Of a stretch of DNA of 64,000 nucleotides, positions 1 through 64,000 are shown piece after piece. This stretch comes from an uncultured Gemmatimonadales bacterium (lineage in GTDB: Bacteria; Gemmatimonadota; Gemmatimonadetes; Gemmatimonadales; GWC2-71-9). The number at the start of each line of letters is the position of its first letter. Position 1 is the stretch's first letter. A model generated the notes under the pieces. That model searched no databases, was not told the DNA's origin, and saw only the letters and a list, made by a program, of their open reading frames with translations. The DNA is taken from contig CAWCFX010000001.1 in NCBI GenBank assembly GCA_963795085.1, positions 224,001-288,000 on the forward strand. The letters run 5' to 3'. The position numbers and the translations under genes are program-made.

Positions 1-410
1 AAGGCCGCTGGGACGTCTACGACTCCACCGGACAGCAGCAGATCGGCACCAACCGCCTCGAGAAGGTCTACGGCGGCTGCGTGCTCCAGGAGCACTGGGT
101 CGCCCTTGGGCCGCAGCAGCAGACCGGGTCCAGCTTCAATACCTACCACCCCGGTTCGAAGAAATGGTATCAGACATGGGTGGACGACACCGGAGGTTTT
201 CTGCTGCTCAGCGGCGGCCTGGTGAAGGACACCATGGTGCTCACCGGCGAAATGCTGACGCCACGCGGGCTGGTCCACCACCGGATCTCCTGGAGCCGGA
301 TCAACGGTGACCCCGACCAGGTCCGGCAGTACTGGGAGACCTCCACCGATGGCGGACAGACCTGGACCGTAGGGTTCAATGGCCTGTACCGCCGGCACCG
401 GGGAGGATAA
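1..410 (+). CDS. Hypothetical protein (DUF1579-like beta-rich), 5' end outside the window
   Basis: Frame is open from position 3 (GRWDVYDSTG...GGCVLQEHW...WYQTWVDDTG...WETSTDGGQTW); its stop abuts the next ATG. Confidence 0.7.
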   Translation, partial: GRWDVYDSTGQQQIGTNRLEKVYGGCVLQEHWVALGPQQQTGSSFNTYHPGSKKWYQTWVDDTGGFLLLSGGLVKDTMVLTGEMLTPRGLVHHRISWSRINGDPDQVRQYWETSTDGGQTWTVGFNGLYRRHRGG

Positions 411-1450
411 TGCTGGCCGTCTCCGCGCTGCCCCTCCCGGCGGGCTCCGATCACGAAACGCTCCTCCTGGGTGAGGATGCCTCGGCGGGATACCGGGGTA
501 TCCTCGCGGTGCACAGCACCCGGCTGGGCCCCGCGGTGGGCGGGACCCGGCTCTGGAGCTACGCCACCCTTGAAGACGCAGTTACCGATGTTCTCCGCCT
601 GGCCCGGGGAATGACCTACAAGAACGCGGCGGCCGGTCTTCCGCTGGGGGGCGGCAAGTCGGTGATCCTCCGGCCGGAGGGGCCGCTCGACCGGGAGAAG
701 GTTTTCCAGGCCCATGGCCGGTTCATCGAGCGTCAGGGGGGGCGGTACGTCACGGCCGAAGATGTCGGTTCGACCCCGGCGGACATGGCCATCGTACGCC
801 GGGAGACCCGGCACGTCGCCGGACTGGAAGGCTTGTCGGGCGATCCTTCCCCCTTCACCGCCCGGGGCGTGTTCCGCGCGATCGAAGGCGCCGCGGCCTA
901 CCGCTGGGGTTCCAGCGACCTGGCCGGCCGGCGGTTCGGGCTCCAGGGCTGCGGCAATGTCGGTTACCAGCTGGCCCTTCAGCTTAAACAGGCCGGCGCG
1001 GATCTCGTCGTGGCCGATGTCGACCCCGCGCGGTCGGAACGGCTGGTCCGGGAGGTCGCCGCGGTGGCGGTGGACCCTCGCCGCGTCCACGCTGAAATCC
1101 TCGACGGGTTCGTCCCCTGTGCGCTGGGGGGCACTCTCAACGCCCAGACGATTCCCCAGCTTCGCTGCGAGATCGTCGTCGGCGCGGCCAACAACCAGTT
1201 GCTGGCCGCGGAGGACGCCGAGCGGCTTCGGGCCCGCGGCATCCTCTATGTACCCGACTATATCGCCAATGCCGGCGGGGTGATCAACGGCAGCCGGGAG
1301 ATACTGGGATGGCCCGAGCAGCAGGCCTGGGCTCGGCTGGAAAGGATCCGTGAAACGGTCCTCGAACTCTGCGCCGCCGCCGACCGGGATCAGGTGACCA
1401 CCGCCGCTGCCGCCGACCGCCTGGCCCTGAGCCGGCTCAGCACAGGGTGA
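410..1450 (+). CDS. Glu/Leu/Phe/Val dehydrogenase family protein (leucine dehydrogenase-like)
   Basis: GPAVGGTR, LARGMTYKNAAAGLPLGGGK, AEDVG, GCGNVG NAD-binding, PDYIANAGG motifs. Confidence 0.92.
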   Translation: MLAVSALPLPAGSDHETLLLGEDASAGYRGILAVHSTRLGPAVGGTRLWSYATLEDAVTDVLRLARGMTYKNAAAGLPLGGGKSVILRPEGPLDREKVFQAHGRFIERQGGRYVTAEDVGSTPADMAIVRRETRHVAGLEGLSGDPSPFTARGVFRAIEGAAAYRWGSSDLAGRRFGLQGCGNVGYQLALQLKQAGADLVVADVDPARSERLVREVAAVAVDPRRVHAEILDGFVPCALGGTLNAQTIPQLRCEIVVGAANNQLLAAEDAERLRARGILYVPDYIANAGGVINGSREILGWPEQQAWARLERIRETVLELCAAADRDQVTTAAAADRLALSRLSTG

Positions 1451-1664
1451 AACGCCACGACACCCGCCTCGTTGAGTGGACGAAACGGGTGCCGGGGTCC
1501 TGCGCGAAGGTTCGTGAAGTCACGCCGACTCCACGCCGGTAATCTGCCGCCCCGTCTCCAGTTCTTCTAGCACGCGGTCCCGTGCTGGTACGATCAGGAT
1601 GTTCCAGGTGGAAGGCTTGCCCCAGGCGGCCTCCGCCCATACCGTCCGATTCCCCTGGACAGGA

Positions 1665-2813
1665 ATGCCGGCCTTGACTGCACACGCCCTCCCGCCCTTC
1701 CGGCTGGAAACCTATTTCGCGCGGTGGGAGTTTAACGCCCGGTATCATCTCAGTGCCTCCGATGCCCAGGCCCTGCCGCTCGCCGCCCTGCTGGACCTGG
1801 CCAGCCCCGAGGACCGCGCGGCGTGGGAGGCGCTCCCGCTGGGCTACACCGAGACCCGAGGCGGACCCGGGCTCCTCGAAGCCATCGCATCCACGTATGA
1901 AAGCATCTCGCCGGCGGAACTGCTCTGCTTCGCCGGGGCCGAGGAAGCGATCTACTCGGCCATGCACACGATCCTGCGGCCCGGCGACCATACCATCACG
2001 ATCATCCCCAACTACCAGTCGCTCGAATCGGTCCCCCTGACGCTGGGGGAGGTCACCGGGATTCCCCTCGACCCGGAGTCGAACTGGGACCTGGACCTGG
2101 ACCGCGTGCGCGATGCCATCCGGCCTTCGACTCGTCTTCTATGCATCAATTTCCCGCACAATCCGACCGGCAAGGTGATTGCCCGGTCCGCCCTCGACGG
2201 CCTGGTGGCGCTGGCCCGGGAACATGGCTTCTATCTCTTCAGCGACGAGGTCTATCGCGGGGTGGAGCGGGATCCCGCCCGCCGGCTGCCCCAGGTCGCC
2301 GACCTGTACGAGAAGGGACTCTCGCTGGGCGTGATGTCCAAGGCCTATGGGCTCCCGGGCCTGCGGATCGGCTGGGTGGCGTGCCAGGATGCCGCCGTGC
2401 TGCAGCGAATGGAGGAGGTCAAGCACTATCTCTCGATCTGCAACTCGGCCCCGAGCGAGTGGCTCGCCATGATTGCCCTCAAGGCGGCGGACCAGATCCT
2501 CCAGCGCAACCGCGGCCTGATCAAAGCCAACTTGCATCTCCTGGACGCCTTTTTTGCCCGGCACACGGACCGATTCGAATGGCGGCTGCCCGACGGCGGC
2601 TGCATCGGCTATCCCCGCTACCTCGGCCCCGAGGGCGTTGAGCGGTTCACGCAGTCGCTGGTGGAGACCGCCGGCGTGCTGCTGCTCCCGGCCTCGATAT
2701 TTCAGTCGGCCCTGGGCCCCACGCCAACGGACCGGTTTCGCATCGGGTACGGACGCTCGGGCCTGGCGGAGGGCCTCGCGGCGCTGGAGACATTCCTGGC
2801 GCGCGAGGGCTAG
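1665..2813 (+). CDS. PLP-dependent aminotransferase class I/II
   Basis: NFPHNPTG, SDEVY, SKAYGLPGLRIGW (PLP lysine); start codon uncertain. Confidence 0.9.
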   Translation: MPALTAHALPPFRLETYFARWEFNARYHLSASDAQALPLAALLDLASPEDRAAWEALPLGYTETRGGPGLLEAIASTYESISPAELLCFAGAEEAIYSAMHTILRPGDHTITIIPNYQSLESVPLTLGEVTGIPLDPESNWDLDLDRVRDAIRPSTRLLCINFPHNPTGKVIARSALDGLVALAREHGFYLFSDEVYRGVERDPARRLPQVADLYEKGLSLGVMSKAYGLPGLRIGWVACQDAAVLQRMEEVKHYLSICNSAPSEWLAMIALKAADQILQRNRGLIKANLHLLDAFFARHTDRFEWRLPDGGCIGYPRYLGPEGVERFTQSLVETAGVLLLPASIFQSALGPTPTDRFRIGYGRSGLAEGLAALETFLAREG

Positions 2814-2948
2814 CGGTTCCGCCTCCCGGGCCGGGTGATCCGCCGGTCTCCAGGTCCGATCTGTTCTCCACTCTTCCGATCGCACACCACCCGCATTCGC
2901 TGAGGAGCCGAACGCGGGTGGTGGGCCGCCTGTTTCCGTTCGGCCACC

Positions 2949-3524
2949 CTACGGCTGCCTGCCTCCGCCGCGGGGAGTCGAGTCGGCCGGTGTCAGCACG
3001 ATCCCGGTGCGAATGTGCTCTCCCTCGTGGAGCACCAATCCACACGCCAGTCCCTGGCCGGCCGGGCTGGTGGCGCGCAGGTCATAGACGCCCGGGGTGA
3101 GCCCGCTGAACTTGAAGACTCCGTTGCGATTCGGCTGCGCCCGGGCCACCAGGGTTCCGCGGGCGCCACAGGCCGGCGCCGGCGGAGTGCTGTCGGGTGG
3201 AATGCTGTCACCCCGGAACAGCCCGGCGGGCAAGGTCGCCACCGTGCCGGTCAGCCCGGTGGAATCGGGCGGCACGGAATCGGGCGGCACGGAATCGGTC
3301 GGGATCGAGTCGGGCGGGATCGACCCCACGTGGTAGGCCAGGATCCTGCCCTGGAGGACCCGCTGGGAATCTGGCGTCGAGAGGACGCCGCTGATGGACC
3401 CGGTGACCACCGAGTCGGCCTTGAGGCCGGCGCCGCTGAATTCGGCCGGTTGGGAGGACTGGTCGCACGCGCCGAGCAGAAGGAGTCCGGCGACGGTGGC
3501 CAGCGCTGTGGAAGGTCGTAGCAT
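2949..3524 (-). CDS. Putative lipoprotein with PPDS repeats and a carboxypeptidase-regulatory-like beta-sandwich
   Basis: Lipobox LGAC; GVFKFSGLTPGVYDL; low-complexity PPDS(I/V/T) repeats. Confidence 0.65.
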   Translation of the reverse strand: MLRPSTALATVAGLLLLGACDQSSQPAEFSGAGLKADSVVTGSISGVLSTPDSQRVLQGRILAYHVGSIPPDSIPTDSVPPDSVPPDSTGLTGTVATLPAGLFRGDSIPPDSTPPAPACGARGTLVARAQPNRNGVFKFSGLTPGVYDLRATSPAGQGLACGLVLHEGEHIRTGIVLTPADSTPRGGGRQP

Positions 3525-3728
3525 GGCAAGGCTCCGGGTAAAGGAATCGGTCAGTATCGGAACGACCCGGACTCGCGGGTGCCCGTCACATCGTCATCCT
3601 GAACCATTCCGCCGCGGCGCGGCACGTACCACTCCGGCGCTTCCATCCTATACGCTGTTCCGCTTCTGGATTACGGTTGACCGGCCACTCGCACGGCCAG
3701 CGATCATCCGCGATTCTCCATCCCCGCG

Positions 3729-5594
3729 TTGAAGAACATGCGACAGATGCACGGTCCAAATTCGATGTTGGCCTCCAGTGCGTGGGGCGTCCTGCTGGTC
3801 CTGGCCGCCTGCCAGGGCAGGCCGGCTCTCACGGCCGACGTCGTGGAGTTCCGCGGCGGGCCGGATCACCTCGGCCGCTTCGAGTCACCCGTGAGTCTCG
3901 CGTACGGCGGCATCGCCTGGCGCACCGCGACCGATGGACCGGTCCGCTCCTCCCCCGCCGTCACCTCTCGCCTGGTGCTCACCGGCAGCGCCGACGGCCA
4001 CCTCTATGCGATGGACCGCCGGACCGGGCTGGTCCAGTGGAAAGCCGCCGCCGATGCCGCCGTGAATTCGTCACCCGCCGTGGCGGGGAACACGGTGTAC
4101 TTCGCCAGCCTCCGGGGAACGGTGTACGCGGTCTCGCTGGACGATGGCGGGCTTCGGTGGTCGATGCGGACCGGCCCGGCCCTGCCGCCAGCCTGGGCGG
4201 GAGCATCGGGGCTCGATTATTACATCTCCTCTCCCGTCATAGCCGGGGAGGACGTCCTCGTCGGTGCACCAGACGGGATACTGTACGCCCTGGCCCGGGA
4301 CAACGGGGCCGTGCGCTGGCGGGGCCGGACCGAGGGGCGGATTCACTCATCGCCCGCGGTTCGAAACGGCCTGGTCTTTGTCGGCAGCTTTGACGGCAGT
4401 GTCTACGCCTTCGACCTGGTGACGGGAGCCCGGCGCTGGCGCTACGATACGGAAGGACGCTCCCTGGATTCCGAGCCCTTTGGTTTTGACCGGCGGTCCA
4501 TCGTCTCGTCTCCCGCCGTCACTGACAGCACGGTCTTTATCGGGAGCCGTGATGGTTTCTTCTATGCCCTCGACGCGGCATCGGGGACGCTGCGGTGGCG
4601 GGTAGATCACCAGGCGTCCTGGAGCATCGCATCCCCCGCCGTGGGAGAGGGGGTGGTCTACGATGCCAGTTCGGACGCCAGGTTCATTCACGCCCTGGAT
4701 GCCCGCACCGGCGAACCCCGATGGCGACTCGCGATGCCAGGCTCGGTCTGGTCCTCCGCCGCCATTGCGGGCGGATTGCTCTTCGTCGGCGACGGGTCCG
4801 GCGCGATCCACGCCATCGACCGGCAGTCCGGGTCAGCGCTCTGGTCATTCCGCACCGGGGGAGCGGTCCAGTCTTCTCCCGCCGTCGCCGGCGGACTGCT
4901 TGTTGTCGGCAGCGGCGATGGCGCGGTGTACGCACTACGTGTGGGGGACGCCGAGGGCCTCACCCGCGCGGTGTACTGGGACTCCATCCTGGCGAGCGCC
5001 TCGCGGCGATCCGACCACCGGTTGATCCGCGATGGTCTCACGGCCCGCGGCTATGCCTCGCTCGCCGCCGCCGGGCTGGGGTCCTGGATGGAAGACCGGA
5101 TCCGGGACGGGAATCCCAGCGTGGTCGTGCTCGCCCTGGATCAGCTCCCCCCGGCGCTGGCAGCTCCGGGCGGGCCGCTTCGGCGGTACCTGGACGCAGG
5201 GGGCAAGGTTGTAGCCCCGGGCGACCCGCCGTTCATCTGGCCGACATCGCCGTCCGGCGACCGGGAGTATGCGGGGATCCGGCGAGCGACGACCACTGGC
5301 CTTCTCGGAGTCGAGTTTGGAGCGGCGCAGTTCGATCGCTATGGAGCCCGGCCAACCGCGCTGGGCCGGCAGTGGGGACTCGAGGGCTGGTGGCTGGCTT
5401 CCTGGTCCATCCAGGCGCCGCCAGGCGGTTCGGTCCTGGCGCTGAATGAAGCCGGGCTCGCCGCCGCGTGGGTCCGGGGCTATGGCGGCCCTCCCGGAAG
5501 CGGGTTCATCCAGTTGAACCGGTCTGAATGGACCGTGCCCGATCTCGGCATGCTCGCCGCCGTGGCGGAGTTTCGTCCCGATTCGTCACCGTGA
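3729..5594 (+). CDS. PQQ-binding-like (BamB-like) beta-propeller repeat protein, probable lipoprotein
   Basis: Repeated SSPAV...GS.DG.lYA.D..TG..rW units; LAAC lipobox; start uncertain. Confidence 0.85.
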   Translation: MKNMRQMHGPNSMLASSAWGVLLVLAACQGRPALTADVVEFRGGPDHLGRFESPVSLAYGGIAWRTATDGPVRSSPAVTSRLVLTGSADGHLYAMDRRTGLVQWKAAADAAVNSSPAVAGNTVYFASLRGTVYAVSLDDGGLRWSMRTGPALPPAWAGASGLDYYISSPVIAGEDVLVGAPDGILYALARDNGAVRWRGRTEGRIHSSPAVRNGLVFVGSFDGSVYAFDLVTGARRWRYDTEGRSLDSEPFGFDRRSIVSSPAVTDSTVFIGSRDGFFYALDAASGTLRWRVDHQASWSIASPAVGEGVVYDASSDARFIHALDARTGEPRWRLAMPGSVWSSAAIAGGLLFVGDGSGAIHAIDRQSGSALWSFRTGGAVQSSPAVAGGLLVVGSGDGAVYALRVGDAEGLTRAVYWDSILASASRRSDHRLIRDGLTARGYASLAAAGLGSWMEDRIRDGNPSVVVLALDQLPPALAAPGGPLRRYLDAGGKVVAPGDPPFIWPTSPSGDREYAGIRRATTTGLLGVEFGAAQFDRYGARPTALGRQWGLEGWWLASWSIQAPPGGSVLALNEAGLAAAWVRGYGGPPGSGFIQLNRSEWTVPDLGMLAAVAEFRPDSSP

Positions 5595-5685
5595 TGACGC
5601 CGGGGTGCGGCCTTTCGCCGGACAGCTGGTGCTTCACCGTTCGGTCCCAGGACTGGTCGGCAAACTTTGCAGTGTCAGGAACACC

Positions 5686-6480
5686 ATGCACGGCTGGCGG
5701 GAACGACCCAGGGCGCGGGCGGCGGGCATCGTCCTGGCCATGGCCATGGCCTGTGGCCAGTCCAGCGGCCCCTCGGCAAACTCGATTTCCCGGGTGCTTT
5801 TCCTGGGGAACAGCCTCACCTATAGCAACGACCTTCCCGAAATGGTGCGCGTACTCGCGTTGGCGGCGGGCACGCGCTGGGATATCACGGCTGTCGTGGT
5901 CCCGGGAGTGGGCCTCGAGGACCATTTTCGGTCCGCGACGGTCCAGCGGCTTTTGACCGAGAAGCACTGGGATATCGTCGTGCTGCAGCAGGGTCCCACG
6001 ACCCTGGCATCGAGCCGCGCCCACCTGCGCACCTGGACCGCCGAGTTTGGTGCCCTGATCGAACGAGCCGGGGGACGGCCCGCCCTGTATGAGGTGTGGC
6101 CCGATTCCAACTGGTCAGGGGCTCGCTTCCTGGCTGACTTCGACCGAGTGCGGGATTCCTACGCCCTCGCGGCCCAGGATGTCGCCGGCATCTTCCTGCC
6201 GGCGGGCGAAGCCTGGCGGATGGCATGGGAGACCGACCCGCGCCTCCCGCTCTACGGCGGCGACAGTTTCCACCCCAGCGCGATGGGGACATATCTGGCC
6301 GCGCTGACCATCGTAGGACGATTGGCGAACCGGTCGGTGGAGGGCCTCCCGGGCAGCCTCCGCGCCTCGGATGGCCGGATGCTGGTCCAGATCTCGGCGG
6401 CCCAGGCCCTGGCTCTCCAGAAAGCCGCCGACCGGGCGATCCAGTCCTTTCGCGACTATGAAGCGGTGGACCAGCCATGA
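5686..6480 (+). CDS. SGNH/GDSL-like hydrolase, probable lipoprotein
   Basis: VLFLGNSLT block I, WDIVVLQQ, DSFHPS catalytic DxxH. Confidence 0.8.
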   Translation: MHGWRERPRARAAGIVLAMAMACGQSSGPSANSISRVLFLGNSLTYSNDLPEMVRVLALAAGTRWDITAVVVPGVGLEDHFRSATVQRLLTEKHWDIVVLQQGPTTLASSRAHLRTWTAEFGALIERAGGRPALYEVWPDSNWSGARFLADFDRVRDSYALAAQDVAGIFLPAGEAWRMAWETDPRLPLYGGDSFHPSAMGTYLAALTIVGRLANRSVEGLPGSLRASDGRMLVQISAAQALALQKAADRAIQSFRDYEAVDQP

Positions 6481-7286
6481 GCCTGGCGGAACCGGGCCGG
6501 CGTCGTACCCACGGCCCGCTTGAAACACCGGGTGAAATGGCTCTGGTCGAAGAACCCGGCCAACATCCCGATATGCGAGATCGACTCATCGGAATACATC
6601 AGTTGCTCCCGGGCCCATTGAATGCGCCGGGTGCGTACGAAGGAACTGATGCTGGTCCCGTAGCGGCGGGCAAACGCCCGGGCCATGTAGGCAGGATGCA
6701 CGCCGAGGTCTGTCGCGAGCGAAGCCAGCGAGACCGGCCCCGCGAAATTCTCCTCCAGCCGATCCCGCAGCATCGTCAGCCAGGATGCGGATCGTTCGTC
6801 CCCCGGATCCGGTTCCCGTGCCAGGCCGGCGATCAGCTCGTACACCAGGCCCTCAATGGCCATGGGGCGTACCTCGTCGTCGATGCGGGATTCCTGGCGG
6901 AGCGCGGCGGCAATGGGGCCGATCCGTGCGCCCTGGGCGAACCGGACCGACCGGAGCACCGGAGTGTGGTAGCCGATGGCGTCCAGCTTGGCCGGGTCCA
7001 GGGTCACGAAGAGGCAGCGGCATCCGCCCGCTCCGACCTGGTCGGCATGGACGACATCACGGGGCAGCACCAGCAGGGTCCGGGGTTCGAGGTCGCCGGC
7101 ACGGCTCCCGTGCACCTGCTCCAGGGCCCCCTCCAGGCCAAAGACCAGGCTGGTCCGCGCATGGGTGTGGGCCCCGGTCCGGAAGCCCGGCGCATAGCTC
7201 GACTCGGTCAGCAGGAAATCGCCGGCCTCGACCTGGGCGTGCAGGGCGCCGTGGGTGACGGTGGGGCCGTGTGGGGTCTGGATCAT
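6456..7286 (-). CDS. AraC family transcriptional regulator
   Basis: N-terminal cupin HTH(A) motif; C-terminal GFFDQSHFTRCFKR..G.TP..FR. Confidence 0.9.
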   Translation of the reverse strand: MIQTPHGPTVTHGALHAQVEAGDFLLTESSYAPGFRTGAHTHARTSLVFGLEGALEQVHGSRAGDLEPRTLLVLPRDVVHADQVGAGGCRCLFVTLDPAKLDAIGYHTPVLRSVRFAQGARIGPIAAALRQESRIDDEVRPMAIEGLVYELIAGLAREPDPGDERSASWLTMLRDRLEENFAGPVSLASLATDLGVHPAYMARAFARRYGTSISSFVRTRRIQWAREQLMYSDESISHIGMLAGFFDQSHFTRCFKRAVGTTPARFRQAHGWSTAS

Positions 7287-7513
7287 ACAACCTCGTGGGA
7301 AGACAGGAAGAGAACCGTCGCGGTCGCTGGTTCCGGATGTTCCCCATGGAGACGAACCGCCGAGCCGAACACGCACGGGAATCGGGCCGAATCGCCGGCG
7401 GTCGTCGGCCCGTACTGTGGTCTGCCGGGCACTCCGGACGTCAGACCTGGAGCGGCTGACGGTTCGACCCCATCCATTGTGAGGGCGCGTTGGTAGCTCA
7501 ACCGGTCATCGAA

Positions 7514-8242
7514 ATGGCGGTCAAACGCATCCTGGTCATCCACCGCGACCGGGAACTGGCCCAGAGTCTTCGCCAGAATCTCGAGCGCGATGGCCACGAA
7601 GTGTCCATCGAGCCCGAAGGAGCGTGGGGGGTGGCCCAGGCCCGGAAATTCAATCCCGACCTGGTCATCACCGATCTGCAGCTTCTGGAGGCGGCGGAAC
7701 AAAACCTCCTGCGGCAGCTGCGCTCGGAGCGCGACGATGTTCCCGTCCTGGTGTTATCCCCCCGGGCCGAGGAAGCGACTCGGCTGCGGGGATTCCGGCT
7801 GGGGGTGGATGATTTCCTGGTTCAGCCGGTCAGCGTCTCGGAGCTCTACCGCCGGATCGAAGCGCTCCTGCGCCGGCCCGGCCGGGTCGGCACGGCGCTT
7901 CCCCCAGCCGCCGATTCTGTCGTTCGGTTCGGCGAGGTTGAAATTCACGCCGGGCGCCGCATGGTCCTGTTGGCCGGTACGCCGGTTCCCGTTCGTCTCA
8001 AGGAGTTCGACCTCCTGATGACGCTGGTCGCCCGGAAGGGCAGGGTTGCCAGCCGAGCCGAGTTGCTGCGCGAGGTCTGGGGATACCGCACCTGGGTGGC
8101 GACCCGGACGGTGGATACCCACATCGCGGAACTTCGGCGGAAGCTGGAGAAGGACCCGGCCCATCCGGCGCACATCCTGACCGTACGCAAGGTTGGCTAC
8201 CGGCTCGACCGGGATCCGGGCGATGGATCTTGGCATGGATGA
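7514..8242 (+). CDS. OmpR/PhoB-family response regulator with atypical receiver domain
   Basis: REC domain plus winged helix (KEFDLL...LLREVWGY...TRTVDTHIAELRRKLE...ILTVRKVGYR). Confidence 0.88.
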   Translation: MAVKRILVIHRDRELAQSLRQNLERDGHEVSIEPEGAWGVAQARKFNPDLVITDLQLLEAAEQNLLRQLRSERDDVPVLVLSPRAEEATRLRGFRLGVDDFLVQPVSVSELYRRIEALLRRPGRVGTALPPAADSVVRFGEVEIHAGRRMVLLAGTPVPVRLKEFDLLMTLVARKGRVASRAELLREVWGYRTWVATRTVDTHIAELRRKLEKDPAHPAHILTVRKVGYRLDRDPGDGSWHG

Positions 8243-8391
8243 AACCTTTCTGGAACAAAACGCCGCCACCTGACATATCTCTCACCGTTTCCGTACCCCG
8301 GCCTGACATTCTGATTCGTCTATTGGAGAAGCGCCCCGAAAAGTTCGCGCGGCGTTTCTGCAGTTCCAGCCATTCGACAGGGGAGGTCGGT

Positions 8392-11300
8392 ATGCGCGTG
8401 TGTGGTCCAGTTGGCTTCGTTCGCCGGGCGCGGGAGTTCGCGCTGGCGGCGGTTGCGCTGGCAGTGAGCGCGGGTGCGCTCCTGGCCCAGGGCACCGGTA
8501 AGATCGAGGGGCGGGTCCGCGATCAAGCGGGCGCACCCATCGCCAATGCCCAGGTCACCATCGTCGGGAGCACGTTTGGTGCCCTGACGAACAACCAGGG
8601 ATACTACTTCTTCAACAACGTGCCGGTGGGTACGGCCAGTATTCGCGCCGCGTTCGTGGGTTACAAGTCGGCCGAGGCGCAGGGTGTGCGCGTCCTGGCT
8701 GGCCAGACCGTGACCCAGGACATCCAGCTCGAGCAGACGCCGTTCCAGGTCGACGAGATCACCGTGACGGCGGCCGCCACCCCGCTGGTGCCGCGCGACG
8801 AGGTCACCACCCGTCAGCGGCTGCAGGGCGACTACGTAGAAGCCCTGCCGGCGGACCGGATCAACAACATCCTTGCTCTGCAGCCGGGCGTCGTCGCGAG
8901 CCCGGGCGGGGGTGCGTTGTCCATTCGCGGTGGCCGTACCGAACAGGCCGCGACGTACGTGGACGGCGTCCCGGTCACCCCGGGGTACCGGGGCACCGGC
9001 TTCGGCTCGTCGGTAGGAAACGGCAACGGCGCCAATGGCCCGAACTCGGGGGTATCCATCGGCACCAACGCCTTCGAGCAGGCCTCGGTGACCACCGGCG
9101 CCTCCTCGGCCGAGTTCGGCAATGCCCAGTCCGGCATCATCAACATCGAAACCCGGACCGGAGGAAATTCCTTCCGCGGCAATGTGCAGTACGAAACCGA
9201 TGAGCCCTTTGGAGTCGGTCACAGCCTGGGCTTCAACCGGCTCGCAGCCAGCCTGGGAGGACCCACAGGTCTCAAGAACCTGACGTTCTTCCTTTCCGGC
9301 GTCCTGGAAGGCCGGCAGTCCCAGGCGGTCGGGTATGATGCCATCAATAGTCCACTGTTTCTCCCCGTCGGGATCGACACGACGGTTGCGGTGCCCAGCG
9401 CCATCAACGATCCCACTGCCGACACCACGTTCGTGGACGTCCAGGCCTATGCGATTGCGCGGGGCAAGTGCGACATCTTCTCAGGGAGCAGCAACAGCGA
9501 CATCGCCGACAATTACGGGGTAGAGTGCGCCGGCATCCGGGTGCCGGGAACCGCCTCGACCGTCTATCAGACGTCGGCCAAGCTCAACTATACCTTTGGG
9601 ACCGGCAGCCGGATCTTCCTGGCCTGGCAGGGCAGCCGGAACCACGGCCGGAACGGCGGCGGGTTCAATAACCCGCAGAACATCGGCGGTTTCCGGGTCA
9701 ACAACAGCAACTTCACTTTGGGGTGGACCCAGAACCTGAGTCGGTCCGCCGACCGGGCCCTGGCCCTGGACGCATATCTCTCTTACCAGATGGACCGGCA
9801 GCTGGGCAGCCTGCTCTCCCGGCAGTCCGAGCTGGATACCCGCGACCCGTTCGGCGGGTTCATCCTGGGCGGCCTCGATTTCCTGTGGGATTTCGACAAT
9901 TTCCCGCTCAATGAAGAGCTCATCAACAATTTCCGGAACAACATCCCGGGCAGCCGGCGCTCGCCGCTGGACCTCGAGAATACCAGCCAGTATTCATTGA
10001 TCAATTTGTATCGGAACAGTGCGTACGGGCTGGACGGGGGCTCGGAAACCGGCGGACCGGCGGGGGTCCTTACCATGTACCGGGAGAACCGGCTCCGCGG
10101 CAAGGCCAACCTCGACTGGCAGTTCGACCGCTATAACCGGCTCAAGCTGGGTGGTGAGTTCACCCGGTTTGATATCGGGAGTTATGCCCACGGACTGGCG
10201 ACGCAGGGCTTCTCGGAAGCCTTCATTGAGAAGCCGGTCTCGTACGACGTCTTCCTCGAGGACCGGCTGGACCTGGGCGACGTGGTCGTGGTGGGCGGCC
10301 TGCGGTACGACTTCTATGACTCCCGCGCGGCCCGGCCCTACGTGCTGGATACCGTGTCGAGTAACGCCACCTTCGGCCAGTACAGCTATTTCCCGACACC
10401 CAACAGCTACGGCTCGGGCGGAGTGATGTTCAACGGGCAGCCGCTGACGAAGTACGTGGATGACCCGACCCACGACTACCTGAGCCCCCACATCCAGGTG
10501 TCGTTCCCGGTCACCGACCGGACCAACTTCCGGCTCTCCTACGCCCACCAGGTGCAGGCCCCGGACTTCAACCTGATCCTGGGCGGCATCAACACCGACC
10601 TGCGGGTCACCAACACCAACCACGTGTACGGTTCCGACCTCGACTTCGGCAAGACCATCACCTTCGAGTTCGGCATCCGGCACGCCTTCAGCGACGACAT
10701 GGTGCTGGACATCTCGGCGTACAACAAGGACATCCTGTCCGACGCCGCGGGACGGCTGGTCTCGTTCCCGGACCCGGCCCGGCTGGGCGAGAACGTGGAC
10801 ATCCGGATCTTCACCAACGCCGACTTCGGCAACGCCCGGGGCATCGATCTCCGGCTGGACCGGCGGATCGGGCGGTTCTTCAACGGGGTCCTGAGCTACA
10901 CCTTCCAGGACGCCAAGAACACCGGGTCGGACCCGTTCACGTTCATCAACTTCGGCTCCCGGATCATCAACCAGATCTCGGGCGGCAACCAGCCGCCCCC
11001 GCAGAGCATTTTTCCGACGGCTAACAGCCGGCCGCACAACCTGGCGGGTTCCTTCGCGCTCACCGTTCCGAGCGACTGGAAGGAAGGCTCCACGATGGGG
11101 TCCATCCTCCGCGGGGTCGGCATTACGGCGCTGTTCCGCTACTCCAGTGGCACCGCCTACACCAAGTGCCCGGCGGAAACCGGCAACGAGGCCGTCATCT
11201 CGGGCGTTGTCTGCAATCGGGAGTTCGAGGGCGACTTCTTCGGCGCCCGACGGCCCGCCTTCAAGCAGCTGGACATGAAGTTCACCAAGGGCTTCGGCCT

Positions 11301-11742
11301 GGGTGGACTGGACATCACCGCGTACCTCGATGCCCGGAATATCCTGAACTTCAAGAACATCCTGAACGTCTTCGCCACCACCAATGACGTGGTGAACGAG
11401 CGCCTTCGGGCGCAGGAGAACGGGGAGGACAGCGTCGGCTTTGCCGAGGAGGGGGCCATTAACGGGGTCCGGCAGAGCGACGGGTCCCTGGACCTCCGTT
11501 TCGGCGGCGCAGTCGCCTCAGGCTGCGGGAACTGGGTCAATACCCAGTCCACGCCGACCGCGCCGAGCTGCGTGTACCTGATCCGGGCGGAAGAGCGCTA
11601 CGGCAACGGGGACCACATCTTTACCCTGGATGAGCAGCTCCGGGTCTCGGACGCGAACTACTTCGGCCCGTTCGGAGGGGGCATCAACGCCTTTACCGGC
11701 GAACCGCGCCGGTTGCGGCTGGGCCTGGAGGTGAACTTCTAG
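8392..11742 (+). CDS. TonB-dependent receptor with N-terminal carboxypeptidase-regulatory-like domain
   Basis: GGAGG RBS, signal peptide, plug motifs (LSIRGG; AEFGNAQSGIINIETRTG), barrel ending PRRLRLGLEVNF. Confidence 0.9.
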   Translation: MRVCGPVGFVRRAREFALAAVALAVSAGALLAQGTGKIEGRVRDQAGAPIANAQVTIVGSTFGALTNNQGYYFFNNVPVGTASIRAAFVGYKSAEAQGVRVLAGQTVTQDIQLEQTPFQVDEITVTAAATPLVPRDEVTTRQRLQGDYVEALPADRINNILALQPGVVASPGGGALSIRGGRTEQAATYVDGVPVTPGYRGTGFGSSVGNGNGANGPNSGVSIGTNAFEQASVTTGASSAEFGNAQSGIINIETRTGGNSFRGNVQYETDEPFGVGHSLGFNRLAASLGGPTGLKNLTFFLSGVLEGRQSQAVGYDAINSPLFLPVGIDTTVAVPSAINDPTADTTFVDVQAYAIARGKCDIFSGSSNSDIADNYGVECAGIRVPGTASTVYQTSAKLNYTFGTGSRIFLAWQGSRNHGRNGGGFNNPQNIGGFRVNNSNFTLGWTQNLSRSADRALALDAYLSYQMDRQLGSLLSRQSELDTRDPFGGFILGGLDFLWDFDNFPLNEELINNFRNNIPGSRRSPLDLENTSQYSLINLYRNSAYGLDGGSETGGPAGVLTMYRENRLRGKANLDWQFDRYNRLKLGGEFTRFDIGSYAHGLATQGFSEAFIEKPVSYDVFLEDRLDLGDVVVVGGLRYDFYDSRAARPYVLDTVSSNATFGQYSYFPTPNSYGSGGVMFNGQPLTKYVDDPTHDYLSPHIQVSFPVTDRTNFRLSYAHQVQAPDFNLILGGINTDLRVTNTNHVYGSDLDFGKTITFEFGIRHAFSDDMVLDISAYNKDILSDAAGRLVSFPDPARLGENVDIRIFTNADFGNARGIDLRLDRRIGRFFNGVLSYTFQDAKNTGSDPFTFINFGSRIINQISGGNQPPPQSIFPTANSRPHNLAGSFALTVPSDWKEGSTMGSILRGVGITALFRYSSGTAYTKCPAETGNEAVISGVVCNREFEGDFFGARRPAFKQLDMKFTKGFGLGGLDITAYLDARNILNFKNILNVFATTNDVVNERLRAQENGEDSVGFAEEGAINGVRQSDGSLDLRFGGAVASGCGNWVNTQSTPTAPSCVYLIRAEERYGNGDHIFTLDEQLRVSDANYFGPFGGGINAFTGEPRRLRLGLEVNF

Positions 11743-11761
11743 CCAGCCTGCGGTGCGGCTG

Positions 11762-11798
11762 GGGGCTGGGGAGACCGGGTACAGGTCTCTCCAGCCCC
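11762..11798 (+). terminator. Stem-loop after the TonB receptor gene (possible terminator or stabiliser)
   Basis: GGGGCTGGGGAGACC-loop-GGTCTCTCCAGCCCC; weak U-tract. Confidence 0.45.
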
Positions 11799-11890
11799 TT
11801 GTCGTTTCCGCCCCGGTGTCAGGGGCGGAGAGATGGACGTCTCTTATGCACGTCCGATACATGCGTCCCAGCAAGGAAGGCCGACTCCCT

Positions 11891-13318
11891 ATGGTGCATC
11901 TCGCGAAGTACCTGCTCGCCCTGAGCCTGGTCGCTCCCCCGCTCGTGAAGCCCGCAGGCGTGGAGGGGGTCAAGGTGCACACGGTCCGGTTCTACGACGC
12001 CGGGTCCGGCCTCACCCAGGTCCGGGCCTTTATCCAGATCCCCCTCGAGGCCCTCACCCCGACCGAAACATCGGAGAGCGGGATCATCGCCTACACCATC
12101 AGTATCGGGCTCCGGGACTCGGCTGGCGGGATGCTGTCGGAACTGGCATGGCCCAGCCAGCAGGTATCGGCGGCGGTACTTGGCCCCGGGGTCACCAGCA
12201 TCAACAGCATCGAGTTCGTGGTCCGGCCGGGGCGGTATCGGCTGGAAGTGAGCGTCCGGGACTCCGTGAGCGGCCTTCGGCTGGGCGCCGGGGCGGACCT
12301 GGTGGGCTTTCCGGGACAGCCGGCCGCTTCCGACCTGGTCCTCAGCCCCGGCATGCGGGGTCTTGGCGCTGATTCGTCCACCCAGGGGACAGAGTGGCGC
12401 ACCGGGTCGTTGCTGGTGACCTCGGCCGCCGAGCTGGTCCTGACGCCGGTGCGAAGCCGGGCGTTCTACCTGCTCGAGGCCTACAGCACGGCCGGCGACA
12501 GCGGCGCGATGTCCGTCGCCATTCGGGATTCCATGGGCCGGACCGTGGTGACGACCGCACCGGTGCCGGTGCGGGTCGGCCCCGGCGGCGGAGTGCTCCG
12601 CGGTCAGCTGGACATGGAAGGGCTGCCGGCGGGACGCTACTCGCTCGATGTCACCGTTCGGCTGGGGGGCGGTATCATCGAGCGGACCGGCTCCTTCGTC
12701 ATGACGGATATCGCGAGCACGCTGGCCCGCCACGCCGCCGAACTGCGCATGCTGGCCGCCACCGATTCCGGGTACTTCAGCCTCATGGACGAAAGCCAGC
12801 TGGACGCGGCATTCGAACCGCTCGGCTACATCGCTGGTGCGGGAGAGCTCCGGGCGTTCCGGCACGGCTCGATCGGGGCGAAGCGGCAGTTTCTCATCGA
12901 CTTCTGGCGGAAACGCGACCAGGACCCCGCCCAACCCGGGAATCAACTCCGGCAGGAGTTCTATGGAAAGATCGCCTACGCCGACAGCACGTTCCGCGAG
13001 CGTGGCGCACGGAGCCAGTCCGGCTGGAAAACCGACCGGGGCAGAATCTACATCCGCCTCGGCGGACCCGACGAGGTCCTGGACCGGGTCCGGGCCGGCC
13101 GGGCGCCTTCCTACCAGGTATGGCGGTTCAACCGTGGCAAGGCTCTCTATTACGTCTTCAGTGACCGGTCCGGCCTTGGGGCATACAAGCTGATGACGAC
13201 CAACGACCTCCTCGAGGCCGGCTCTCCGGACTGGAGAGACATCCTGGGAGCTGATGCCGTCCGGGACATTGGCCTTTTCCTAGGAATGGATTTCTTCGGG
13301 CGCGGGATGTCTCAATAG
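11891..13318 (+). CDS. GWxTD domain-containing exported protein
   Basis: FWRKRD.DP...N....EFY...YAD..F...GWKTDRGRIYIRLGGPDE. Confidence 0.88.
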   Translation: MVHLAKYLLALSLVAPPLVKPAGVEGVKVHTVRFYDAGSGLTQVRAFIQIPLEALTPTETSESGIIAYTISIGLRDSAGGMLSELAWPSQQVSAAVLGPGVTSINSIEFVVRPGRYRLEVSVRDSVSGLRLGAGADLVGFPGQPAASDLVLSPGMRGLGADSSTQGTEWRTGSLLVTSAAELVLTPVRSRAFYLLEAYSTAGDSGAMSVAIRDSMGRTVVTTAPVPVRVGPGGGVLRGQLDMEGLPAGRYSLDVTVRLGGGIIERTGSFVMTDIASTLARHAAELRMLAATDSGYFSLMDESQLDAAFEPLGYIAGAGELRAFRHGSIGAKRQFLIDFWRKRDQDPAQPGNQLRQEFYGKIAYADSTFRERGARSQSGWKTDRGRIYIRLGGPDEVLDRVRAGRAPSYQVWRFNRGKALYYVFSDRSGLGAYKLMTTNDLLEAGSPDWRDILGADAVRDIGLFLGMDFFGRGMSQ

Positions 13319-13481
13319 AAGGGCGTGCCTGGACGACGCCACTCCTTCCACCAGCCCAGTTGGGGTTCCGAGAAACCGCGCCGGACCCGGCGCTCGCCCT
13401 GGCCTGCTTCCCGGAGCGGGCCGGACCGCTCCTTCCACAGCCGCCGGTTCCCGCGCGGTCCCGGGCCGGCTCCTGAGACAT

Positions 13482-13592
13482 CCTACGCTCGCGCCGGGCG
13501 AGGCCTTCTCTCACACCTTTTCCCAGGCCGGGGACTTCGCCTATCACTGCGAGCCGCACCCCTTCATGACGGCGGCGGTGTCGGTGCAGTAG
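13482..13592 (+). pseudogene. Cupredoxin (amicyanin/plastocyanin-like) C-terminal remnant
   Basis: Manual translation PTLAPGEAFSHTFSQAGDFAYHCEPHPFMTAAVSVQ* with C-x2-H-x2-M copper loop; no usable upstream start in this frame. Confidence 0.75.
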
Positions 13593-13730
13593 CGCGGGGT
13601 TCGCTTAGTATTAATGGATGACCGGCTCACTCACCCTCCAGGGGTCCCCTGTCCGTTCGCAAGTCTTGCAACGCAGGGGCGCCCGTGGCCTGGTCTCTCA
13701 CACCGTCCTGAGACGTGAAAGGCCAGCGCC

Positions 13731-14432
13731 ATGCCGGCGGTTCAAGGAATGGAACGGATGAAGGAGTACCACATCGCGGTGCCCCGTACCGCCCGCTATG
13801 TGACCCTGGGTGATCCGGCGGCCGCTTCCCACGCCTGGTTTGCGCTGCACGGGTACGGCCAGCTGGCCTCGACGTTTGCGAGTTACCTGGCCACGCTCGA
13901 CACCGGCAACCGCCTCGTCGTGGTTCCCGAGGGACTGTCGCGGTTTTACCTGGACAGCGGCCGGGGAGCCATCGGCGCCAGCTGGATGACGAAAGAGGAC
14001 CGGGAGCACGAGATCGCCGACTACGTGGGCTACCTCGATCAGGTGTATCACGAGGCGGTGGGGCGGGTGTCCGGGCACCCGCGATGCTACCTGCTGGGGT
14101 TTTCGCAGGGGGTGGCCACCGCGACGCGATGGCTGGCCCGGGGGACCGCGCGCTTCGACGGGTTCTGCGCCTGGGCCGGGACGCTGGCTCCCGAGGTGTC
14201 CCTGGACGGGCCGCACCGCGCGCTGGCGGGGCGGCGCATTGCGGTGGTCGCCGGGCATCGCGACGAATACCTGACCAGTGACTGGCTGGCCCTGGAGAGC
14301 CGCCGCCTGGACGCCGCGGGGGGCAAGGTCCGCCAGTTCCCGTTTCACGGGGGCCACCGCATGGACCGCACCGTGCTCGCGGAAGTCGCCGCCTTTTTTG
14401 AAACGCCGGAAGGTCCGCCGCCGGCCGGCTAG
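13731..14432 (+). CDS. Alpha/beta-hydrolase (phospholipase/carboxylesterase-like)
   Basis: LHGYGQ, GFSQG nucleophile elbow, terminal GGH. Confidence 0.85.
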   Translation: MPAVQGMERMKEYHIAVPRTARYVTLGDPAAASHAWFALHGYGQLASTFASYLATLDTGNRLVVVPEGLSRFYLDSGRGAIGASWMTKEDREHEIADYVGYLDQVYHEAVGRVSGHPRCYLLGFSQGVATATRWLARGTARFDGFCAWAGTLAPEVSLDGPHRALAGRRIAVVAGHRDEYLTSDWLALESRRLDAAGGKVRQFPFHGGHRMDRTVLAEVAAFFETPEGPPPAG

Positions 14433-14839
14433 CGGTCCTTGTCCCTGTAGCGGAGCAGGTCTCTCCGCTCTTTCTTTCCCGGTTTCCCTTTGTCAAAGGA
14501 AAAGGCGACCTTCGCCGACTTCATCTGGGCGGCCAGGGTTTCCCGGGCCTGCCGGCTTTCGGCTGTCTCCTCGTACAGAAGAGCCGCGCTGCTGGCCGGC
14601 CCCCGCCGGTTGCTGAGCGTCCTGACGGTGACCACGTGCTGATAGGGACCCAGGCGAACCTGGAGCCGGTCGCCGGGAGCCAGCCGCCGCGACCGCTTGG
14701 CCCGTTCCCCGTTGACCAGGACCTTGCCGCCGTCAATCGCCGACGCGGCCAGCCCCCGGGTCTTGAAGAACCGGGCCGCCCACAGCCACTTGTCCAGCCG
14801 AAAATCCCCGTCCGGTTCGTCGCTCACCGTTCGCTCCAC
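14429..14839 (-). CDS. hslR: Ribosome-associated heat shock protein Hsp15 (S4 RNA-binding domain)
   Basis: RLDKWLWAARFFKTR..A..AI.GGKV.VNG; RRGPA..A..LYEET; KPGKKERR. Confidence 0.85.
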   Translation of the reverse strand: MERTVSDEPDGDFRLDKWLWAARFFKTRGLAASAIDGGKVLVNGERAKRSRRLAPGDRLQVRLGPYQHVVTVRTLSNRRGPASSAALLYEETAESRQARETLAAQMKSAKVAFSFDKGKPGKKERRDLLRYRDKDR

Positions 14840-14848
14840 GCTGTCACC

Positions 14849-15406
14849 TCAGTACACCTCCCCGTTCATGTCCGCGTACAATTTCAGCACCGTCCGCGCC
14901 TCGTCCCGGAGAATCCCGGTTACGATCTCCACCCCTCTCCGCTCCAGGTAGCGATAGCTCTCCGGAAACACCGGCCCCTCGTCAAATCGGATCGCCTCGA
15001 CATCTTCCCGGGTCGCCCCCACCACCAGCCGGGTGACCCCGCTCCAGTGCGTGGCGCCCAGGCACATGGCGCAGGGCGCGCAGGAAGTGACCAGCTCGTA
15101 TCCCGCGCCCGGCTCTCCCTCGAGGGTGAAGGACTCCAGCGCGGATTCCGCCAGCATGATCGCCACCACTTCGGCGTGGAGGACCGAGTTTCGCATCGGC
15201 AGCACCAGGTTCACCCCGCCGGCCACCAGTCTCCCGGTTTCCTGCTCGAAGACCGCCGCCCCGAAGGGTCCTCCGGTCCGGCTCACGACGTTCTGCCGCG
15301 CCAGCGCGATGGCGAGGGCCATGCGCTGCTCCATGTCCTGGTAGCGGCCCGGTGGCGCGATTTCTTCCACCCAGGCGGGAACCTCCAGCAGAAGCCGCGT
15401 GGTCAT
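14849..15406 (-). CDS. Zn-dependent nucleoside/guanine deaminase family protein
   Basis: GGPFGAAV, HAE, PCAMC motifs. Confidence 0.88.
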   Translation of the reverse strand: MTTRLLLEVPAWVEEIAPPGRYQDMEQRMALAIALARQNVVSRTGGPFGAAVFEQETGRLVAGGVNLVLPMRNSVLHAEVVAIMLAESALESFTLEGEPGAGYELVTSCAPCAMCLGATHWSGVTRLVVGATREDVEAIRFDEGPVFPESYRYLERRGVEIVTGILRDEARTVLKLYADMNGEVY

Positions 15407-15641
15407 CGATTCTCCTGTCGGTGCTGGAACATAGGGGATCGGTGGTCGGGAAATGGAGGGTCGGAGATTAACCGGCACCGTCACAACCCCGCGTGCTGTG
15501 AATTAGATCACATCAGGCACTATCACTCGGCCCTATACTCGCTCCCTGTCTCCGGCTGGCCCAGTGGGGCAGCCTAAATCGTGGATTGAGATCCACCGCT
15601 ATTCCTTATATATGCCGCAAGGCTTGAATCGAGGTTCAACT

Positions 15642-16430
15642 ATGCACAAGAAACTCCTGATTGCCGCATGTTCGATGGCGGCCGCCCTTGTCCTATTGCC
15701 GGATACCGCGGCCGCACAAGTCGCGGATTCCGCAAAGAAAGATACCGCGACGGCGGCCGCGCCGATGCCGGCCGCGACTCCGGCTCCTGCCGTGAACGCC
15801 GCGGCGTCGAGCAAGGCCGCGATCAGCGATTCCGCTATTATCGCGATGCTGCAGCTGGGCCATACCCAGCAGATCGCGGCGGCTGAACTGGCCATCTCGC
15901 GGTCCGGGTCGGACCGGGTCAAGCGGTTCGCCGAGGAATTGAAAACCGATCATGGCACCGCCCTGGCCAAACTGCAGGAGTTCGCGGGGCGGATGCAGGC
16001 GCGCGAGAAGGGTATGTCGAGCGGTATCCCGGGGGATTCGGCCCGTACCGGCCGGGATAACAACGTCACCGGCCGTCGGGATTCGATGCCCAGGGACAGT
16101 GCCCGGGTCGCGGGCCAGCCGCCGCGGCACGACCAGATGGTGCACAAGCCGGGGACGCCGGATTCGGCGGTCGTGACGGCCCCCGCCGGCGCGAAGCCGG
16201 AGGTTACCCTGGACAACGTGTCCTCGCTCTCCGGCCACGAGTTCGATCACGGGTTCGTCCGGCTCCAGGCGGAGCACCACGAAACCGAGATCAACCACCT
16301 CCGGAATGATGTCATTCCGATGATCAAGAATTCCGATCTCAAGGCGCTGGTGCAGGCGGAACTTACGGTGCTGGGCAAGCACCTGCGCGACGCCCGGGAG
16401 CTGGAGGCGTTCCTGAAAACGACCAACTAG
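15642..16430 (+). CDS. DUF4142-like exported protein
   Basis: Signal peptide; AELA..RS....VKRFA.....DH; LSG.EFD..F......H; HL..AR.L. Confidence 0.75.
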   Translation: MHKKLLIAACSMAAALVLLPDTAAAQVADSAKKDTATAAAPMPAATPAPAVNAAASSKAAISDSAIIAMLQLGHTQQIAAAELAISRSGSDRVKRFAEELKTDHGTALAKLQEFAGRMQAREKGMSSGIPGDSARTGRDNNVTGRRDSMPRDSARVAGQPPRHDQMVHKPGTPDSAVVTAPAGAKPEVTLDNVSSLSGHEFDHGFVRLQAEHHETEINHLRNDVIPMIKNSDLKALVQAELTVLGKHLRDARELEAFLKTTN

Positions 16431-16768
16431 GACGGTTGCTGCCGGTCCAGGAGGCGCCCGGAAACGGGCGCCTCCTGTGCTATCCGGGTGCGTGGGGCCG
16501 CCGGTGTCCCGACCAACCTCAGCTTGTCGGTCCGGCTCATCCGCTTGATCGCGGCCTCCCGCCTGAGGGCGGCGGACCGGTCTCCCGCCGGCTCGGCATA
16601 CACCAGGACGACCGGGAGGCGCGCGCGGGTATAGGCGGCGCCTTTCCCGGTGTTGTGGGCCGCGATGCGGGCCTCCAGGTCGGTGGTGATCCCCGCGTAC
16701 AGGGTGCCGTCCCGGCAGCGCGCCAGGTACACGAACCAGTCCCGGCCGCTTTCTGGCTCAATGGTCAT
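16427..16768 (-). CDS. Small GIY-YIG nuclease family protein (YhbQ/UPF0213-like)
   Basis: WFVYLARCRDGTLYAGITTD..ARI.AHN.GKGAAYTR.RLPV; REAAIKR. Confidence 0.88.
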   Translation of the reverse strand: MTIEPESGRDWFVYLARCRDGTLYAGITTDLEARIAAHNTGKGAAYTRARLPVVLVYAEPAGDRSAALRREAAIKRMSRTDKLRLVGTPAAPRTRIAQEAPVSGRLLDRQQPS

Positions 16769-16814
16769 GGGTCATTATCTTAAGTGATCACCCGTCTCCA
16801 GCCCTAGAGGCCGC

Positions 16815-18473
16815 ATGGAAATACGCCGGAAGGCCCGGCGCACCTTCCCCGGCCAGCGAGTCCTGCTGGCCTGGCTGTTCGCTCTTCGCATCCTGCTGGC
16901 GGTCGGCGGCGTGGTGGCCGCCCTCCTCACCCGCAACCTGGGCGGGCCCGAAGCCGCGCTGATCATCATGACGGCGGCGCTCCTGGCCTTTATCATCACG
17001 CCCTACGCCTATTGGCTGGTCTGGATGAAGGAGCGGCAGCCGGGGCTGATCTTCTTCGGCCTCCAGGTGCTGGTGGACCTGTACCTCATTACCGCCATTG
17101 TCCACTACACCAGCGGCGCCCAGAGCGCGTTCACCTTTCTCTTCGTCCTGCTGATCGCGGCCTACACCACGCTGCTCTCCTTCCGGGGGGCGCTGGTCGT
17201 GGTCATCCTGGCGACCGTGGGCTATTTCGGCGACACCTACTACCTCCATCGCGATACGATCGGCGTGGCGTTCTGGGGCCAGCTGATCCTCTTCGGCTCG
17301 GTGTTCGCCATGATGGCGCCCATGGTGGCGCGCCTCCGGGAAGCCAGCGAAGAGCACGCATCCCTGGAGACCGAGTTGCGGCGGGTGCGGCTGGAGGCCG
17401 ATGACATTCTCCGGAACATCCGGTCCGGGGTGATCACGGTGGACGGGGCGGGACGGCTGGCGTTCATCAACCCGATGGCGGCGCGGCTGCTGGAAATCGA
17501 AAGCGAGCAGCTGACCGGCATGCCGGTGCTGGACCTGCTGAAACTGCGGTCTCCCGAACTCTGGGCCGCCATCGTGGCCGCGATCCGGCACGGCCGCAAG
17601 GTGAACCGGGCCGAAGGGATGGTCCAGCTGGCGGACGGCCGCATGTTTCCCATCGGCCTCAGCACCACCACGTTCGAGGACCAGGACCAGCAGCCGCCGT
17701 CGGTCACGGCTATCTTTACCGATATCTCGGACAGCAAGCGGATTCAGGAACTCCACCTTCGTGCCGAAAGACTGGAAGCGGTCGCGGCGCTCTCCGCGTC
17801 CCTGGCCCACGAGATCCGCAACCCCCTGGCCTCGATCCGGAGTTCGGTGGAGCAACTCGCCCGCTCCGCCCGGGCCGACGACGACGAGCGGTTCCTGGCC
17901 AGTCTCATCGTCCGGGAGAGCGACCGGCTGAGCCGGCTGCTGAGCGAATTTCTCGACTTCTCCCGGGTCCGGGTGACCCGCTTCGACCCGGTGGACCTGC
18001 ATGGGGTGGTCCTGGCGGCGGCCCGTCTGGTGCGGGAACACCCCGACGCGAAGATCGAAACCGAGATCGACGTTCGAGGCGGCCGGGCCATGATGGACGG
18101 CGACGAGGACCTCCTGCACCGGGTGGTGGCCAACCTGCTGCTGAATGCGGTGCAGGCGGCCAACGGCAAGGTCAAGGTGGTCGCCGTGACCGGCCCGGCC
18201 CACATGAGCGATCTCCCGGTCGGCTGTGTCATGGACAATCCGGTGCGGCTGGAGATCCGCGACAATGGCCCCGGCATTCCCGAGGAAGTCCGGGAGCGGA
18301 TCTTCGAGCCCTTCGTCACCGGCAGGACTGGTGGAACCGGGCTGGGTCTGGCCATAGTTCAGCGTGCCGTCGAGGCCCACCGGGGATTGGTGCTGGTGGA
18401 GTCGGCCCCCGGCCATGGCACTACGTTCACCATCTTCTTTCCGGCCCGGTGGTCGGCTGAGGAAGCGGCATGA
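16815..18473 (+). CDS. pilS: Membrane sensor histidine kinase, PilS-like
   Basis: About six TM segments, PAS domain, AHEIRNPL H-box, NLLLNA, DNGPGI, GTGLGL; linked to an NtrC-type regulator and pilin. Confidence 0.78.
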   Translation: MEIRRKARRTFPGQRVLLAWLFALRILLAVGGVVAALLTRNLGGPEAALIIMTAALLAFIITPYAYWLVWMKERQPGLIFFGLQVLVDLYLITAIVHYTSGAQSAFTFLFVLLIAAYTTLLSFRGALVVVILATVGYFGDTYYLHRDTIGVAFWGQLILFGSVFAMMAPMVARLREASEEHASLETELRRVRLEADDILRNIRSGVITVDGAGRLAFINPMAARLLEIESEQLTGMPVLDLLKLRSPELWAAIVAAIRHGRKVNRAEGMVQLADGRMFPIGLSTTTFEDQDQQPPSVTAIFTDISDSKRIQELHLRAERLEAVAALSASLAHEIRNPLASIRSSVEQLARSARADDDERFLASLIVRESDRLSRLLSEFLDFSRVRVTRFDPVDLHGVVLAAARLVREHPDAKIETEIDVRGGRAMMDGDEDLLHRVVANLLLNAVQAANGKVKVVAVTGPAHMSDLPVGCVMDNPVRLEIRDNGPGIPEEVRERIFEPFVTGRTGGTGLGLAIVQRAVEAHRGLVLVESAPGHGTTFTIFFPARWSAEEAA

Positions 18474-19852
18474 GTCAGAAACCAACGGTCCTCATCATCG
18501 ACGACGAGTCGGGCATCCTCGATACCCTGCGGATCCTGCTCAAGAAGGAAGGCTTCGAGGTCACCACCGCCCAGGGCGGCAAGGCCGGGCTGGACCAGAT
18601 CCGGGCCGGCACCCACGATATCATCCTGACCGATGTCCGGATGCCCCAGGTGAGCGGCTTGGACATCCTGCAGGCGGCGCGGGAGCAGGACCCGATGACC
18701 CCGGTCATCCTGATGACGGCCCAGGCCTCGCTCCAGACCGCCATCGGCGCCGTGAATGCCGGCGCTTTCTATTATATCCAGAAGCCCTTCGCCAACGACG
18801 AGCTGGTCGCCATTCTCCGGCGCGCCTGCGACTACCGCGCCGTCAAGGTCGAGAACAAGCACCTCAAGACCGAAATCCGCCGCAAGGACAGGAACGGCGT
18901 CGCCCGGCCCATCGGGAAGTCGCGGCGGTTCATGGACACCCTCAGGCTGGCCGAGCAGGTCGCCCCCACCGATTCGACCGTGCTGATCCAGGGCGAAAGC
19001 GGGACCGGCAAGGAAGTCATCGCCAACTACATCCACAATCTTTCCAACCGGACCGGCGGACCCTTCCTGTCCATCAACTGCGGCGCCCTGCCGGAGAACC
19101 TGCTGGAAAGCGAGTTGTTCGGCCACGTGAAGGGGTCGTTCACGGGGGCGGTCCGGGACAAGCAGGGCCTGTTCGCCGCCGCCCGCGGCGGCAGCTTCTT
19201 CCTCGACGAAGTGGGCGAGATGACGCCGGCCCTGCAGATCAAGCTGCTCCGGGTGCTCCAGGAACGGGAGGCGATCCCGGTCGGCGCCACCGAGGCCATT
19301 CCCGTCGATGTGCGGATCATCGCCGCCACCAACCGCGACCTGGAAGAGGAGTGCCGCCGCGGGGCCTTTCGCTCCGATCTCTTCTACCGGCTGAACGTGA
19401 TCCCGCTCCAGTTGCCCCCGCTCAGGGACCGGCGGGAGGATGTTCTTCCCCTCATGGAGACGTTCCTCCAGACCCTGGCCCAGGACCACGGAATGGAGCC
19501 CAAGGCGCTGTCCTCCGAGGCGCTCGACGCCGTGATGGTGTACGACTGGCCGGGCAATGTCCGGGAACTGGAGAATGCCCTGGAACACGCCGTGGTGCTC
19601 ACCAAGGGGCCCGTCATCGAGCCGTCCGCGCTCCCCGAGCGCATCACCAAGCGGCGCAAGGAGCCGCTGGTGGCGGAGCGGTCCTTCCAGAATCCCACCC
19701 TCGATGTCATCGAGCGCGCCTACATCATGTGGGTGCTCCAGGTAGAAGGCGGAAACAAGACCCGCGCCGCCGAGATCCTCGGCATCGACCCCTCCACCCT
19801 GTACCGGAAACTGAGCCGGTACGAGGAGGTGAAGGAGCCGGTGGGGAATTGA
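18470..19852 (+). CDS. pilR: Sigma54-dependent response regulator, PilR-like
   Basis: REC (DD..D..T..K), GESGTGKE, ESELFGHVKGSFTGA, FLDEVGE, WPGNVREL, Fis-type HTH. Confidence 0.82.
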   Translation: MSQKPTVLIIDDESGILDTLRILLKKEGFEVTTAQGGKAGLDQIRAGTHDIILTDVRMPQVSGLDILQAAREQDPMTPVILMTAQASLQTAIGAVNAGAFYYIQKPFANDELVAILRRACDYRAVKVENKHLKTEIRRKDRNGVARPIGKSRRFMDTLRLAEQVAPTDSTVLIQGESGTGKEVIANYIHNLSNRTGGPFLSINCGALPENLLESELFGHVKGSFTGAVRDKQGLFAAARGGSFFLDEVGEMTPALQIKLLRVLQEREAIPVGATEAIPVDVRIIAATNRDLEEECRRGAFRSDLFYRLNVIPLQLPPLRDRREDVLPLMETFLQTLAQDHGMEPKALSSEALDAVMVYDWPGNVRELENALEHAVVLTKGPVIEPSALPERITKRRKEPLVAERSFQNPTLDVIERAYIMWVLQVEGGNKTRAAEILGIDPSTLYRKLSRYEEVKEPVGN

Positions 19853-20127
19853 GGGAATGTTGGAATTGAGGGAATGTTGGAATTGAGGGAATTGAGGGAA
19901 TGTTGGAATTGAGGGAATGTTGGAATTGAGGGAATGTTGGAATTGAGGGAATTGAGGGAATGTTGGAATTGAGGGAATTGATCAGTTCAATTCCCGGATT
20001 CCTCAATTCCCCCATTCCCTCAATTCCCGGATTCCCTCAATTCCCGGATTCCCTCAATTCCCCCATTCCCTCAATTCCCGGATTCCCTCAATTCCCGGCT
20101 TCCCTCAATTCCCCCATTCCCTCAATT
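19845..20127. repeat. Large imperfect palindrome built from 17-bp tandem units
   Basis: Left arm GGAATTGAG/GGAATGTT units (19845-19981); right arm CTCAATTCC every 17 bp (20002-20121). Confidence 0.95.
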
Positions 20128-20210
20128 ATTACCCCTTCTTGCAAAAAACCCTTAAACCCGGCCTCCCGCTCTCGGCGTTTTTTGACGCCGCCGTGCCCTA
20201 ACCCACTATG

Positions 20211-20257
20211 TAGCAACCCTTTACGGCCTCGCAAAGTGCAACTGGCATACCTGTTGC
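20211..20257 (+). promoter_or_regulatory. Sigma54 (-24/-12) promoter of the major pilin, with a candidate upstream IHF site
   Basis: TGGCATACCTGTTGC at 20243-20257 (GG-N10-GC); TAGCAAccctTTA at 20211-20223 is one mismatch from WATCAAnnnnTTR. Confidence 0.8.
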
Positions 20258-20327
20258 CTTAACTGAGCCCGGTGGACATCCATCTGGCGATGGCGGCGCG
20301 ACAAACAACTCAAGGGGAGGCTGTACC

Positions 20328-20735
20328 ATGAATCGCAAGGGTTTCACTCTGATCGAGCTTCTGATCGTCGTGGTCATCATCGGCATCCTGGCCGCGATCG
20401 CGATCCCGAAGTTCGCCAATACCAAGCAGAAGGCGATCGTCGCTTCCATGAAGACGGACCTCAAGAACCTGGTCACCGCTCAGGAAGCCTACTTCTCGGA
20501 CAACAACGCGTACGCCCCGGCAGCGGGTGCGGCGCAGGCGGCGGGCGTGGTGGCCTTCCAGCCGACCACGGGTAACGCACTGGTGCTCTCCAACGCCAGC
20601 GCGACGGGCTTCACCGGTGTCATGACCAACCCGGCCGTGACCTCGACCCCGAGCACCTGCGGCGTCTTCGTTGGACCGGCTGGTAACGCCCCCAACGCGG
20701 CCGTGACTCAGGAAGGTGCCCCGGCCTGCTGGTAA
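20328..20735 (+). CDS. pilA: Type IVa major pilin
   Basis: MNRKG|FTLIELLIVVVIIGILAAIAIPKF; C-terminal Cys pair; GGAGG RBS, own promoter and terminator. Confidence 0.88.
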   Translation: MNRKGFTLIELLIVVVIIGILAAIAIPKFANTKQKAIVASMKTDLKNLVTAQEAYFSDNNAYAPAAGAAQAAGVVAFQPTTGNALVLSNASATGFTGVMTNPAVTSTPSTCGVFVGPAGNAPNAAVTQEGAPACW

Positions 20736-20750
20736 CCCCAGGACGGTAGC

Positions 20751-20790
20751 AAAGGGCGGCGGGAGTTTCCCGCCGCCCTTTTGCTTTTTC
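20751..20790 (+). terminator. Intrinsic terminator after pilin
   Basis: AAAGGGCGGCGGGA-gtt-TCCCGCCGCCCTTTT followed by T-rich sequence. Confidence 0.88.
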
Positions 20791-20974
20791 TGGCTCCGGA
20801 CTTGCCACTACTAATAATCAGGCAGGAACGGTGGTCCGATTTCAGGCCGAATAATCCAGCCGTTCCCGCTCCCGGTGACAACCCGAACTACGAGGCTAAC
20901 TCGCGCTCTCCCCGCAACTTCCGCGGTGTGGGTGCGATCATTGGCCCCCTCTTCCACCCTGGCCTGGCCGGCAT

Positions 20975-22243
20975 ATGCACCTGCTCTCGCTGACTGATGA
21001 TAGTGCGCTTCGCGAGGAATTGCGCGGGACGCTGGGCGACGAAGCATGCGAGTTCCGGAGCCCCTCCGCGTCGGCCCAGGAGCTGGAGCAGGCCATCATC
21101 CGGAGCCCCGAGGCCATCCTGCTCGATCTCGCCGGGGCGGCCGAAGCGGGAACCGCATTTTTACGGTCCTTTGCCGAGCGGGGCGAAAACATCCCGGTCC
21201 TGGTCATCTGCGGCGCCGATCAGCGCGAGGCCGGTCTCCGGGCGCTCAAGTCCGGCGCGGCCGATTACCTGATGCGGCCGGTGTCCATGGATGAGCTGGG
21301 CGCTCGGCTGGCCCGCGCCCAGGAGGCCGCCCATCTGCGCCGGGAAACCGCGGCGCTCCGGGTCTCGCTGGAGCGCAATTCCGCCCGTACGGCGTTCGTG
21401 GCGGAGAGCGAGATCATGGTGGGGATCCGGGATTCCGTCGCCGCGCTGGCCGGCGGCCACGAGCCGCTCCTCATGGTCGGCGAGCGGGGGACCGGGAAGA
21501 AGACCCTGGCCGAGTTCATCCACCGGCTCGACGGCCACCGGCGCACCCCGCCCGGCATTCTGTCCTGCCATGCCCTCGGTTCGGGACTGCTCGACTCCGC
21601 CGCCTGGCAGGCGGCGCGCGACTCCGGCACCGCCATTCTCGAAGGCATCGAGAACCTCCCCCGCCCCGAGCAGGAGCGGTTGGCCGCGAGCCTGGGGACC
21701 AACGGCGCGAAACGTCCCGTGCGGGTCATCGCGATCGCCCGTACCCACCTGGACGACCCGGACCAGCGGGGCACCGTGTCTCCCCAGTTGTTCGAGCGGT
21801 TCGCGTCCTCCATGTTCGTGCTGCCGCCGTTGCGGGAGCGCGCGCCGGACATCCCGGCGCTGCTCGCCCACTTCGCGCAGCGCACCGCGCAGCGCCTGGG
21901 CCGGCCGGTCAGCGTTTCACCCCGGGCCCTGGCCATGCTGGCGGTGTATTCCTGGCCGGGCAACGTGGCCGAACTGGAGAGCGCCGTGGAACGGGCCGCC
22001 CTGCTGGGCGGCAGCGGCCGGCTGGAATACGCCGATTTCGGCTTGGTGCCGGGTCTCGCCAGCCCGGGCGAAACACCAGGCGGCGCCCTGGAACTCAAGC
22101 CCCAGGTCGAGGCCTTCGAGCGCCAGGTGATCCTCCAGGCCCTCTCCGCCGCCAAGGGAAACCGGCAGGCGGCCGCTCGGCTCCTGGGCATCAGTCTCCG
22201 GACCCTCTTCTACAAGATCAAGAGGTATGGGGTGGAGGGTTGA
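20975..22243 (+). CDS. Degenerate NtrC-like regulator (REC-AAA+-Fis HTH) lacking the GAFTGA loop
   Basis: GERGTGKK, LPPLRER, YSWPGNVAELE, AARLLGISLRTLFYKIKRYG; ESELFG/GAFTGA segment absent. Confidence 0.8.
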   Translation: MHLLSLTDDSALREELRGTLGDEACEFRSPSASAQELEQAIIRSPEAILLDLAGAAEAGTAFLRSFAERGENIPVLVICGADQREAGLRALKSGAADYLMRPVSMDELGARLARAQEAAHLRRETAALRVSLERNSARTAFVAESEIMVGIRDSVAALAGGHEPLLMVGERGTGKKTLAEFIHRLDGHRRTPPGILSCHALGSGLLDSAAWQAARDSGTAILEGIENLPRPEQERLAASLGTNGAKRPVRVIAIARTHLDDPDQRGTVSPQLFERFASSMFVLPPLRERAPDIPALLAHFAQRTAQRLGRPVSVSPRALAMLAVYSWPGNVAELESAVERAALLGGSGRLEYADFGLVPGLASPGETPGGALELKPQVEAFERQVILQALSAAKGNRQAAARLLGISLRTLFYKIKRYGVEG

Positions 22244-22247
22244 GGTT

Positions 22248-22960
22248 GGCTGGCGTTACTTGGATTTGAGTCTGCCCGAACCAACAAAGCACGAAAAGAA
22301 ACACAAAAGAAGAAACTTTCCTCGTAGTAACTTCATCTTCCCAAGACTTTTGGTTGTTCTGTCTTCTCGTTTCGTGATTTGTGGTCCGGCGGTTCTGGCT
22401 GGCGTCACTCTGATTTGAGCCTGCCCGAGCACGAAAGCACGAAGGACAAATAGAAACAGCAAAAAAGACTATCGCGTGTGATAGTCTTTCCTTTTTTCTG
22501 CTATTTGGTCGTTTGGTCGTTTGGTCGTTTGGCTGTTGGCTCGCGTCACTTGGATTTGAGCCTGCCCGGAACTACAAAGCACGAAAAAAACAAACAAAGA
22601 AGAAACTCTCCTCGTCTTGGCTTCGCTCCCAAGGCGTTGATTCTTCTTGTTTCTTCCTTTCGTGATTTGTTGTCCGGCAGTTGGTGCTGGCGTCACTCAG
22701 ATTCGAGCCTGCCCGGGACAACAAAGCACGAAAAATACAAAAAGAATAAATCTCCTCGTCGTAACTTTATCCTCCCAAGACGTTGCTTTTCCTGTTTTTC
22801 TTTATTTCGTGATTTGTTGTCCGGCGGTTTTGGCTGGCTCTTCGGCTGTTCGGCGGTTCGGCCTTTGTCAATCGGATTTGAGCCTGCCCGGACCAACAAA
22901 GCACGAAAGAACAAAAATAAAGCTTTTCTTTTCTGTCATTTCGTCGTTTGGCTGTTAACG
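22248..22960. repeat. AT-rich tandem array of five ~141-175 bp hairpin-forming units
   Basis: Core GATTYGAGYCTGCCCG...AAAGCACGAA at 22263, 22412, 22553, 22700, 22875; complementary arm TTTCGTGATTTGT(T/G)GTCCGGC in units 1, 3 and 4. Confidence 0.92.
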
Positions 22961-22979
22961 CTGTTTTGGATTCCTTTTT

Positions 22980-24140
22980 CTATTGGCAGCCATTCACCCC
23001 CGGATTTCGATCCCTCGGATCCCGGCCCGGCAGCGTCCCGTCCAGCCGCAGCGCGTAGCTGTCCTGCACGTTGTTCCCCTCATAGCGAATGGACTGCAGG
23101 ATCATCGCGGCGCGGGTCCTGGTGCTGTTCAGGCTGTACCAGTTGTTGGTGGACTCGGTATAGACCGGCCCGCAGCGTACCAGCTGGACCGCGATCCCCT
23201 TCTCATAGACCACGCCGAGCATATGCTCGCCGCGGGGATGCATCCCGTTTTCGTCGAAGAAGACGGCCTTCACCTGGGTGGCCGTCCCACTGGCCCGTAC
23301 CGAGAACTTCCGCCCGGCCCAGGCCACGTTCCCGTTGAGGCTCACCGGGTTCGGGTCGCCCAGGGTGTTGTAGTCCACCCGCTTCGGGCCGGCGGAATCC
23401 CAGGCGATCTCGGTGGGCAGGGCCACCAGCGCCTTCCAGTCGTAGAGCGCGGGGCCGGCCGGCGCCAGCAGGGTGAAGACCGCCTGGGCCAGGATCTCGT
23501 GCGGCTTGCGGGTGGAGACCGGCGCCTGGGCTGCGCCGGCCGCGCATTGCGTGCTGTAGAGCGCCAGCTGGTTCGGCTGCAGTGCCGGGAGCTCCTCGCC
23601 GTGGGATAGGACATAGCCTTCATTGGGACGGCCCGGGCGGCCGGCCTGGATGGACAGGAAGCCGGGCGACAGGTTGGCCCCCCTGAGCCGGTACCAGCTG
23701 GTGCTGCCCGCGCCGCCCCGGATCGGGCACCGGGCCAGTTCGGCGCCCAGGCCGGCCTGCTTCAGCGCCGCCACCACCGGCGCCTCGCCGATCGGCGCCC
23801 CGGTGTTCCGGAAAAAGATGTTGAGGACCATGGTCCGGGCCCCGGTCGCCATCACCGTGAAGCTCCGGCCGCCGACCGTCGCGGTGCCGGTCCGGGTGAA
23901 ACACCCGCCATCGGGGAGGCAGCTCTGCAGCGCTGCCACCGGCAGCGGCGCCCAGCGGATGGCCGGGAGTTTCTCGAGCCCGTCCCAGTCGGCGGGAAGA
24001 CTCATCGCGAGGTAAGCCCTGGCGATACCGGCCAACTCACTCTCCGGCGTAGGGCCGGCGTGGAAGGCGGAGAGCCCGATCGCGGCAGCGGCGGCGGCGA
24101 TTGCCCCGATGGCAAACCTGGTTCGCATGGCTGTTCTCAC
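22980..24140 (-). CDS. Exported hypothetical protein with an internally duplicated domain
   Basis: Signal peptide; the two halves align (GGRSFTVMATG/AGRKFSVRASG; ELARC..WYRL/QLVRC..WYSL). Confidence 0.75.
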   Translation of the reverse strand: MRTAMRTRFAIGAIAAAAAAIGLSAFHAGPTPESELAGIARAYLAMSLPADWDGLEKLPAIRWAPLPVAALQSCLPDGGCFTRTGTATVGGRSFTVMATGARTMVLNIFFRNTGAPIGEAPVVAALKQAGLGAELARCPIRGGAGSTSWYRLRGANLSPGFLSIQAGRPGRPNEGYVLSHGEELPALQPNQLALYSTQCAAGAAQAPVSTRKPHEILAQAVFTLLAPAGPALYDWKALVALPTEIAWDSAGPKRVDYNTLGDPNPVSLNGNVAWAGRKFSVRASGTATQVKAVFFDENGMHPRGEHMLGVVYEKGIAVQLVRCGPVYTESTNNWYSLNSTRTRAAMILQSIRYEGNNVQDSYALRLDGTLPGRDPRDRNPGVNGCQ

Positions 24141-24167
24141 GTAAGGGTTTATCGTCTGCCCGCCGCT

Positions 24168-24605
24168 TCAGTCTTTCAGCAGGTATTTGAACTCCCACGC
24201 ACACCCTTCCTCCCGAAGCAGCCGCGCCGAACACTCCACCCGGAGCGTGGCGCCGCCGGGAACCGTGAAGCTGCCGCGATGGGTGCCCTGGAAGGGGATC
24301 TTCACGTCCTGGCCGTTCACCACCCCTCCCTGGCCGTCCCGGACCCAGACCCGGGCGCTGTCGGCGCCGAGGGTGTCCCGGCCCATGCAGCTGTTGCGGA
24401 CGCGGACGTGGAGTTCCTTGTCCCGCCTGGTGTGGTTGGCGTACACGTCCTCGGTACGGCCGCACTGGGTCACGTCCCCCTCAGTCACCAGGGCGGAGGC
24501 TCCCTCAGCGCCCGTCCCGGCTTCCGGCCGGTCGTCATCCTCCTGGCAGGCGGCGAGGAGGAGCAGGAGAAGGAGCGCGGGGCGGCAGGACAGAAGGCGG
24601 AACAT
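24168..24605 (-). CDS. Hypothetical lipoprotein
   Basis: MFRLLSCRPALLLLLLLAAC lipobox. Confidence 0.7.
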   Translation of the reverse strand: MFRLLSCRPALLLLLLLAACQEDDDRPEAGTGAEGASALVTEGDVTQCGRTEDVYANHTRRDKELHVRVRNSCMGRDTLGADSARVWVRDGQGGVVNGQDVKIPFQGTHRGSFTVPGGATLRVECSARLLREEGCAWEFKYLLKD

Positions 24606-24716
24606 GGGACCATTATGCACGGGAGGCCGGGCGGGCGCCAGTTTGCCGAATCGAAGAGGCGCATCGCGCCGACTTACTACTCGCTCTCCTTTTCCATCCA
24701 CGGCCTTGGCGATAGA

Positions 24717-24870
24717 ATGGCCGAGGGCAGGCTTCAGCCTGTCCATGACGCCAGGGCCGGATTCAGCCTGGTCGAAATCCTGGCGTCCTCGCCGTCATTG
24801 CGATGCTGGCCAGCGGCGTGACGCCGATGGTGTTTCGCAAGCTGGGCAATGCACAGGTGCGTCACGCGGG
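24717..24870 (+). pseudogene. Frameshifted, truncated prepilin-type gene
   Basis: ARAG|FSLVEIL, then a 1-nt shortfall at ~24783-24784, continuing VLAVIAMLASGVTPMVFRKL in another frame; 3' end approximate. Confidence 0.7.
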
Positions 24871-25082
24871 ACCTGTTCGCACTCACCTGCCTCGGCTGTC
24901 CAATACCATGGCCAGTTTCCGGCACAGAAACCCGCTTCTCTGTCCTCTCCAGCGGACACCGGCACCCGACCTTCGGCATCCTCCACTGACCCCACGCACC
25001 CCGGATCCCCCGGTTCCGCGTCACTCCCCGAACACTTCAGCTTCGGACCTGATCACCCCGACGCGGACCCTGACCACCACTC

Positions 25083-25460
25083 GTCCGGGTACTTCCCGGG
25101 ACCGGTCCGCCACTTACCACTGCTTCGGCGAGTACCTACCCGCGTGGGGCGGCCGCTGTTCAACGTCGGTCCAGTACTTACCGAGGCTGGTCGGGCACTT
25201 TCCTGCGCTGGTCAGAGGCTGCTCAAGGCAGGTCCAGTACTCTCCCCCGTCCACCCAGCACTTCACCTTCTCCGGCAACTACTTACCCCGGCTCGGCGAG
25301 TACTTGCCGCCCGCCGTCCGGCACCTGGGCGGGGCTCGTGCGGCTCTTACCAGGCGCTCGTCCGGCTCCTGGCAGGCGCACGTCCGGCTCTTGCCAGGCC
25401 TCGTCGGTCGCTGCCCCCGGTCGCGCCAGGGCCGTGGCCGCACCGGCCGGCACTGACCAG
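25083..25460. repeat. Degenerate 21(-22)-bp period tandem array, about 18 units
   Basis: YACYY core recurs at 25090, 25111, 25133, 25175, 25196, 25238, 25259, 25280, 25301, 25322; CTCYT variant at 25344, 25366, 25388. Confidence 0.8.
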
Positions 25461-25724
25461 CGTCGGGCAACCACGAACCACCTCTCGTCATCCACCTCAC
25501 TTCGTTGGTACAGCTCTGGTCTTCGCTCGTCCCGGACTTGTCCACGTCCCGCAGGGGCTCGATGAGCACGCGGAAACGCTGGCATGCCGTCTGCCCACTG
25601 TCCCCTCCGACCGCAGCGTCGTCGAGCGTGCGCGGACACTGCGGTCCTTCGCTGCACGTACATGCGGGACCCGGGCGCGGCTCGACCCCCCGCGGTCTCA
25701 ACAAGGCAGTTGATTGGAGGTGGT

Positions 25725-26408
25725 ATGAACACCGCGACGCGGGTGACGCTGGCGATGGCCATGCGGGTGCGCGAGCTGCTGGTCGCCAACCCGTTCGGCT
25801 ACCCGGCGGGCGACGACGTCATCGCCCGGCTGGTCATCAAGGTAGGGAGAGCGGAGGCGCTGCTCACGCAGCAGGAATCCGGCATGCAGGCCTCGCGCAG
25901 GAGCACGCTGTACCGCCGGGAGTTGCGCCGGGCGATCACGCGGGTCACGCTGAGGCACCTGGTCAGGATCGCCCGGCCGCTGGCACTGACTCATCCCGGC
26001 GTGGCCGGCGGGATCCGGCAGCCGGCGCTCGGCCGGAGCGAGGAGTCTTTCCTGGCCCGGGTCCAGACGATCGTGCAGGACGTCGAGGCCAACCGGGAAC
26101 TGTTCCTCCTGGTCGGGCTGTCGGATGCGGCGCTCGCCGAGCTGAAGCAGCAGCTCGCGAGCTACCGGCAGTCGATGAAGGATGCCTATGGCGGCCGGCG
26201 CGCGCATACCGGCGCCCAGGCCGAGCTGCGGTCGCTCTCCCGGGAGCTGGTGCTGATGGTGCAGCAGCTGGACGGGATCGTGGGCTACCAGTTCCAGGAC
26301 CGGCCCGAACTGCTGGGCGCGTGGAAGAGTGCGCGGAACGTGGCCTGGCCGGTGTCGAAGCCGGCGGTGCCGGAGGCCGGGCTCAAGCTGGAGAAACCGG
26401 CGGCATGA
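25725..26408 (+). CDS. Hypothetical predicted all-helical, Arg-rich cytoplasmic protein (227 aa)
   Basis: GGAGGT RBS at 25716-25721; MNTATRVTLAMAMRVRELL...LLGAWKSARNVAWP. Confidence 0.8.
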   Translation: MNTATRVTLAMAMRVRELLVANPFGYPAGDDVIARLVIKVGRAEALLTQQESGMQASRRSTLYRRELRRAITRVTLRHLVRIARPLALTHPGVAGGIRQPALGRSEESFLARVQTIVQDVEANRELFLLVGLSDAALAELKQQLASYRQSMKDAYGGRRAHTGAQAELRSLSRELVLMVQQLDGIVGYQFQDRPELLGAWKSARNVAWPVSKPAVPEAGLKLEKPAA

Positions 26409-26533
26409 AGGGGGACAACGGAGGCAGGGTGGAATAGGGGGGCAGGCACCGCTGGGGTCCTCCGGGGGAGCCTGACCCCTTCCGTTCCCGCCGTCCCCCG
26501 CTATTCTAGGAAACCTCCTTCCTGGAGTTCTCC

Positions 26534-27625
26534 GTGTTCCGACCGGCGATCCCCGGCGCCTTCGTGATCGGCGCGCTCACCGCCAGCATCGGCCTCGTTC
26601 ACGCCCAGTCGAGCGCACCCGCGCCACTCCGGGTGCAACGCGCCGAAATCATGGACCGCCGCGGCTTCGAGCGGCCCATGGTGGCCTACACGCTGTTCGT
26701 GCCGGCGGGGTGGCGCGGGGAAGGCGAGATCGAATACGCTCCGCCCGGCGGCTGCGGCCCGGACCAGCGGATCAACTGGCGGGCGTCCGATCCCGCCGGC
26801 GTGGCCGCCATCCAGGTCGTCCCCGAGGAAAAGTGGTCGGCCAGTAATTTTCAGCAGCCGGACAACTGCCTCCACGCCCAGGTGGGCGACACCCGGTCCT
26901 ACCTGCAGTGGTGGGTCCAGCGTAACCGGCCGGGCGCGCGGGTGCTGGACTACCGGCCCCGTCCCGATCTCGCGGAGCCCTTCAAGAAAATCGCCCAGTC
27001 GGGAAACGGGATCCGGAGCTGGGGCGACGCCGGTGAAATGCTCATTGCCTACCAGCACAATGGGCGCCCGGTCCGGGAGGCGATCTCCAGCGCCAATTTC
27101 TTCATCCACACCCAGATGTCGGGCATGGAGATGCTCCAGGGCGTGAGCGCGCCGGGCTTCGCCATGCGGATGCCGGAGGGCGCGCTGGACTTCAAGGCCG
27201 CCGAGGCGATCCGGCAATCCATCCGGTCGGCGCCGGAGTGGCAGGCCCGGATGAACCGGGTCATGGCCGAGCGCGGCCAGATCGCGATCGACCACAACCG
27301 CCGGATGGGCGAGATCAACCGGCAGGGCGCGGCGGACCGTTCCGCCATCATCGCCAACACCAGCCGGGAGATCAACGAGATCCAGATGGGCACCTGGCAG
27401 AGCCGCAACGAAAGCATGGACCGCCAGCAGCGCGAAACCATCGAAGGCATTCGGGGGGTGGAGACCTACACCGATCCGCACCACGGCGGCACCGTCCAGC
27501 TTTCCAACCAGTTCCAGCACGCCTGGCAGCTCCGGGACGGCAGCTACCTGCTGACCGACGATCCCAATTTCGATCCGGCGCGGACCCTGAACCTGCCGGG
27601 ACAGCGGCTGAAACCGGCCCCGTAA
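26534..27625 (+). CDS. Exported hypothetical protein
   Basis: GGAG RBS, signal peptide (..GLVHA|Q), coiled-coil C-terminal part ending IRGVETYTDP..G.VQL. Confidence 0.75.
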   Translation: MFRPAIPGAFVIGALTASIGLVHAQSSAPAPLRVQRAEIMDRRGFERPMVAYTLFVPAGWRGEGEIEYAPPGGCGPDQRINWRASDPAGVAAIQVVPEEKWSASNFQQPDNCLHAQVGDTRSYLQWWVQRNRPGARVLDYRPRPDLAEPFKKIAQSGNGIRSWGDAGEMLIAYQHNGRPVREAISSANFFIHTQMSGMEMLQGVSAPGFAMRMPEGALDFKAAEAIRQSIRSAPEWQARMNRVMAERGQIAIDHNRRMGEINRQGAADRSAIIANTSREINEIQMGTWQSRNESMDRQQRETIEGIRGVETYTDPHHGGTVQLSNQFQHAWQLRDGSYLLTDDPNFDPARTLNLPGQRLKPAP

Positions 27626-27699
27626 AGCGAGCCGGGGCATTTTCCGCTCCCGGCACACGTTCACCGCACGACCCTGCTCACTCTTTTGAAATGGCTCCC

Positions 27700-28302
27700 A
27701 TGCGCACATTCCTGCTTGCTTCACTTCTCGCCACGTCGGTGGCCGCCGGCGCCCACGCCCAGGACGGTTTCGGCAACCAGCCTCCCCGGCCCCAGCCGGC
27801 GCCCCAGCAGTCCGGGTACGGCCAGCAGCCGATGGGCCAGGGCGGCGGCGACGCCGCCGAGGGCCAGGACTTCGGCGTGGCACCGACGGCGCAACTGCAT
27901 ACCGGCGCGATGCACGGGCCGACGCCGACCACGATTCCCGGCGGTCTCGTCATCACCACCAGCGCCCTGACCGCCATGCTGGCCAACCAGCAGGCCCGTC
28001 CGCTGCTTCTCGACGTGCTCGGCGGCCCGGAGATCATCCCGGGTGCACTTGCTGCGGTTCCGGCGGCCCAGCCGGGGACGTTCTCCGACGATACCCAGAA
28101 GGGCTTCGGCCAGTTCCTGCAGCAGCAGACCCAGGGCAACATGCAGACCCCGATCGTGCTCTACTGCCTGAGCAACCAGTGCTGGATGTCGTACAACGCG
28201 GCGCTGCGGGCCATCAACATGGGCTACAAGAACGTCCTCTGGTATCGCGGCGGCATTGAAGCGTGGAAAGCCGGCGGCCAGCAGGTGCAGAAGCGGCAAT
28301 AG
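27700..28302 (+). CDS. Exported rhodanese-like protein (resembles the PQQ-catabolism-associated CXXCW family)
   Basis: Signal peptide; HGPTPTTIPGG; LYCLSNQCWMSYNAALRA..GY.NV.WYRGGIEAW. Confidence 0.8.
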   Translation: MRTFLLASLLATSVAAGAHAQDGFGNQPPRPQPAPQQSGYGQQPMGQGGGDAAEGQDFGVAPTAQLHTGAMHGPTPTTIPGGLVITTSALTAMLANQQARPLLLDVLGGPEIIPGALAAVPAAQPGTFSDDTQKGFGQFLQQQTQGNMQTPIVLYCLSNQCWMSYNAALRAINMGYKNVLWYRGGIEAWKAGGQQVQKRQ

Positions 28303-28486
28303 ACGGACGGTGCCCGGTCCCCGCCATCGGCGGGGATCCGGGACCACCGCGCCGGCTCGTCGTCCCCCATCCCTTCGCATTTTTCTACCCCACCCCTGCG
28401 TTCGTTTTTCTCCCCCGCCCCTGCCCGCGCGGTGTATGGTGTCGCCGGTGATGTTCGCTGGCTTTCACATCTCAGGGGAGTTCTCG

Positions 28487-28837
28487 ATGACCCGCCGGGG
28501 CAGTTCGCTGGTAGAAGTGCTGGTCGCCCTGACCATCCTGAGCGTCGGCGTGCTCGGGCTGGTGGGGACCAGCACCGCGGTGACCCGCATGCTGGGCCAG
28601 GGCCGCTGGTCCACGGTGACGATGAGCCATGCCGAAGAGCGGCTCGAGCTGCTCCGCGCTGCCGCCCCCGACTCGGCGGGGTGCCTGGCGCTGGCCGGCG
28701 GCTCCGCCACCCACGCCGGCGGTCTGCAGGAGACCTGGAGCGTGGTGCCCGGCGTCCGCTCGACCGCCATCGAAATCGTCCTGGCGAGGGGGCCGGCCGG
28801 GAGCGATACGCTCACCGCGGTGGTTCCATGCCTGTAA
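28487..28837 (+). CDS. Minor type IV pilin, PilV-like
   Basis: MTRRG|SSLVEVLVALTILSVGVLGL; GGAG RBS. Confidence 0.78.
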   Translation: MTRRGSSLVEVLVALTILSVGVLGLVGTSTAVTRMLGQGRWSTVTMSHAEERLELLRAAAPDSAGCLALAGGSATHAGGLQETWSVVPGVRSTAIEIVLARGPAGSDTLTAVVPCL

Positions 28838-29682
28838 GCCCGCGGGCCAGGCGGCGGGCCACCGGGTTCAGCCTGGTCGAGCTTCTGGTGGCACTCGTGG
28901 TCGGCGTGCTGGTGGCGGGGATCGGCCTGCGGCTCCTGCTGCGGCAGCACTGGAGCGGCATGGCGCACGGCGATATCGCGGCGTTGCAGGGCTCGCTCCG
29001 GGCGGGCATGCTCTTTCTCTCGACCGAGCTCAGGGAACTCGGCGGCACGCCGGGCTCGGCGGATGTCCTGGCCTTCGCCCCCGAGTCCCTGACCTATCGC
29101 GCCATGCGAAGCACCGGCCTCAGCTGCCAGCGCTCCGCCAACCTGGTGCTCCTCGACAGCGCTTCTCTGGCGGGCTACCGGGCCATCCAGGCGGGCCGGG
29201 ACAGCCTGCTGGTGCACCGGGAGAACCAGGCCGCCACCCCGGCCGACGATGCCTGGCTGGGGCTGCCGGTGATCTCGGTGGGAGCGGCCGCGTGCGGGGC
29301 ATCGCCGGCGCTGGCAATCACGACCGTGCTGGACACCGTCTCCTCCCGTCCGGCGGCCTTCGCCCCGCTGGCTCCGGTCCGCAGCTACGAGGTCATGCAG
29401 GTCAAGCTGTACCAGTCCGCCGGCGACTACTGGCTCGGCGCCCGGTCGGTCTCCGCCGGCGAGACGATCCAGCCGGTGATCGGGCCGCTCTCGTCAGCCG
29501 GCCTCCAGCTTACCTACTTCGACTCGGCCGGGAGCCCGGCGGCCACCGCCGAAACGATCCGGCGCATCGGGATTACCCTGCGGGCGATGAGTGGCTCACC
29601 GGTCCGGCCGCTGGGCGGCGGAGGTCCGGCGGTTCGCCGCGTGGACAGCCTCCTGACCACGGTCACCCTGCGCAACTGGTGA
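28828..29682 (+). CDS. Minor type IV pilin, PilW-like
   Basis: RRATG|FSLVELLVALVVG; ends TTVTLRNW. Confidence 0.8.
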   Translation: MPVSPRARRRATGFSLVELLVALVVGVLVAGIGLRLLLRQHWSGMAHGDIAALQGSLRAGMLFLSTELRELGGTPGSADVLAFAPESLTYRAMRSTGLSCQRSANLVLLDSASLAGYRAIQAGRDSLLVHRENQAATPADDAWLGLPVISVGAAACGASPALAITTVLDTVSSRPAAFAPLAPVRSYEVMQVKLYQSAGDYWLGARSVSAGETIQPVIGPLSSAGLQLTYFDSAGSPAATAETIRRIGITLRAMSGSPVRPLGGGGPAVRRVDSLLTTVTLRNW

Positions 29683-29686
29683 CGAC

Positions 29687-30851
29687 ATGGTCGCCCACCG
29701 CACGCAACCGCACCCATCCCGCCGTCGGGGGAGCGCACAGGAGGGATATGCTCTTCCGCTCATGCTCGCCGTCCTCGCGGTGGGCAGCATTCTCGCCGCC
29801 GCGGGGTTTCTCCTGGCCCGGCTGGAAGTCCAGTCGGGGCAGAATGCCCTGAGCTCCGCCCGGGCGTTCCTGGCCGCCGAATCGGGACTGGCGGAAATCA
29901 CCGCATGGTGGGACCCGGCGGGCCACAACCAGCTGGCCGTGGGCGCCACCGTGACCCTGCCAACCCGCACCCTGCCGCGCGGAGGCTACGTCGGAACAAT
30001 CACGCGGCTCAGCGCCGCCCTCTTCATGGTGGAATCTTCGGGCTGGTACCAGCCCGCGGCGAATCTCCCTCCGGCCCGGCGGGCGCTCCGGGCCGTGGTC
30101 CGGCTGGACCAGGTGATGAACGCCCCCCGGGCGGCTCTGACCGTGATTGACACCGTCGCGTGGGATGGTGTCTCCCTGGTCGAAGGCCAGGATACGATTC
30201 CGCCCGGGTGGAGTAGTCTGTGCCAGGCCGATACCGCGGTAGCCGGACTGGCCCGCGCGCCCGGCACCGCGCTGTCCCCACCGCCCTGCCCGGGGTGCAC
30301 GTCGGGGTGCTCCTTCCACCCTGGTGGACTCCACCCTCGGCGCGGTGACACTGACGGGGGCCGGGACCGGCGGGTATGCCGCGCTGTCGGGTCGGGCCAT
30401 GATCAGGGTGAGCGGAACGGTTGGCCCGGTGGGGCCCCGGGTGGGCGGGTTGCCTGCGTCCTGCGTTTCGGGCGACTCACTCAACTGGGGAGAGCCCCAG
30501 CGAAGCGGTCCATTCGCCGCCTGTGCCGGCTACGCGCCGCTCATCCACTCGCCGGGAGACCTGGTCCTCACCGGCGGCCGAGGCCAGGGAACTCTGCTGG
30601 TGGACGGCGACCTGGTCCTTGGAGGCGGGTTCGAATTCCTGGGGTCGGCCGTTGTCCTGGGCACCTTTCGAAACGGGCCCGGTGGTGGCCGGATGGTCGG
30701 CTCCCTGCTGGCCCGTTCTGTCCGCCTGGACCCCTCCCTCCCCGCCTCCCCGGTTTCGCTGCACTACTCGGCCTGTGTCTTGCCTTTTACCGACCGTGGT
30801 TCTTCGCTGGCCTTGCCCCTGTCGCACCGTCACTGGGCTCAAAGTTTCTGA
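29687..30851 (+). pseudogene. PilX-like minor pilin split by a +1 frameshift (or sequencing error)
   Basis: QEG|YALPLMLAVL (no Glu5, as in PilX), ARAFLAAESGL; removing one G from GGGG at 30304-30307 joins it to GAPSTLVDSTL...GQGTLLVDGDLVLGGGFEFLG. Confidence 0.75.
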
Positions 30852-31247
30852 AACCAGCCTCGCAGGGGCCCTGGCGCCCCATCCGTCCCGGGCGCTGTCT
30901 TGCGAAATGCTGGGAAAACTGCACCGTGCTGCCGAGAAGGCCCCGATCCGGGGGATTCGGCCGGGCTCCGGGGTTGAGGGGTAAGCCAGCAGGACGGCGC
31001 ATTCGACCGGCGAAGCGAGGGTTTTGCTCGTGCACTCTGCTTCAGGTATTGCGAGGTGCAGGGCGAGAAGGTGGAGAAACGGAGCATGAGCTAATGTGAG
31101 CGCACACTCACGGACTGGGCGAGATTTTTCGGCATGGAGTCCGCAGGGCTGCAGGGCCTCGGAAGACTTTCCAACTAGGTTTATCTGAAACCTGTAAGTA
31201 ATTAGACAGAAACAGCTTGTTAGCGCTCACCTCAAGCAAGTTTGAGC

Positions 31248-31276
31248 TTGACAAAAAAACGGGCGTGTGGTAGCGT
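31248..31276 (+). promoter_or_regulatory. Sigma70-type promoter of the pilM operon
   Basis: TTGACA-17 bp-TAGCGT with an extended -10 TG. Confidence 0.65.
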
Positions 31277-31311
31277 AGCCTACCCAACTATCCATAAACC
31301 TGCGGAATCGT

Positions 31312-32355
31312 ATGGCTCTCTTCGGTCGGAAACGGACCACAATTGGCCTGGATATCGGTAGCGGGCTTATCAAGCTCGTGGCGATTTCGCATGGCTCCGG
31401 CGAACCGGTCCTGACCAAGGTCGCGCTGACGACCGTGGTGGACGATGCGATCGTCGAGGGCGAGGTCATGGATACCGGTATCGTGGCGGAAGCGATCCGG
31501 GGCCTGATGCAGTCGGCCGGGATCAAGACCAAGAATGTCGTCATCGCGGTCGGCGGCCGCGATGTGATCATCAAGAAGATCGCGATGGAGCGGGTCAAGG
31601 AGGCCGAGGCGCGGCAGCTGATCCGCTGGGAGGCGGAGCAGCACGTGCCCTTCGATATGGAGAACGTGGAGCTGGATTTCCAGATCCTCGACCCCGAGGG
31701 CGATGGCCTCCAGATGAACGTGCTCCTGGTGGCGGCCAAGCGGGAGCTGGTGGAGAACAAGCTGGCGCTGCTGTCCCAGGCGGGCCTCAACGCCTCGATT
31801 ATCGACGTGGATGCCTTCGCGCTCCACAATGCCTTTCAGCTGAATCATCCCGATGCGATGCACGGCGTCGTCGGCCTGGTGAACCTGGGGCACGAGACCA
31901 CCAACATCAACATCATGGAAGATGGCGTCCCGGTCCTGACCCGGGACCTGCCGCTGGGCACTCGCCGGTTCCGTGAGGATCTCCAGCGCGAGCGGGGCCT
32001 GTCGGCGGAGGACGCGGACAAGCTGTTACAGGGCTTCGAACGGAGCGAGGTGCTGGAACCGTTCCTGGAGACCCGGGGCGAGGAGCTGGCGGTCGGCATC
32101 GAGCGGGCGGCGGCGTTTCTCCAGTCGGCCAGCCGGTCGGCGGGGGGCGTGGCCCGGCTCTATACCACGGGCGGCGGTTCCCGGATACCCGGACTCAACC
32201 GGGTGCTGGCCGACCGTCTGCGGTTGCCGGTCCAGCAGGCCAACCCGATCGAGCGGCTCCAGGTTGCCGAAGACGTGCTCTCGACTCTCAACCCGGACGA
32301 AGTGGGACCGTTGCTGATGTTGCCGATCGGTCTCGCTCTCCGTTCCGCCGCGTGA
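31312..32355 (+). CDS. pilM: Type IV pilus assembly protein PilM
   Basis: IGLDIGSGLIK actin-like motif, EAEQHVPFD, VLLVAAK, TGGGSRIPGL. Confidence 0.93.
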   Translation: MALFGRKRTTIGLDIGSGLIKLVAISHGSGEPVLTKVALTTVVDDAIVEGEVMDTGIVAEAIRGLMQSAGIKTKNVVIAVGGRDVIIKKIAMERVKEAEARQLIRWEAEQHVPFDMENVELDFQILDPEGDGLQMNVLLVAAKRELVENKLALLSQAGLNASIIDVDAFALHNAFQLNHPDAMHGVVGLVNLGHETTNINIMEDGVPVLTRDLPLGTRRFREDLQRERGLSAEDADKLLQGFERSEVLEPFLETRGEELAVGIERAAAFLQSASRSAGGVARLYTTGGGSRIPGLNRVLADRLRLPVQQANPIERLQVAEDVLSTLNPDEVGPLLMLPIGLALRSAA

Positions 32356-32374
32356 CCCGCGAGGTCCATATCGC

Positions 32375-33052
32375 ATGATAAAGATCAACCTGCTACCCGG
32401 CGCCAAACGGAAACGATCCGGCTCCATCAAGGACGTGATCGTAGGCCGTGCGCGCGACCTGGGGGCCAAGGTGAAGGACCCGGTGCTGATCGTGGCCGTG
32501 GCCGCATGGCTCCTCGCCATCGCGTTCGTGGCCTACGGGTATCTCAGCAACTCGTCGCGGATGCGCGACCTGGAGCCCCGGCTGGAGCAGGCCCGGGACG
32601 AGCACCGGCGGTACAAGAACCTGATGACCGAAAAGCGAAAGACCGAGACCATCCGGGATTCGCTGCTGGCCCAGATCAGCGTGATCCGCGGGGTGGATGG
32701 CGACCGCTATACCTGGCCCCACGTGCTGGACGAAGTGGCCAAGGCGTTGCCGGCCTACACCTGGCTGGTGGACCTGAGCGTGGTCACGTCCGCCGCCGTC
32801 ACCGATTCGGCCGATTCCGCCGCACCGGTCATGCAGTTCCAGATCGGCGGCCGCACGGTGGACATCCAGGCCTACACCCGGTTCCTGCGCCAGCTGGAGG
32901 CTTCGCCCTGGATCATGAACGTGACGCCGATGCAGGCGCAGACGGTGGTCGAGAAGGAGCGGGCGGTGACCGCCTTTACCATTCGCGCGACCTTTAACCG
33001 GGCCGATTCGGCCTATATCCGCACCGTGCCCATGTCCCAGTCGGTGAGATAG
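32375..33052 (+). CDS. pilN: Type IV pilus assembly protein PilN
   Basis: MIKINLLP motif, TM segment, coiled coil; operon position. Confidence 0.9.
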   Translation: MIKINLLPGAKRKRSGSIKDVIVGRARDLGAKVKDPVLIVAVAAWLLAIAFVAYGYLSNSSRMRDLEPRLEQARDEHRRYKNLMTEKRKTETIRDSLLAQISVIRGVDGDRYTWPHVLDEVAKALPAYTWLVDLSVVTSAAVTDSADSAAPVMQFQIGGRTVDIQAYTRFLRQLEASPWIMNVTPMQAQTVVEKERAVTAFTIRATFNRADSAYIRTVPMSQSVR

Positions 33053-33054
33053 CC

Positions 33055-33678
33055 ATGGCCATCTTCGGCATGCAGAACCCCGGCCCGGCCGTCGCGATCC
33101 TCCTCGCCGGCGCGGTCGCCTACGTGGCCTACGAAGGCAATTCGATGATCGGGGTGGACGGCATCCGGGCCGGGAAGGAGCGGGCCGCGGTGGTCGAGGA
33201 CTCCATCACCGCCCTGCAGGCGGAGACCGACAGCGCCCGCCAGCAGCTGGCGCAGGGCACCATGGACGATCTCCGCCGGCGGCTGGACAACTACCGGGTG
33301 AGCCTGGAACTGATGCGCCGGCTGGTGCCGGAGCGGAACGAAGTCCCCAACCTGCTGGACGCCATTTCGACCCGGGCCCGCATCCGGGGGGTGACCCTCT
33401 CCAACGTGGCGCCCATCTCGGTGACGCCGGGGCCGGTGCCCTTCGAGACCCAGCTCTACCAGATCTCGGTGATGGGCCGCTACGACCGGATCGGGGAGTT
33501 CCTCGCCGACGTGGCCAGCCTGGAGCGGATCATCGTGCCTTACGATCTGCGCCTGGCCGAAGCGCCGGACCAGGCCGCCAAGGCGCTGGGCGACAGCACC
33601 GGCTCCATGCTGGAGGCGCGCTTCCAGATCCGCACCTACGTCAAGACCGGCAACACGGAGGCCGCCAGTGGCACGTAA
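33055..33678 (+). CDS. pilO: Type IV pilus assembly protein PilO
   Basis: LVP..NEVPNLL..IS; GRYDRIGEFLADVASLERI. Confidence 0.88.
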   Translation: MAIFGMQNPGPAVAILLAGAVAYVAYEGNSMIGVDGIRAGKERAAVVEDSITALQAETDSARQQLAQGTMDDLRRRLDNYRVSLELMRRLVPERNEVPNLLDAISTRARIRGVTLSNVAPISVTPGPVPFETQLYQISVMGRYDRIGEFLADVASLERIIVPYDLRLAEAPDQAAKALGDSTGSMLEARFQIRTYVKTGNTEAASGT

Positions 33679-34540
33679 CTACCTGACGGCGTTCCTGCTC
33701 GCCGGCCTGGTCCTGGGCGGTTGCGGCAAAAAGGACGATGCCGCCGACCAGCCCGTCGATCTCGCCGCGCTCCGCGCCAAGCGGGACAGCGTGGCCAGGG
33801 TCAAGGCCCGGGCCGATTCCATCGCGCTGGTCCGCTATACCGCCTGTTCCGATTCCGTGGTGACGGCGCTCAACCGCACCAGCGCCGGCCGCCGCGCCGT
33901 GAGCCGGGCTACCACCGCCGGCACGCCGTTGCCCGAGGTGGTCCAGGGCTGTGGCCAGGCGCCCAGCGTCGCCCCGGCCCAGGTGGCGGTCGAGGACACC
34001 ACCCGGCCGGCGGCGGTCCCGGCGGCCGCTCCGGCCCCCGCCGGCCTGACCCCCCAGCAGCGCCAGGTGGCGCGGGCCGACTCGATCCGCAAGGCACGGG
34101 AGCAGGCCCGGGCGGACTCGCTGCGCCGCTCCGCCGAAATGGCCCAGGCCGATTCAGTGGCCCGGCTGGCTCGCGACTCGGCTCGCAGCGATTCGCTCCG
34201 CCAGTCCCGGGAGACCGAAGTGTTGCGGGAGACTTTTACCTACAGCGGCGCCAGCCGGGACCCGTTCGTCTCGCTGATTGACCTGCCGAGCGAAGGGCCG
34301 GAGTTCATCAACCTGCAGCTGGTGGCCATTTACCAGGACCTGCGGTACGCCGGAAACAGCATTGCCGTGGTGCGGGACAAAGGTGCCAACAAGCGCTACA
34401 GCGTCCGGGTAGGCGACCGGATCGGGCGGCTCAAGATCGCCCAGATTCGCCAGCGCGACGTCGTATTCACCATTGAAGATCTTGGCTTCGAGCGCCAGGA
34501 AACGCTGTCTCTGCGAAGGCAGGAGGAGCAGACCCCATGA
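33668..34540 (+). CDS. PilP-like lipoprotein with a long ADS-repeat helical linker
   Basis: Lipobox LGGC; YSGASRDPF; VRVGDRIG; lies between pilO and pilQ. Confidence 0.75.
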   Translation: MARNYLTAFLLAGLVLGGCGKKDDAADQPVDLAALRAKRDSVARVKARADSIALVRYTACSDSVVTALNRTSAGRRAVSRATTAGTPLPEVVQGCGQAPSVAPAQVAVEDTTRPAAVPAAAPAPAGLTPQQRQVARADSIRKAREQARADSLRRSAEMAQADSVARLARDSARSDSLRQSRETEVLRETFTYSGASRDPFVSLIDLPSEGPEFINLQLVAIYQDLRYAGNSIAVVRDKGANKRYSVRVGDRIGRLKIAQIRQRDVVFTIEDLGFERQETLSLRRQEEQTP

Positions 34541-36291
34541 GCCGTATCCGAAGCTTCCTCGTCGCCGGCCTGGTCGTGCTGGCCCCGATCCGGCCGGAGG
34601 CCGGTCCCTCTACCGCCGGTGAAGTCACCAGCATCAGCGTGGTCCCCTCGCCGGGACGCGCCGAGGTGGTGGTGAATATCCGCGGCGCGGTGGATGTCGA
34701 GGACTTCGTCCTCAGCAATCCGGCCCGGCTGGTGGTGGACGTGAAAAACGCCCGGCTCCAGCACAGCGGATCCTCCTACGACGGCGTCAATCGCGGCGGC
34801 ATCCTGAACGTCCGGCTGGGCCAGTACCAGCCCTCGGTCGTGCGGATCGTCATCGAGCTGACCGAACTCAAGGACTACACGGTGGACCAGACCGGCGAGT
34901 CGATCCGGGTGTCGTTCGGCGCCGAGCGGTCGTTCCTGACCTGGTCCTCGACCGCGCCGGCCGACCTGCTGCCGCCGGTCCCGATGCGGGTCTCCCGTCC
35001 CGAAGTGGCTCCCCCGTCAGAGCGGCTGGAGACGGTCCCCTCGGCGCAGGAGCCCCGGATCACGGTCACCTGGGACAATGCCGATATCTCCGACGTCATC
35101 GCCGGCTTCTCCGCCTTCAGCGGCCGTACCATCATCCTCGGCAAGGACATCACCGGCAAGGTGACCGCCGAGATCAAGAACCAGCCCTGGCCGCAGGCCT
35201 TTGCCGCCATTCTCATTGCCCAGGGCCTTTCCGCGACTGAAATGCCCGGCGGCATCATCCGGGTGGATTCGCCCCGCGCCCTGGCCGCGCTCGATTCGGT
35301 CGAGCCGACCCGGACCGTGGTGGTCCGGATCAACTACGCCCGGGCCGACGGCCTGGCCAAGAGCATCGTCGGCATCCTGACCAAGAACCGCGGCAGCGTG
35401 GTCCCCGATACGACCACCAACTCGCTCATCATCACCGACGTCAGTTCCCGGGTCGCCGAGATCGAGCGGTTCGCGCGGGGCCTGGACATCCGCACGCCCC
35501 AGGTGTCCATCCAGGCGAAGATCATCTTCGTGGACCGGACCGACCTGCAGCAGCTGGGCATCAAGTACGACCTGGGCGACGGCGACGCGTTCTTCAACAA
35601 GATCTTCCAGCGGACCGACCCGGCGACCGGTGACCCCTACGACAAGAACGCGGTGATCCTGAACGGAAACAGCGTGGCGGGGATCGCCAACGCCGACGCC
35701 CTGATTCCGGGCTCCGCGCTGGACGTGATCTTCCGGACCTCGGTCGGCGGGTTCAGCCTGGCCACCTTCCTGAGCGCGCTGCAGCGGGTGGACCTGGCCG
35801 ACGTGCAGGCCGAGCCGACCATCAGCACGCTGGACAACCACGAGGCCGATATCCTGGTCGGTGAAGAGACGCCGATCCGGGTCGTGGACCTGAGCGCGCA
35901 GGGCGGCGCCGACCAGGCCCCGCGGGCCACGGTGGAATTCAAGGAAACCGGCATCCGGCTGACGGTGACGCCGCACGTGACCAACAACCGGCAGATCCTG
36001 ATGGAGCTCGCCACCGAGCGCTCGGCGGTGCAGCCGCTGGCCGCCGCCGACCTGGGATTCAACTTCACCAAGCAGACCGCCCGGAACCGCCTGCTGGTCA
36101 ACGACGGCGAGACCGCGGTGATCGGCGGGCTGACGGTGACCGAAGTCAACCGGTCCAAGACGGGGATTCCCCTGCTCGTGGATCTGCCCATCATCGGCAA
36201 GCTGTTCGGGTTCAGCACCGACCAGGAACGGCGGCGCGACCTGATCATCCTGGTCACTCCGCACATCATCGACGACGGTGCCCAGCCCTGA
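34537..36291 (+). CDS. pilQ: Type IV pilus secretin PilQ (AMIN + secretin)
   Basis: AMIN (NPARLVVD), QVSIQAKI, FKETGIRLTVTPHV, GETAVIGGL, GIPLL.DLPIIGKLF, LIILVTPHII. Confidence 0.92.
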   Translation: MSRIRSFLVAGLVVLAPIRPEAGPSTAGEVTSISVVPSPGRAEVVVNIRGAVDVEDFVLSNPARLVVDVKNARLQHSGSSYDGVNRGGILNVRLGQYQPSVVRIVIELTELKDYTVDQTGESIRVSFGAERSFLTWSSTAPADLLPPVPMRVSRPEVAPPSERLETVPSAQEPRITVTWDNADISDVIAGFSAFSGRTIILGKDITGKVTAEIKNQPWPQAFAAILIAQGLSATEMPGGIIRVDSPRALAALDSVEPTRTVVVRINYARADGLAKSIVGILTKNRGSVVPDTTTNSLIITDVSSRVAEIERFARGLDIRTPQVSIQAKIIFVDRTDLQQLGIKYDLGDGDAFFNKIFQRTDPATGDPYDKNAVILNGNSVAGIANADALIPGSALDVIFRTSVGGFSLATFLSALQRVDLADVQAEPTISTLDNHEADILVGEETPIRVVDLSAQGGADQAPRATVEFKETGIRLTVTPHVTNNRQILMELATERSAVQPLAAADLGFNFTKQTARNRLLVNDGETAVIGGLTVTEVNRSKTGIPLLVDLPIIGKLFGFSTDQERRRDLIILVTPHIIDDGAQP

Positions 36292-36435
36292 GGCTCTTGC
36301 CCGGCAGCCGAATCACCTGTGAGCCCGACAGCTTGTCGGGCTCGCTCGTTTCAGGCCAATCCGGTCCGGCGGCGCCATGAACCTTGTTCCCGGCCGTTCC
36401 GGCGGATTACACTGCCATCACATGGACATCCTGAT

Positions 36436-37665
36436 TTGAGACTGCGTTTTCTGACGGCGGGTGAATCCCACGGCAAGGCCCTCTCGGTCATCGTGGAAGG
36501 GCTCCCGGCCGGTGTGCCGGTGACCGCCGAGTACGTGAACCACCAGTTGCACCGCCGGATGCAGGGCCATGGGCGGGGGGCCCGCATGAAGATCGAGGCG
36601 GACCAGGTGGAGTGGGTGGCCGGCATTCGGGGCGGCGAGACGCTGGGGTCGCCGGTCGCCTTGCTCATTCACAACCGCGATTGGGCCAACTGGGAAGACG
36701 TCATGGCGGCGGAAGGCTCGCCCGGCGCCGCCCGGCGGCGGAAGGTGACCCGGCCCCGGCCCGGCCACGCCGACCTGGTCGGGGTGCTCAAGTATGAGCG
36801 GCAGGATGCCCGCGATATCCTGGAACGGGCCAGTGCCCGGGAGACCGCGGCCCGGGTCGCGGCCGGGGCCCTGGCGCGGCGGCTGCTCGAGGAGTTCGGG
36901 ATCTCGGTCGGCAGCCACGTCGTCTCGCTCGGCGGAATCCGGACCGACCCGCCGGCTCCGCTCCCTCAGCCTCTCAACCCGGTGGCCGACAGCTCGGCGA
37001 TCCGCGTCGTAAACCGGGAGCGGGAAGCCGCGATCATCGAACGGATCGACGCCGCCAGCAAGGCTGGCGATACCCTGGGGGGCGAGGTGGAGATCGTGGC
37101 CAACGGGCTGCCCCTGGGGCTGGGAAGCCACGTCTCGTGGGACCGGAAACTGGACGGCCGGCTGGCCGGCATGCTGATGTCCATCCCCGCCATCAAGGGC
37201 GTGGAGATCGGGCTGGGCATGGAGGCCGCGCGACGCCCCGGCAGCCTGGTCCACGACCCGATCCTGGCCGACGCCCGGGAGGGTGGTCCCTCTCCCCGCG
37301 GCGGGTTTCGCCGGGAGACAAACCACGCCGGCGGGCTCGAAGGCGGCATGACGACCGGGGAGCCGCTGGTGGTTCGCATCGCGATGAAGCCGATCTCGAC
37401 GCTGATGTCGCCGTTGCGGACGGTGAGTCTCGAAACCGGCGAGGCCGCCCTGGCCCAGAGCGAACGGTCCGATGTCACGGCGGTGCCGGCGGCCGGCGTC
37501 ATCGGCGAGGCGGTGGTCGCCCTGGTCCTCGCCGATGCGATGCTGGAAAAGTTCGGAGGCGATTCTCTCGCCGAGATGCGGCGAAATGTCGAGGGCTACC
37601 TGCGGTCGCTCGACGCGCGCTGGGAGCAGGTGCAACGGGGTCCCCAACCGGAGGAGGGCGCATGA
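36436..37665 (+). CDS. aroC: Chorismate synthase
   Basis: RFLTAGESHG, RPGHAD, ERASARETAARV, MKPISTL, ERSDV. Confidence 0.95.
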   Translation: MRLRFLTAGESHGKALSVIVEGLPAGVPVTAEYVNHQLHRRMQGHGRGARMKIEADQVEWVAGIRGGETLGSPVALLIHNRDWANWEDVMAAEGSPGAARRRKVTRPRPGHADLVGVLKYERQDARDILERASARETAARVAAGALARRLLEEFGISVGSHVVSLGGIRTDPPAPLPQPLNPVADSSAIRVVNREREAAIIERIDAASKAGDTLGGEVEIVANGLPLGLGSHVSWDRKLDGRLAGMLMSIPAIKGVEIGLGMEAARRPGSLVHDPILADAREGGPSPRGGFRRETNHAGGLEGGMTTGEPLVVRIAMKPISTLMSPLRTVSLETGEAALAQSERSDVTAVPAAGVIGEAVVALVLADAMLEKFGGDSLAEMRRNVEGYLRSLDARWEQVQRGPQPEEGA

Positions 37666-38189
37666 AGCGGCACATTCTCCTGGTTGGCTTGCCGGGCAGC
37701 GGCAAGACCACCATCGGCCGGCTGGTTGCGGATAGACTCGGAACCGGTTTCATCGACACCGACATGGTCATCGTCCGTAAGATGCAGATGCCCATTGCCC
37801 GGATTTTCGCCATCCACGGAGAGGCGAGGTTCCGGGAGCTGGAGCGGGAGACCATGGCGCACGCCCTGGAGGGGCCCGCCTGCGTGCTGGCGCCGGGTGG
37901 CGGCTGGGCGGTGCAGCCGGGCCAGCTGGATGGGGCGCTCCAGAACAGTTTCGTGGTCTATATCAAGACCATGGCGATGACGGCGGCCAAGCGGGCCGGC
38001 GGCGACAACGCCCGTCCGGTGCTCGCCGGGGAGGACCCCATGGAGCAGATGCGCAACCTGCTCCAGGAGCGGGAGCCGTTCTATAGCCGGGCTGACGCGG
38101 AGATCAAGAATGACGTCAAGACGGCGGAGGCGGCGGCCGACGAGATCGTGGAACTGGTGCGGGAAAAGGCCGGGTGGGGCGATAACTGA
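37662..38189 (+). CDS. aroK: Shikimate kinase
   Basis: GLPGSGKTT, GEARFRELE, GGG, RP.L, REPFY. Confidence 0.92.
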   Translation: MKRHILLVGLPGSGKTTIGRLVADRLGTGFIDTDMVIVRKMQMPIARIFAIHGEARFRELERETMAHALEGPACVLAPGGGWAVQPGQLDGALQNSFVVYIKTMAMTAAKRAGGDNARPVLAGEDPMEQMRNLLQEREPFYSRADAEIKNDVKTAEAAADEIVELVREKAGWGDN

Positions 38190-38384
38190 CGGGACAGGAG
38201 ACGAGTGACGGGGGCATGACTGGCCCACGCCAGGTGCCGGCGCCCTTTCGCTTTTCACACCGCTGTAAGGTGTTATCAGGCAGCAGGTTGGATTGACCAG
38301 CCTTGCTTATCCCGCGTCCAGCGGGTTTTTTGTACGGCAGACGTTTGCGACCTGGTTGACCCCGGAAGCGTACAATTCGAGCCC

Positions 38385-40754
38385 ATGGCACCGACTAAAG
38401 AGAAAACCACCAAGCCACGCAAGGCCAAGTCGGCCAAGCCGGCTGCTCCCCGCGCCACCCGCAGCAAGAAGGGCGGTGGGGCCGGGGGCGAGGCCGTCGC
38501 CGGCCGGGGGTCCCTGGTCATCGTCGAGTCTCCCACCAAGGCAAAGACGATCGGCAAGTACCTGGGTCGCGGGTTTGACGTGAAAGCGACGGTCGGCCAT
38601 GTCCGGGACCTGCCCACCCGGGAGCTGGGGGTGGACGTGGACCGGAATTTCGAGCCCAAGTACGTCACTATTAAAGGAAAGACCAAGACGCTGGCGGAGA
38701 TCAAGAAGGCGGCGAAGACGGCCAGCCAGGTCTTCCTGGCCACCGACCCGGACCGCGAGGGCGAGGCCATTGCCTGGCACGTCGCCGGGCAACTGGACAC
38801 CCAGGCGCCCATTCACCGGGTCCTCTTCGAAGAGATCACCAAGGCCGGGGTGGAGCGGGCCATGGCCAATCCGCAGGTAATTGACGACCGGAAAGTGGAT
38901 GCCCAGCAGGCCCGCCGCATCCTGGACCGGCTGGTCGGCTACAAGGCCAGCCCGATTCTCTGGAAGAGCATCCGGACCGGCCTGTCCGCCGGCCGGGTGC
39001 AGACCGTCGCGCTCCGGCTGATCGTGGAGCGGGAGCGGGAAATCCGCGCCTTTACCGCCGTCGAGTACTGGTCCATTGATGCGCTGTGCGCCAAGGGTGG
39101 CCAGACGTTCGAGGCGAGCCTGCACAAGATCGACGGCCATAAGCCGCAGCTGCACACCGAGGCGGAGGCCACCCGGGTCGTGGGCGATCTCAAGGCCATG
39201 CCCTTCGTGGTCTCCAAGGTGGAGAAGCGCCAGCGGAAGAAGCGGCCGGGCGCTCCGTTCACCACCAGCACGGTCCAGCAGGAAGCCGCGAAAAAGCTGA
39301 GTTTCTCCAGCCGCCGCACCATGCGCGCGGCCCAGGATCTCTACGAAGGCATCGACGTCGGCGAGGAAGGGCCGGTCGGCCTGATCACCTACATGCGGAC
39401 CGACTCCGTGCGGGTCTCGCCGGAAGCGATCACCGCGGTTCGCGATTTCATCACCGAGAAGTACGGCAAGCCCTACCTGCCGGATACCCCGAACGCCTAC
39501 ACCTCCAAGGCGGCCCGGGTCCAGGATGCCCACGAGGCCATCCGGCCGACCGACGTGCGCCGCCGCCCCGAGATGGTCGAGAAGTACCTGGAGCCCGACC
39601 AGTTCCGCCTCTACCAGCTGATCTGGCAGCGGTTCGTGGCGTCCCAGATGACGCCCGCCGTCTATGACATGACCATCGTGGACTTCGAGCTGGGCCGCTA
39701 CCTGGTCCGGGCTTCCGGGTCGGTGATGATCTTCGACGGCTACCACGTGCTGTACACCGAGGGCAGGGAAGCGGAAGAGGGCAAGACGATGGACGACCTC
39801 TCGCCGATTCCCCCCCTGGCCGTGGGCGACCAGGTCGAGGTCCGGGAGATCGTGCCCAACCAGCACTTCACCGAGCCGCCGCCCCGTTTCTCGGAAGCCA
39901 GCCTGGTCAAGGAGCTGGAACGGCTGGGCATCGGCCGGCCCTCGACCTACAGCGCCATCATCTCCACCCTCACCGCCCGGGAATACGTCCGCAACGAGCA
40001 GCGGCGGTTCTTTCCCACCGAACTGGGCGAGACGGTCGAAAAGGTGATGGTCGGCAAGTTTCCCGAGATCTTCAATGTCGAGTTCACCTCGCTCATGGAA
40101 GGCGAGCTGGACCGGATCGAGGATGCCGAGCTGGAGTGGCAGGATGTGCTCCGGAACTTCTACGGGCCCTTTACCAAGGCGCTGGAAGCGGTGGACATCA
40201 ACGCGCTGGTGATGGAAGCCCACGGGCTCCAGGACCTGGCCAGCGAGAAGTGCCCCAAGTGCGGCGCCGGGGTGGTGCTGAAGAGCGGGCGCTTCGGGCC
40301 CTATATCGCCTGCGTCAACTACAAGGACACCTGCGACTACGCCCAGTCGCTCAAGAAGCAGAAGGCCCCCGACAAGCCCACCGACGAGAAGTGCCACCTC
40401 TGCCAGTCGCCGATGGTGATCAAGACCGGCCGGTTCGGCGAGTTCCTCGCCTGCACCACCTATCCCAAGTGCAAGGGCACCCGCTCCATCTCGCTGGGGA
40501 TCAAGTGTCCCAAGTGCGAGGAAGGCGAGCTGGCGGAGCGGCGCACCAAGCGGGGTAAGTCGTTCTGGGGCTGCATCCGGTACCCGGCCTGCGATTTCTC
40601 CACGTGGAACAAGCCGGTGGCCGAGCCCTGTCCCTCCTGCGGATGGGTCGGCATGGAGAAGCGGATGAGCAAGGCGGAAGGGGAATCCCGGGTCTGCCTG
40701 AAGTGCGGCCACAAGGAGATCGTGGTCGATGCCGAGGAGGCGGCAGTGACGTGA
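38385..40754 (+). CDS. topA: DNA topoisomerase I
   Basis: IVESPTKAKTI, ATDPDREGEAI, SAGRVQ, ITYMRTDS, C-terminal Zn ribbons. Confidence 0.97.
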   Translation: MAPTKEKTTKPRKAKSAKPAAPRATRSKKGGGAGGEAVAGRGSLVIVESPTKAKTIGKYLGRGFDVKATVGHVRDLPTRELGVDVDRNFEPKYVTIKGKTKTLAEIKKAAKTASQVFLATDPDREGEAIAWHVAGQLDTQAPIHRVLFEEITKAGVERAMANPQVIDDRKVDAQQARRILDRLVGYKASPILWKSIRTGLSAGRVQTVALRLIVEREREIRAFTAVEYWSIDALCAKGGQTFEASLHKIDGHKPQLHTEAEATRVVGDLKAMPFVVSKVEKRQRKKRPGAPFTTSTVQQEAAKKLSFSSRRTMRAAQDLYEGIDVGEEGPVGLITYMRTDSVRVSPEAITAVRDFITEKYGKPYLPDTPNAYTSKAARVQDAHEAIRPTDVRRRPEMVEKYLEPDQFRLYQLIWQRFVASQMTPAVYDMTIVDFELGRYLVRASGSVMIFDGYHVLYTEGREAEEGKTMDDLSPIPPLAVGDQVEVREIVPNQHFTEPPPRFSEASLVKELERLGIGRPSTYSAIISTLTAREYVRNEQRRFFPTELGETVEKVMVGKFPEIFNVEFTSLMEGELDRIEDAELEWQDVLRNFYGPFTKALEAVDINALVMEAHGLQDLASEKCPKCGAGVVLKSGRFGPYIACVNYKDTCDYAQSLKKQKAPDKPTDEKCHLCQSPMVIKTGRFGEFLACTTYPKCKGTRSISLGIKCPKCEEGELAERRTKRGKSFWGCIRYPACDFSTWNKPVAEPCPSCGWVGMEKRMSKAEGESRVCLKCGHKEIVVDAEEAAVT

Positions 40755-42079
40755 ACGCCAGCGTGATCGGCGGGGGGCTGGCCGGGTCGGAAGCGGCCTG
40801 GGCCCTCGCCGAACGCGGGATCAACGTCGTGCTGTACGAGATGCGCCCGGTGGTGAAGACCCCGGCCCACCACACCGACCGGCTGGCCGAGATCGTCTGC
40901 AGCAACTCGTTCAAGTCCATCGAACTGGGCAACGCCCATGGCCTGCTCAAGGCCGAACTCCGCGCCCTGGGCAGCCTGCTGCTGGAGTGCGCCGACCTGG
41001 CGCGGGTGCCGGCCGGGGCCGCCCTCGCGGTGGACCGCGACATTTTTTCGGCCGAGGTGGACCGCCGGGTCCGGGCCCACCCCCGCATCGAAGTGCGGGT
41101 GGCGGAAGCGCGTGAAATCCCCAGTCCCGCCGTGATCGCGACCGGACCTCTCACCTCGGAACCCCTGGCCGCGGCGCTCGCCGCCCGGCTGGGCGCCGAG
41201 TCCCTCGCCTTCTACGATGCCATTGCCCCCATTGTCTCGGGCGAGTCGCTGGACCACGACCTGCTGTATGCTCTCTCCCGCTACGGCAAGGGCGACGGGG
41301 ACGACTACCTGAACGCCCCGCTCAGCCGGGAAGACTACGAAGCCTTCATTGACGCGCTCATCGCCGGGGACCAGTTCTCCGGGCACGAGTTCGACCAGGT
41401 GCCGTACTTTGAAGGCTGCCTTCCCATCGAGGAGATGGCCCGGCGGGGCCGGGAGACGCTCCGGTTCGGCCCCATGAAGCCGGTCGGTTTGCCCGACCCG
41501 CGCACCGGCCGGGAGCCCCATGCCGTGGTGCAGCTGCGCCGGGAGGACCGGGCCGGCCAGATGTGGAACCTGGTGGGTTTCCAGACCCGGCTCAGGATCC
41601 CGGAACAGCGCCGGGTGTTTGGCATGATTCCGGGGATGGCCGGTGCCGAGTTCCTGCGCTTCGGCAGCATTCACCGCAACTCCTACGTCAACAGCCCTCG
41701 CGCCCTCGGCCCGGCGCTGACGCTCAAGGACGACGACCAGGTGTTCCTGGCCGGGCAGATCACCGGCGTTGAGGGATACACCGAGTCGCTGGGGACCGGG
41801 CTGCTGGCCGGGATCAACCTGGCCCGCCGGCTCCTGGGCCAGCCCGCCGCCGTGCCGCCTCCCACTACCATGCTGGGGGGGCTCTACCGCTACCTCCGGG
41901 AAGCGGACCCGGCCCATTTCCAGCCGATGAACGCCAACTTCGGACTGCTGGACCCGCTGGAGACGCCGCGGCGAATCCGGAAGGACGCGCGGAAAGCCGC
42001 GCTGGTGGAACGCGCCCAGCACGACTTCGGCGCCTGGCTGGCAGCGCACGGCCTGGCCGGCACCCCGGTAGCGGGCTGA
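40751..42079 (+). CDS. trmFO: Folate/FAD-dependent tRNA (uracil-54-C5) methyltransferase
   Basis: GGGLAGSEAAW, LYEMRP, VCSNSF, FEGCLPIE, AGQITGVEGY. Confidence 0.95.
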   Translation: MNASVIGGGLAGSEAAWALAERGINVVLYEMRPVVKTPAHHTDRLAEIVCSNSFKSIELGNAHGLLKAELRALGSLLLECADLARVPAGAALAVDRDIFSAEVDRRVRAHPRIEVRVAEAREIPSPAVIATGPLTSEPLAAALAARLGAESLAFYDAIAPIVSGESLDHDLLYALSRYGKGDGDDYLNAPLSREDYEAFIDALIAGDQFSGHEFDQVPYFEGCLPIEEMARRGRETLRFGPMKPVGLPDPRTGREPHAVVQLRREDRAGQMWNLVGFQTRLRIPEQRRVFGMIPGMAGAEFLRFGSIHRNSYVNSPRALGPALTLKDDDQVFLAGQITGVEGYTESLGTGLLAGINLARRLLGQPAAVPPPTTMLGGLYRYLREADPAHFQPMNANFGLLDPLETPRRIRKDARKAALVERAQHDFGAWLAAHGLAGTPVAG

Positions 42080-42087
42080 CCGGGCCG

Positions 42088-42999
42088 GTGTCGCCCCAGC
42101 CGCTGGTCGCCGAATGGCTCGAGCACCTGGAGAAGGAGCGCCAGGTTTCGCCCCACACCGTGGCGGCGTACCGGCGGGACCTCGAGAGCTTCGTGGCGTT
42201 TGCCGGCCGGTACTATGACGGCCAGTGGGACTGGAAGTCGGTGGACCGCCTGGGACTGCGAGGCTTTCTCGGCGAGATGCAGCGCCGCGGCCTGGCCCGG
42301 CGCTCGGCGGCGCGGAGCCTGTCGGCGCTGCGCAGTTTCTATCGGTACCTGCAGGCCCACTGCGGCTACGATCTGAACCCGGTCAAGGGGACCCGGCTCC
42401 CCCGGCTGGACAAGCGGCTGCCGACCTATCTCGAGAAGGGGCAGACCGAATCGCTGTTCAAGAACGCGGAGACCGCCGCCCAGGCCGGCGACTTCGCCTC
42501 GCTCCGGGATATCGCGATCCTGGAGCTGTTCTATTCCAGCGGCCTCAGGCTCTCGGAGCTGGCGGGGCTGAGCTTGACCGACCTGGACCTGCTGTCCGAC
42601 CAGGTCAAGGTGCGGGGCAAGGGGCGCAAGGAGCGGATCGTCCCGGTGGGCGGGCGCGCGGTGCGGGTGCTGCGCCGGTACCTGGAGCGGCGCAACGAGT
42701 TCGCCGGGGCCCGGCCGGGCGACCGCCGGGCGGTGTTCATCAACCAGCGGGGCGGCCGGCTCTCGCCGCGCAGCATCCAGCGTTCCATGCACCGGCTGTT
42801 CGACGGGATCAGCGCCGACGGCATGCGGGTTCACTCGCTCCGGCACACTTTCGCCACCCACATGCTGGACGCGGGAGCCGACCTGCGGTCGGTGCAGGAG
42901 ATGCTGGGCCACGCGAGTTTGAGTACCACCCAGATCTACACCCACACCAGCGTGGAACGGCTGAAGAAAGTGTACCAGCAGGCGCATCCGAGGGCGTGA
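42088..42999 (+). CDS. xerC: Tyrosine recombinase XerC
   Basis: SGLRLSEL, GKGRKERIVP, HSLRHTFATH, LGHASLSTTQIY; topA-trmFO-xerC-hslVU synteny. Confidence 0.88.
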   Translation: MSPQPLVAEWLEHLEKERQVSPHTVAAYRRDLESFVAFAGRYYDGQWDWKSVDRLGLRGFLGEMQRRGLARRSAARSLSALRSFYRYLQAHCGYDLNPVKGTRLPRLDKRLPTYLEKGQTESLFKNAETAAQAGDFASLRDIAILELFYSSGLRLSELAGLSLTDLDLLSDQVKVRGKGRKERIVPVGGRAVRVLRRYLERRNEFAGARPGDRRAVFINQRGGRLSPRSIQRSMHRLFDGISADGMRVHSLRHTFATHMLDAGADLRSVQEMLGHASLSTTQIYTHTSVERLKKVYQQAHPRA

Positions 43000-43000
43000 G

Positions 43001-43064
43001 GTCAGTGGGTCAGTGGGTCAGTGAGTCAGTGGGTCAGTGAGTCAGTGGGTCAGTGGGTCAGTGG
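43001..43064. repeat. Octamer tandem repeat (GTCAGTGR) x8
   Basis: Direct reading; begins 2 bp after the xerC stop. Confidence 0.95.
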
Positions 43065-43086
43065 CCCTTAGAGTGTAAGGAAAGGA

Positions 43087-43638
43087 TTGTTCCAATTGCA
43101 GCGATATCAATTCAGGCATACCACGATTCTCGCGGTTCGCAGGGATGGCAAGGTGGCCCTGGGCGGCGATGGGCAGGTGAGTTTCGGCGAGACGGTGATG
43201 AAGTCGCGCGCCAACAAGGTCCGGGCGCTCAAGAACGGCAAGGTGCTGGCGGGGTTCGCCGGTTCGGTGGCCGACGCGATCACGCTGTTCGAGAAGTTCG
43301 AGGAGAAGCTGGACCGCTATCCCGGCAACCTTCCGCGAGCGTCGGTGGAGCTGGCCAAGGACTGGCGCAGCGACCGGGTGCTGCGCCGGCTGGAGGCACT
43401 GCTCGTGGTGGCCGATACCGATCACATCTTCCTGCTCAGCGGGGCGGGGGAGCTGATCGAACCCGACGACGGGATTCTCGCCATCGGCTCGGGCGGCAAC
43501 TTCGCCCTGGCCGCGGCCCGGGCGCTCATGACCAGTTCCAGCCTCACGGCCAGGGAGATCGTGCAGCGCGGGCTGGAAATCGCGGCCGATATCTGCGTCT
43601 ATACCAATCCGAACATTACGATTGTGGAGCCGGCGTAG
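43087..43638 (+). CDS. hslV: ATP-dependent protease peptidase subunit HslV
   Basis: [32 protein letters not shown]. Confidence 0.95.
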
Positions 43639-43733
43639 CGCATCGCGGGTAGCGGGTGCGCCACTGGCCGTTGCCCAGGAGCCAGCCGCCCCGTGTCATC
43701 CGCCATCGCCGGCCGCCCAATGAAAGCAGGCAT

Positions 43734-45215
<1,482 letters not shown>

Positions 45216-45348
45216 TGCAGCGTGCAGCGTGCAGCGTGCAGCGTGCAGCGTGCAGCGTGCAGCGTGCAGCGTGCAGCGTGCAGCGTGCAGCGTGCAGCGT
45301 GCAGCGTGCAGCGTGCTGAGGGCAGAGTACTGAGTACTGAGTACTGAG
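45216..45348. repeat. Heptamer tandem repeat (TGCAGCG) x14 grading into (TACTGAG) x3
   Basis: Direct reading; starts immediately after the hslU stop. Confidence 0.95.
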
Positions 45349-45390
45349 TGAAGTGTAATTCCGCATGACTACCCCACGAGGGGACACGGT

Positions 45391-46536
45391 GTGAGCCCGC
45401 TTTCCGACATCGAGTTGCTGGGCCGGCTGGTCGGGTTTGACTCGGTCAGCCGGAACAGCAACCTCCCGCTGGCCGACTTCATCTGCGACTACCTGGATGG
45501 CCGCGGGTTCCGGATTTCCCGGAACCCGAGTGCGGACGGGGAGAAGTCCAACGTGGTGGTGATGGCCGGGCCGGACGGCGACGAGCGCCGGAATGGGCTG
45601 ACGCTTTCCGGGCACATGGACGTCGTCCCCGCCGATGAGCCGGGCTGGGAGTCCGATCCTTTCACCCTGGCCGCCCGGGACGGCGCGCTCTACGGGCGCG
45701 GCGCCTGCGACATGAAGGGCTTCCTCGCCGTGGCGATGAACCGGATGGCCGCGGTGCCCCCGGCGAACCTCAAGGCTCCGCTCGCGCTGGTGTTCACCTA
45801 CGACGAAGAGGTCGGCACCATGGGCGCCCGGCGCCTGGTGGAGCACTGGCCCGATTCAGCCCGGCTCCCCCGGCGCACCATCATCGGAGAGCCCACCTCG
45901 ATGCGGGTGGCCCGGATGCACAAGGGACACATCAAGCTCCGCTTCACCTTTCCCGGGCGTAGCGCCCACAGCGGATACCCCCACCTCGGCAGGAACGCGA
46001 TCGAGCCGGCCGGCCGGGCGATCGTGGCCCTGTCCGAGCTTCGAGCGGCGCTGGAGGCTGAGCGGCCCCCGCTGGGCCACCACTTCGACCCGGTCCCCTT
46101 CGTCACGTTGAACATCGCCCAGGTCGGGGGAGGCGTGGCGGTCAATATCGTCCCCGACCGCTGCGTCCTGGATATCGGTTTCCGGCTGTTGCCCGGCATG
46201 GAGCGTGACCCCATGGTGGCGCGAATCCGCCAAACGGTTGCCGCCGCCGTTGGTACCGGAGACCTCGGGTTCGAGCTGGTGAATGAAAGTCCCCCCATGC
46301 TGCTCGATGGCCAGTCGGACGTCTTTCACGCTGCCTGCGCGGAGGCTCACCAGGCGGGTGAGCATACCATCGCGTTCACGACCGATGGCGGCTGGTTCAG
46401 CCGGGCCGGGTTGGATTGCGTCATATTCGGACCCGGTGCCATCGAGGTGGCCCACCGGCCCAACGAGTTCATTCCGGTGGCCGAGCTCGAGGCGTGTGCT
46501 GCGGCGCTCGGCCGGTTGATTCACCGATTCTGCTGA
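45391..46536 (+). CDS. argE: Acetylornithine deacetylase (M20 family)
   Basis: LSGHMDVVP, YGRGACDMKGF, YDEEVG, IGEPT, AHRPNEF. Confidence 0.85.
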   Translation: MSPLSDIELLGRLVGFDSVSRNSNLPLADFICDYLDGRGFRISRNPSADGEKSNVVVMAGPDGDERRNGLTLSGHMDVVPADEPGWESDPFTLAARDGALYGRGACDMKGFLAVAMNRMAAVPPANLKAPLALVFTYDEEVGTMGARRLVEHWPDSARLPRRTIIGEPTSMRVARMHKGHIKLRFTFPGRSAHSGYPHLGRNAIEPAGRAIVALSELRAALEAERPPLGHHFDPVPFVTLNIAQVGGGVAVNIVPDRCVLDIGFRLLPGMERDPMVARIRQTVAAAVGTGDLGFELVNESPPMLLDGQSDVFHAACAEAHQAGEHTIAFTTDGGWFSRAGLDCVIFGPGAIEVAHRPNEFIPVAELEACAAALGRLIHRFC

Positions 46537-46547
46537 CCAGGCAGACT

Positions 46548-47199
46548 GCCTCACCACGGAGGCACGGAATGCACGGAGGCTACACGGAATGCGTAGTGTT
46601 CGGTACCTCGGGATGGCTGGTTCCTTCAACTGCTTACCGCAGAGGTGCAAAGAACGCAAAGGAGCGCTGAGAGCAGCTCTGCTGATGCCGCGTTGCAACG
46701 ATTGATTGAGCGATTCTACTGAGCGGGGAAACAGCCTCACCATGGAGCCACGGATGCACGGAGGCTACACGGAATGCGTCGTGTTCGGTACGTCGGGATG
46801 GCTGGTTCCTTCAACTGCTTCACCGCAAAGGCGCAAAGAACGCAACGGAGCGCTGAGAACAGCTCTGCTGATGGGGGGAACGGCCTCACCACGGAGGCAC
46901 GGAATTGGCGGAGGCTGCACGGGGAAAAGCTCAGGGCTCGGTACTTCCGGGACGGCTGGTTCCTTCAACTGCTTCTCAAGCAAAGCGCCTTTGCGGTGAG
47001 CCGTTGCAGTTGCTGTTTGATCCAGTCGTTTGATGCGGACGGTGCACGGAAACGGGCAATCCAATGCGAGTGCCTCTGCGCTTCCTGGCGTTCTTTGTGC
47101 CTTTGCGGTAACGCAGTCGCAGTTGCTGTTGACCCAAATGCGTGATGCTAACGGTGCGCTTCCGTGCCGCCTCCGTGAACTCCGTGTCTTCGTGGTGAG
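46548..47199. repeat. Composite element: 2.5 direct copies of a ~140-bp unit followed by nested inverted complements
   Basis: Units start GCCTCACCAYGGAG at 46548, 46734, 46883; inverted arms at ~47074-47111 and 47160-47199. Confidence 0.9.
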
Positions 47200-47222
47200 C
47201 TTTTTTCCTCTGGAGATGACCC

Positions 47223-48515
47223 TTGCCGGTTCCCCGAATCGTTGAAGCTGACTGGACCTGGACCGGCAGGAACTTCGAGCCGGGGATACAGCTGTCGATC
47301 GATGCGCGAGGGATCATCGAGAATGTCGGCCGGCTTGGTGCGCCGGCCACCGAACGACTGGTGGGCCAGGCGCTGCTGCCCGGCATGATCAACGCCCACT
47401 CCCACGCCTTTCAGCGCGGGCTTCGGGGCCTGGGGGACCGGTTTCCCGAGGGCGCCGGTGATTTCTGGACCTGGCGGGAGGCGATGTACGACCTGGTGGA
47501 CCGGCTGGAGCCCGAATCGTTCCATCGGGTCTGCGTCCAGGCGTTTCGCGAGATGCTCGCCTCCGGCACCACCACGGTGGGCGAGTTTCACTACTTCCAT
47601 CATACCCGCGACACCCATGACTTCGCCTTTGACCGGCTGGTTCTCCAGGCGGCGAAGGAGGCCGGGATCCGCATGGTGCTGCTGCTGGCGTATTACCGCA
47701 CCGGCGGCATCGGCCGCCCGCTGGAAGGCGGCCAGCGCCGGTTTGCGACCACCAGCCCGGAGGAGTACTGGGCGGCGATGGACCGGTTGGTGCCGCACCT
47801 GGACTCGTCGCTCCAGACCGTGGGGGCGGTGGCGCACTCGATCCGCGCCGCCACGCCCCACGAGATCGGCGTCCTGCACCAGGAATCCCGCCGCCGGGGC
47901 CTGCCCTTTCATATCCACGTGGAGGAACAGCGGAAGGAGATCGAGGATTCGCTGGCCTGCTACGGGGCCCGGCCGATGGCCCTGCTCACCGGAACGCTGG
48001 CGGACTGCTCCAATGTCACCGCGATCCACTGTACCCATACCGAACCGGCGGACATGGACCGCTATCTCGACCAGGGAGGACGGGTCTGTCTCTGTCCGTT
48101 GACGGAGGGGAACCTGGGGGACGGGATTCCCCGGCTCGAAGCCGCCGGCCGCGCCGGCAACCGGCTCTGCCTGGGGAGCGATTCGAACAACCGGATCTCG
48201 ATGTTCGAGGACATGCGCTGGATGGAATACGGACAGCGGCTTGCCCGGCAGGGCCGCGGCGTCCTGCGCCCCGCCGATGGCTACGTCGGCCGGACCCTGT
48301 TCGAGGCGGCCACCATCGGCGGGGGTGCCGCGCTGGGGCTCTCCGCCGGGGCGCTGGCGCCGGGCGCCCCCGCGGACTTCTTCCTGCTGGATCTCTCCCA
48401 CGACCTGCTGGCGGGGTGGACGCCGGAGGGGCTGCTCGACATGATGATCTTCGGTTCCGATTCCTCCATCGTGGCCGCTACCGCCGTGGGCGGGCGGTGG
48501 GTGTACCGCCGCTAG
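47223..48515 (+). CDS. hutF: Formimidoylglutamate deiminase-like amidohydrolase
   Basis: NAHSHAFQR, DFWTWRE.MY, VGEFHY.HH, HSIRA, HIHVEEQ, CPLTEGNLGDG, LGSDSN. Confidence 0.82.
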   Translation: MPVPRIVEADWTWTGRNFEPGIQLSIDARGIIENVGRLGAPATERLVGQALLPGMINAHSHAFQRGLRGLGDRFPEGAGDFWTWREAMYDLVDRLEPESFHRVCVQAFREMLASGTTTVGEFHYFHHTRDTHDFAFDRLVLQAAKEAGIRMVLLLAYYRTGGIGRPLEGGQRRFATTSPEEYWAAMDRLVPHLDSSLQTVGAVAHSIRAATPHEIGVLHQESRRRGLPFHIHVEEQRKEIEDSLACYGARPMALLTGTLADCSNVTAIHCTHTEPADMDRYLDQGGRVCLCPLTEGNLGDGIPRLEAAGRAGNRLCLGSDSNNRISMFEDMRWMEYGQRLARQGRGVLRPADGYVGRTLFEAATIGGGAALGLSAGALAPGAPADFFLLDLSHDLLAGWTPEGLLDMMIFGSDSSIVAATAVGGRWVYRR

Positions 48516-48922
48516 GCTGCCGCCTTCTCGAGGTTGAGCATCCACTGGATGCCGAACCGGTCCCGGAGCATCCCGAAGCGCGCATTCCAGAACGTGTCCT
48601 GCAGCGGCATCACCACCTGGCCTCCCTCCGCCAGCTTGGCAAAACAGGCGTCCTGTTCCGGCTGGCTCTCGCAGTTGATCACGGTCCACACGTTGTCGCC
48701 CTGGGACACCGGCACTCCCGGCATCGGATCGGACGCCATGAGGACGGCGGTGCCGTTGCTGAGCCGGGCGTGCATGACGAGGTCGGCAGCGCCGGGCGGC
48801 GTCTCGCCGGGACCCTGGCCGAAGGTGCGGATATTCAGGTCGCCCCCGAAGCACCCCTGGTAGAAGGTCATCGCTTCGCGGCAGTTGCCGTCGAAGGTGA
48901 AGTAGGTCGTGAACGCTTTCAT
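48512..48922 (-). CDS. VOC/PhnB family protein
   Basis: YFTFDGNCREAMTFY, VMHARL, MPLQDTFW.ARFGMLRDRFGIQW. Confidence 0.9.
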   Translation of the reverse strand: MKAFTTYFTFDGNCREAMTFYQGCFGGDLNIRTFGQGPGETPPGAADLVMHARLSNGTAVLMASDPMPGVPVSQGDNVWTVINCESQPEQDACFAKLAEGGQVVMPLQDTFWNARFGMLRDRFGIQWMLNLEKAAA

Positions 48923-48933
48923 GCAAAGCTCCT

Positions 48934-50394
48934 TTAGTGGCCGGGGCCGATATCCACCACGATGCGGCGCCACTTGCCCTGGTTGAACCGGAGCACGCTC
49001 AGCGCCGAGCGGGTGAAGTGGCCGATGAGGATGGCGACCCAGATGTCGATCGCGTCGAGGTGGCCGGTCTGCTGGATGACGAAGCAGATGCCGAGGGGAA
49101 TGACGATCTGCGAGACGATGGAGATGTAGAGCGGGCTCCGGGTGTCGCCGGTGCCCTGCAGCCCCCCGGTGTAGGTCAGCGCTACCGCGATAAAGATTCC
49201 GGAGACGCTCAAGACCCGGAGCAGCTGGACCCCGATGTCCACCACCACCGGCTCGTTCATGCCGAAGATGGCCAGCAGCTGCCGGGGCATGAAGAAAAAG
49301 AAGATCCCGATGCAGGCCGCGCCGGCGCCGGCAAACCGGGCGGCCACGTGCACGGCCTCTTCCGCCCGCTCCGGTTTCCCGGCGCCGAGGTTCTGGCCCG
49401 CCACCGCGGCCGCGGCGCCCATGAGGCCGATGGACGTCCAGGTGATCAGCGAAAACAGCTGGGAGTAGGACACCGCGAACGCCGCCTGGGCGGCGGCGCT
49501 CTGGGCCAGCGAGCCGATGAACGCCAGCATGAAGATCCCGCCCACGTTCATGGCGATGCCCTGGATGCCGGTCGGCAGGCCGAACCGGAACAGCGACTTG
49601 ATGATGGTCCAGTCGGGACCCCACCCCTTCCCCCGGGGAAACGACACCACCCAGCCGCCGCGCCACAGCTTGACCATGGCGTAGAGGGCCACCAGCCCCG
49701 AGGCAATCACGGTGCCCATGGCCGAGCCGGCGGTGCCGAAGGCCGGAACGGGACCCATCCCGGTAATCAACACCACGTTGAGCACCAGGTTCAGGATCGT
49801 CATCGCGATGCCGAGGACCATCGGGGTCCGGGCATCGCCGGCGGAGCGAAGCGCGCCGCTCAGCATGTAGAACACCAGCATCCCGCTGCTGAACAGGAAC
49901 ATGATCCGGAGAAACGGCAGCGCTTCCGCCTTCACCGCGGGCGCGGCATTGACCAGGTCGAGCAGGCTGGGCGAGAGGAAGTAACCGACCGGGGCCATGA
50001 CCCCGATGGAGATGAACGCCGCCGTGAGGAACGCCTGGTACACCGTGCGGTCCACCTTCTCGTGGTCGTTCGCGCCGGCGAACCGGGCCACCAGCACGCT
50101 CATGCCGGTGAAGAGGGAGGTGATGAACACGATCACGATAATGATGATCTGCCAGGCCACCCCGATCGCGGCATTGCCGGTGTACCCCACCAGGTGGCCC
50201 ACCAGCACGTTATCCACGATGCCCTGGAGGCCGCCGATGATGTTGGTGAGCATCGAAGGCCAGGCGATCTTCCAGACGGCGGAGCGGAGGGGGCCTTCCA
50301 CGATGGACCGGTCGTAGCGGCCCGCCGGCGCCGGCGGAGGCGGGACGCTGGGCGCGGCAGGAGCCGGGGGAACCGGGGCGCTAGGGGCGGACAT
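48934..50394 (-). CDS. MATE family efflux transporter
   Basis: Multiple TM segments, RSAGDARTPM, VAGQNLGAGK, GTGDTRSP. Confidence 0.92.
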   Translation of the reverse strand: MSAPSAPVPPAPAAPSVPPPPAPAGRYDRSIVEGPLRSAVWKIAWPSMLTNIIGGLQGIVDNVLVGHLVGYTGNAAIGVAWQIIIIVIVFITSLFTGMSVLVARFAGANDHEKVDRTVYQAFLTAAFISIGVMAPVGYFLSPSLLDLVNAAPAVKAEALPFLRIMFLFSSGMLVFYMLSGALRSAGDARTPMVLGIAMTILNLVLNVVLITGMGPVPAFGTAGSAMGTVIASGLVALYAMVKLWRGGWVVSFPRGKGWGPDWTIIKSLFRFGLPTGIQGIAMNVGGIFMLAFIGSLAQSAAAQAAFAVSYSQLFSLITWTSIGLMGAAAAVAGQNLGAGKPERAEEAVHVAARFAGAGAACIGIFFFFMPRQLLAIFGMNEPVVVDIGVQLLRVLSVSGIFIAVALTYTGGLQGTGDTRSPLYISIVSQIVIPLGICFVIQQTGHLDAIDIWVAILIGHFTRSALSVLRFNQGKWRRIVVDIGPGH

Positions 50395-50573
50395 GGGTCA
50401 TCGGGGGTGTGGCATGCAGGGGGCCAGCTCCAGGCGCTTGAGGCAAGGTCGTTGTAAGCTAACCAAGGACGGAGAATCGGTCGCCAAGGTTACGGCGCCT
50501 TGGGGATCGGCCGCCTCGCGCTCCCGCGCCCCTGAACTGGCCCAATCGGCTCCGCGTGGGTATCCTGCCTTCC

Positions 50574-50792
50574 ATGTCCATCGTCACCGTGGCAACCTTC
50601 AGTACCGAGGTCGAAGCCCAGATCGCCCAGGCTACGCTGGAGGCCAATGGCATCGCCTCGATCATCGTTCGGGACGACGCCGGCGGGATGCTTCCCTCCC
50701 TCCATATCCTGGTCAACGTCAAGCTGGCGGTTCAGGAAGCGGATGAGGAACTGGCTAGGGAGATCCTCGCCGAACCCGAATCAGGCCCCTGA
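50574..50792 (+). CDS. DUF2007-like small putative signal-transducing protein
   Basis: VATF....EAQIA...LEANGI; V...D.E.AREIL. Confidence 0.75.
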   Translation: MSIVTVATFSTEVEAQIAQATLEANGIASIIVRDDAGGMLPSLHILVNVKLAVQEADEELAREILAEPESGP

Positions 50793-51624
50793 ACGAAATC
50801 GCCTGCACCATGGCGCCCCCCCTTCCCACCACGATCTCCTTGACTCCCTCCCGCTTTCTCGCCGCCGTTCCGCTCTGGTTGTCTACCGCGCCCTGGATAC
50901 TCTGTGCCCGGATGGTGGCGTTGGCGGCTGACGGCAGCCGGATCCCGACCATCCCCGAATGGGTCTGCAGGGTGTAATCGCCCCCTTCCATCAGGGCGCC
51001 GGAGAAGGTCACATCGCCCCGAAGGGTGACCGCCTTGATCCGCGCCGCCGAGCTGTTGGTGACGGAGATGTTGCCGGATGAGCTCTCCAGCGTGGCGTCC
51101 GAGGCGGCGCCGGTGAGGGTGATAGTGCCGGCGGAGGTGTTCACCGCGACCGAGCCCGTGGCGTTGGAGACGGAGACGGCCCCGGCGCTGGTTTCGATCG
51201 TGACCGTACCGCCGGTCCCGCTCACCTTCACGTCGCCGTTGGCGCTCCTGATCCGGACGGAACCGGAGACGGCGCTGACATCCACCGTCCCGGTACGGGT
51301 GAGAACCTCCAGGTGAAGGCCCCGGGGAATGGTGACCTCGAGGGCGGCCGGCTGGCCATTGGCCATCGGCCCGGTGACGACTCGGCCGATCTCCAGCATT
51401 GAGCCGGTGCGATCGTAGTTGATGCGATCCGCGGCCGGCATGGTGGCGCGCAACTGGATCTCGGGACGGTCGCCACCCCGGACCACGATGCCGCCGATTG
51501 GGTTCCGCAGGAACAGCCGCCCGCCGGGCTCGACGGCCAGGGTGGTGTCGATCGTCTGCTGGGCCTCTCCCGCTTTTGCGGTCGCCGCCAAGGCGAGCAG
51601 GGCCAGCGCCATGGTTTTCGTCAC
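50755..51624 (-). CDS. DUF4097-like exported beta-strand repeat protein
   Basis: Signal peptide; repeated T.sG.i.v units; third gene of the ECF module. Confidence 0.78.
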   Translation of the reverse strand: MTKTMALALLALAATAKAGEAQQTIDTTLAVEPGGRLFLRNPIGGIVVRGGDRPEIQLRATMPAADRINYDRTGSMLEIGRVVTGPMANGQPAALEVTIPRGLHLEVLTRTGTVDVSAVSGSVRIRSANGDVKVSGTGGTVTIETSAGAVSVSNATGSVAVNTSAGTITLTGAASDATLESSSGNISVTNSSAARIKAVTLRGDVTFSGALMEGGDYTLQTHSGMVGIRLPSAANATIRAQSIQGAVDNQSGTAARKREGVKEIVVGRGGAMVQAISFRGLIRVRRGSP

Positions 51625-51626
51625 GG

Positions 51627-52124
51627 TCAGCTTTCTCCCTGGATCATTTCGAGAAACCCGAGGAGTACCCGGGTCTTCCGGTTCTGGGCATAGGCGATCT
51701 CCCGGCGGACCAGCTCCTCCTGCTCGCTCGTCGTCGCCGGGTAGCTCCGGAGCTCGGCGATCACCCCGTCCACCAGCGCGAGATCGCTATCCAATTGTTC
51801 GATATCGTCCGGGGTGGCGCCCGCCGTCCGGGCCCGGACGGCAGTCTCCAGCTCCACAAGAGCTATTTCGGGGGCGCTGAGCGCGATTGCCGGAACGACC
51901 GTCTCCGGCCGCCTCCAGACCACGAGCGCGATCGCCGCCGCGGTGGCGAGAGGAACAGCGGTCCGCCAGGCCCGCCGCAGGGCGGCCGACTTCCGCCGTC
52001 CCGTGTCCCTCGCACGAAGGACGCCCTGCCAGACCCGGTCGGCCGGGAACCCCGGCGGCGGGTTTACCCGGCCGAGCTCGTCCTTGAGCTCGCGATCTTC
52101 GCTGTGGTGTTGAGTCATCGCCAA
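51627..52124 (-). CDS. Putative membrane anti-sigma factor
   Basis: Single TM segment; directly downstream of the ECF sigma gene. Confidence 0.6.
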   Translation of the reverse strand: MAMTQHHSEDRELKDELGRVNPPPGFPADRVWQGVLRARDTGRRKSAALRRAWRTAVPLATAAAIALVVWRRPETVVPAIALSAPEIALVELETAVRARTAGATPDDIEQLDSDLALVDGVIAELRSYPATTSEQEELVRREIAYAQNRKTRVLLGFLEMIQGES

Positions 52125-52723
52125 TCCTCCCGATGGGGACCCAGGGACGAGCGGACCGTCTCCCGGGCCCGGGAGAGCCGCATCCGGCAGGCGCCGGCCG
52201 AAAGTCCCAGGGCGGCGGCGATCTCCTCGTGGGTGTATCCCTCGACATCGAACATGGTGAGCACCATCCGCTGGTCGGCCGGCATCGTCTCCAGGATTTC
52301 CGTCAACCGGGTGATCAGGTCCGGCTCGACCGGCCGCTCCGCGCTCCGCAACTCAAGCGCTTCACCCCCATCAAGGGGAACAGTTCGGCGGACCCACGAT
52401 TTCCGCTTGCGCAGTCCATTCAGAATGACCGAGGTCGCTACCCGGTGCAGCCACGTTCCCAGCGAAGACTCAAACCGGAACTGGCCCAGCCGGTCGAGGA
52501 CCCGGACGAAAACCTCCTGGGTCAGGTCCTCCGCCACCCCCTGGTCTCCCGCCAACCGGTACGCCAGCCGGAAGACCCGCTCGCCATAGCGATCGAAGAT
52601 GGCGCGCTGGGCCACCTCGTCCCCGCCGGTGGCCCGACGGACGAGCTCGTCCTCTTCAACCGCCACGCGGGCCTCATCGGTTCCGGTCACAGGGTTGGAC
52701 ACGGGGATGGGACCGGATGTCAC
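52115..52723 (-). CDS. ECF RNA polymerase sigma factor
   Basis: AEDLTQEVF, TWLHRV, EGYTHEEIAAALG...RLSRAR. Confidence 0.92.
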   Translation of the reverse strand: MTSGPIPVSNPVTGTDEARVAVEEDELVRRATGGDEVAQRAIFDRYGERVFRLAYRLAGDQGVAEDLTQEVFVRVLDRLGQFRFESSLGTWLHRVATSVILNGLRKRKSWVRRTVPLDGGEALELRSAERPVEPDLITRLTEILETMPADQRMVLTMFDVEGYTHEEIAAALGLSAGACRMRLSRARETVRSSLGPHREDWR

Positions 52724-52803
52724 GCGGTGACAGCGGCAGGGGTGGAAGTGTCAAACTGGGTCACAAGTTGGTCCTCCCGTACCCGGTTCACTGGAGAGTT
52801 CCC

Positions 52804-54015
52804 ATGGTATCCGCTGTGACGCTGGCCTTGGCCCTCGCCCTGCAGGCGCCTTCGACTGGCCCTGAGCTTCCCCGGCCCACCGGTCCCTTCGCGGTGGGCG
52901 TCGCCCGCTATCAATGGACCGATTCTACCCGGCTCGAGCTGGACCCGGCATCGCCGGGCCGCTCCCGTTCGCTGGTGGTGCGAGTCTGGTACCCCGCTGC
53001 TGGCAATGTGGCACCAACCGGGAGCCCCTATGTCCCCCAGCTCGAGACCTATGCCGCAGAATCGCTGATTGTCCGGACCAGGGGCCTGGTGGCCCGGATG
53101 CGTCACTACGCGGCGAGCGACGCCCCGGTTGCCCCCGGGTCCCGCCGGTTCCCCATCGTGGTGTTCTCCGCCGGGAACGGCGAGATGGAATACATGTACA
53201 CCGCACTTCTCACCGAGCTGGCGAGCCAGGGCTACGTGGTCGCGTCGATCTCCCATCCCGGAGTGGCCAACGTCGTCTTCCCCGATGGCCACGTGGTGCG
53301 CCGCTACCCGCGGCTCTACGACCCCAAGCCCGGCGGGTGGGACAGCGCTTTCGGTACCGGCGCCAGCGTGGCCCTTCGCCGCGCGGTGTACGATACGATG
53401 TACACCGAAGCGGCGAACTATCTCGAGTCAGATGTCTCGCTGGTGCTCGACCGGCTCGCCGCGCCGCACAGCGGCACCGGTCCCCTGGCCGGGAGAATCG
53501 ACCTCGGCAAGGTCGCGACAATCGGCCACTCCTACGGCGGCAACGTCGCCGTGGAAGCCTGCGCCCGCGACCCCCGGGTCAGCGCCTGCGCCAGTCTGGA
53601 CGGCGGGGCGTTTGGCCCGGTGCGGGACATCGGCCTGGCCAAACCGCTGATGATCATCCGCCCGGCCTATGTCAACGACAGCACTCCCCGCGGCCTGGCC
53701 CAGGACCAGATGCTGGGGACCCTCCGCGCCGACGGCTATGACATCATGATCGGCGCTGGCGCCCAGCATCGCTCGTTCATGGACGCGTTCTACATCGACA
53801 ACACCGTGACCGCCGAAGCAACGGTGGCCCGCCGGGTCCACGACATCACCACACGGTATCTGACCGCCTTCCTGGGTCGCTACCTCGAGGGCAGGATGTC
53901 GCCACTGCTGGACGCGGTTCCGGCGGATTTTGCCGAGGTGGGGATGCGGGCGCTTCGTCTGTCGATCCCCGCCGGGGGTGCCTACCGCGACCAGCGAGCG
54001 ACCGCGCTGAGGTGA
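52804..54015 (+). CDS. Exported alpha/beta-hydrolase (PAF-acetylhydrolase-like)
   Basis: PTGPFAVG, VWYPA, LASQGYVV, GHSYGG, LDG, H.SF.D. Confidence 0.85.
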   Translation: MVSAVTLALALALQAPSTGPELPRPTGPFAVGVARYQWTDSTRLELDPASPGRSRSLVVRVWYPAAGNVAPTGSPYVPQLETYAAESLIVRTRGLVARMRHYAASDAPVAPGSRRFPIVVFSAGNGEMEYMYTALLTELASQGYVVASISHPGVANVVFPDGHVVRRYPRLYDPKPGGWDSAFGTGASVALRRAVYDTMYTEAANYLESDVSLVLDRLAAPHSGTGPLAGRIDLGKVATIGHSYGGNVAVEACARDPRVSACASLDGGAFGPVRDIGLAKPLMIIRPAYVNDSTPRGLAQDQMLGTLRADGYDIMIGAGAQHRSFMDAFYIDNTVTAEATVARRVHDITTRYLTAFLGRYLEGRMSPLLDAVPADFAEVGMRALRLSIPAGGAYRDQRATALR

Positions 54016-54087
54016 CGGTAGCCGGGGATTCGATTACTATCCTGCCAAAACGTCAGGCTAATCGAGTCCCCGGAGCTACTGCGCCCC

Positions 54088-55014
54088 ATGACCAAACGCG
54101 ACTTCCTCGCCAACACCGACCTGAGCCGCCAGGAAACCCATCGGATCCTCGATCTCGCCGCCGACATGAAGAGCGGCAAGTATCGGGATAAACCGCTGGC
54201 CGGCAAGACGTTAGGAATGGTGTTCGCCAAGAGCAGCACCCGGACCCGGGTCTCCTTCGAAGTGGGGACCTACCAGCTGGGCGGCCACGCTCTCTTTCTC
54301 TCCAGCCGGGACATCCAGTTGGGCCGAGGCGAGCCGATCCGGGATACTGCCCGGGTCCTGAGCCGGTACCTCGACGGGATCATGATCCGGACCTTCGCCC
54401 AGGACGATGTCGTCGAACTGGGGCGCTTCGCCAGCATCCCTATCATCAACGGCCTCACCGACCTGCTCCACCCCTGCCAGCTGCTGGCCGATCTCCTGAC
54501 CGTGAAGGAGAACCTGGGTTCCTGGGAGGGAAAAGTGGTGGCCTGGATCGGCGATGGAAACAACATGGCCAACAGCTGGATCGAATGCGCCGGCCTGCTC
54601 GGCTTCGAGCTCCGGCTGGCCTGCCCGGAAGGCTACGAACCGAACCACGACATCTTCGAGAAGAACGGCCGGCTCACGAAGTTGACCATCACCGAGCTGC
54701 CCGAGGAGGCGGTCCAGGGCGCCCACGTGATCAACACGGACGTCTTCGCCTCCATGGGCCAGGAGGGAGAGGCCGACATCCGGTTGCAGGCGTTCCAGGG
54801 CTACTGCGTGGACGCCAAGCTGATGAAGATGGCGGATCCCAGGGCCATCTTCCTCCACTGTCTCCCGGCGCACCGCGGCGAAGAAGTCTCGGAAGAGGTG
54901 CTCGAGGGTCCCCAGTCTCGAGTCTGGGACCAGGCCGAAAACCGGCTTCACGCGCAGAAGGCGCTGATGGCGTTCCTGATGGGAAACCGGGGAGAAGTGG
55001 CGGGTGAGAGGTGA
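54088..55014 (+). CDS. argF: Ornithine carbamoyltransferase
   Basis: SSTRTRVSFE, HPCQ, GDGNN, SMG, FLHCLP, QAENR. Confidence 0.95.
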   Translation: MTKRDFLANTDLSRQETHRILDLAADMKSGKYRDKPLAGKTLGMVFAKSSTRTRVSFEVGTYQLGGHALFLSSRDIQLGRGEPIRDTARVLSRYLDGIMIRTFAQDDVVELGRFASIPIINGLTDLLHPCQLLADLLTVKENLGSWEGKVVAWIGDGNNMANSWIECAGLLGFELRLACPEGYEPNHDIFEKNGRLTKLTITELPEEAVQGAHVINTDVFASMGQEGEADIRLQAFQGYCVDAKLMKMADPRAIFLHCLPAHRGEEVSEEVLEGPQSRVWDQAENRLHAQKALMAFLMGNRGEVAGER

Positions 55015-55472
55015 GAAGTGAGCGGGTAGTGGTTCTGCTGCTGGGCTGGCTGGCGGCGTGTACCGGGTCCGCCTCCGAGGTGGGAGAGCTTCCGGAGCCG
55101 TTTACGCATGCCACGGCCATGGAAGACTGCGCCCCCTGGGACGGGGCGGCGGTATCTGTCCTGCTCACCACCCAGCCGATCGACTCGTCCTGGCAGGTCC
55201 GCCTGCCGTCCCTGCGACTCTCGATCTGGCGGGACCTGGCCGCCGTCGAGAACGGGGTCTTCACCTGGCCGGCGGACGAGCAGGTGGGGGTGGCCTCCTG
55301 GTGTGAAACGGAAAACGACTGTGAGTCCGCCCGCGCCGGCCGGGTCCGTTTTCACGGGATGGCTCCCGACAGTCTGCTCACCGGGGAGTTCGATCTCAGC
55401 TTCGCCGGCCGCGGCCAGGTGAAGGGCGGCTTCAAGGCGGCCTGGCGCCACCACCAGATGATGTGCGGGTAA
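55011..55472 (+). CDS. Hypothetical lipoprotein
   Basis: LAAC lipobox; DCAPWDGAA; ends MCG. Confidence 0.65.
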   Translation: MRSERVVVLLLGWLAACTGSASEVGELPEPFTHATAMEDCAPWDGAAVSVLLTTQPIDSSWQVRLPSLRLSIWRDLAAVENGVFTWPADEQVGVASWCETENDCESARAGRVRFHGMAPDSLLTGEFDLSFAGRGQVKGGFKAAWRHHQMMCG

Positions 55473-55492
55473 CTGGAAGACAGGGGACATCC

Positions 55493-56602
55493 ATGACTGA
55501 CAATCTCAAGCGCACGCCGCTCTACGATACCCACAAGGCCCTGGGCGCCAAGCTGGTCCCTTTCGCCGGGTGGGAAATGCCGGTGCAGTACCCAGCGGGC
55601 ATCATCGCCGAGCACAAGGCGGTGCGGAGCCATGCCGGGCTGTTCGATGTCTCCCACATGGGGGAAATCGAAGTGAGCGGGCCGGACCGGAACGCCTTCG
55701 TCAACCGGATGACCACCAACGATGTCGGCGCGCTGGAAGCGGGCGAGGTGCAGTATTCCGCCGTGCTCGCGCCGGAGGGCACCTTCCTCGATGACTGCAC
55801 GGTGTACCGGTTCGAGGACAAGGTGATGCTGGTGGTGAACGCCTCCAACGCCGACCGGATCTGGAACCACCTGGTCGCCAACAAGGGCGGCGCCAACATC
55901 CGGCTCAAGAACATCTCGGAGGACGTGGGCCTGCTGGCCCTGCAGGGTCCAAACGCGGAGAACGTTCTGGCCCCTCACACGCCGGTCCGCCTCCCGGATG
56001 TTGGTTACTACCGGTTCACGACCGGCGAGGTGGCGGGGAGCGGATGCTTCATCTCGCGCACCGGCTACACTGGCGAAGACGGTTTCGAGATCTACTGCCG
56101 CTGGAAAGACACCGAGAATATCTGGAAGGCACTCACCGCGCCGGGCGGCGCCGAGCCGATCGGGCTGGGGGCCCGGGACTCGCTCCGTCTGGAGATGGGG
56201 TACGCGCTCTACGGCCATGAGATTGACGAGAACTCGACGCCGCTGGAGGCGGGCCTCGGCTGGATCGTGAAGCTGGATAAGGGCTCGCCGTTCACCGGCT
56301 CGGAGGCGTTGCGCCGCCAGAAGGAGCACGGGGTGCGGCGCCGGATGGTGGGTTTCGAACTCAAGGGCAAGGGATTTCCCCGGCAGGGCTACCCGGTGTT
56401 CTACGACGGCCGCCAGGTGGACACGGTGCGAAGCGGCACCGTGAGCCCCTCGCTGGGTACCGCGATCGGCACCACCTACCTCCCCATCGAGGGCGCCAAG
56501 GCGGGGACCCGCTTCCAGGTCGAGATCCGGGGCGAGAAGCTCGACGCCGAGGTGGTCAAGATGCCGTTCTACAAGCAGGGATCGGTCCGGAAGGGCAAGT
56601 GA
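55493..56602 (+). CDS. gcvT: Glycine cleavage system aminomethyltransferase T
   Basis: [39 protein letters not shown]. Confidence 0.96.
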
Positions 56603-56615
56603 CGCGGGCCTGGAG

Positions 56616-57098
56616 ATGACGATCCGCCTCGCGATCCTGACGATCAGCGACGCCGGGAGCCGGGGCCAGCGGGCGGATACCTCGGGTGACGCGATCGCGG
56701 AGTGGGCGAACGCGAAGGGGTACGAGCAGGCCCAACGGGCCATCGTGCCCGATGCGGCCGACGCGATCACCGGCCAGCTCGTCACCTGGGCCGACCGGGA
56801 GAAGGTGGATGTCATCATCACCACCGGCGGCACCGGTCTCAGCGAGCGGGACATCACCCCGGAAGCCACCGAAAGCGTACTCGACTTCCTGGTGCCCGGC
56901 ATTCCCGAAGCGCTCCGCATGAGCAGCTATGCCCGGTTTCCCCGCGCGATCCTGACCCGCGGGCTCGCCGGCGTCCGCGGCAGCACGCTCATCATCAACC
57001 TGCCCGGCAGTCCCGGCGGGGTGAAAGACGGGTTGGCGGTGCTGGAGAAGGTCCTGGACCACGCGGTGGACCTGTTGCGAGGACACACCGAGCACTGA
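56616..57098 (+). CDS. MogA/MoaB family molybdopterin adenylyltransferase
   Basis: [26 protein letters not shown]. Confidence 0.9.
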
Positions 57099-57109
57099 AG
57101 GGTTTCAGA

Positions 57110-58609
<1,500 letters not shown>

Positions 58610-58639
58610 CCTCCGGAGCCCGACGGTGTGCCCGCTCTC

Positions 58640-58663
58640 AGCCGCCCTCGAGGGCGGCTTTTT
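58640..58663 (+). terminator. Intrinsic terminator
   Basis: AGCCGCCC-tcga-GGGCGGCT followed by TTTT. Confidence 0.8.
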
Positions 58664-58835
58664 CAGCCTCCGGACCGGGTGGGGCGACACTCGCCTGTGG
58701 CGGAGCAACACTGCAGGATGCTGCCTAATGGAAATTACTATACAGTAATAAGAATAGTCGGTATGTAACAGCTTGTCTCCTTTACCGTTATGCGGCAGTT
58801 TCTGGTGTTTTAGAAAATGACGTTTTCGAGGTAGT

Positions 58836-58850
58836 TGGTATCCTCCTTGC
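58836..58850 (+). promoter_or_regulatory. Candidate sigma54 promoter
   Basis: TGGTATCCTCCTTGC (GG-N10-GC) downstream of an AT-rich tract. Confidence 0.55.
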
Positions 58851-58957
58851 TTCCTGTGCTCCTGCAGTTTCCGCGTCCCTCGCCAAATCAGGCGTTGGCG
58901 GTTGAATCAACCGCGGTATCGGCGCAAGTCACTAACCCTGGATCAGGAGCGGCTCGT

Positions 58958-59632
58958 ATGAAACGCAATCGCCTTATCGGAATGCTCTTTGTGGCCGCCC
59001 TGGTGGCCGTGTTTGTCGGCTGCACGGCAGATCGGGGTGTGTCGGCGCCGAGTGCCGCGGACGAAATCACCGCGCCCACCGACGGCTCGGCTGGGCCGCA
59101 GCTCGGGATAAAGGACAAAGAGCTCAAGGGACGGGTGGACGGGATAAGGGCGCGGTTCGATTCCGTCAAGAAGAACAACCGGGCGGTGCGTGATTCCCTC
59201 CGTGCTCTCTGGAAGGAGTTCAAGAAGAACAATCCGCATGTCAAGAAGAACAACTCGCCGTTCCCGATCTGTGAGCCCAAGGACTATGACTTCGACGTCC
59301 AGGTCATCGGGCCCGAGGGCGGGTCGCTCAAGGTGGGCGGGCATCGCCTGGTCATCCCCGAAGGGGCCCTGGCGGAGTCCACGGTGATCACGGCCGAGCG
59401 TCCGTCGTCGTTCCTGATCGAAGTCCAGTTCTCGCCCCACGGTACGACGTTCCTCGAACAGCCACGGCTTGAGCTGGACTACAGCGACTGTTACCTGCCG
59501 GCAGACCATCAGTACCGGGTGGCCTATGCCTCGGATGACGGCAGGGTGCTGGAGTATCCGGTGTCGGTGGACAAGGGCGGCAATGTCCTGGGGTTCATCT
59601 GGCACTTCTCCCGGTACGCTGTCGCTTTCTAA
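58958..59632 (+). CDS. Lipoprotein with a ZU5-like C-terminal domain
   Basis: AGGAG RBS, FVGC lipobox; IGPEGGSL......LVIPEGAL; FSPHGTTF..P..L.L.Y; HFSRY. Confidence 0.7.
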   Translation: MKRNRLIGMLFVAALVAVFVGCTADRGVSAPSAADEITAPTDGSAGPQLGIKDKELKGRVDGIRARFDSVKKNNRAVRDSLRALWKEFKKNNPHVKKNNSPFPICEPKDYDFDVQVIGPEGGSLKVGGHRLVIPEGALAESTVITAERPSSFLIEVQFSPHGTTFLEQPRLELDYSDCYLPADHQYRVAYASDDGRVLEYPVSVDKGGNVLGFIWHFSRYAVAF

Positions 59633-59716
59633 GCGGGCGGATGCAGGGATACGGGGACCCGGGAGAACGCTCCGGGTCCTCGTCTGCTTTTCACGCCGGT
59701 TCTCCTGTCTGCTTCC

Positions 59717-61312
59717 CTATTGCCCGCCCAACCGCTGGATACGCTCATTGGAAATCCGCACCAGGGTATCCCGGATCGTCGGCGTCAGGCGCGCTTCGGC
59801 TGGGGCCACTTCGAGGGTGCGGCGGGCGCTGCGCACCGCGCCGGCGGTGTCGCCCACCGTCTCGTAGGCTTCGGAGAGGCTGTCCCAGGTGTTGGCCGAG
59901 GCGGGATAGAACTCGGTGTTGGCCCTGAACAATTCGATGGCTTCCATCCGTCTGCCATTGGTCATGAGCTGGTAGCCCAGCCGGTTGATCTCCAGCTCCT
60001 GGAGGATCGGCGCCTCGGGGTCGCTTTGTCGAGCCGCGCGGAGACGGCCCATCGCGACCGTAATGCCGGATGACTCGACCAGGGCTACAAACTCCGGCAC
60101 CGTTGGCGCGGGCATCGCCGCGGGGATTCGCTCGAGGGTAATCGCCCCGGCGGGAAAGCCGTTCTCCGCCGGGGTCTTCCCCAGCCACGCGAGCGCCGCC
60201 GCGTCGTGCTTGAGATAGGCGTCGAGGAAACGGCGGATGTACTCCGCGTTGGCCCGCTGGGCCAGCCGCACCGCGGCCACGGCATGGGGCCGTTTCTCCA
60301 GCACCACCGCCGCCGCCATCCCATGGGTGCCGAAGTCCTGGTGCACCAGCGCGGTGTCGTTGAGCAGGTAGCGATAGCGGGTCGAGTAGCGAAGGGCGTG
60401 AAGGCCGTCCAGGTTCTCGTTGGGCTGGCCTTCTTCGCTGCGGAACATGTGAAGGAAGGGGACCCGGACGGCGGCCGGGTTGTAGAAGGGATTCCCCGTC
60501 ATCTGGACGGCGAAGTTGGGATAGAAGATGGCACTCTCCAGCGATACCACCGCCGCGATCTCGGGTGACCGCATGGACGCGAGCAGCGCCGGCATGCCGG
60601 CAAAGCTGAACCCCCAGGTGGCCACCGGCCCGGGATCCACGCTGGACAGATCCCGCATTCTTGCCAGGGCGAACTCCAGGTCCCGGACGTACCACTCCAT
60701 CCGGGCCACCGGGTTGAGGTCGGCGTTGGCGGGCGACCCAACCAGCGCGACCACGTACCCGTGCGATGCGAGGTATTCGCCCAGCGCCTGGTTGCCGCCG
60801 GCGCCCCCCACCCCCACCACCAGGGGGTAGCGGCCTGGCGCCGGAGCGGCGTTCGCCACCGCCGTGAGCGGCGTCGGGCCCAGCCGGGCCCAGACCGCGT
60901 CGTCAATCGGGCCGAAGGGAAAATTGAACGGCCGCTCGTAGAACCCCTTGAGGTCGCGATTCCCCGCGGCCATCTCTTCGGCCGTGGGATCCTCCAGTCG
61001 GTCGTCTATCCCTCCCACTCGCTCGTAGTCCCGGAAGGTCATGACCGCTGCCCGTCCGCTGCCGGTCGCCGGGTACCAGTAGGACAGCACCAGCGGATAC
61101 CCGCGATCCGTCGCGCGCGCGCCCGCCTGGGCCTGATGGATCCGGGTGACATCTCGCAGCTTCAACAGCCGGAACCCGACCCGGTGCGGGCCGGGGACCA
61201 GGTCTCCCCAGAGGGGGCTGGCCACATCGCGGGACGCGGGGGGCTGGCTTTGCTGGGCGGTGGCGGGAATCGGCGCGGCGGCGATCAGGGTGGCCAGGAA
61301 CCAGGTGCGCAT
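59717..61312 (-). CDS. Exported alpha/beta-hydrolase with C-terminal TPR
   Basis: Signal peptide; GPHRVG, WYPA, LASHGYVV, GFSFAG; INRLGY...AIELF..N...YP.SAN.WDSL.EAY. Confidence 0.8.
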   Translation of the reverse strand: MRTWFLATLIAAAPIPATAQQSQPPASRDVASPLWGDLVPGPHRVGFRLLKLRDVTRIHQAQAGARATDRGYPLVLSYWYPATGSGRAAVMTFRDYERVGGIDDRLEDPTAEEMAAGNRDLKGFYERPFNFPFGPIDDAVWARLGPTPLTAVANAAPAPGRYPLVVGVGGAGGNQALGEYLASHGYVVALVGSPANADLNPVARMEWYVRDLEFALARMRDLSSVDPGPVATWGFSFAGMPALLASMRSPEIAAVVSLESAIFYPNFAVQMTGNPFYNPAAVRVPFLHMFRSEEGQPNENLDGLHALRYSTRYRYLLNDTALVHQDFGTHGMAAAVVLEKRPHAVAAVRLAQRANAEYIRRFLDAYLKHDAAALAWLGKTPAENGFPAGAITLERIPAAMPAPTVPEFVALVESSGITVAMGRLRAARQSDPEAPILQELEINRLGYQLMTNGRRMEAIELFRANTEFYPASANTWDSLSEAYETVGDTAGAVRSARRTLEVAPAEARLTPTIRDTLVRISNERIQRLGGQ

Positions 61313-61602
61313 CGAAGCCTCGGGAAGGGTGAAGGTCGCACCGACCTACGGGGTTCCGGTGGTGAAGTTCCCGGCGTTGCAAGGTGGAGTATTCAAGGGG
61401 CCCGCCGAGACCGGGGGGTGGGGCCGTCGACGGGGGCCGCCCCCGGTCCAGGAGAGGACCCGGGGGATCCGGTCAGGAAATTACCCGGCCCGCCTATTCT
61501 AAGTCCCTGAATCGCAGGGATTTGCACCCTTTCATCTCTCTTGACACGAGAGGTGCAACACCGAATATTACCTAGTCCTCTCACGCCTTCCCGGATCCCC
61601 TG

Positions 61603-63315
61603 GTGATTTTTTCGATCGACTCGACGTCGTGTGTCGCTTGTCTTGCCTGCGTCCGGGTCTGTCCGACCGAGGCGGTCGCGTTCGAGGATCCGGTCGTGCG
61701 CATCGTGGACGAGCGGTGCATCCGCTGCGGCCAGTGTGTCCCGGCCTGCCCTCACGACGCCATTGACGTGAGCGGGCAGATCGGGCGGGCGCTGTCGATT
61801 GCGGCGCAGGGGGGCGGCATCCTGATCCTGAGCCCCGAGGTCGCGGCCCACTTCCACCCGCTGACGCCGGAGCAGGTCATCAACGCCTGCTACGCCGCGG
61901 GGTACCGGTCGGTGTACCGCGGCGTGATCGGCGACGAGCTGGTGGCGGGCGAATATCTCAAGCTCTGGGACGACGATTCCTGGGGCACCATGCTTCGCTC
62001 CACCGACCCGGTGGTGGTCGAGACGATCACCAGCATCTACCCCGAGCTGGTGCCGTACCTGGCTCCCATCACCTATCCGCCGATCGCGGAGGCGCGCTAC
62101 CTCCGGGCGCTCTACGGCAGCGAGCTGCCGATCGTCTTTGCCGGCATCTGCCCGCCGGTGGGCGCGCCGGAGCTGGATGCCGGGATCACCTTCCACGACC
62201 TGGAGCAGTTGCTCAAGTTGCGGGGGGTGAACGTGGCGGCGATGGCGACCTTCTTTACCCGGATTCCAGAGGAACGGCGCCGCCACCTCTCGGCGGCGGG
62301 CGGGCTGCCGCTGGCCATGCTGGAGGAGGTCCGCCAGGCGGACGGGCGGTTCCGGAAGGTACGCGGCCTGGAGACCCTCCCGGCGCTGGTCCAGGCGATT
62401 ACGGTGGACCGGTTGGACCTGGGCTTCGTGGACATCCTGTCTTACGAGGGCTCCCTGGACCACCCGCTCTCGGGCCCGCCCGAGAAGTACTTCTGGCGCC
62501 GGTCGGTGGTGCAGCGGAGCGAGCCGCCCCGGAGCCCCGACCCGGTGGTGGACTCGGCGGTGGTGGCCAGCGTGGGCGCGACTTTCGAGGTGCATCCCCG
62601 GCGCCGCGCCGCCCTGCCGGACCCGGCCGCCGTCGAGAGCGTGCTCCACGCGATCGGCACCGGGCCCAACGGCCGGCCCTGGGACTGCCGGGCCTGCGGC
62701 TTCGAGACCTGCCAGCGCTTCGCGGAGGCGGCGGCGGGCGGGCGGGCCCTGATCCGGCAGTGCGTCATCTGGCAGGAGCACCGGGCCGATTCCGCGCAGC
62801 AGGAGGCGGCGGTAGATACCCTCACCGGGCTCGCCACCTTCAAGGTGCTCCGGGACCGGATCGGCTACGAAATCGAACGCAGCAAGCGGAGCGGCGAAGG
62901 CTTCGCGCTGCTCTTCATTGACCTGGACCATTTCAAGGTGGTCAACGACCGGTTCGGCCATGAATCGGGCAACGAGGTGCTCCGCTCGGTCGCCGGCGAG
63001 ATCCGGGCGGCGGTCCGGGCCAGCGACCTGGCGGCGCGCTACGGGGGCGATGAGTTCGTGGTGATCCTGACCCGGACCGACCTGGCCGGCGCCAACCGGG
63101 TGGCGGAGGCGCTGCGGGCCGGCATCGAGGGAGTGGGCCGGCGGCTGGGGTACGAGGTGGGTCTGGTGACGGCCAGCGTGGGGGTGGCGGAGTTCAACCC
63201 CAGCCGGCCGGCCGATGGCGACCTGATGGTCCTGGCCGACCGGGCGCTGTACGTGGCCAAGTCGGCCGGCAAGAACGCGGTGGGGACGCCGGACGGGGTC
63301 CTGGTGTCGGATTAA
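61603..63315 (+). CDS. Diguanylate cyclase with 2x[4Fe-4S] ferredoxin, degenerate [FeFe]-hydrogenase-like and FeS domains
   Basis: CVACLACVRVCP, CIRCGQCVPACP, DCRACGFETC, DLDHFKVVNDRFGH, RASD I-site, GGDEF. Confidence 0.85.
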   Translation: MIFSIDSTSCVACLACVRVCPTEAVAFEDPVVRIVDERCIRCGQCVPACPHDAIDVSGQIGRALSIAAQGGGILILSPEVAAHFHPLTPEQVINACYAAGYRSVYRGVIGDELVAGEYLKLWDDDSWGTMLRSTDPVVVETITSIYPELVPYLAPITYPPIAEARYLRALYGSELPIVFAGICPPVGAPELDAGITFHDLEQLLKLRGVNVAAMATFFTRIPEERRRHLSAAGGLPLAMLEEVRQADGRFRKVRGLETLPALVQAITVDRLDLGFVDILSYEGSLDHPLSGPPEKYFWRRSVVQRSEPPRSPDPVVDSAVVASVGATFEVHPRRRAALPDPAAVESVLHAIGTGPNGRPWDCRACGFETCQRFAEAAAGGRALIRQCVIWQEHRADSAQQEAAVDTLTGLATFKVLRDRIGYEIERSKRSGEGFALLFIDLDHFKVVNDRFGHESGNEVLRSVAGEIRAAVRASDLAARYGGDEFVVILTRTDLAGANRVAEALRAGIEGVGRRLGYEVGLVTASVGVAEFNPSRPADGDLMVLADRALYVAKSAGKNAVGTPDGVLVSD

Positions 63316-63402
63316 GACTTTTTGCCCGGGCGCCGATATACCAGACGGCGGCACCGGGGGCATCCTGTTGGCTGACCATTCCTCGGCAACCACGAGACTG
63401 AT

Positions 63403-64000
63403 TTGACCTCTTTCTCCCCCCGTTACGACGCCTCGGCAGGCCGCCCCGGCGGCACCGCCGACACGGCCGGCCAGCCCGATCCCTGGGGGGTCCGCCGGGC
63501 CGAGAACCTGCTCACCAGCCTGGAAGGGGTACTCTCGGCGCGGGTGGTGACGACGCCGCTGGGCGAGGTGAGCGAGGTCCATATCCTGGCGCAGTCGGGG
63601 CTGTCACCCAAGCAGATCGTCCGGAACATCGAGTCCGCCCTGCTGGCGCAGTTGGGCCTCAAGATCGACCACCGGAAGATCAGCGTGGCGCAGACGGCCG
63701 AGGTGCGGCCGCTGGAGGCGCTGGACCGGGATGCGGTGCGGGAGCGCTCCATGCAGCGGGGGCTCCTGTTCGACTCGCTGGCGGTGGCGCCGGGGCGGCC
63801 CCACCGGATCTCGATCCGGGTGGCGCTGTCGTTCGACGGGCAGAGCGAGAACGCCGAAGAGGAGGCCAGCGACACTCCGCGGAGCCGGGTGGAGGGGGCG
63901 GCCCGGGCCAGCACCCAGGTGCTGGACAAGCTGCTCAAGGACCACTCGGTGGCGCTGGAGGGAGCCCGGATCATCGAGGCCTTCGACCGCCAGTTTGTAT
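63403..64000 (+). CDS. Conserved-looking hypothetical protein, 3' end outside the window
   Basis: Manual translation: open frame with GVLSARVV....GEVSEVHILA.....PKQIVRNIESALLA..G..IDHRKISVAQ; TTG start inferred. Confidence 0.75.
   Translation, partial: MTSFSPRYDASAGRPGGTADTAGQPDPWGVRRAENLLTSLEGVLSARVVTTPLGEVSEVHILAQSGLSPKQIVRNIESALLAQLGLKIDHRKISVAQTAEVRPLEALDRDAVRERSMQRGLLFDSLAVAPGRPHRISIRVALSFDGQSENAEEEASDTPRSRVEGAARASTQVLDKLLKDHSVALEGARIIEAFDRQFV

Follow-up and report, generated by a model that had tools for sequence, protein, structure and literature searches.

MITEs of the Correia and ERIC kinds are short, non-coding, AT-rich elements with inverted ends, and their transcripts can form hairpins. 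In a bidirectional intrinsic terminator, a small GC hairpin stands between an A-run and a T-run, an arrangement that is the same on both strands, and the sigma-54-dependent sRNA genes of the Qrr/LuxO type combine a GG-N10-GC promoter with an activator that has a GAFTGA loop. Long simple-sequence repeats with units of 5–11 nt are said to have been treated by Mrazek et al. in 2007. The REPINs of P. fluorescens SBW25 are made of two conserved inverted ends and a less conserved spacer that form a hairpin of about 100 nt and are described as also forming tandem clusters of units that are near-identical including their flanks, the largest holding four REPINs and one REP in more than 700 bp (PMC3116915). 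For the REP325 array of E. coli, a preprint proposes a dual role as terminator and mRNA stabiliser (bioRxiv 10.64898/2026.03.23.713779).

The array described here lies in a window of 64,000 nt, the whole stretch of DNA that was analysed (positions 224,001 to 288,000 of contig CAWCFX010000001.1 in assembly GCA_963795085.1, from an uncultured Gemmatimonadales bacterium), and is probably, with a likelihood of about 70%, a local tandem amplification of a genus-specific intergenic repeat that is REP/BIME/REPIN-like, AT-rich and imperfectly palindromic. Like the SBW25 REPINs, the elements are inverted-end hairpins that are extragenic, form tandem clusters and are specific to a lineage (PMC3116915). 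Among the marks of REPs and REPINs, the over-represented extragenic core, the inverted-doublet hairpin and the tandem clusters were all found, whereas a RAYT gene flanked by the same repeats was not; in further differences from REPINs, the copies number about 46 instead of hundreds, AT-rich octamer runs make up the stems, in a genome of 67% GC, where REPINs have short GC-rich palindromes, and the units have a head of about 30 nt on one side. Palindromic units, alternating orientation, two kinds of linker and a position in 3′ UTRs and between convergent genes are features in common with REP325 (bioRxiv 10.64898/2026.03.23.713779). There is, however, no sequence relation to the E. coli REP/BIME elements, and a function here would be read by analogy, from geometry and context. 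Intergenic octamer units, one unit recurring at many loci, are also a property of long simple-sequence repeats, but the octamer runs of the present family are paired in inverted orientation and accompanied by a GC clamp and by common non-repetitive linkers, and therefore make up discrete hairpin elements.

The array spans 22246–22975 on the plus strand and consists of five tandem units of about 147 bp, each with a head or linker followed by a hairpin, the one-sided head defining the orientation. Unit 1 (22248–22396; head 22248–22270, hairpin 22271–22393) scores 60.7 bits with R1, a covariance model made from 14 units with a stem base of 16 pairs, unit 3 (22538–22684; hairpin 22561–22682) scores 70.8 bits and unit 4 (22685–22831; hairpin 22708–22828) 78.1 bits. 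Unit 2 (22397–22537; hairpin 22420–22537) is a weak family match (27.3 bits, E 0.0014), its interior replaced by a terminator-like hairpin and an octamer run, and unit 5 (22832–22975; 36.7 bits) is degenerate, with a longer linker, a head at about 22859–22886, a truncated hairpin (22883–22965) and no conserved tail. Units 1, 3 and 4 are homologous over their full length and have the CU-rich apex motifs CCTCGT and CCTCCCAAG in common; units 2 and 5 have other interiors. The apex of unit 2 (22464–22489) is a hairpin of 11–13 bp with an A-run on one side and a T-run on the other, scoring as terminator-like on both strands, and that of unit 3 (22613–22636, plus strand) is an 8-bp hairpin with five G-C pairs, followed by a T-rich run and likewise terminator-like by score. 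Tandem Repeats Finder called two octamer repeats on the plus strand, TTTGGTCG in 3.6 copies at 22504–22532, which is the 3′ arm of unit 2, and GGCTGTTC in 3.4 copies at 22836–22862, in the linker preceding unit 5, as well as a single array at 22246–22838 with a period of 147, 4.1 copies, 68% matches and a score of 409. A repeat search placed in-register heads of 90 nt at 22245, 22535, 22682 and 22857, which with unit 2 give spacings of 149, 141, 147 and 175 bp, and also recovered the head/tail inverted repeats. With a GC fraction of 0.45–0.49 against 0.62–0.75 in the flanks, the array is an AT-rich island. In an alignment of the five units an invariant block spans the head and the left stem, through GATT.GAG.CTGCCCG...AAAGCACGAA, the short head of this array being GGCGTCAC..GGATTTGAG, 9 nt ahead of the clamp. 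Head and tail pair with each other in units 1, 3 and 4, where the G of AAAGCACG faces an A and is unpaired in all three. Most of this anatomy had been laid out in the original prediction, namely five units at these spacings, beginning directly behind a stop codon in AT-rich DNA, with a conserved head, tail-to-head pairing with an identical G/A mismatch in units 1, 3 and 4 and inner hairpins in units 2 and 3, and the repeat searches, R1, the folds and the alignment bear it out.

Since repeats mis-assemble easily in metagenome bins, and constant and variable segments alternate here, an assembly artefact or a CRISPR-like array has to be weighed, but either is extremely unlikely. Contigs of a soil run (X1, possibly the source sample) that match 22188–22410, 22569–22719 and 22716–22899 cross the junctions of the gene with unit 1, of unit 3 with unit 4 and of unit 4 with unit 5 with 0–1 differences, none of them crossing from unit 2 to unit 3, and they speak against the artefact that the original prediction had named as one way in which it could fail. 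Three runs, X1–X3, compared with the region yielded short DNA contigs only. Rfam, its models of CRISPR repeats and of STAXI-type tandem hairpins included, has no match at the gathering threshold in the whole window, and its best sub-threshold scores are chance-like, a miRNA model reaching 25 bits against 96 and the best CRISPR model (CRISPR-DR22) 18 bits against 50; a search for known families, proposed with the prediction, thus named none. Phages and plasmids gave no match to the array, and the 12 flanking ORFs scanned include no family of the cas, RT or transposase kind, as had been predicted for the adjacent genes.

Upstream of the array lies the gene of an NtrC-family response regulator with REC, AAA+ and Fis-type HTH domains (20975–22243, plus strand), the TGA of which occupies 22241–22243, unit 1 beginning 4–5 nt past the stop. 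A convergent ORF of 386 aa (22980–24140, minus strand) flanks the array on the other side; it matches no family of Pfam or NCBIfam, and five relatives yielded no homologue. The neighbours of the array comprise a PilS-like kinase, a PilR-like activator, a pilin-like protein and the NtrC-family regulator. Sigma54_activat was matched by this regulator only at 2–69 of its 168 positions, and a GAFTGA or GSFTGA loop is absent from it, whereas the neighbour at 18470–19852 has GSFTGA; to judge from its sequence, the regulator may work without sigma-54. The array is not a device of the adjacent regulator gene. The conserved GG-N10-GC promoter and GAFTGA activator that define a sigma-54-dependent sRNA gene were not found together, the core being present in three of the five heads and its GG kept only in units 1, 3 and 5. 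A search for sigma-70-like promoters in 21800–23400 returned no site, and the heads have at most a -10-like hexamer, with no -35-like element at the right spacing when inspected by eye; the tRNA genes of the genome, also by eye, have CTTGAc and TAnnTT boxes.

These promoter data bear on the idea that each unit is a small-RNA gene with a promoter in the head, a constant handle CCUGCC-CACGAAAGCACGAAA and a seed in the apex, the array then being a row of sibling sRNAs that are possibly processed. The head is indeed one-sided and directional, parts of it (GGATTTGAGCCTKGCC) recur beside hairpins in two congeneric genomes (G003 and G004), and a -10-like hexamer (GATTAT, TATTGT or TAGGAT), which by eye may be set beside the TAnnTT of the tRNA promoters, occurs in the long heads of other members. 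The CU-rich apex motifs of units 1, 3 and 4 are of a kind that we take to be used as anti-Shine-Dalgarno seeds, and some of the terminator-like apexes could end such an RNA. The idea is nonetheless quite unlikely, given the want of sigma-70-like sites and of a well-spaced -35-like element, a sigma-54 core in only three of five heads beside a regulator without GAFTGA, folding energies without strand preference, apexes that are unrelated between loci and the lack of an Rfam match; a gene of this kind, moreover, would not need a conserved right arm.

Folding of the units was compared with dinucleotide shuffles on both strands. Plus-strand z values for units 1 to 5 were +0.21, −1.90, −5.75, −3.67 and −0.05, unit 3 being the best-folding of the five, and minus-strand values were −1.47, −3.47, −4.98, −3.07 and −1.29, so that the shuffles are clearly beaten by units 3 and 4 whichever strand is taken, by unit 2 on the minus strand alone and by no other unit, and a strand preference is absent from the folding energies of the five. 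The succession of an A-rich arm and a T-rich arm is not a strand polarity either, because an inverted repeat reads alike on both strands. When the 24-nt cores were trimmed and the hairpin boundaries set by end-to-end duplex energy, the variable arms of 19 of 22 units paired no better with their own partner than with the arms of other units, among them units 1, 4 and 5, for which 25, 24 and 33 of the 42 non-cognate arm pairs were equally good. The cognate duplex beat all but at most one of 42 non-cognate combinations in the remaining three (unit 2, unit 3 and the unit at 592k), and the mean z of cognate against non-cognate duplexes was −0.32 over the 22 units. Since cognate pairing thus has no general advantage, the apparent covariation of the variable arms is mostly a matter of A-rich against T-rich composition. 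Among units 1, 3 and 4 covariation is negligible (covariation term −0.76 kcal/mol), with two pairs of the variable helix changed on both sides and five broken. True two-sided covariation is confined to the conserved stem base, as compared between members of the family: 88.1% of the cells of the 16-pair base are paired, against 36.7–46.1% with the partner slid (14 units), and 15 cells are changed on both sides, a count reached by 0 of 500 shuffles, these changes being confined to four pairs and partly held in common by related units. The original prediction had taken the arms to differ while keeping their complementarity, and, in one of its two readings, the locus to be a candidate structured-RNA array under selection for structure. 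The former does not survive the comparison of arm pairs in 19 of 22 units, and the latter is not supported, the covariation in units 1, 3 and 4 being negligible and the array not being unique to this locus; the covariation check that it recommended came out positive for the stem base and negative for the variable arms.

The family to which the units belong is dispersed, intergenic, hairpin-forming, clustered and common to congeneric species. In the 3.89-Mb assembly, an nhmmer profile of the five units has 34 matching stretches with E ≤ 1e-3, which fall into 20 clusters and five of which are the array itself, and R1 found 77 matches with both strands counted, merged by hand into 25 clusters with 46 units in all. 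There are 32 occurrences of the exact core CCTGCC-N6-10-AAAGCACGAA and none of its reversed control, and the 9-mer AAGCACGAA occurs 96 times in this genome against about 12 expected. Eleven of the 25 clusters are tandem arrays of 2–5 units, the present array being the largest cluster found, tied with the one at C1 410k; near-identical units occur in other arrays of the genome as well, and one cluster, at the icd-aceK locus, is assigned to the same family by both nhmmer and R1. A unit is laid out as CCTGCC, 4–9 nt, at least one CACGAAAR octamer, an A-rich run, a variable apex, a T-rich run, YTTTCGTG octamers and GGCAGG, the number of repeats per arm differing between units. Most of the other copies have a longer head, GA(T/C)T(A/G)T(T/A)..TG, about 17 nt ahead of the clamp. 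Heads are one-sided except in the copies at C1 432k and 1228k, which have them on both sides, and the inverted ends measure at least 24 nt, rising to about 50 nt where heads stand on both sides. The dispersed copies found here and in congeners, with no described family matching them, agree with the new palindromic, REP/MITE-like family that had been put forward as one alternative in the original prediction, which had also called for the search by covariance model.

Modules held in common by distant loci speak against a family that is only a shared mutational process, in which hairpins would arise in situ by octamer expansion and inversion with no copying between loci. That the stems are octamer runs, with an octamer specific to the species (CACGAAAR, CGCGAAAG, GCGAAAA, CACGGAGA), that octamer arrays occur both inside and beside units, and that the repeat number varies from arm to arm would all suit such an origin. 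The CCTGCC clamp and the head, however, are not octamer repeats, and a non-repetitive linker and head of 90–140 bp is common to different contigs at 83–91%, which makes in situ origin decidedly improbable. The loci at C1 410k and C6 837k have 138 bp in common at 85%, those at C1 592k and C6 715k have 120 bp at 85% and 90 bp at 91%, and a further match between loci covers 53 bp at 98%. What is common between distant loci is the constant module of right stem, linker, head and left stem, the interiors being unrelated. Elsewhere on contig C1, at 10104–10339 and 9050–9250, a family hairpin has an interior of C-rich and G-rich octamer arrays (GGCCCCCT and GGGGCAGG types), and a 155-bp segment is exactly duplicated 1.1 kb away. 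Long tandem arrays of 7–9-nt units (GCTGCAC-, CACTGACC- and TACTCAG-type) also stand upstream of many tRNA genes, for example at C1:475156, C1:616571, C1:680983, C2:351404 and C4:364526.

The occurrence of the family outside this genome was surveyed with R1 in 30 relatives, of which four are congeners and 26 are not, an unpublished genome (G018) entering the tallies only. Three of the four congeneric genomes have matches at E ≤ 0.01 (32 in G004, 18 in G003, 8 in G001 and none in G002), two genomes outside the genus (G011 and G019) have one borderline match each with E of about 0.002, and the remaining 24 of the 30 have none. The congeners are distant, their orthologues of the regulator being 58–71% identical, and their copies keep the design of the element with other octamers (CACGAAAA, CGCGAAAG or CACGAAG). 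The short head (GGATTTGAGCCTKGCC) is one-sided at several of these copies, and between species the one-sided head, some 30 nt long, is conserved in part. The borderline matches beyond the genus are inverted short-repeat hairpins too, with GCGAAAA and CACGGAGA. BLAST of the array against the 30 relatives gave no match. Exact-core matches elsewhere, four singles in 185,579 species genomes and three metagenome contigs, were set aside as apparent chance, all of them being GC-rich and apparently coding, without a hairpin partner. Downstream of the regulator orthologues in G002, G003, G004 and G006, R1 with its filters off gave a best E of 0.54.

A search of the literature for such repeats in Gemmatimonadetes returned nothing relevant, a term search of the RepRanger paper gave no mention of Gemmatimonadota (PMC12306157), and the intrastrand triplex repeats have a different, G/C-rich motif (PMC4666352). 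At G004:C99 1990–2020, downstream of the orthologous regulator, a 13-nt short head (GGATTTGAGCCTG) lies inverted beside repeats of the GAGCGAA type, and at G002:C23 a weaker look-alike of it follows just past the stop of the regulator. The element at the array locus may on this showing predate the species, but R1 finds nothing there, and the match is a lead at most. At G003:C231 600–1140, past the regulator orthologue, an 11-nt repeat (GGCGGTAGAAG and CTTCTACCGCC) forms inverted runs on either side of an ORF that by eye resembles a four-helix-bundle protein of the '23S rRNA intervening sequence' type.

Enzymes that could mobilise the family were sought in four transposase families in this assembly, which is 93% complete. 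Y1_Tnp has four matches, of which one is an intact gene, two belong to a single frameshifted gene and one is a fragment. The intact Y1 transposase (C3:370563–370910) scores 76 bits as IS200 and only 19 bits with the RAYT model, for which the cut-off is 80, and contig C3 has no copy of the repeat family. A RAYT link was rejected for the Y1 loci, which carry other flanking repeats. Nor do Y1 genes follow the repeat family across the 30 relatives: G002 has them but no R1 match, and they occur in eight of 14 other genera of the taxonomic family. Beside the IS200-like ORF (167 aa), at C3:370563–371300, another repeat of about 200 bp stands in two copies, both on one side. It holds small hairpins (GGTCGC..GCGAC and GACAGGCT..AGCCTGTC) and an 18-mer for which a search with up to two mismatches gives 14 strand-matches at 12 positions, including one at about 24726 of the window. 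At C4:546400–547030 lies a Y1 gene that is frameshifted or contains a stop; about seven copies of a 28-bp tandem repeat stand ahead of it, and GC-rich hairpins (CCCCGGCCCGATGGGCCGGG) come after it.

The elements might instead be classical MITEs with terminal inverted repeats, moved by a DDE transposase encoded elsewhere, and they do resemble the Correia and ERIC MITEs in being short, AT-rich and non-coding with inverted ends. Those ends, of 24–50 nt, become long and TIR-like at C1 432k and 1228k, where heads stand on both sides. The matching transposase, however, is missing: PF01526 (Tn3) and PF01609 (DDE_Tnp_1) have no match among the four families searched in the 93% complete assembly, and PF00665 (rve) has a single one, distant from every copy. 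In a further difference from Correia and ERIC elements, the interior is not conserved between loci, and no parent IS was found; at C1 432k and 1228k, where the flanks were read for a target-site duplication, copies abut one another as tandem duplicates without independent junctions, and no such duplication can be defined. A classical MITE is highly improbable.

Called genes overlap less than 15% of 17 of the 20 nhmmer clusters, and in the tabulation of neighbouring genes that had been proposed with the original prediction, 12 of the 25 clusters lie between convergent genes, 10 between co-directional and three between divergent ones, against 20%, 58% and 22% of intergenic bases genome-wide (binomial p=0.0015 for the convergent enrichment, with contexts taken from crude ORF/GC3 gene calls covering 83% of bases). 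Units that stand between convergent genes as A-run, hairpin and T-run have the build of bidirectional terminators, and some of them look like such terminators from their sequence. With a terminator-like site taken as a GC-rich stem of at least five pairs, a short loop and a T-run, the array region has three such sites against 2.5 expected, units 2 and 3 being those that qualify, and the family as a whole has 17 such sites in its 46 units against 9.0 ± 2.5 in shuffles, with 13 of the 46 having at least one; the enrichment is real yet partial. In contrast to bidirectional terminators proper, five in a row would be redundant, most units are without a canonical GC stem and U-tract, and the conserved outer stem is no part of a terminator. 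The array might also have a role at the level of DNA, its units serving one after another to bind a nucleoid, gyrase or IHF-like protein, which has been proposed for BIMEs, or forming cruciform or curved DNA. Such a role would draw on the conserved motifs at regular spacing and on a composition of A-tracts and T-tracts, which should bend DNA. In 13 of 18 clusters (on C1, C4 and C6) the strand with the better score has the sign of the contig GC skew, a hint of a polarity related to replication, but this is not significant (two-sided p of about 0.1), and a role in DNA binding or shape, with no known protein partner, is very unlikely.

For the REP/BIME/REPIN-like amplification favoured here, the following course may be envisaged. 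Each unit is built of a GC clamp (CCTGCC...GGCAGG), a stem of inverted CACGAAAR/YTTTCGTG octamers and a variable, fast-evolving apex. Constant modules of 90–140 bp would be copied between loci by some mechanism, and arrays would grow by unequal recombination or slippage between repeated modules; units 1, 3 and 4 would then be diverged duplicates, which fits array growth, and the arms would change through slippage of octamers. The elements would accumulate or persist mainly at the 3′ ends of genes, where they are presumably tolerated. Transcribed from either strand, an element would have a small hairpin at its apex, flanked by an A-rich arm on the 5′ side and a U-rich arm on the 3′ side, a geometry that could serve as a bidirectional terminator or as a hairpin protecting 3′ ends, by analogy with the way REP arrays act in E. 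coli. Several findings count against this explanation: the RAYT model, at best 19 bits, gives no cognate enzyme, some 46 units are far below the hundreds usual for REPs, terminator-like sites are confined to 13 units, three clusters lie between divergent genes, and the one-sided head, partly conserved across species, is left unexplained. That the head and the octamer hairpin form a functional module used throughout the genus, either as a self-contained RNA gene, whose handle is constant and whose apex varies, or as a portable bidirectional terminator that some factor recognises and copies, is an unlikely reading. If it held, the five-unit array would be a functional multi-copy locus and not junk, and in the case of the portable terminator, new 3′-end signals would be supplied in a GC-rich genome.

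The preferred reading, a local amplification of a genus-specific repeat, removes the tempting, though unsupported, one of a dedicated structured-RNA array beside a sigma-54-type regulator. The repeat family was found described nowhere in the searches made, and its host belongs to a poorly studied soil lineage. For annotation, masking with R1 could spare about 46 loci of this genome, and dozens in congeners, from being flagged again and again as candidate riboswitches or sRNAs. In this family, hairpin elements of about 100–150 nt are put together from octamer simple-sequence repeats, a GC clamp and a short leader, and the pile-up of these elements at the 3′ ends of genes, without a recognisable RAYT, offers a test case for REP-like spread and for the recruitment of repeats as terminators.
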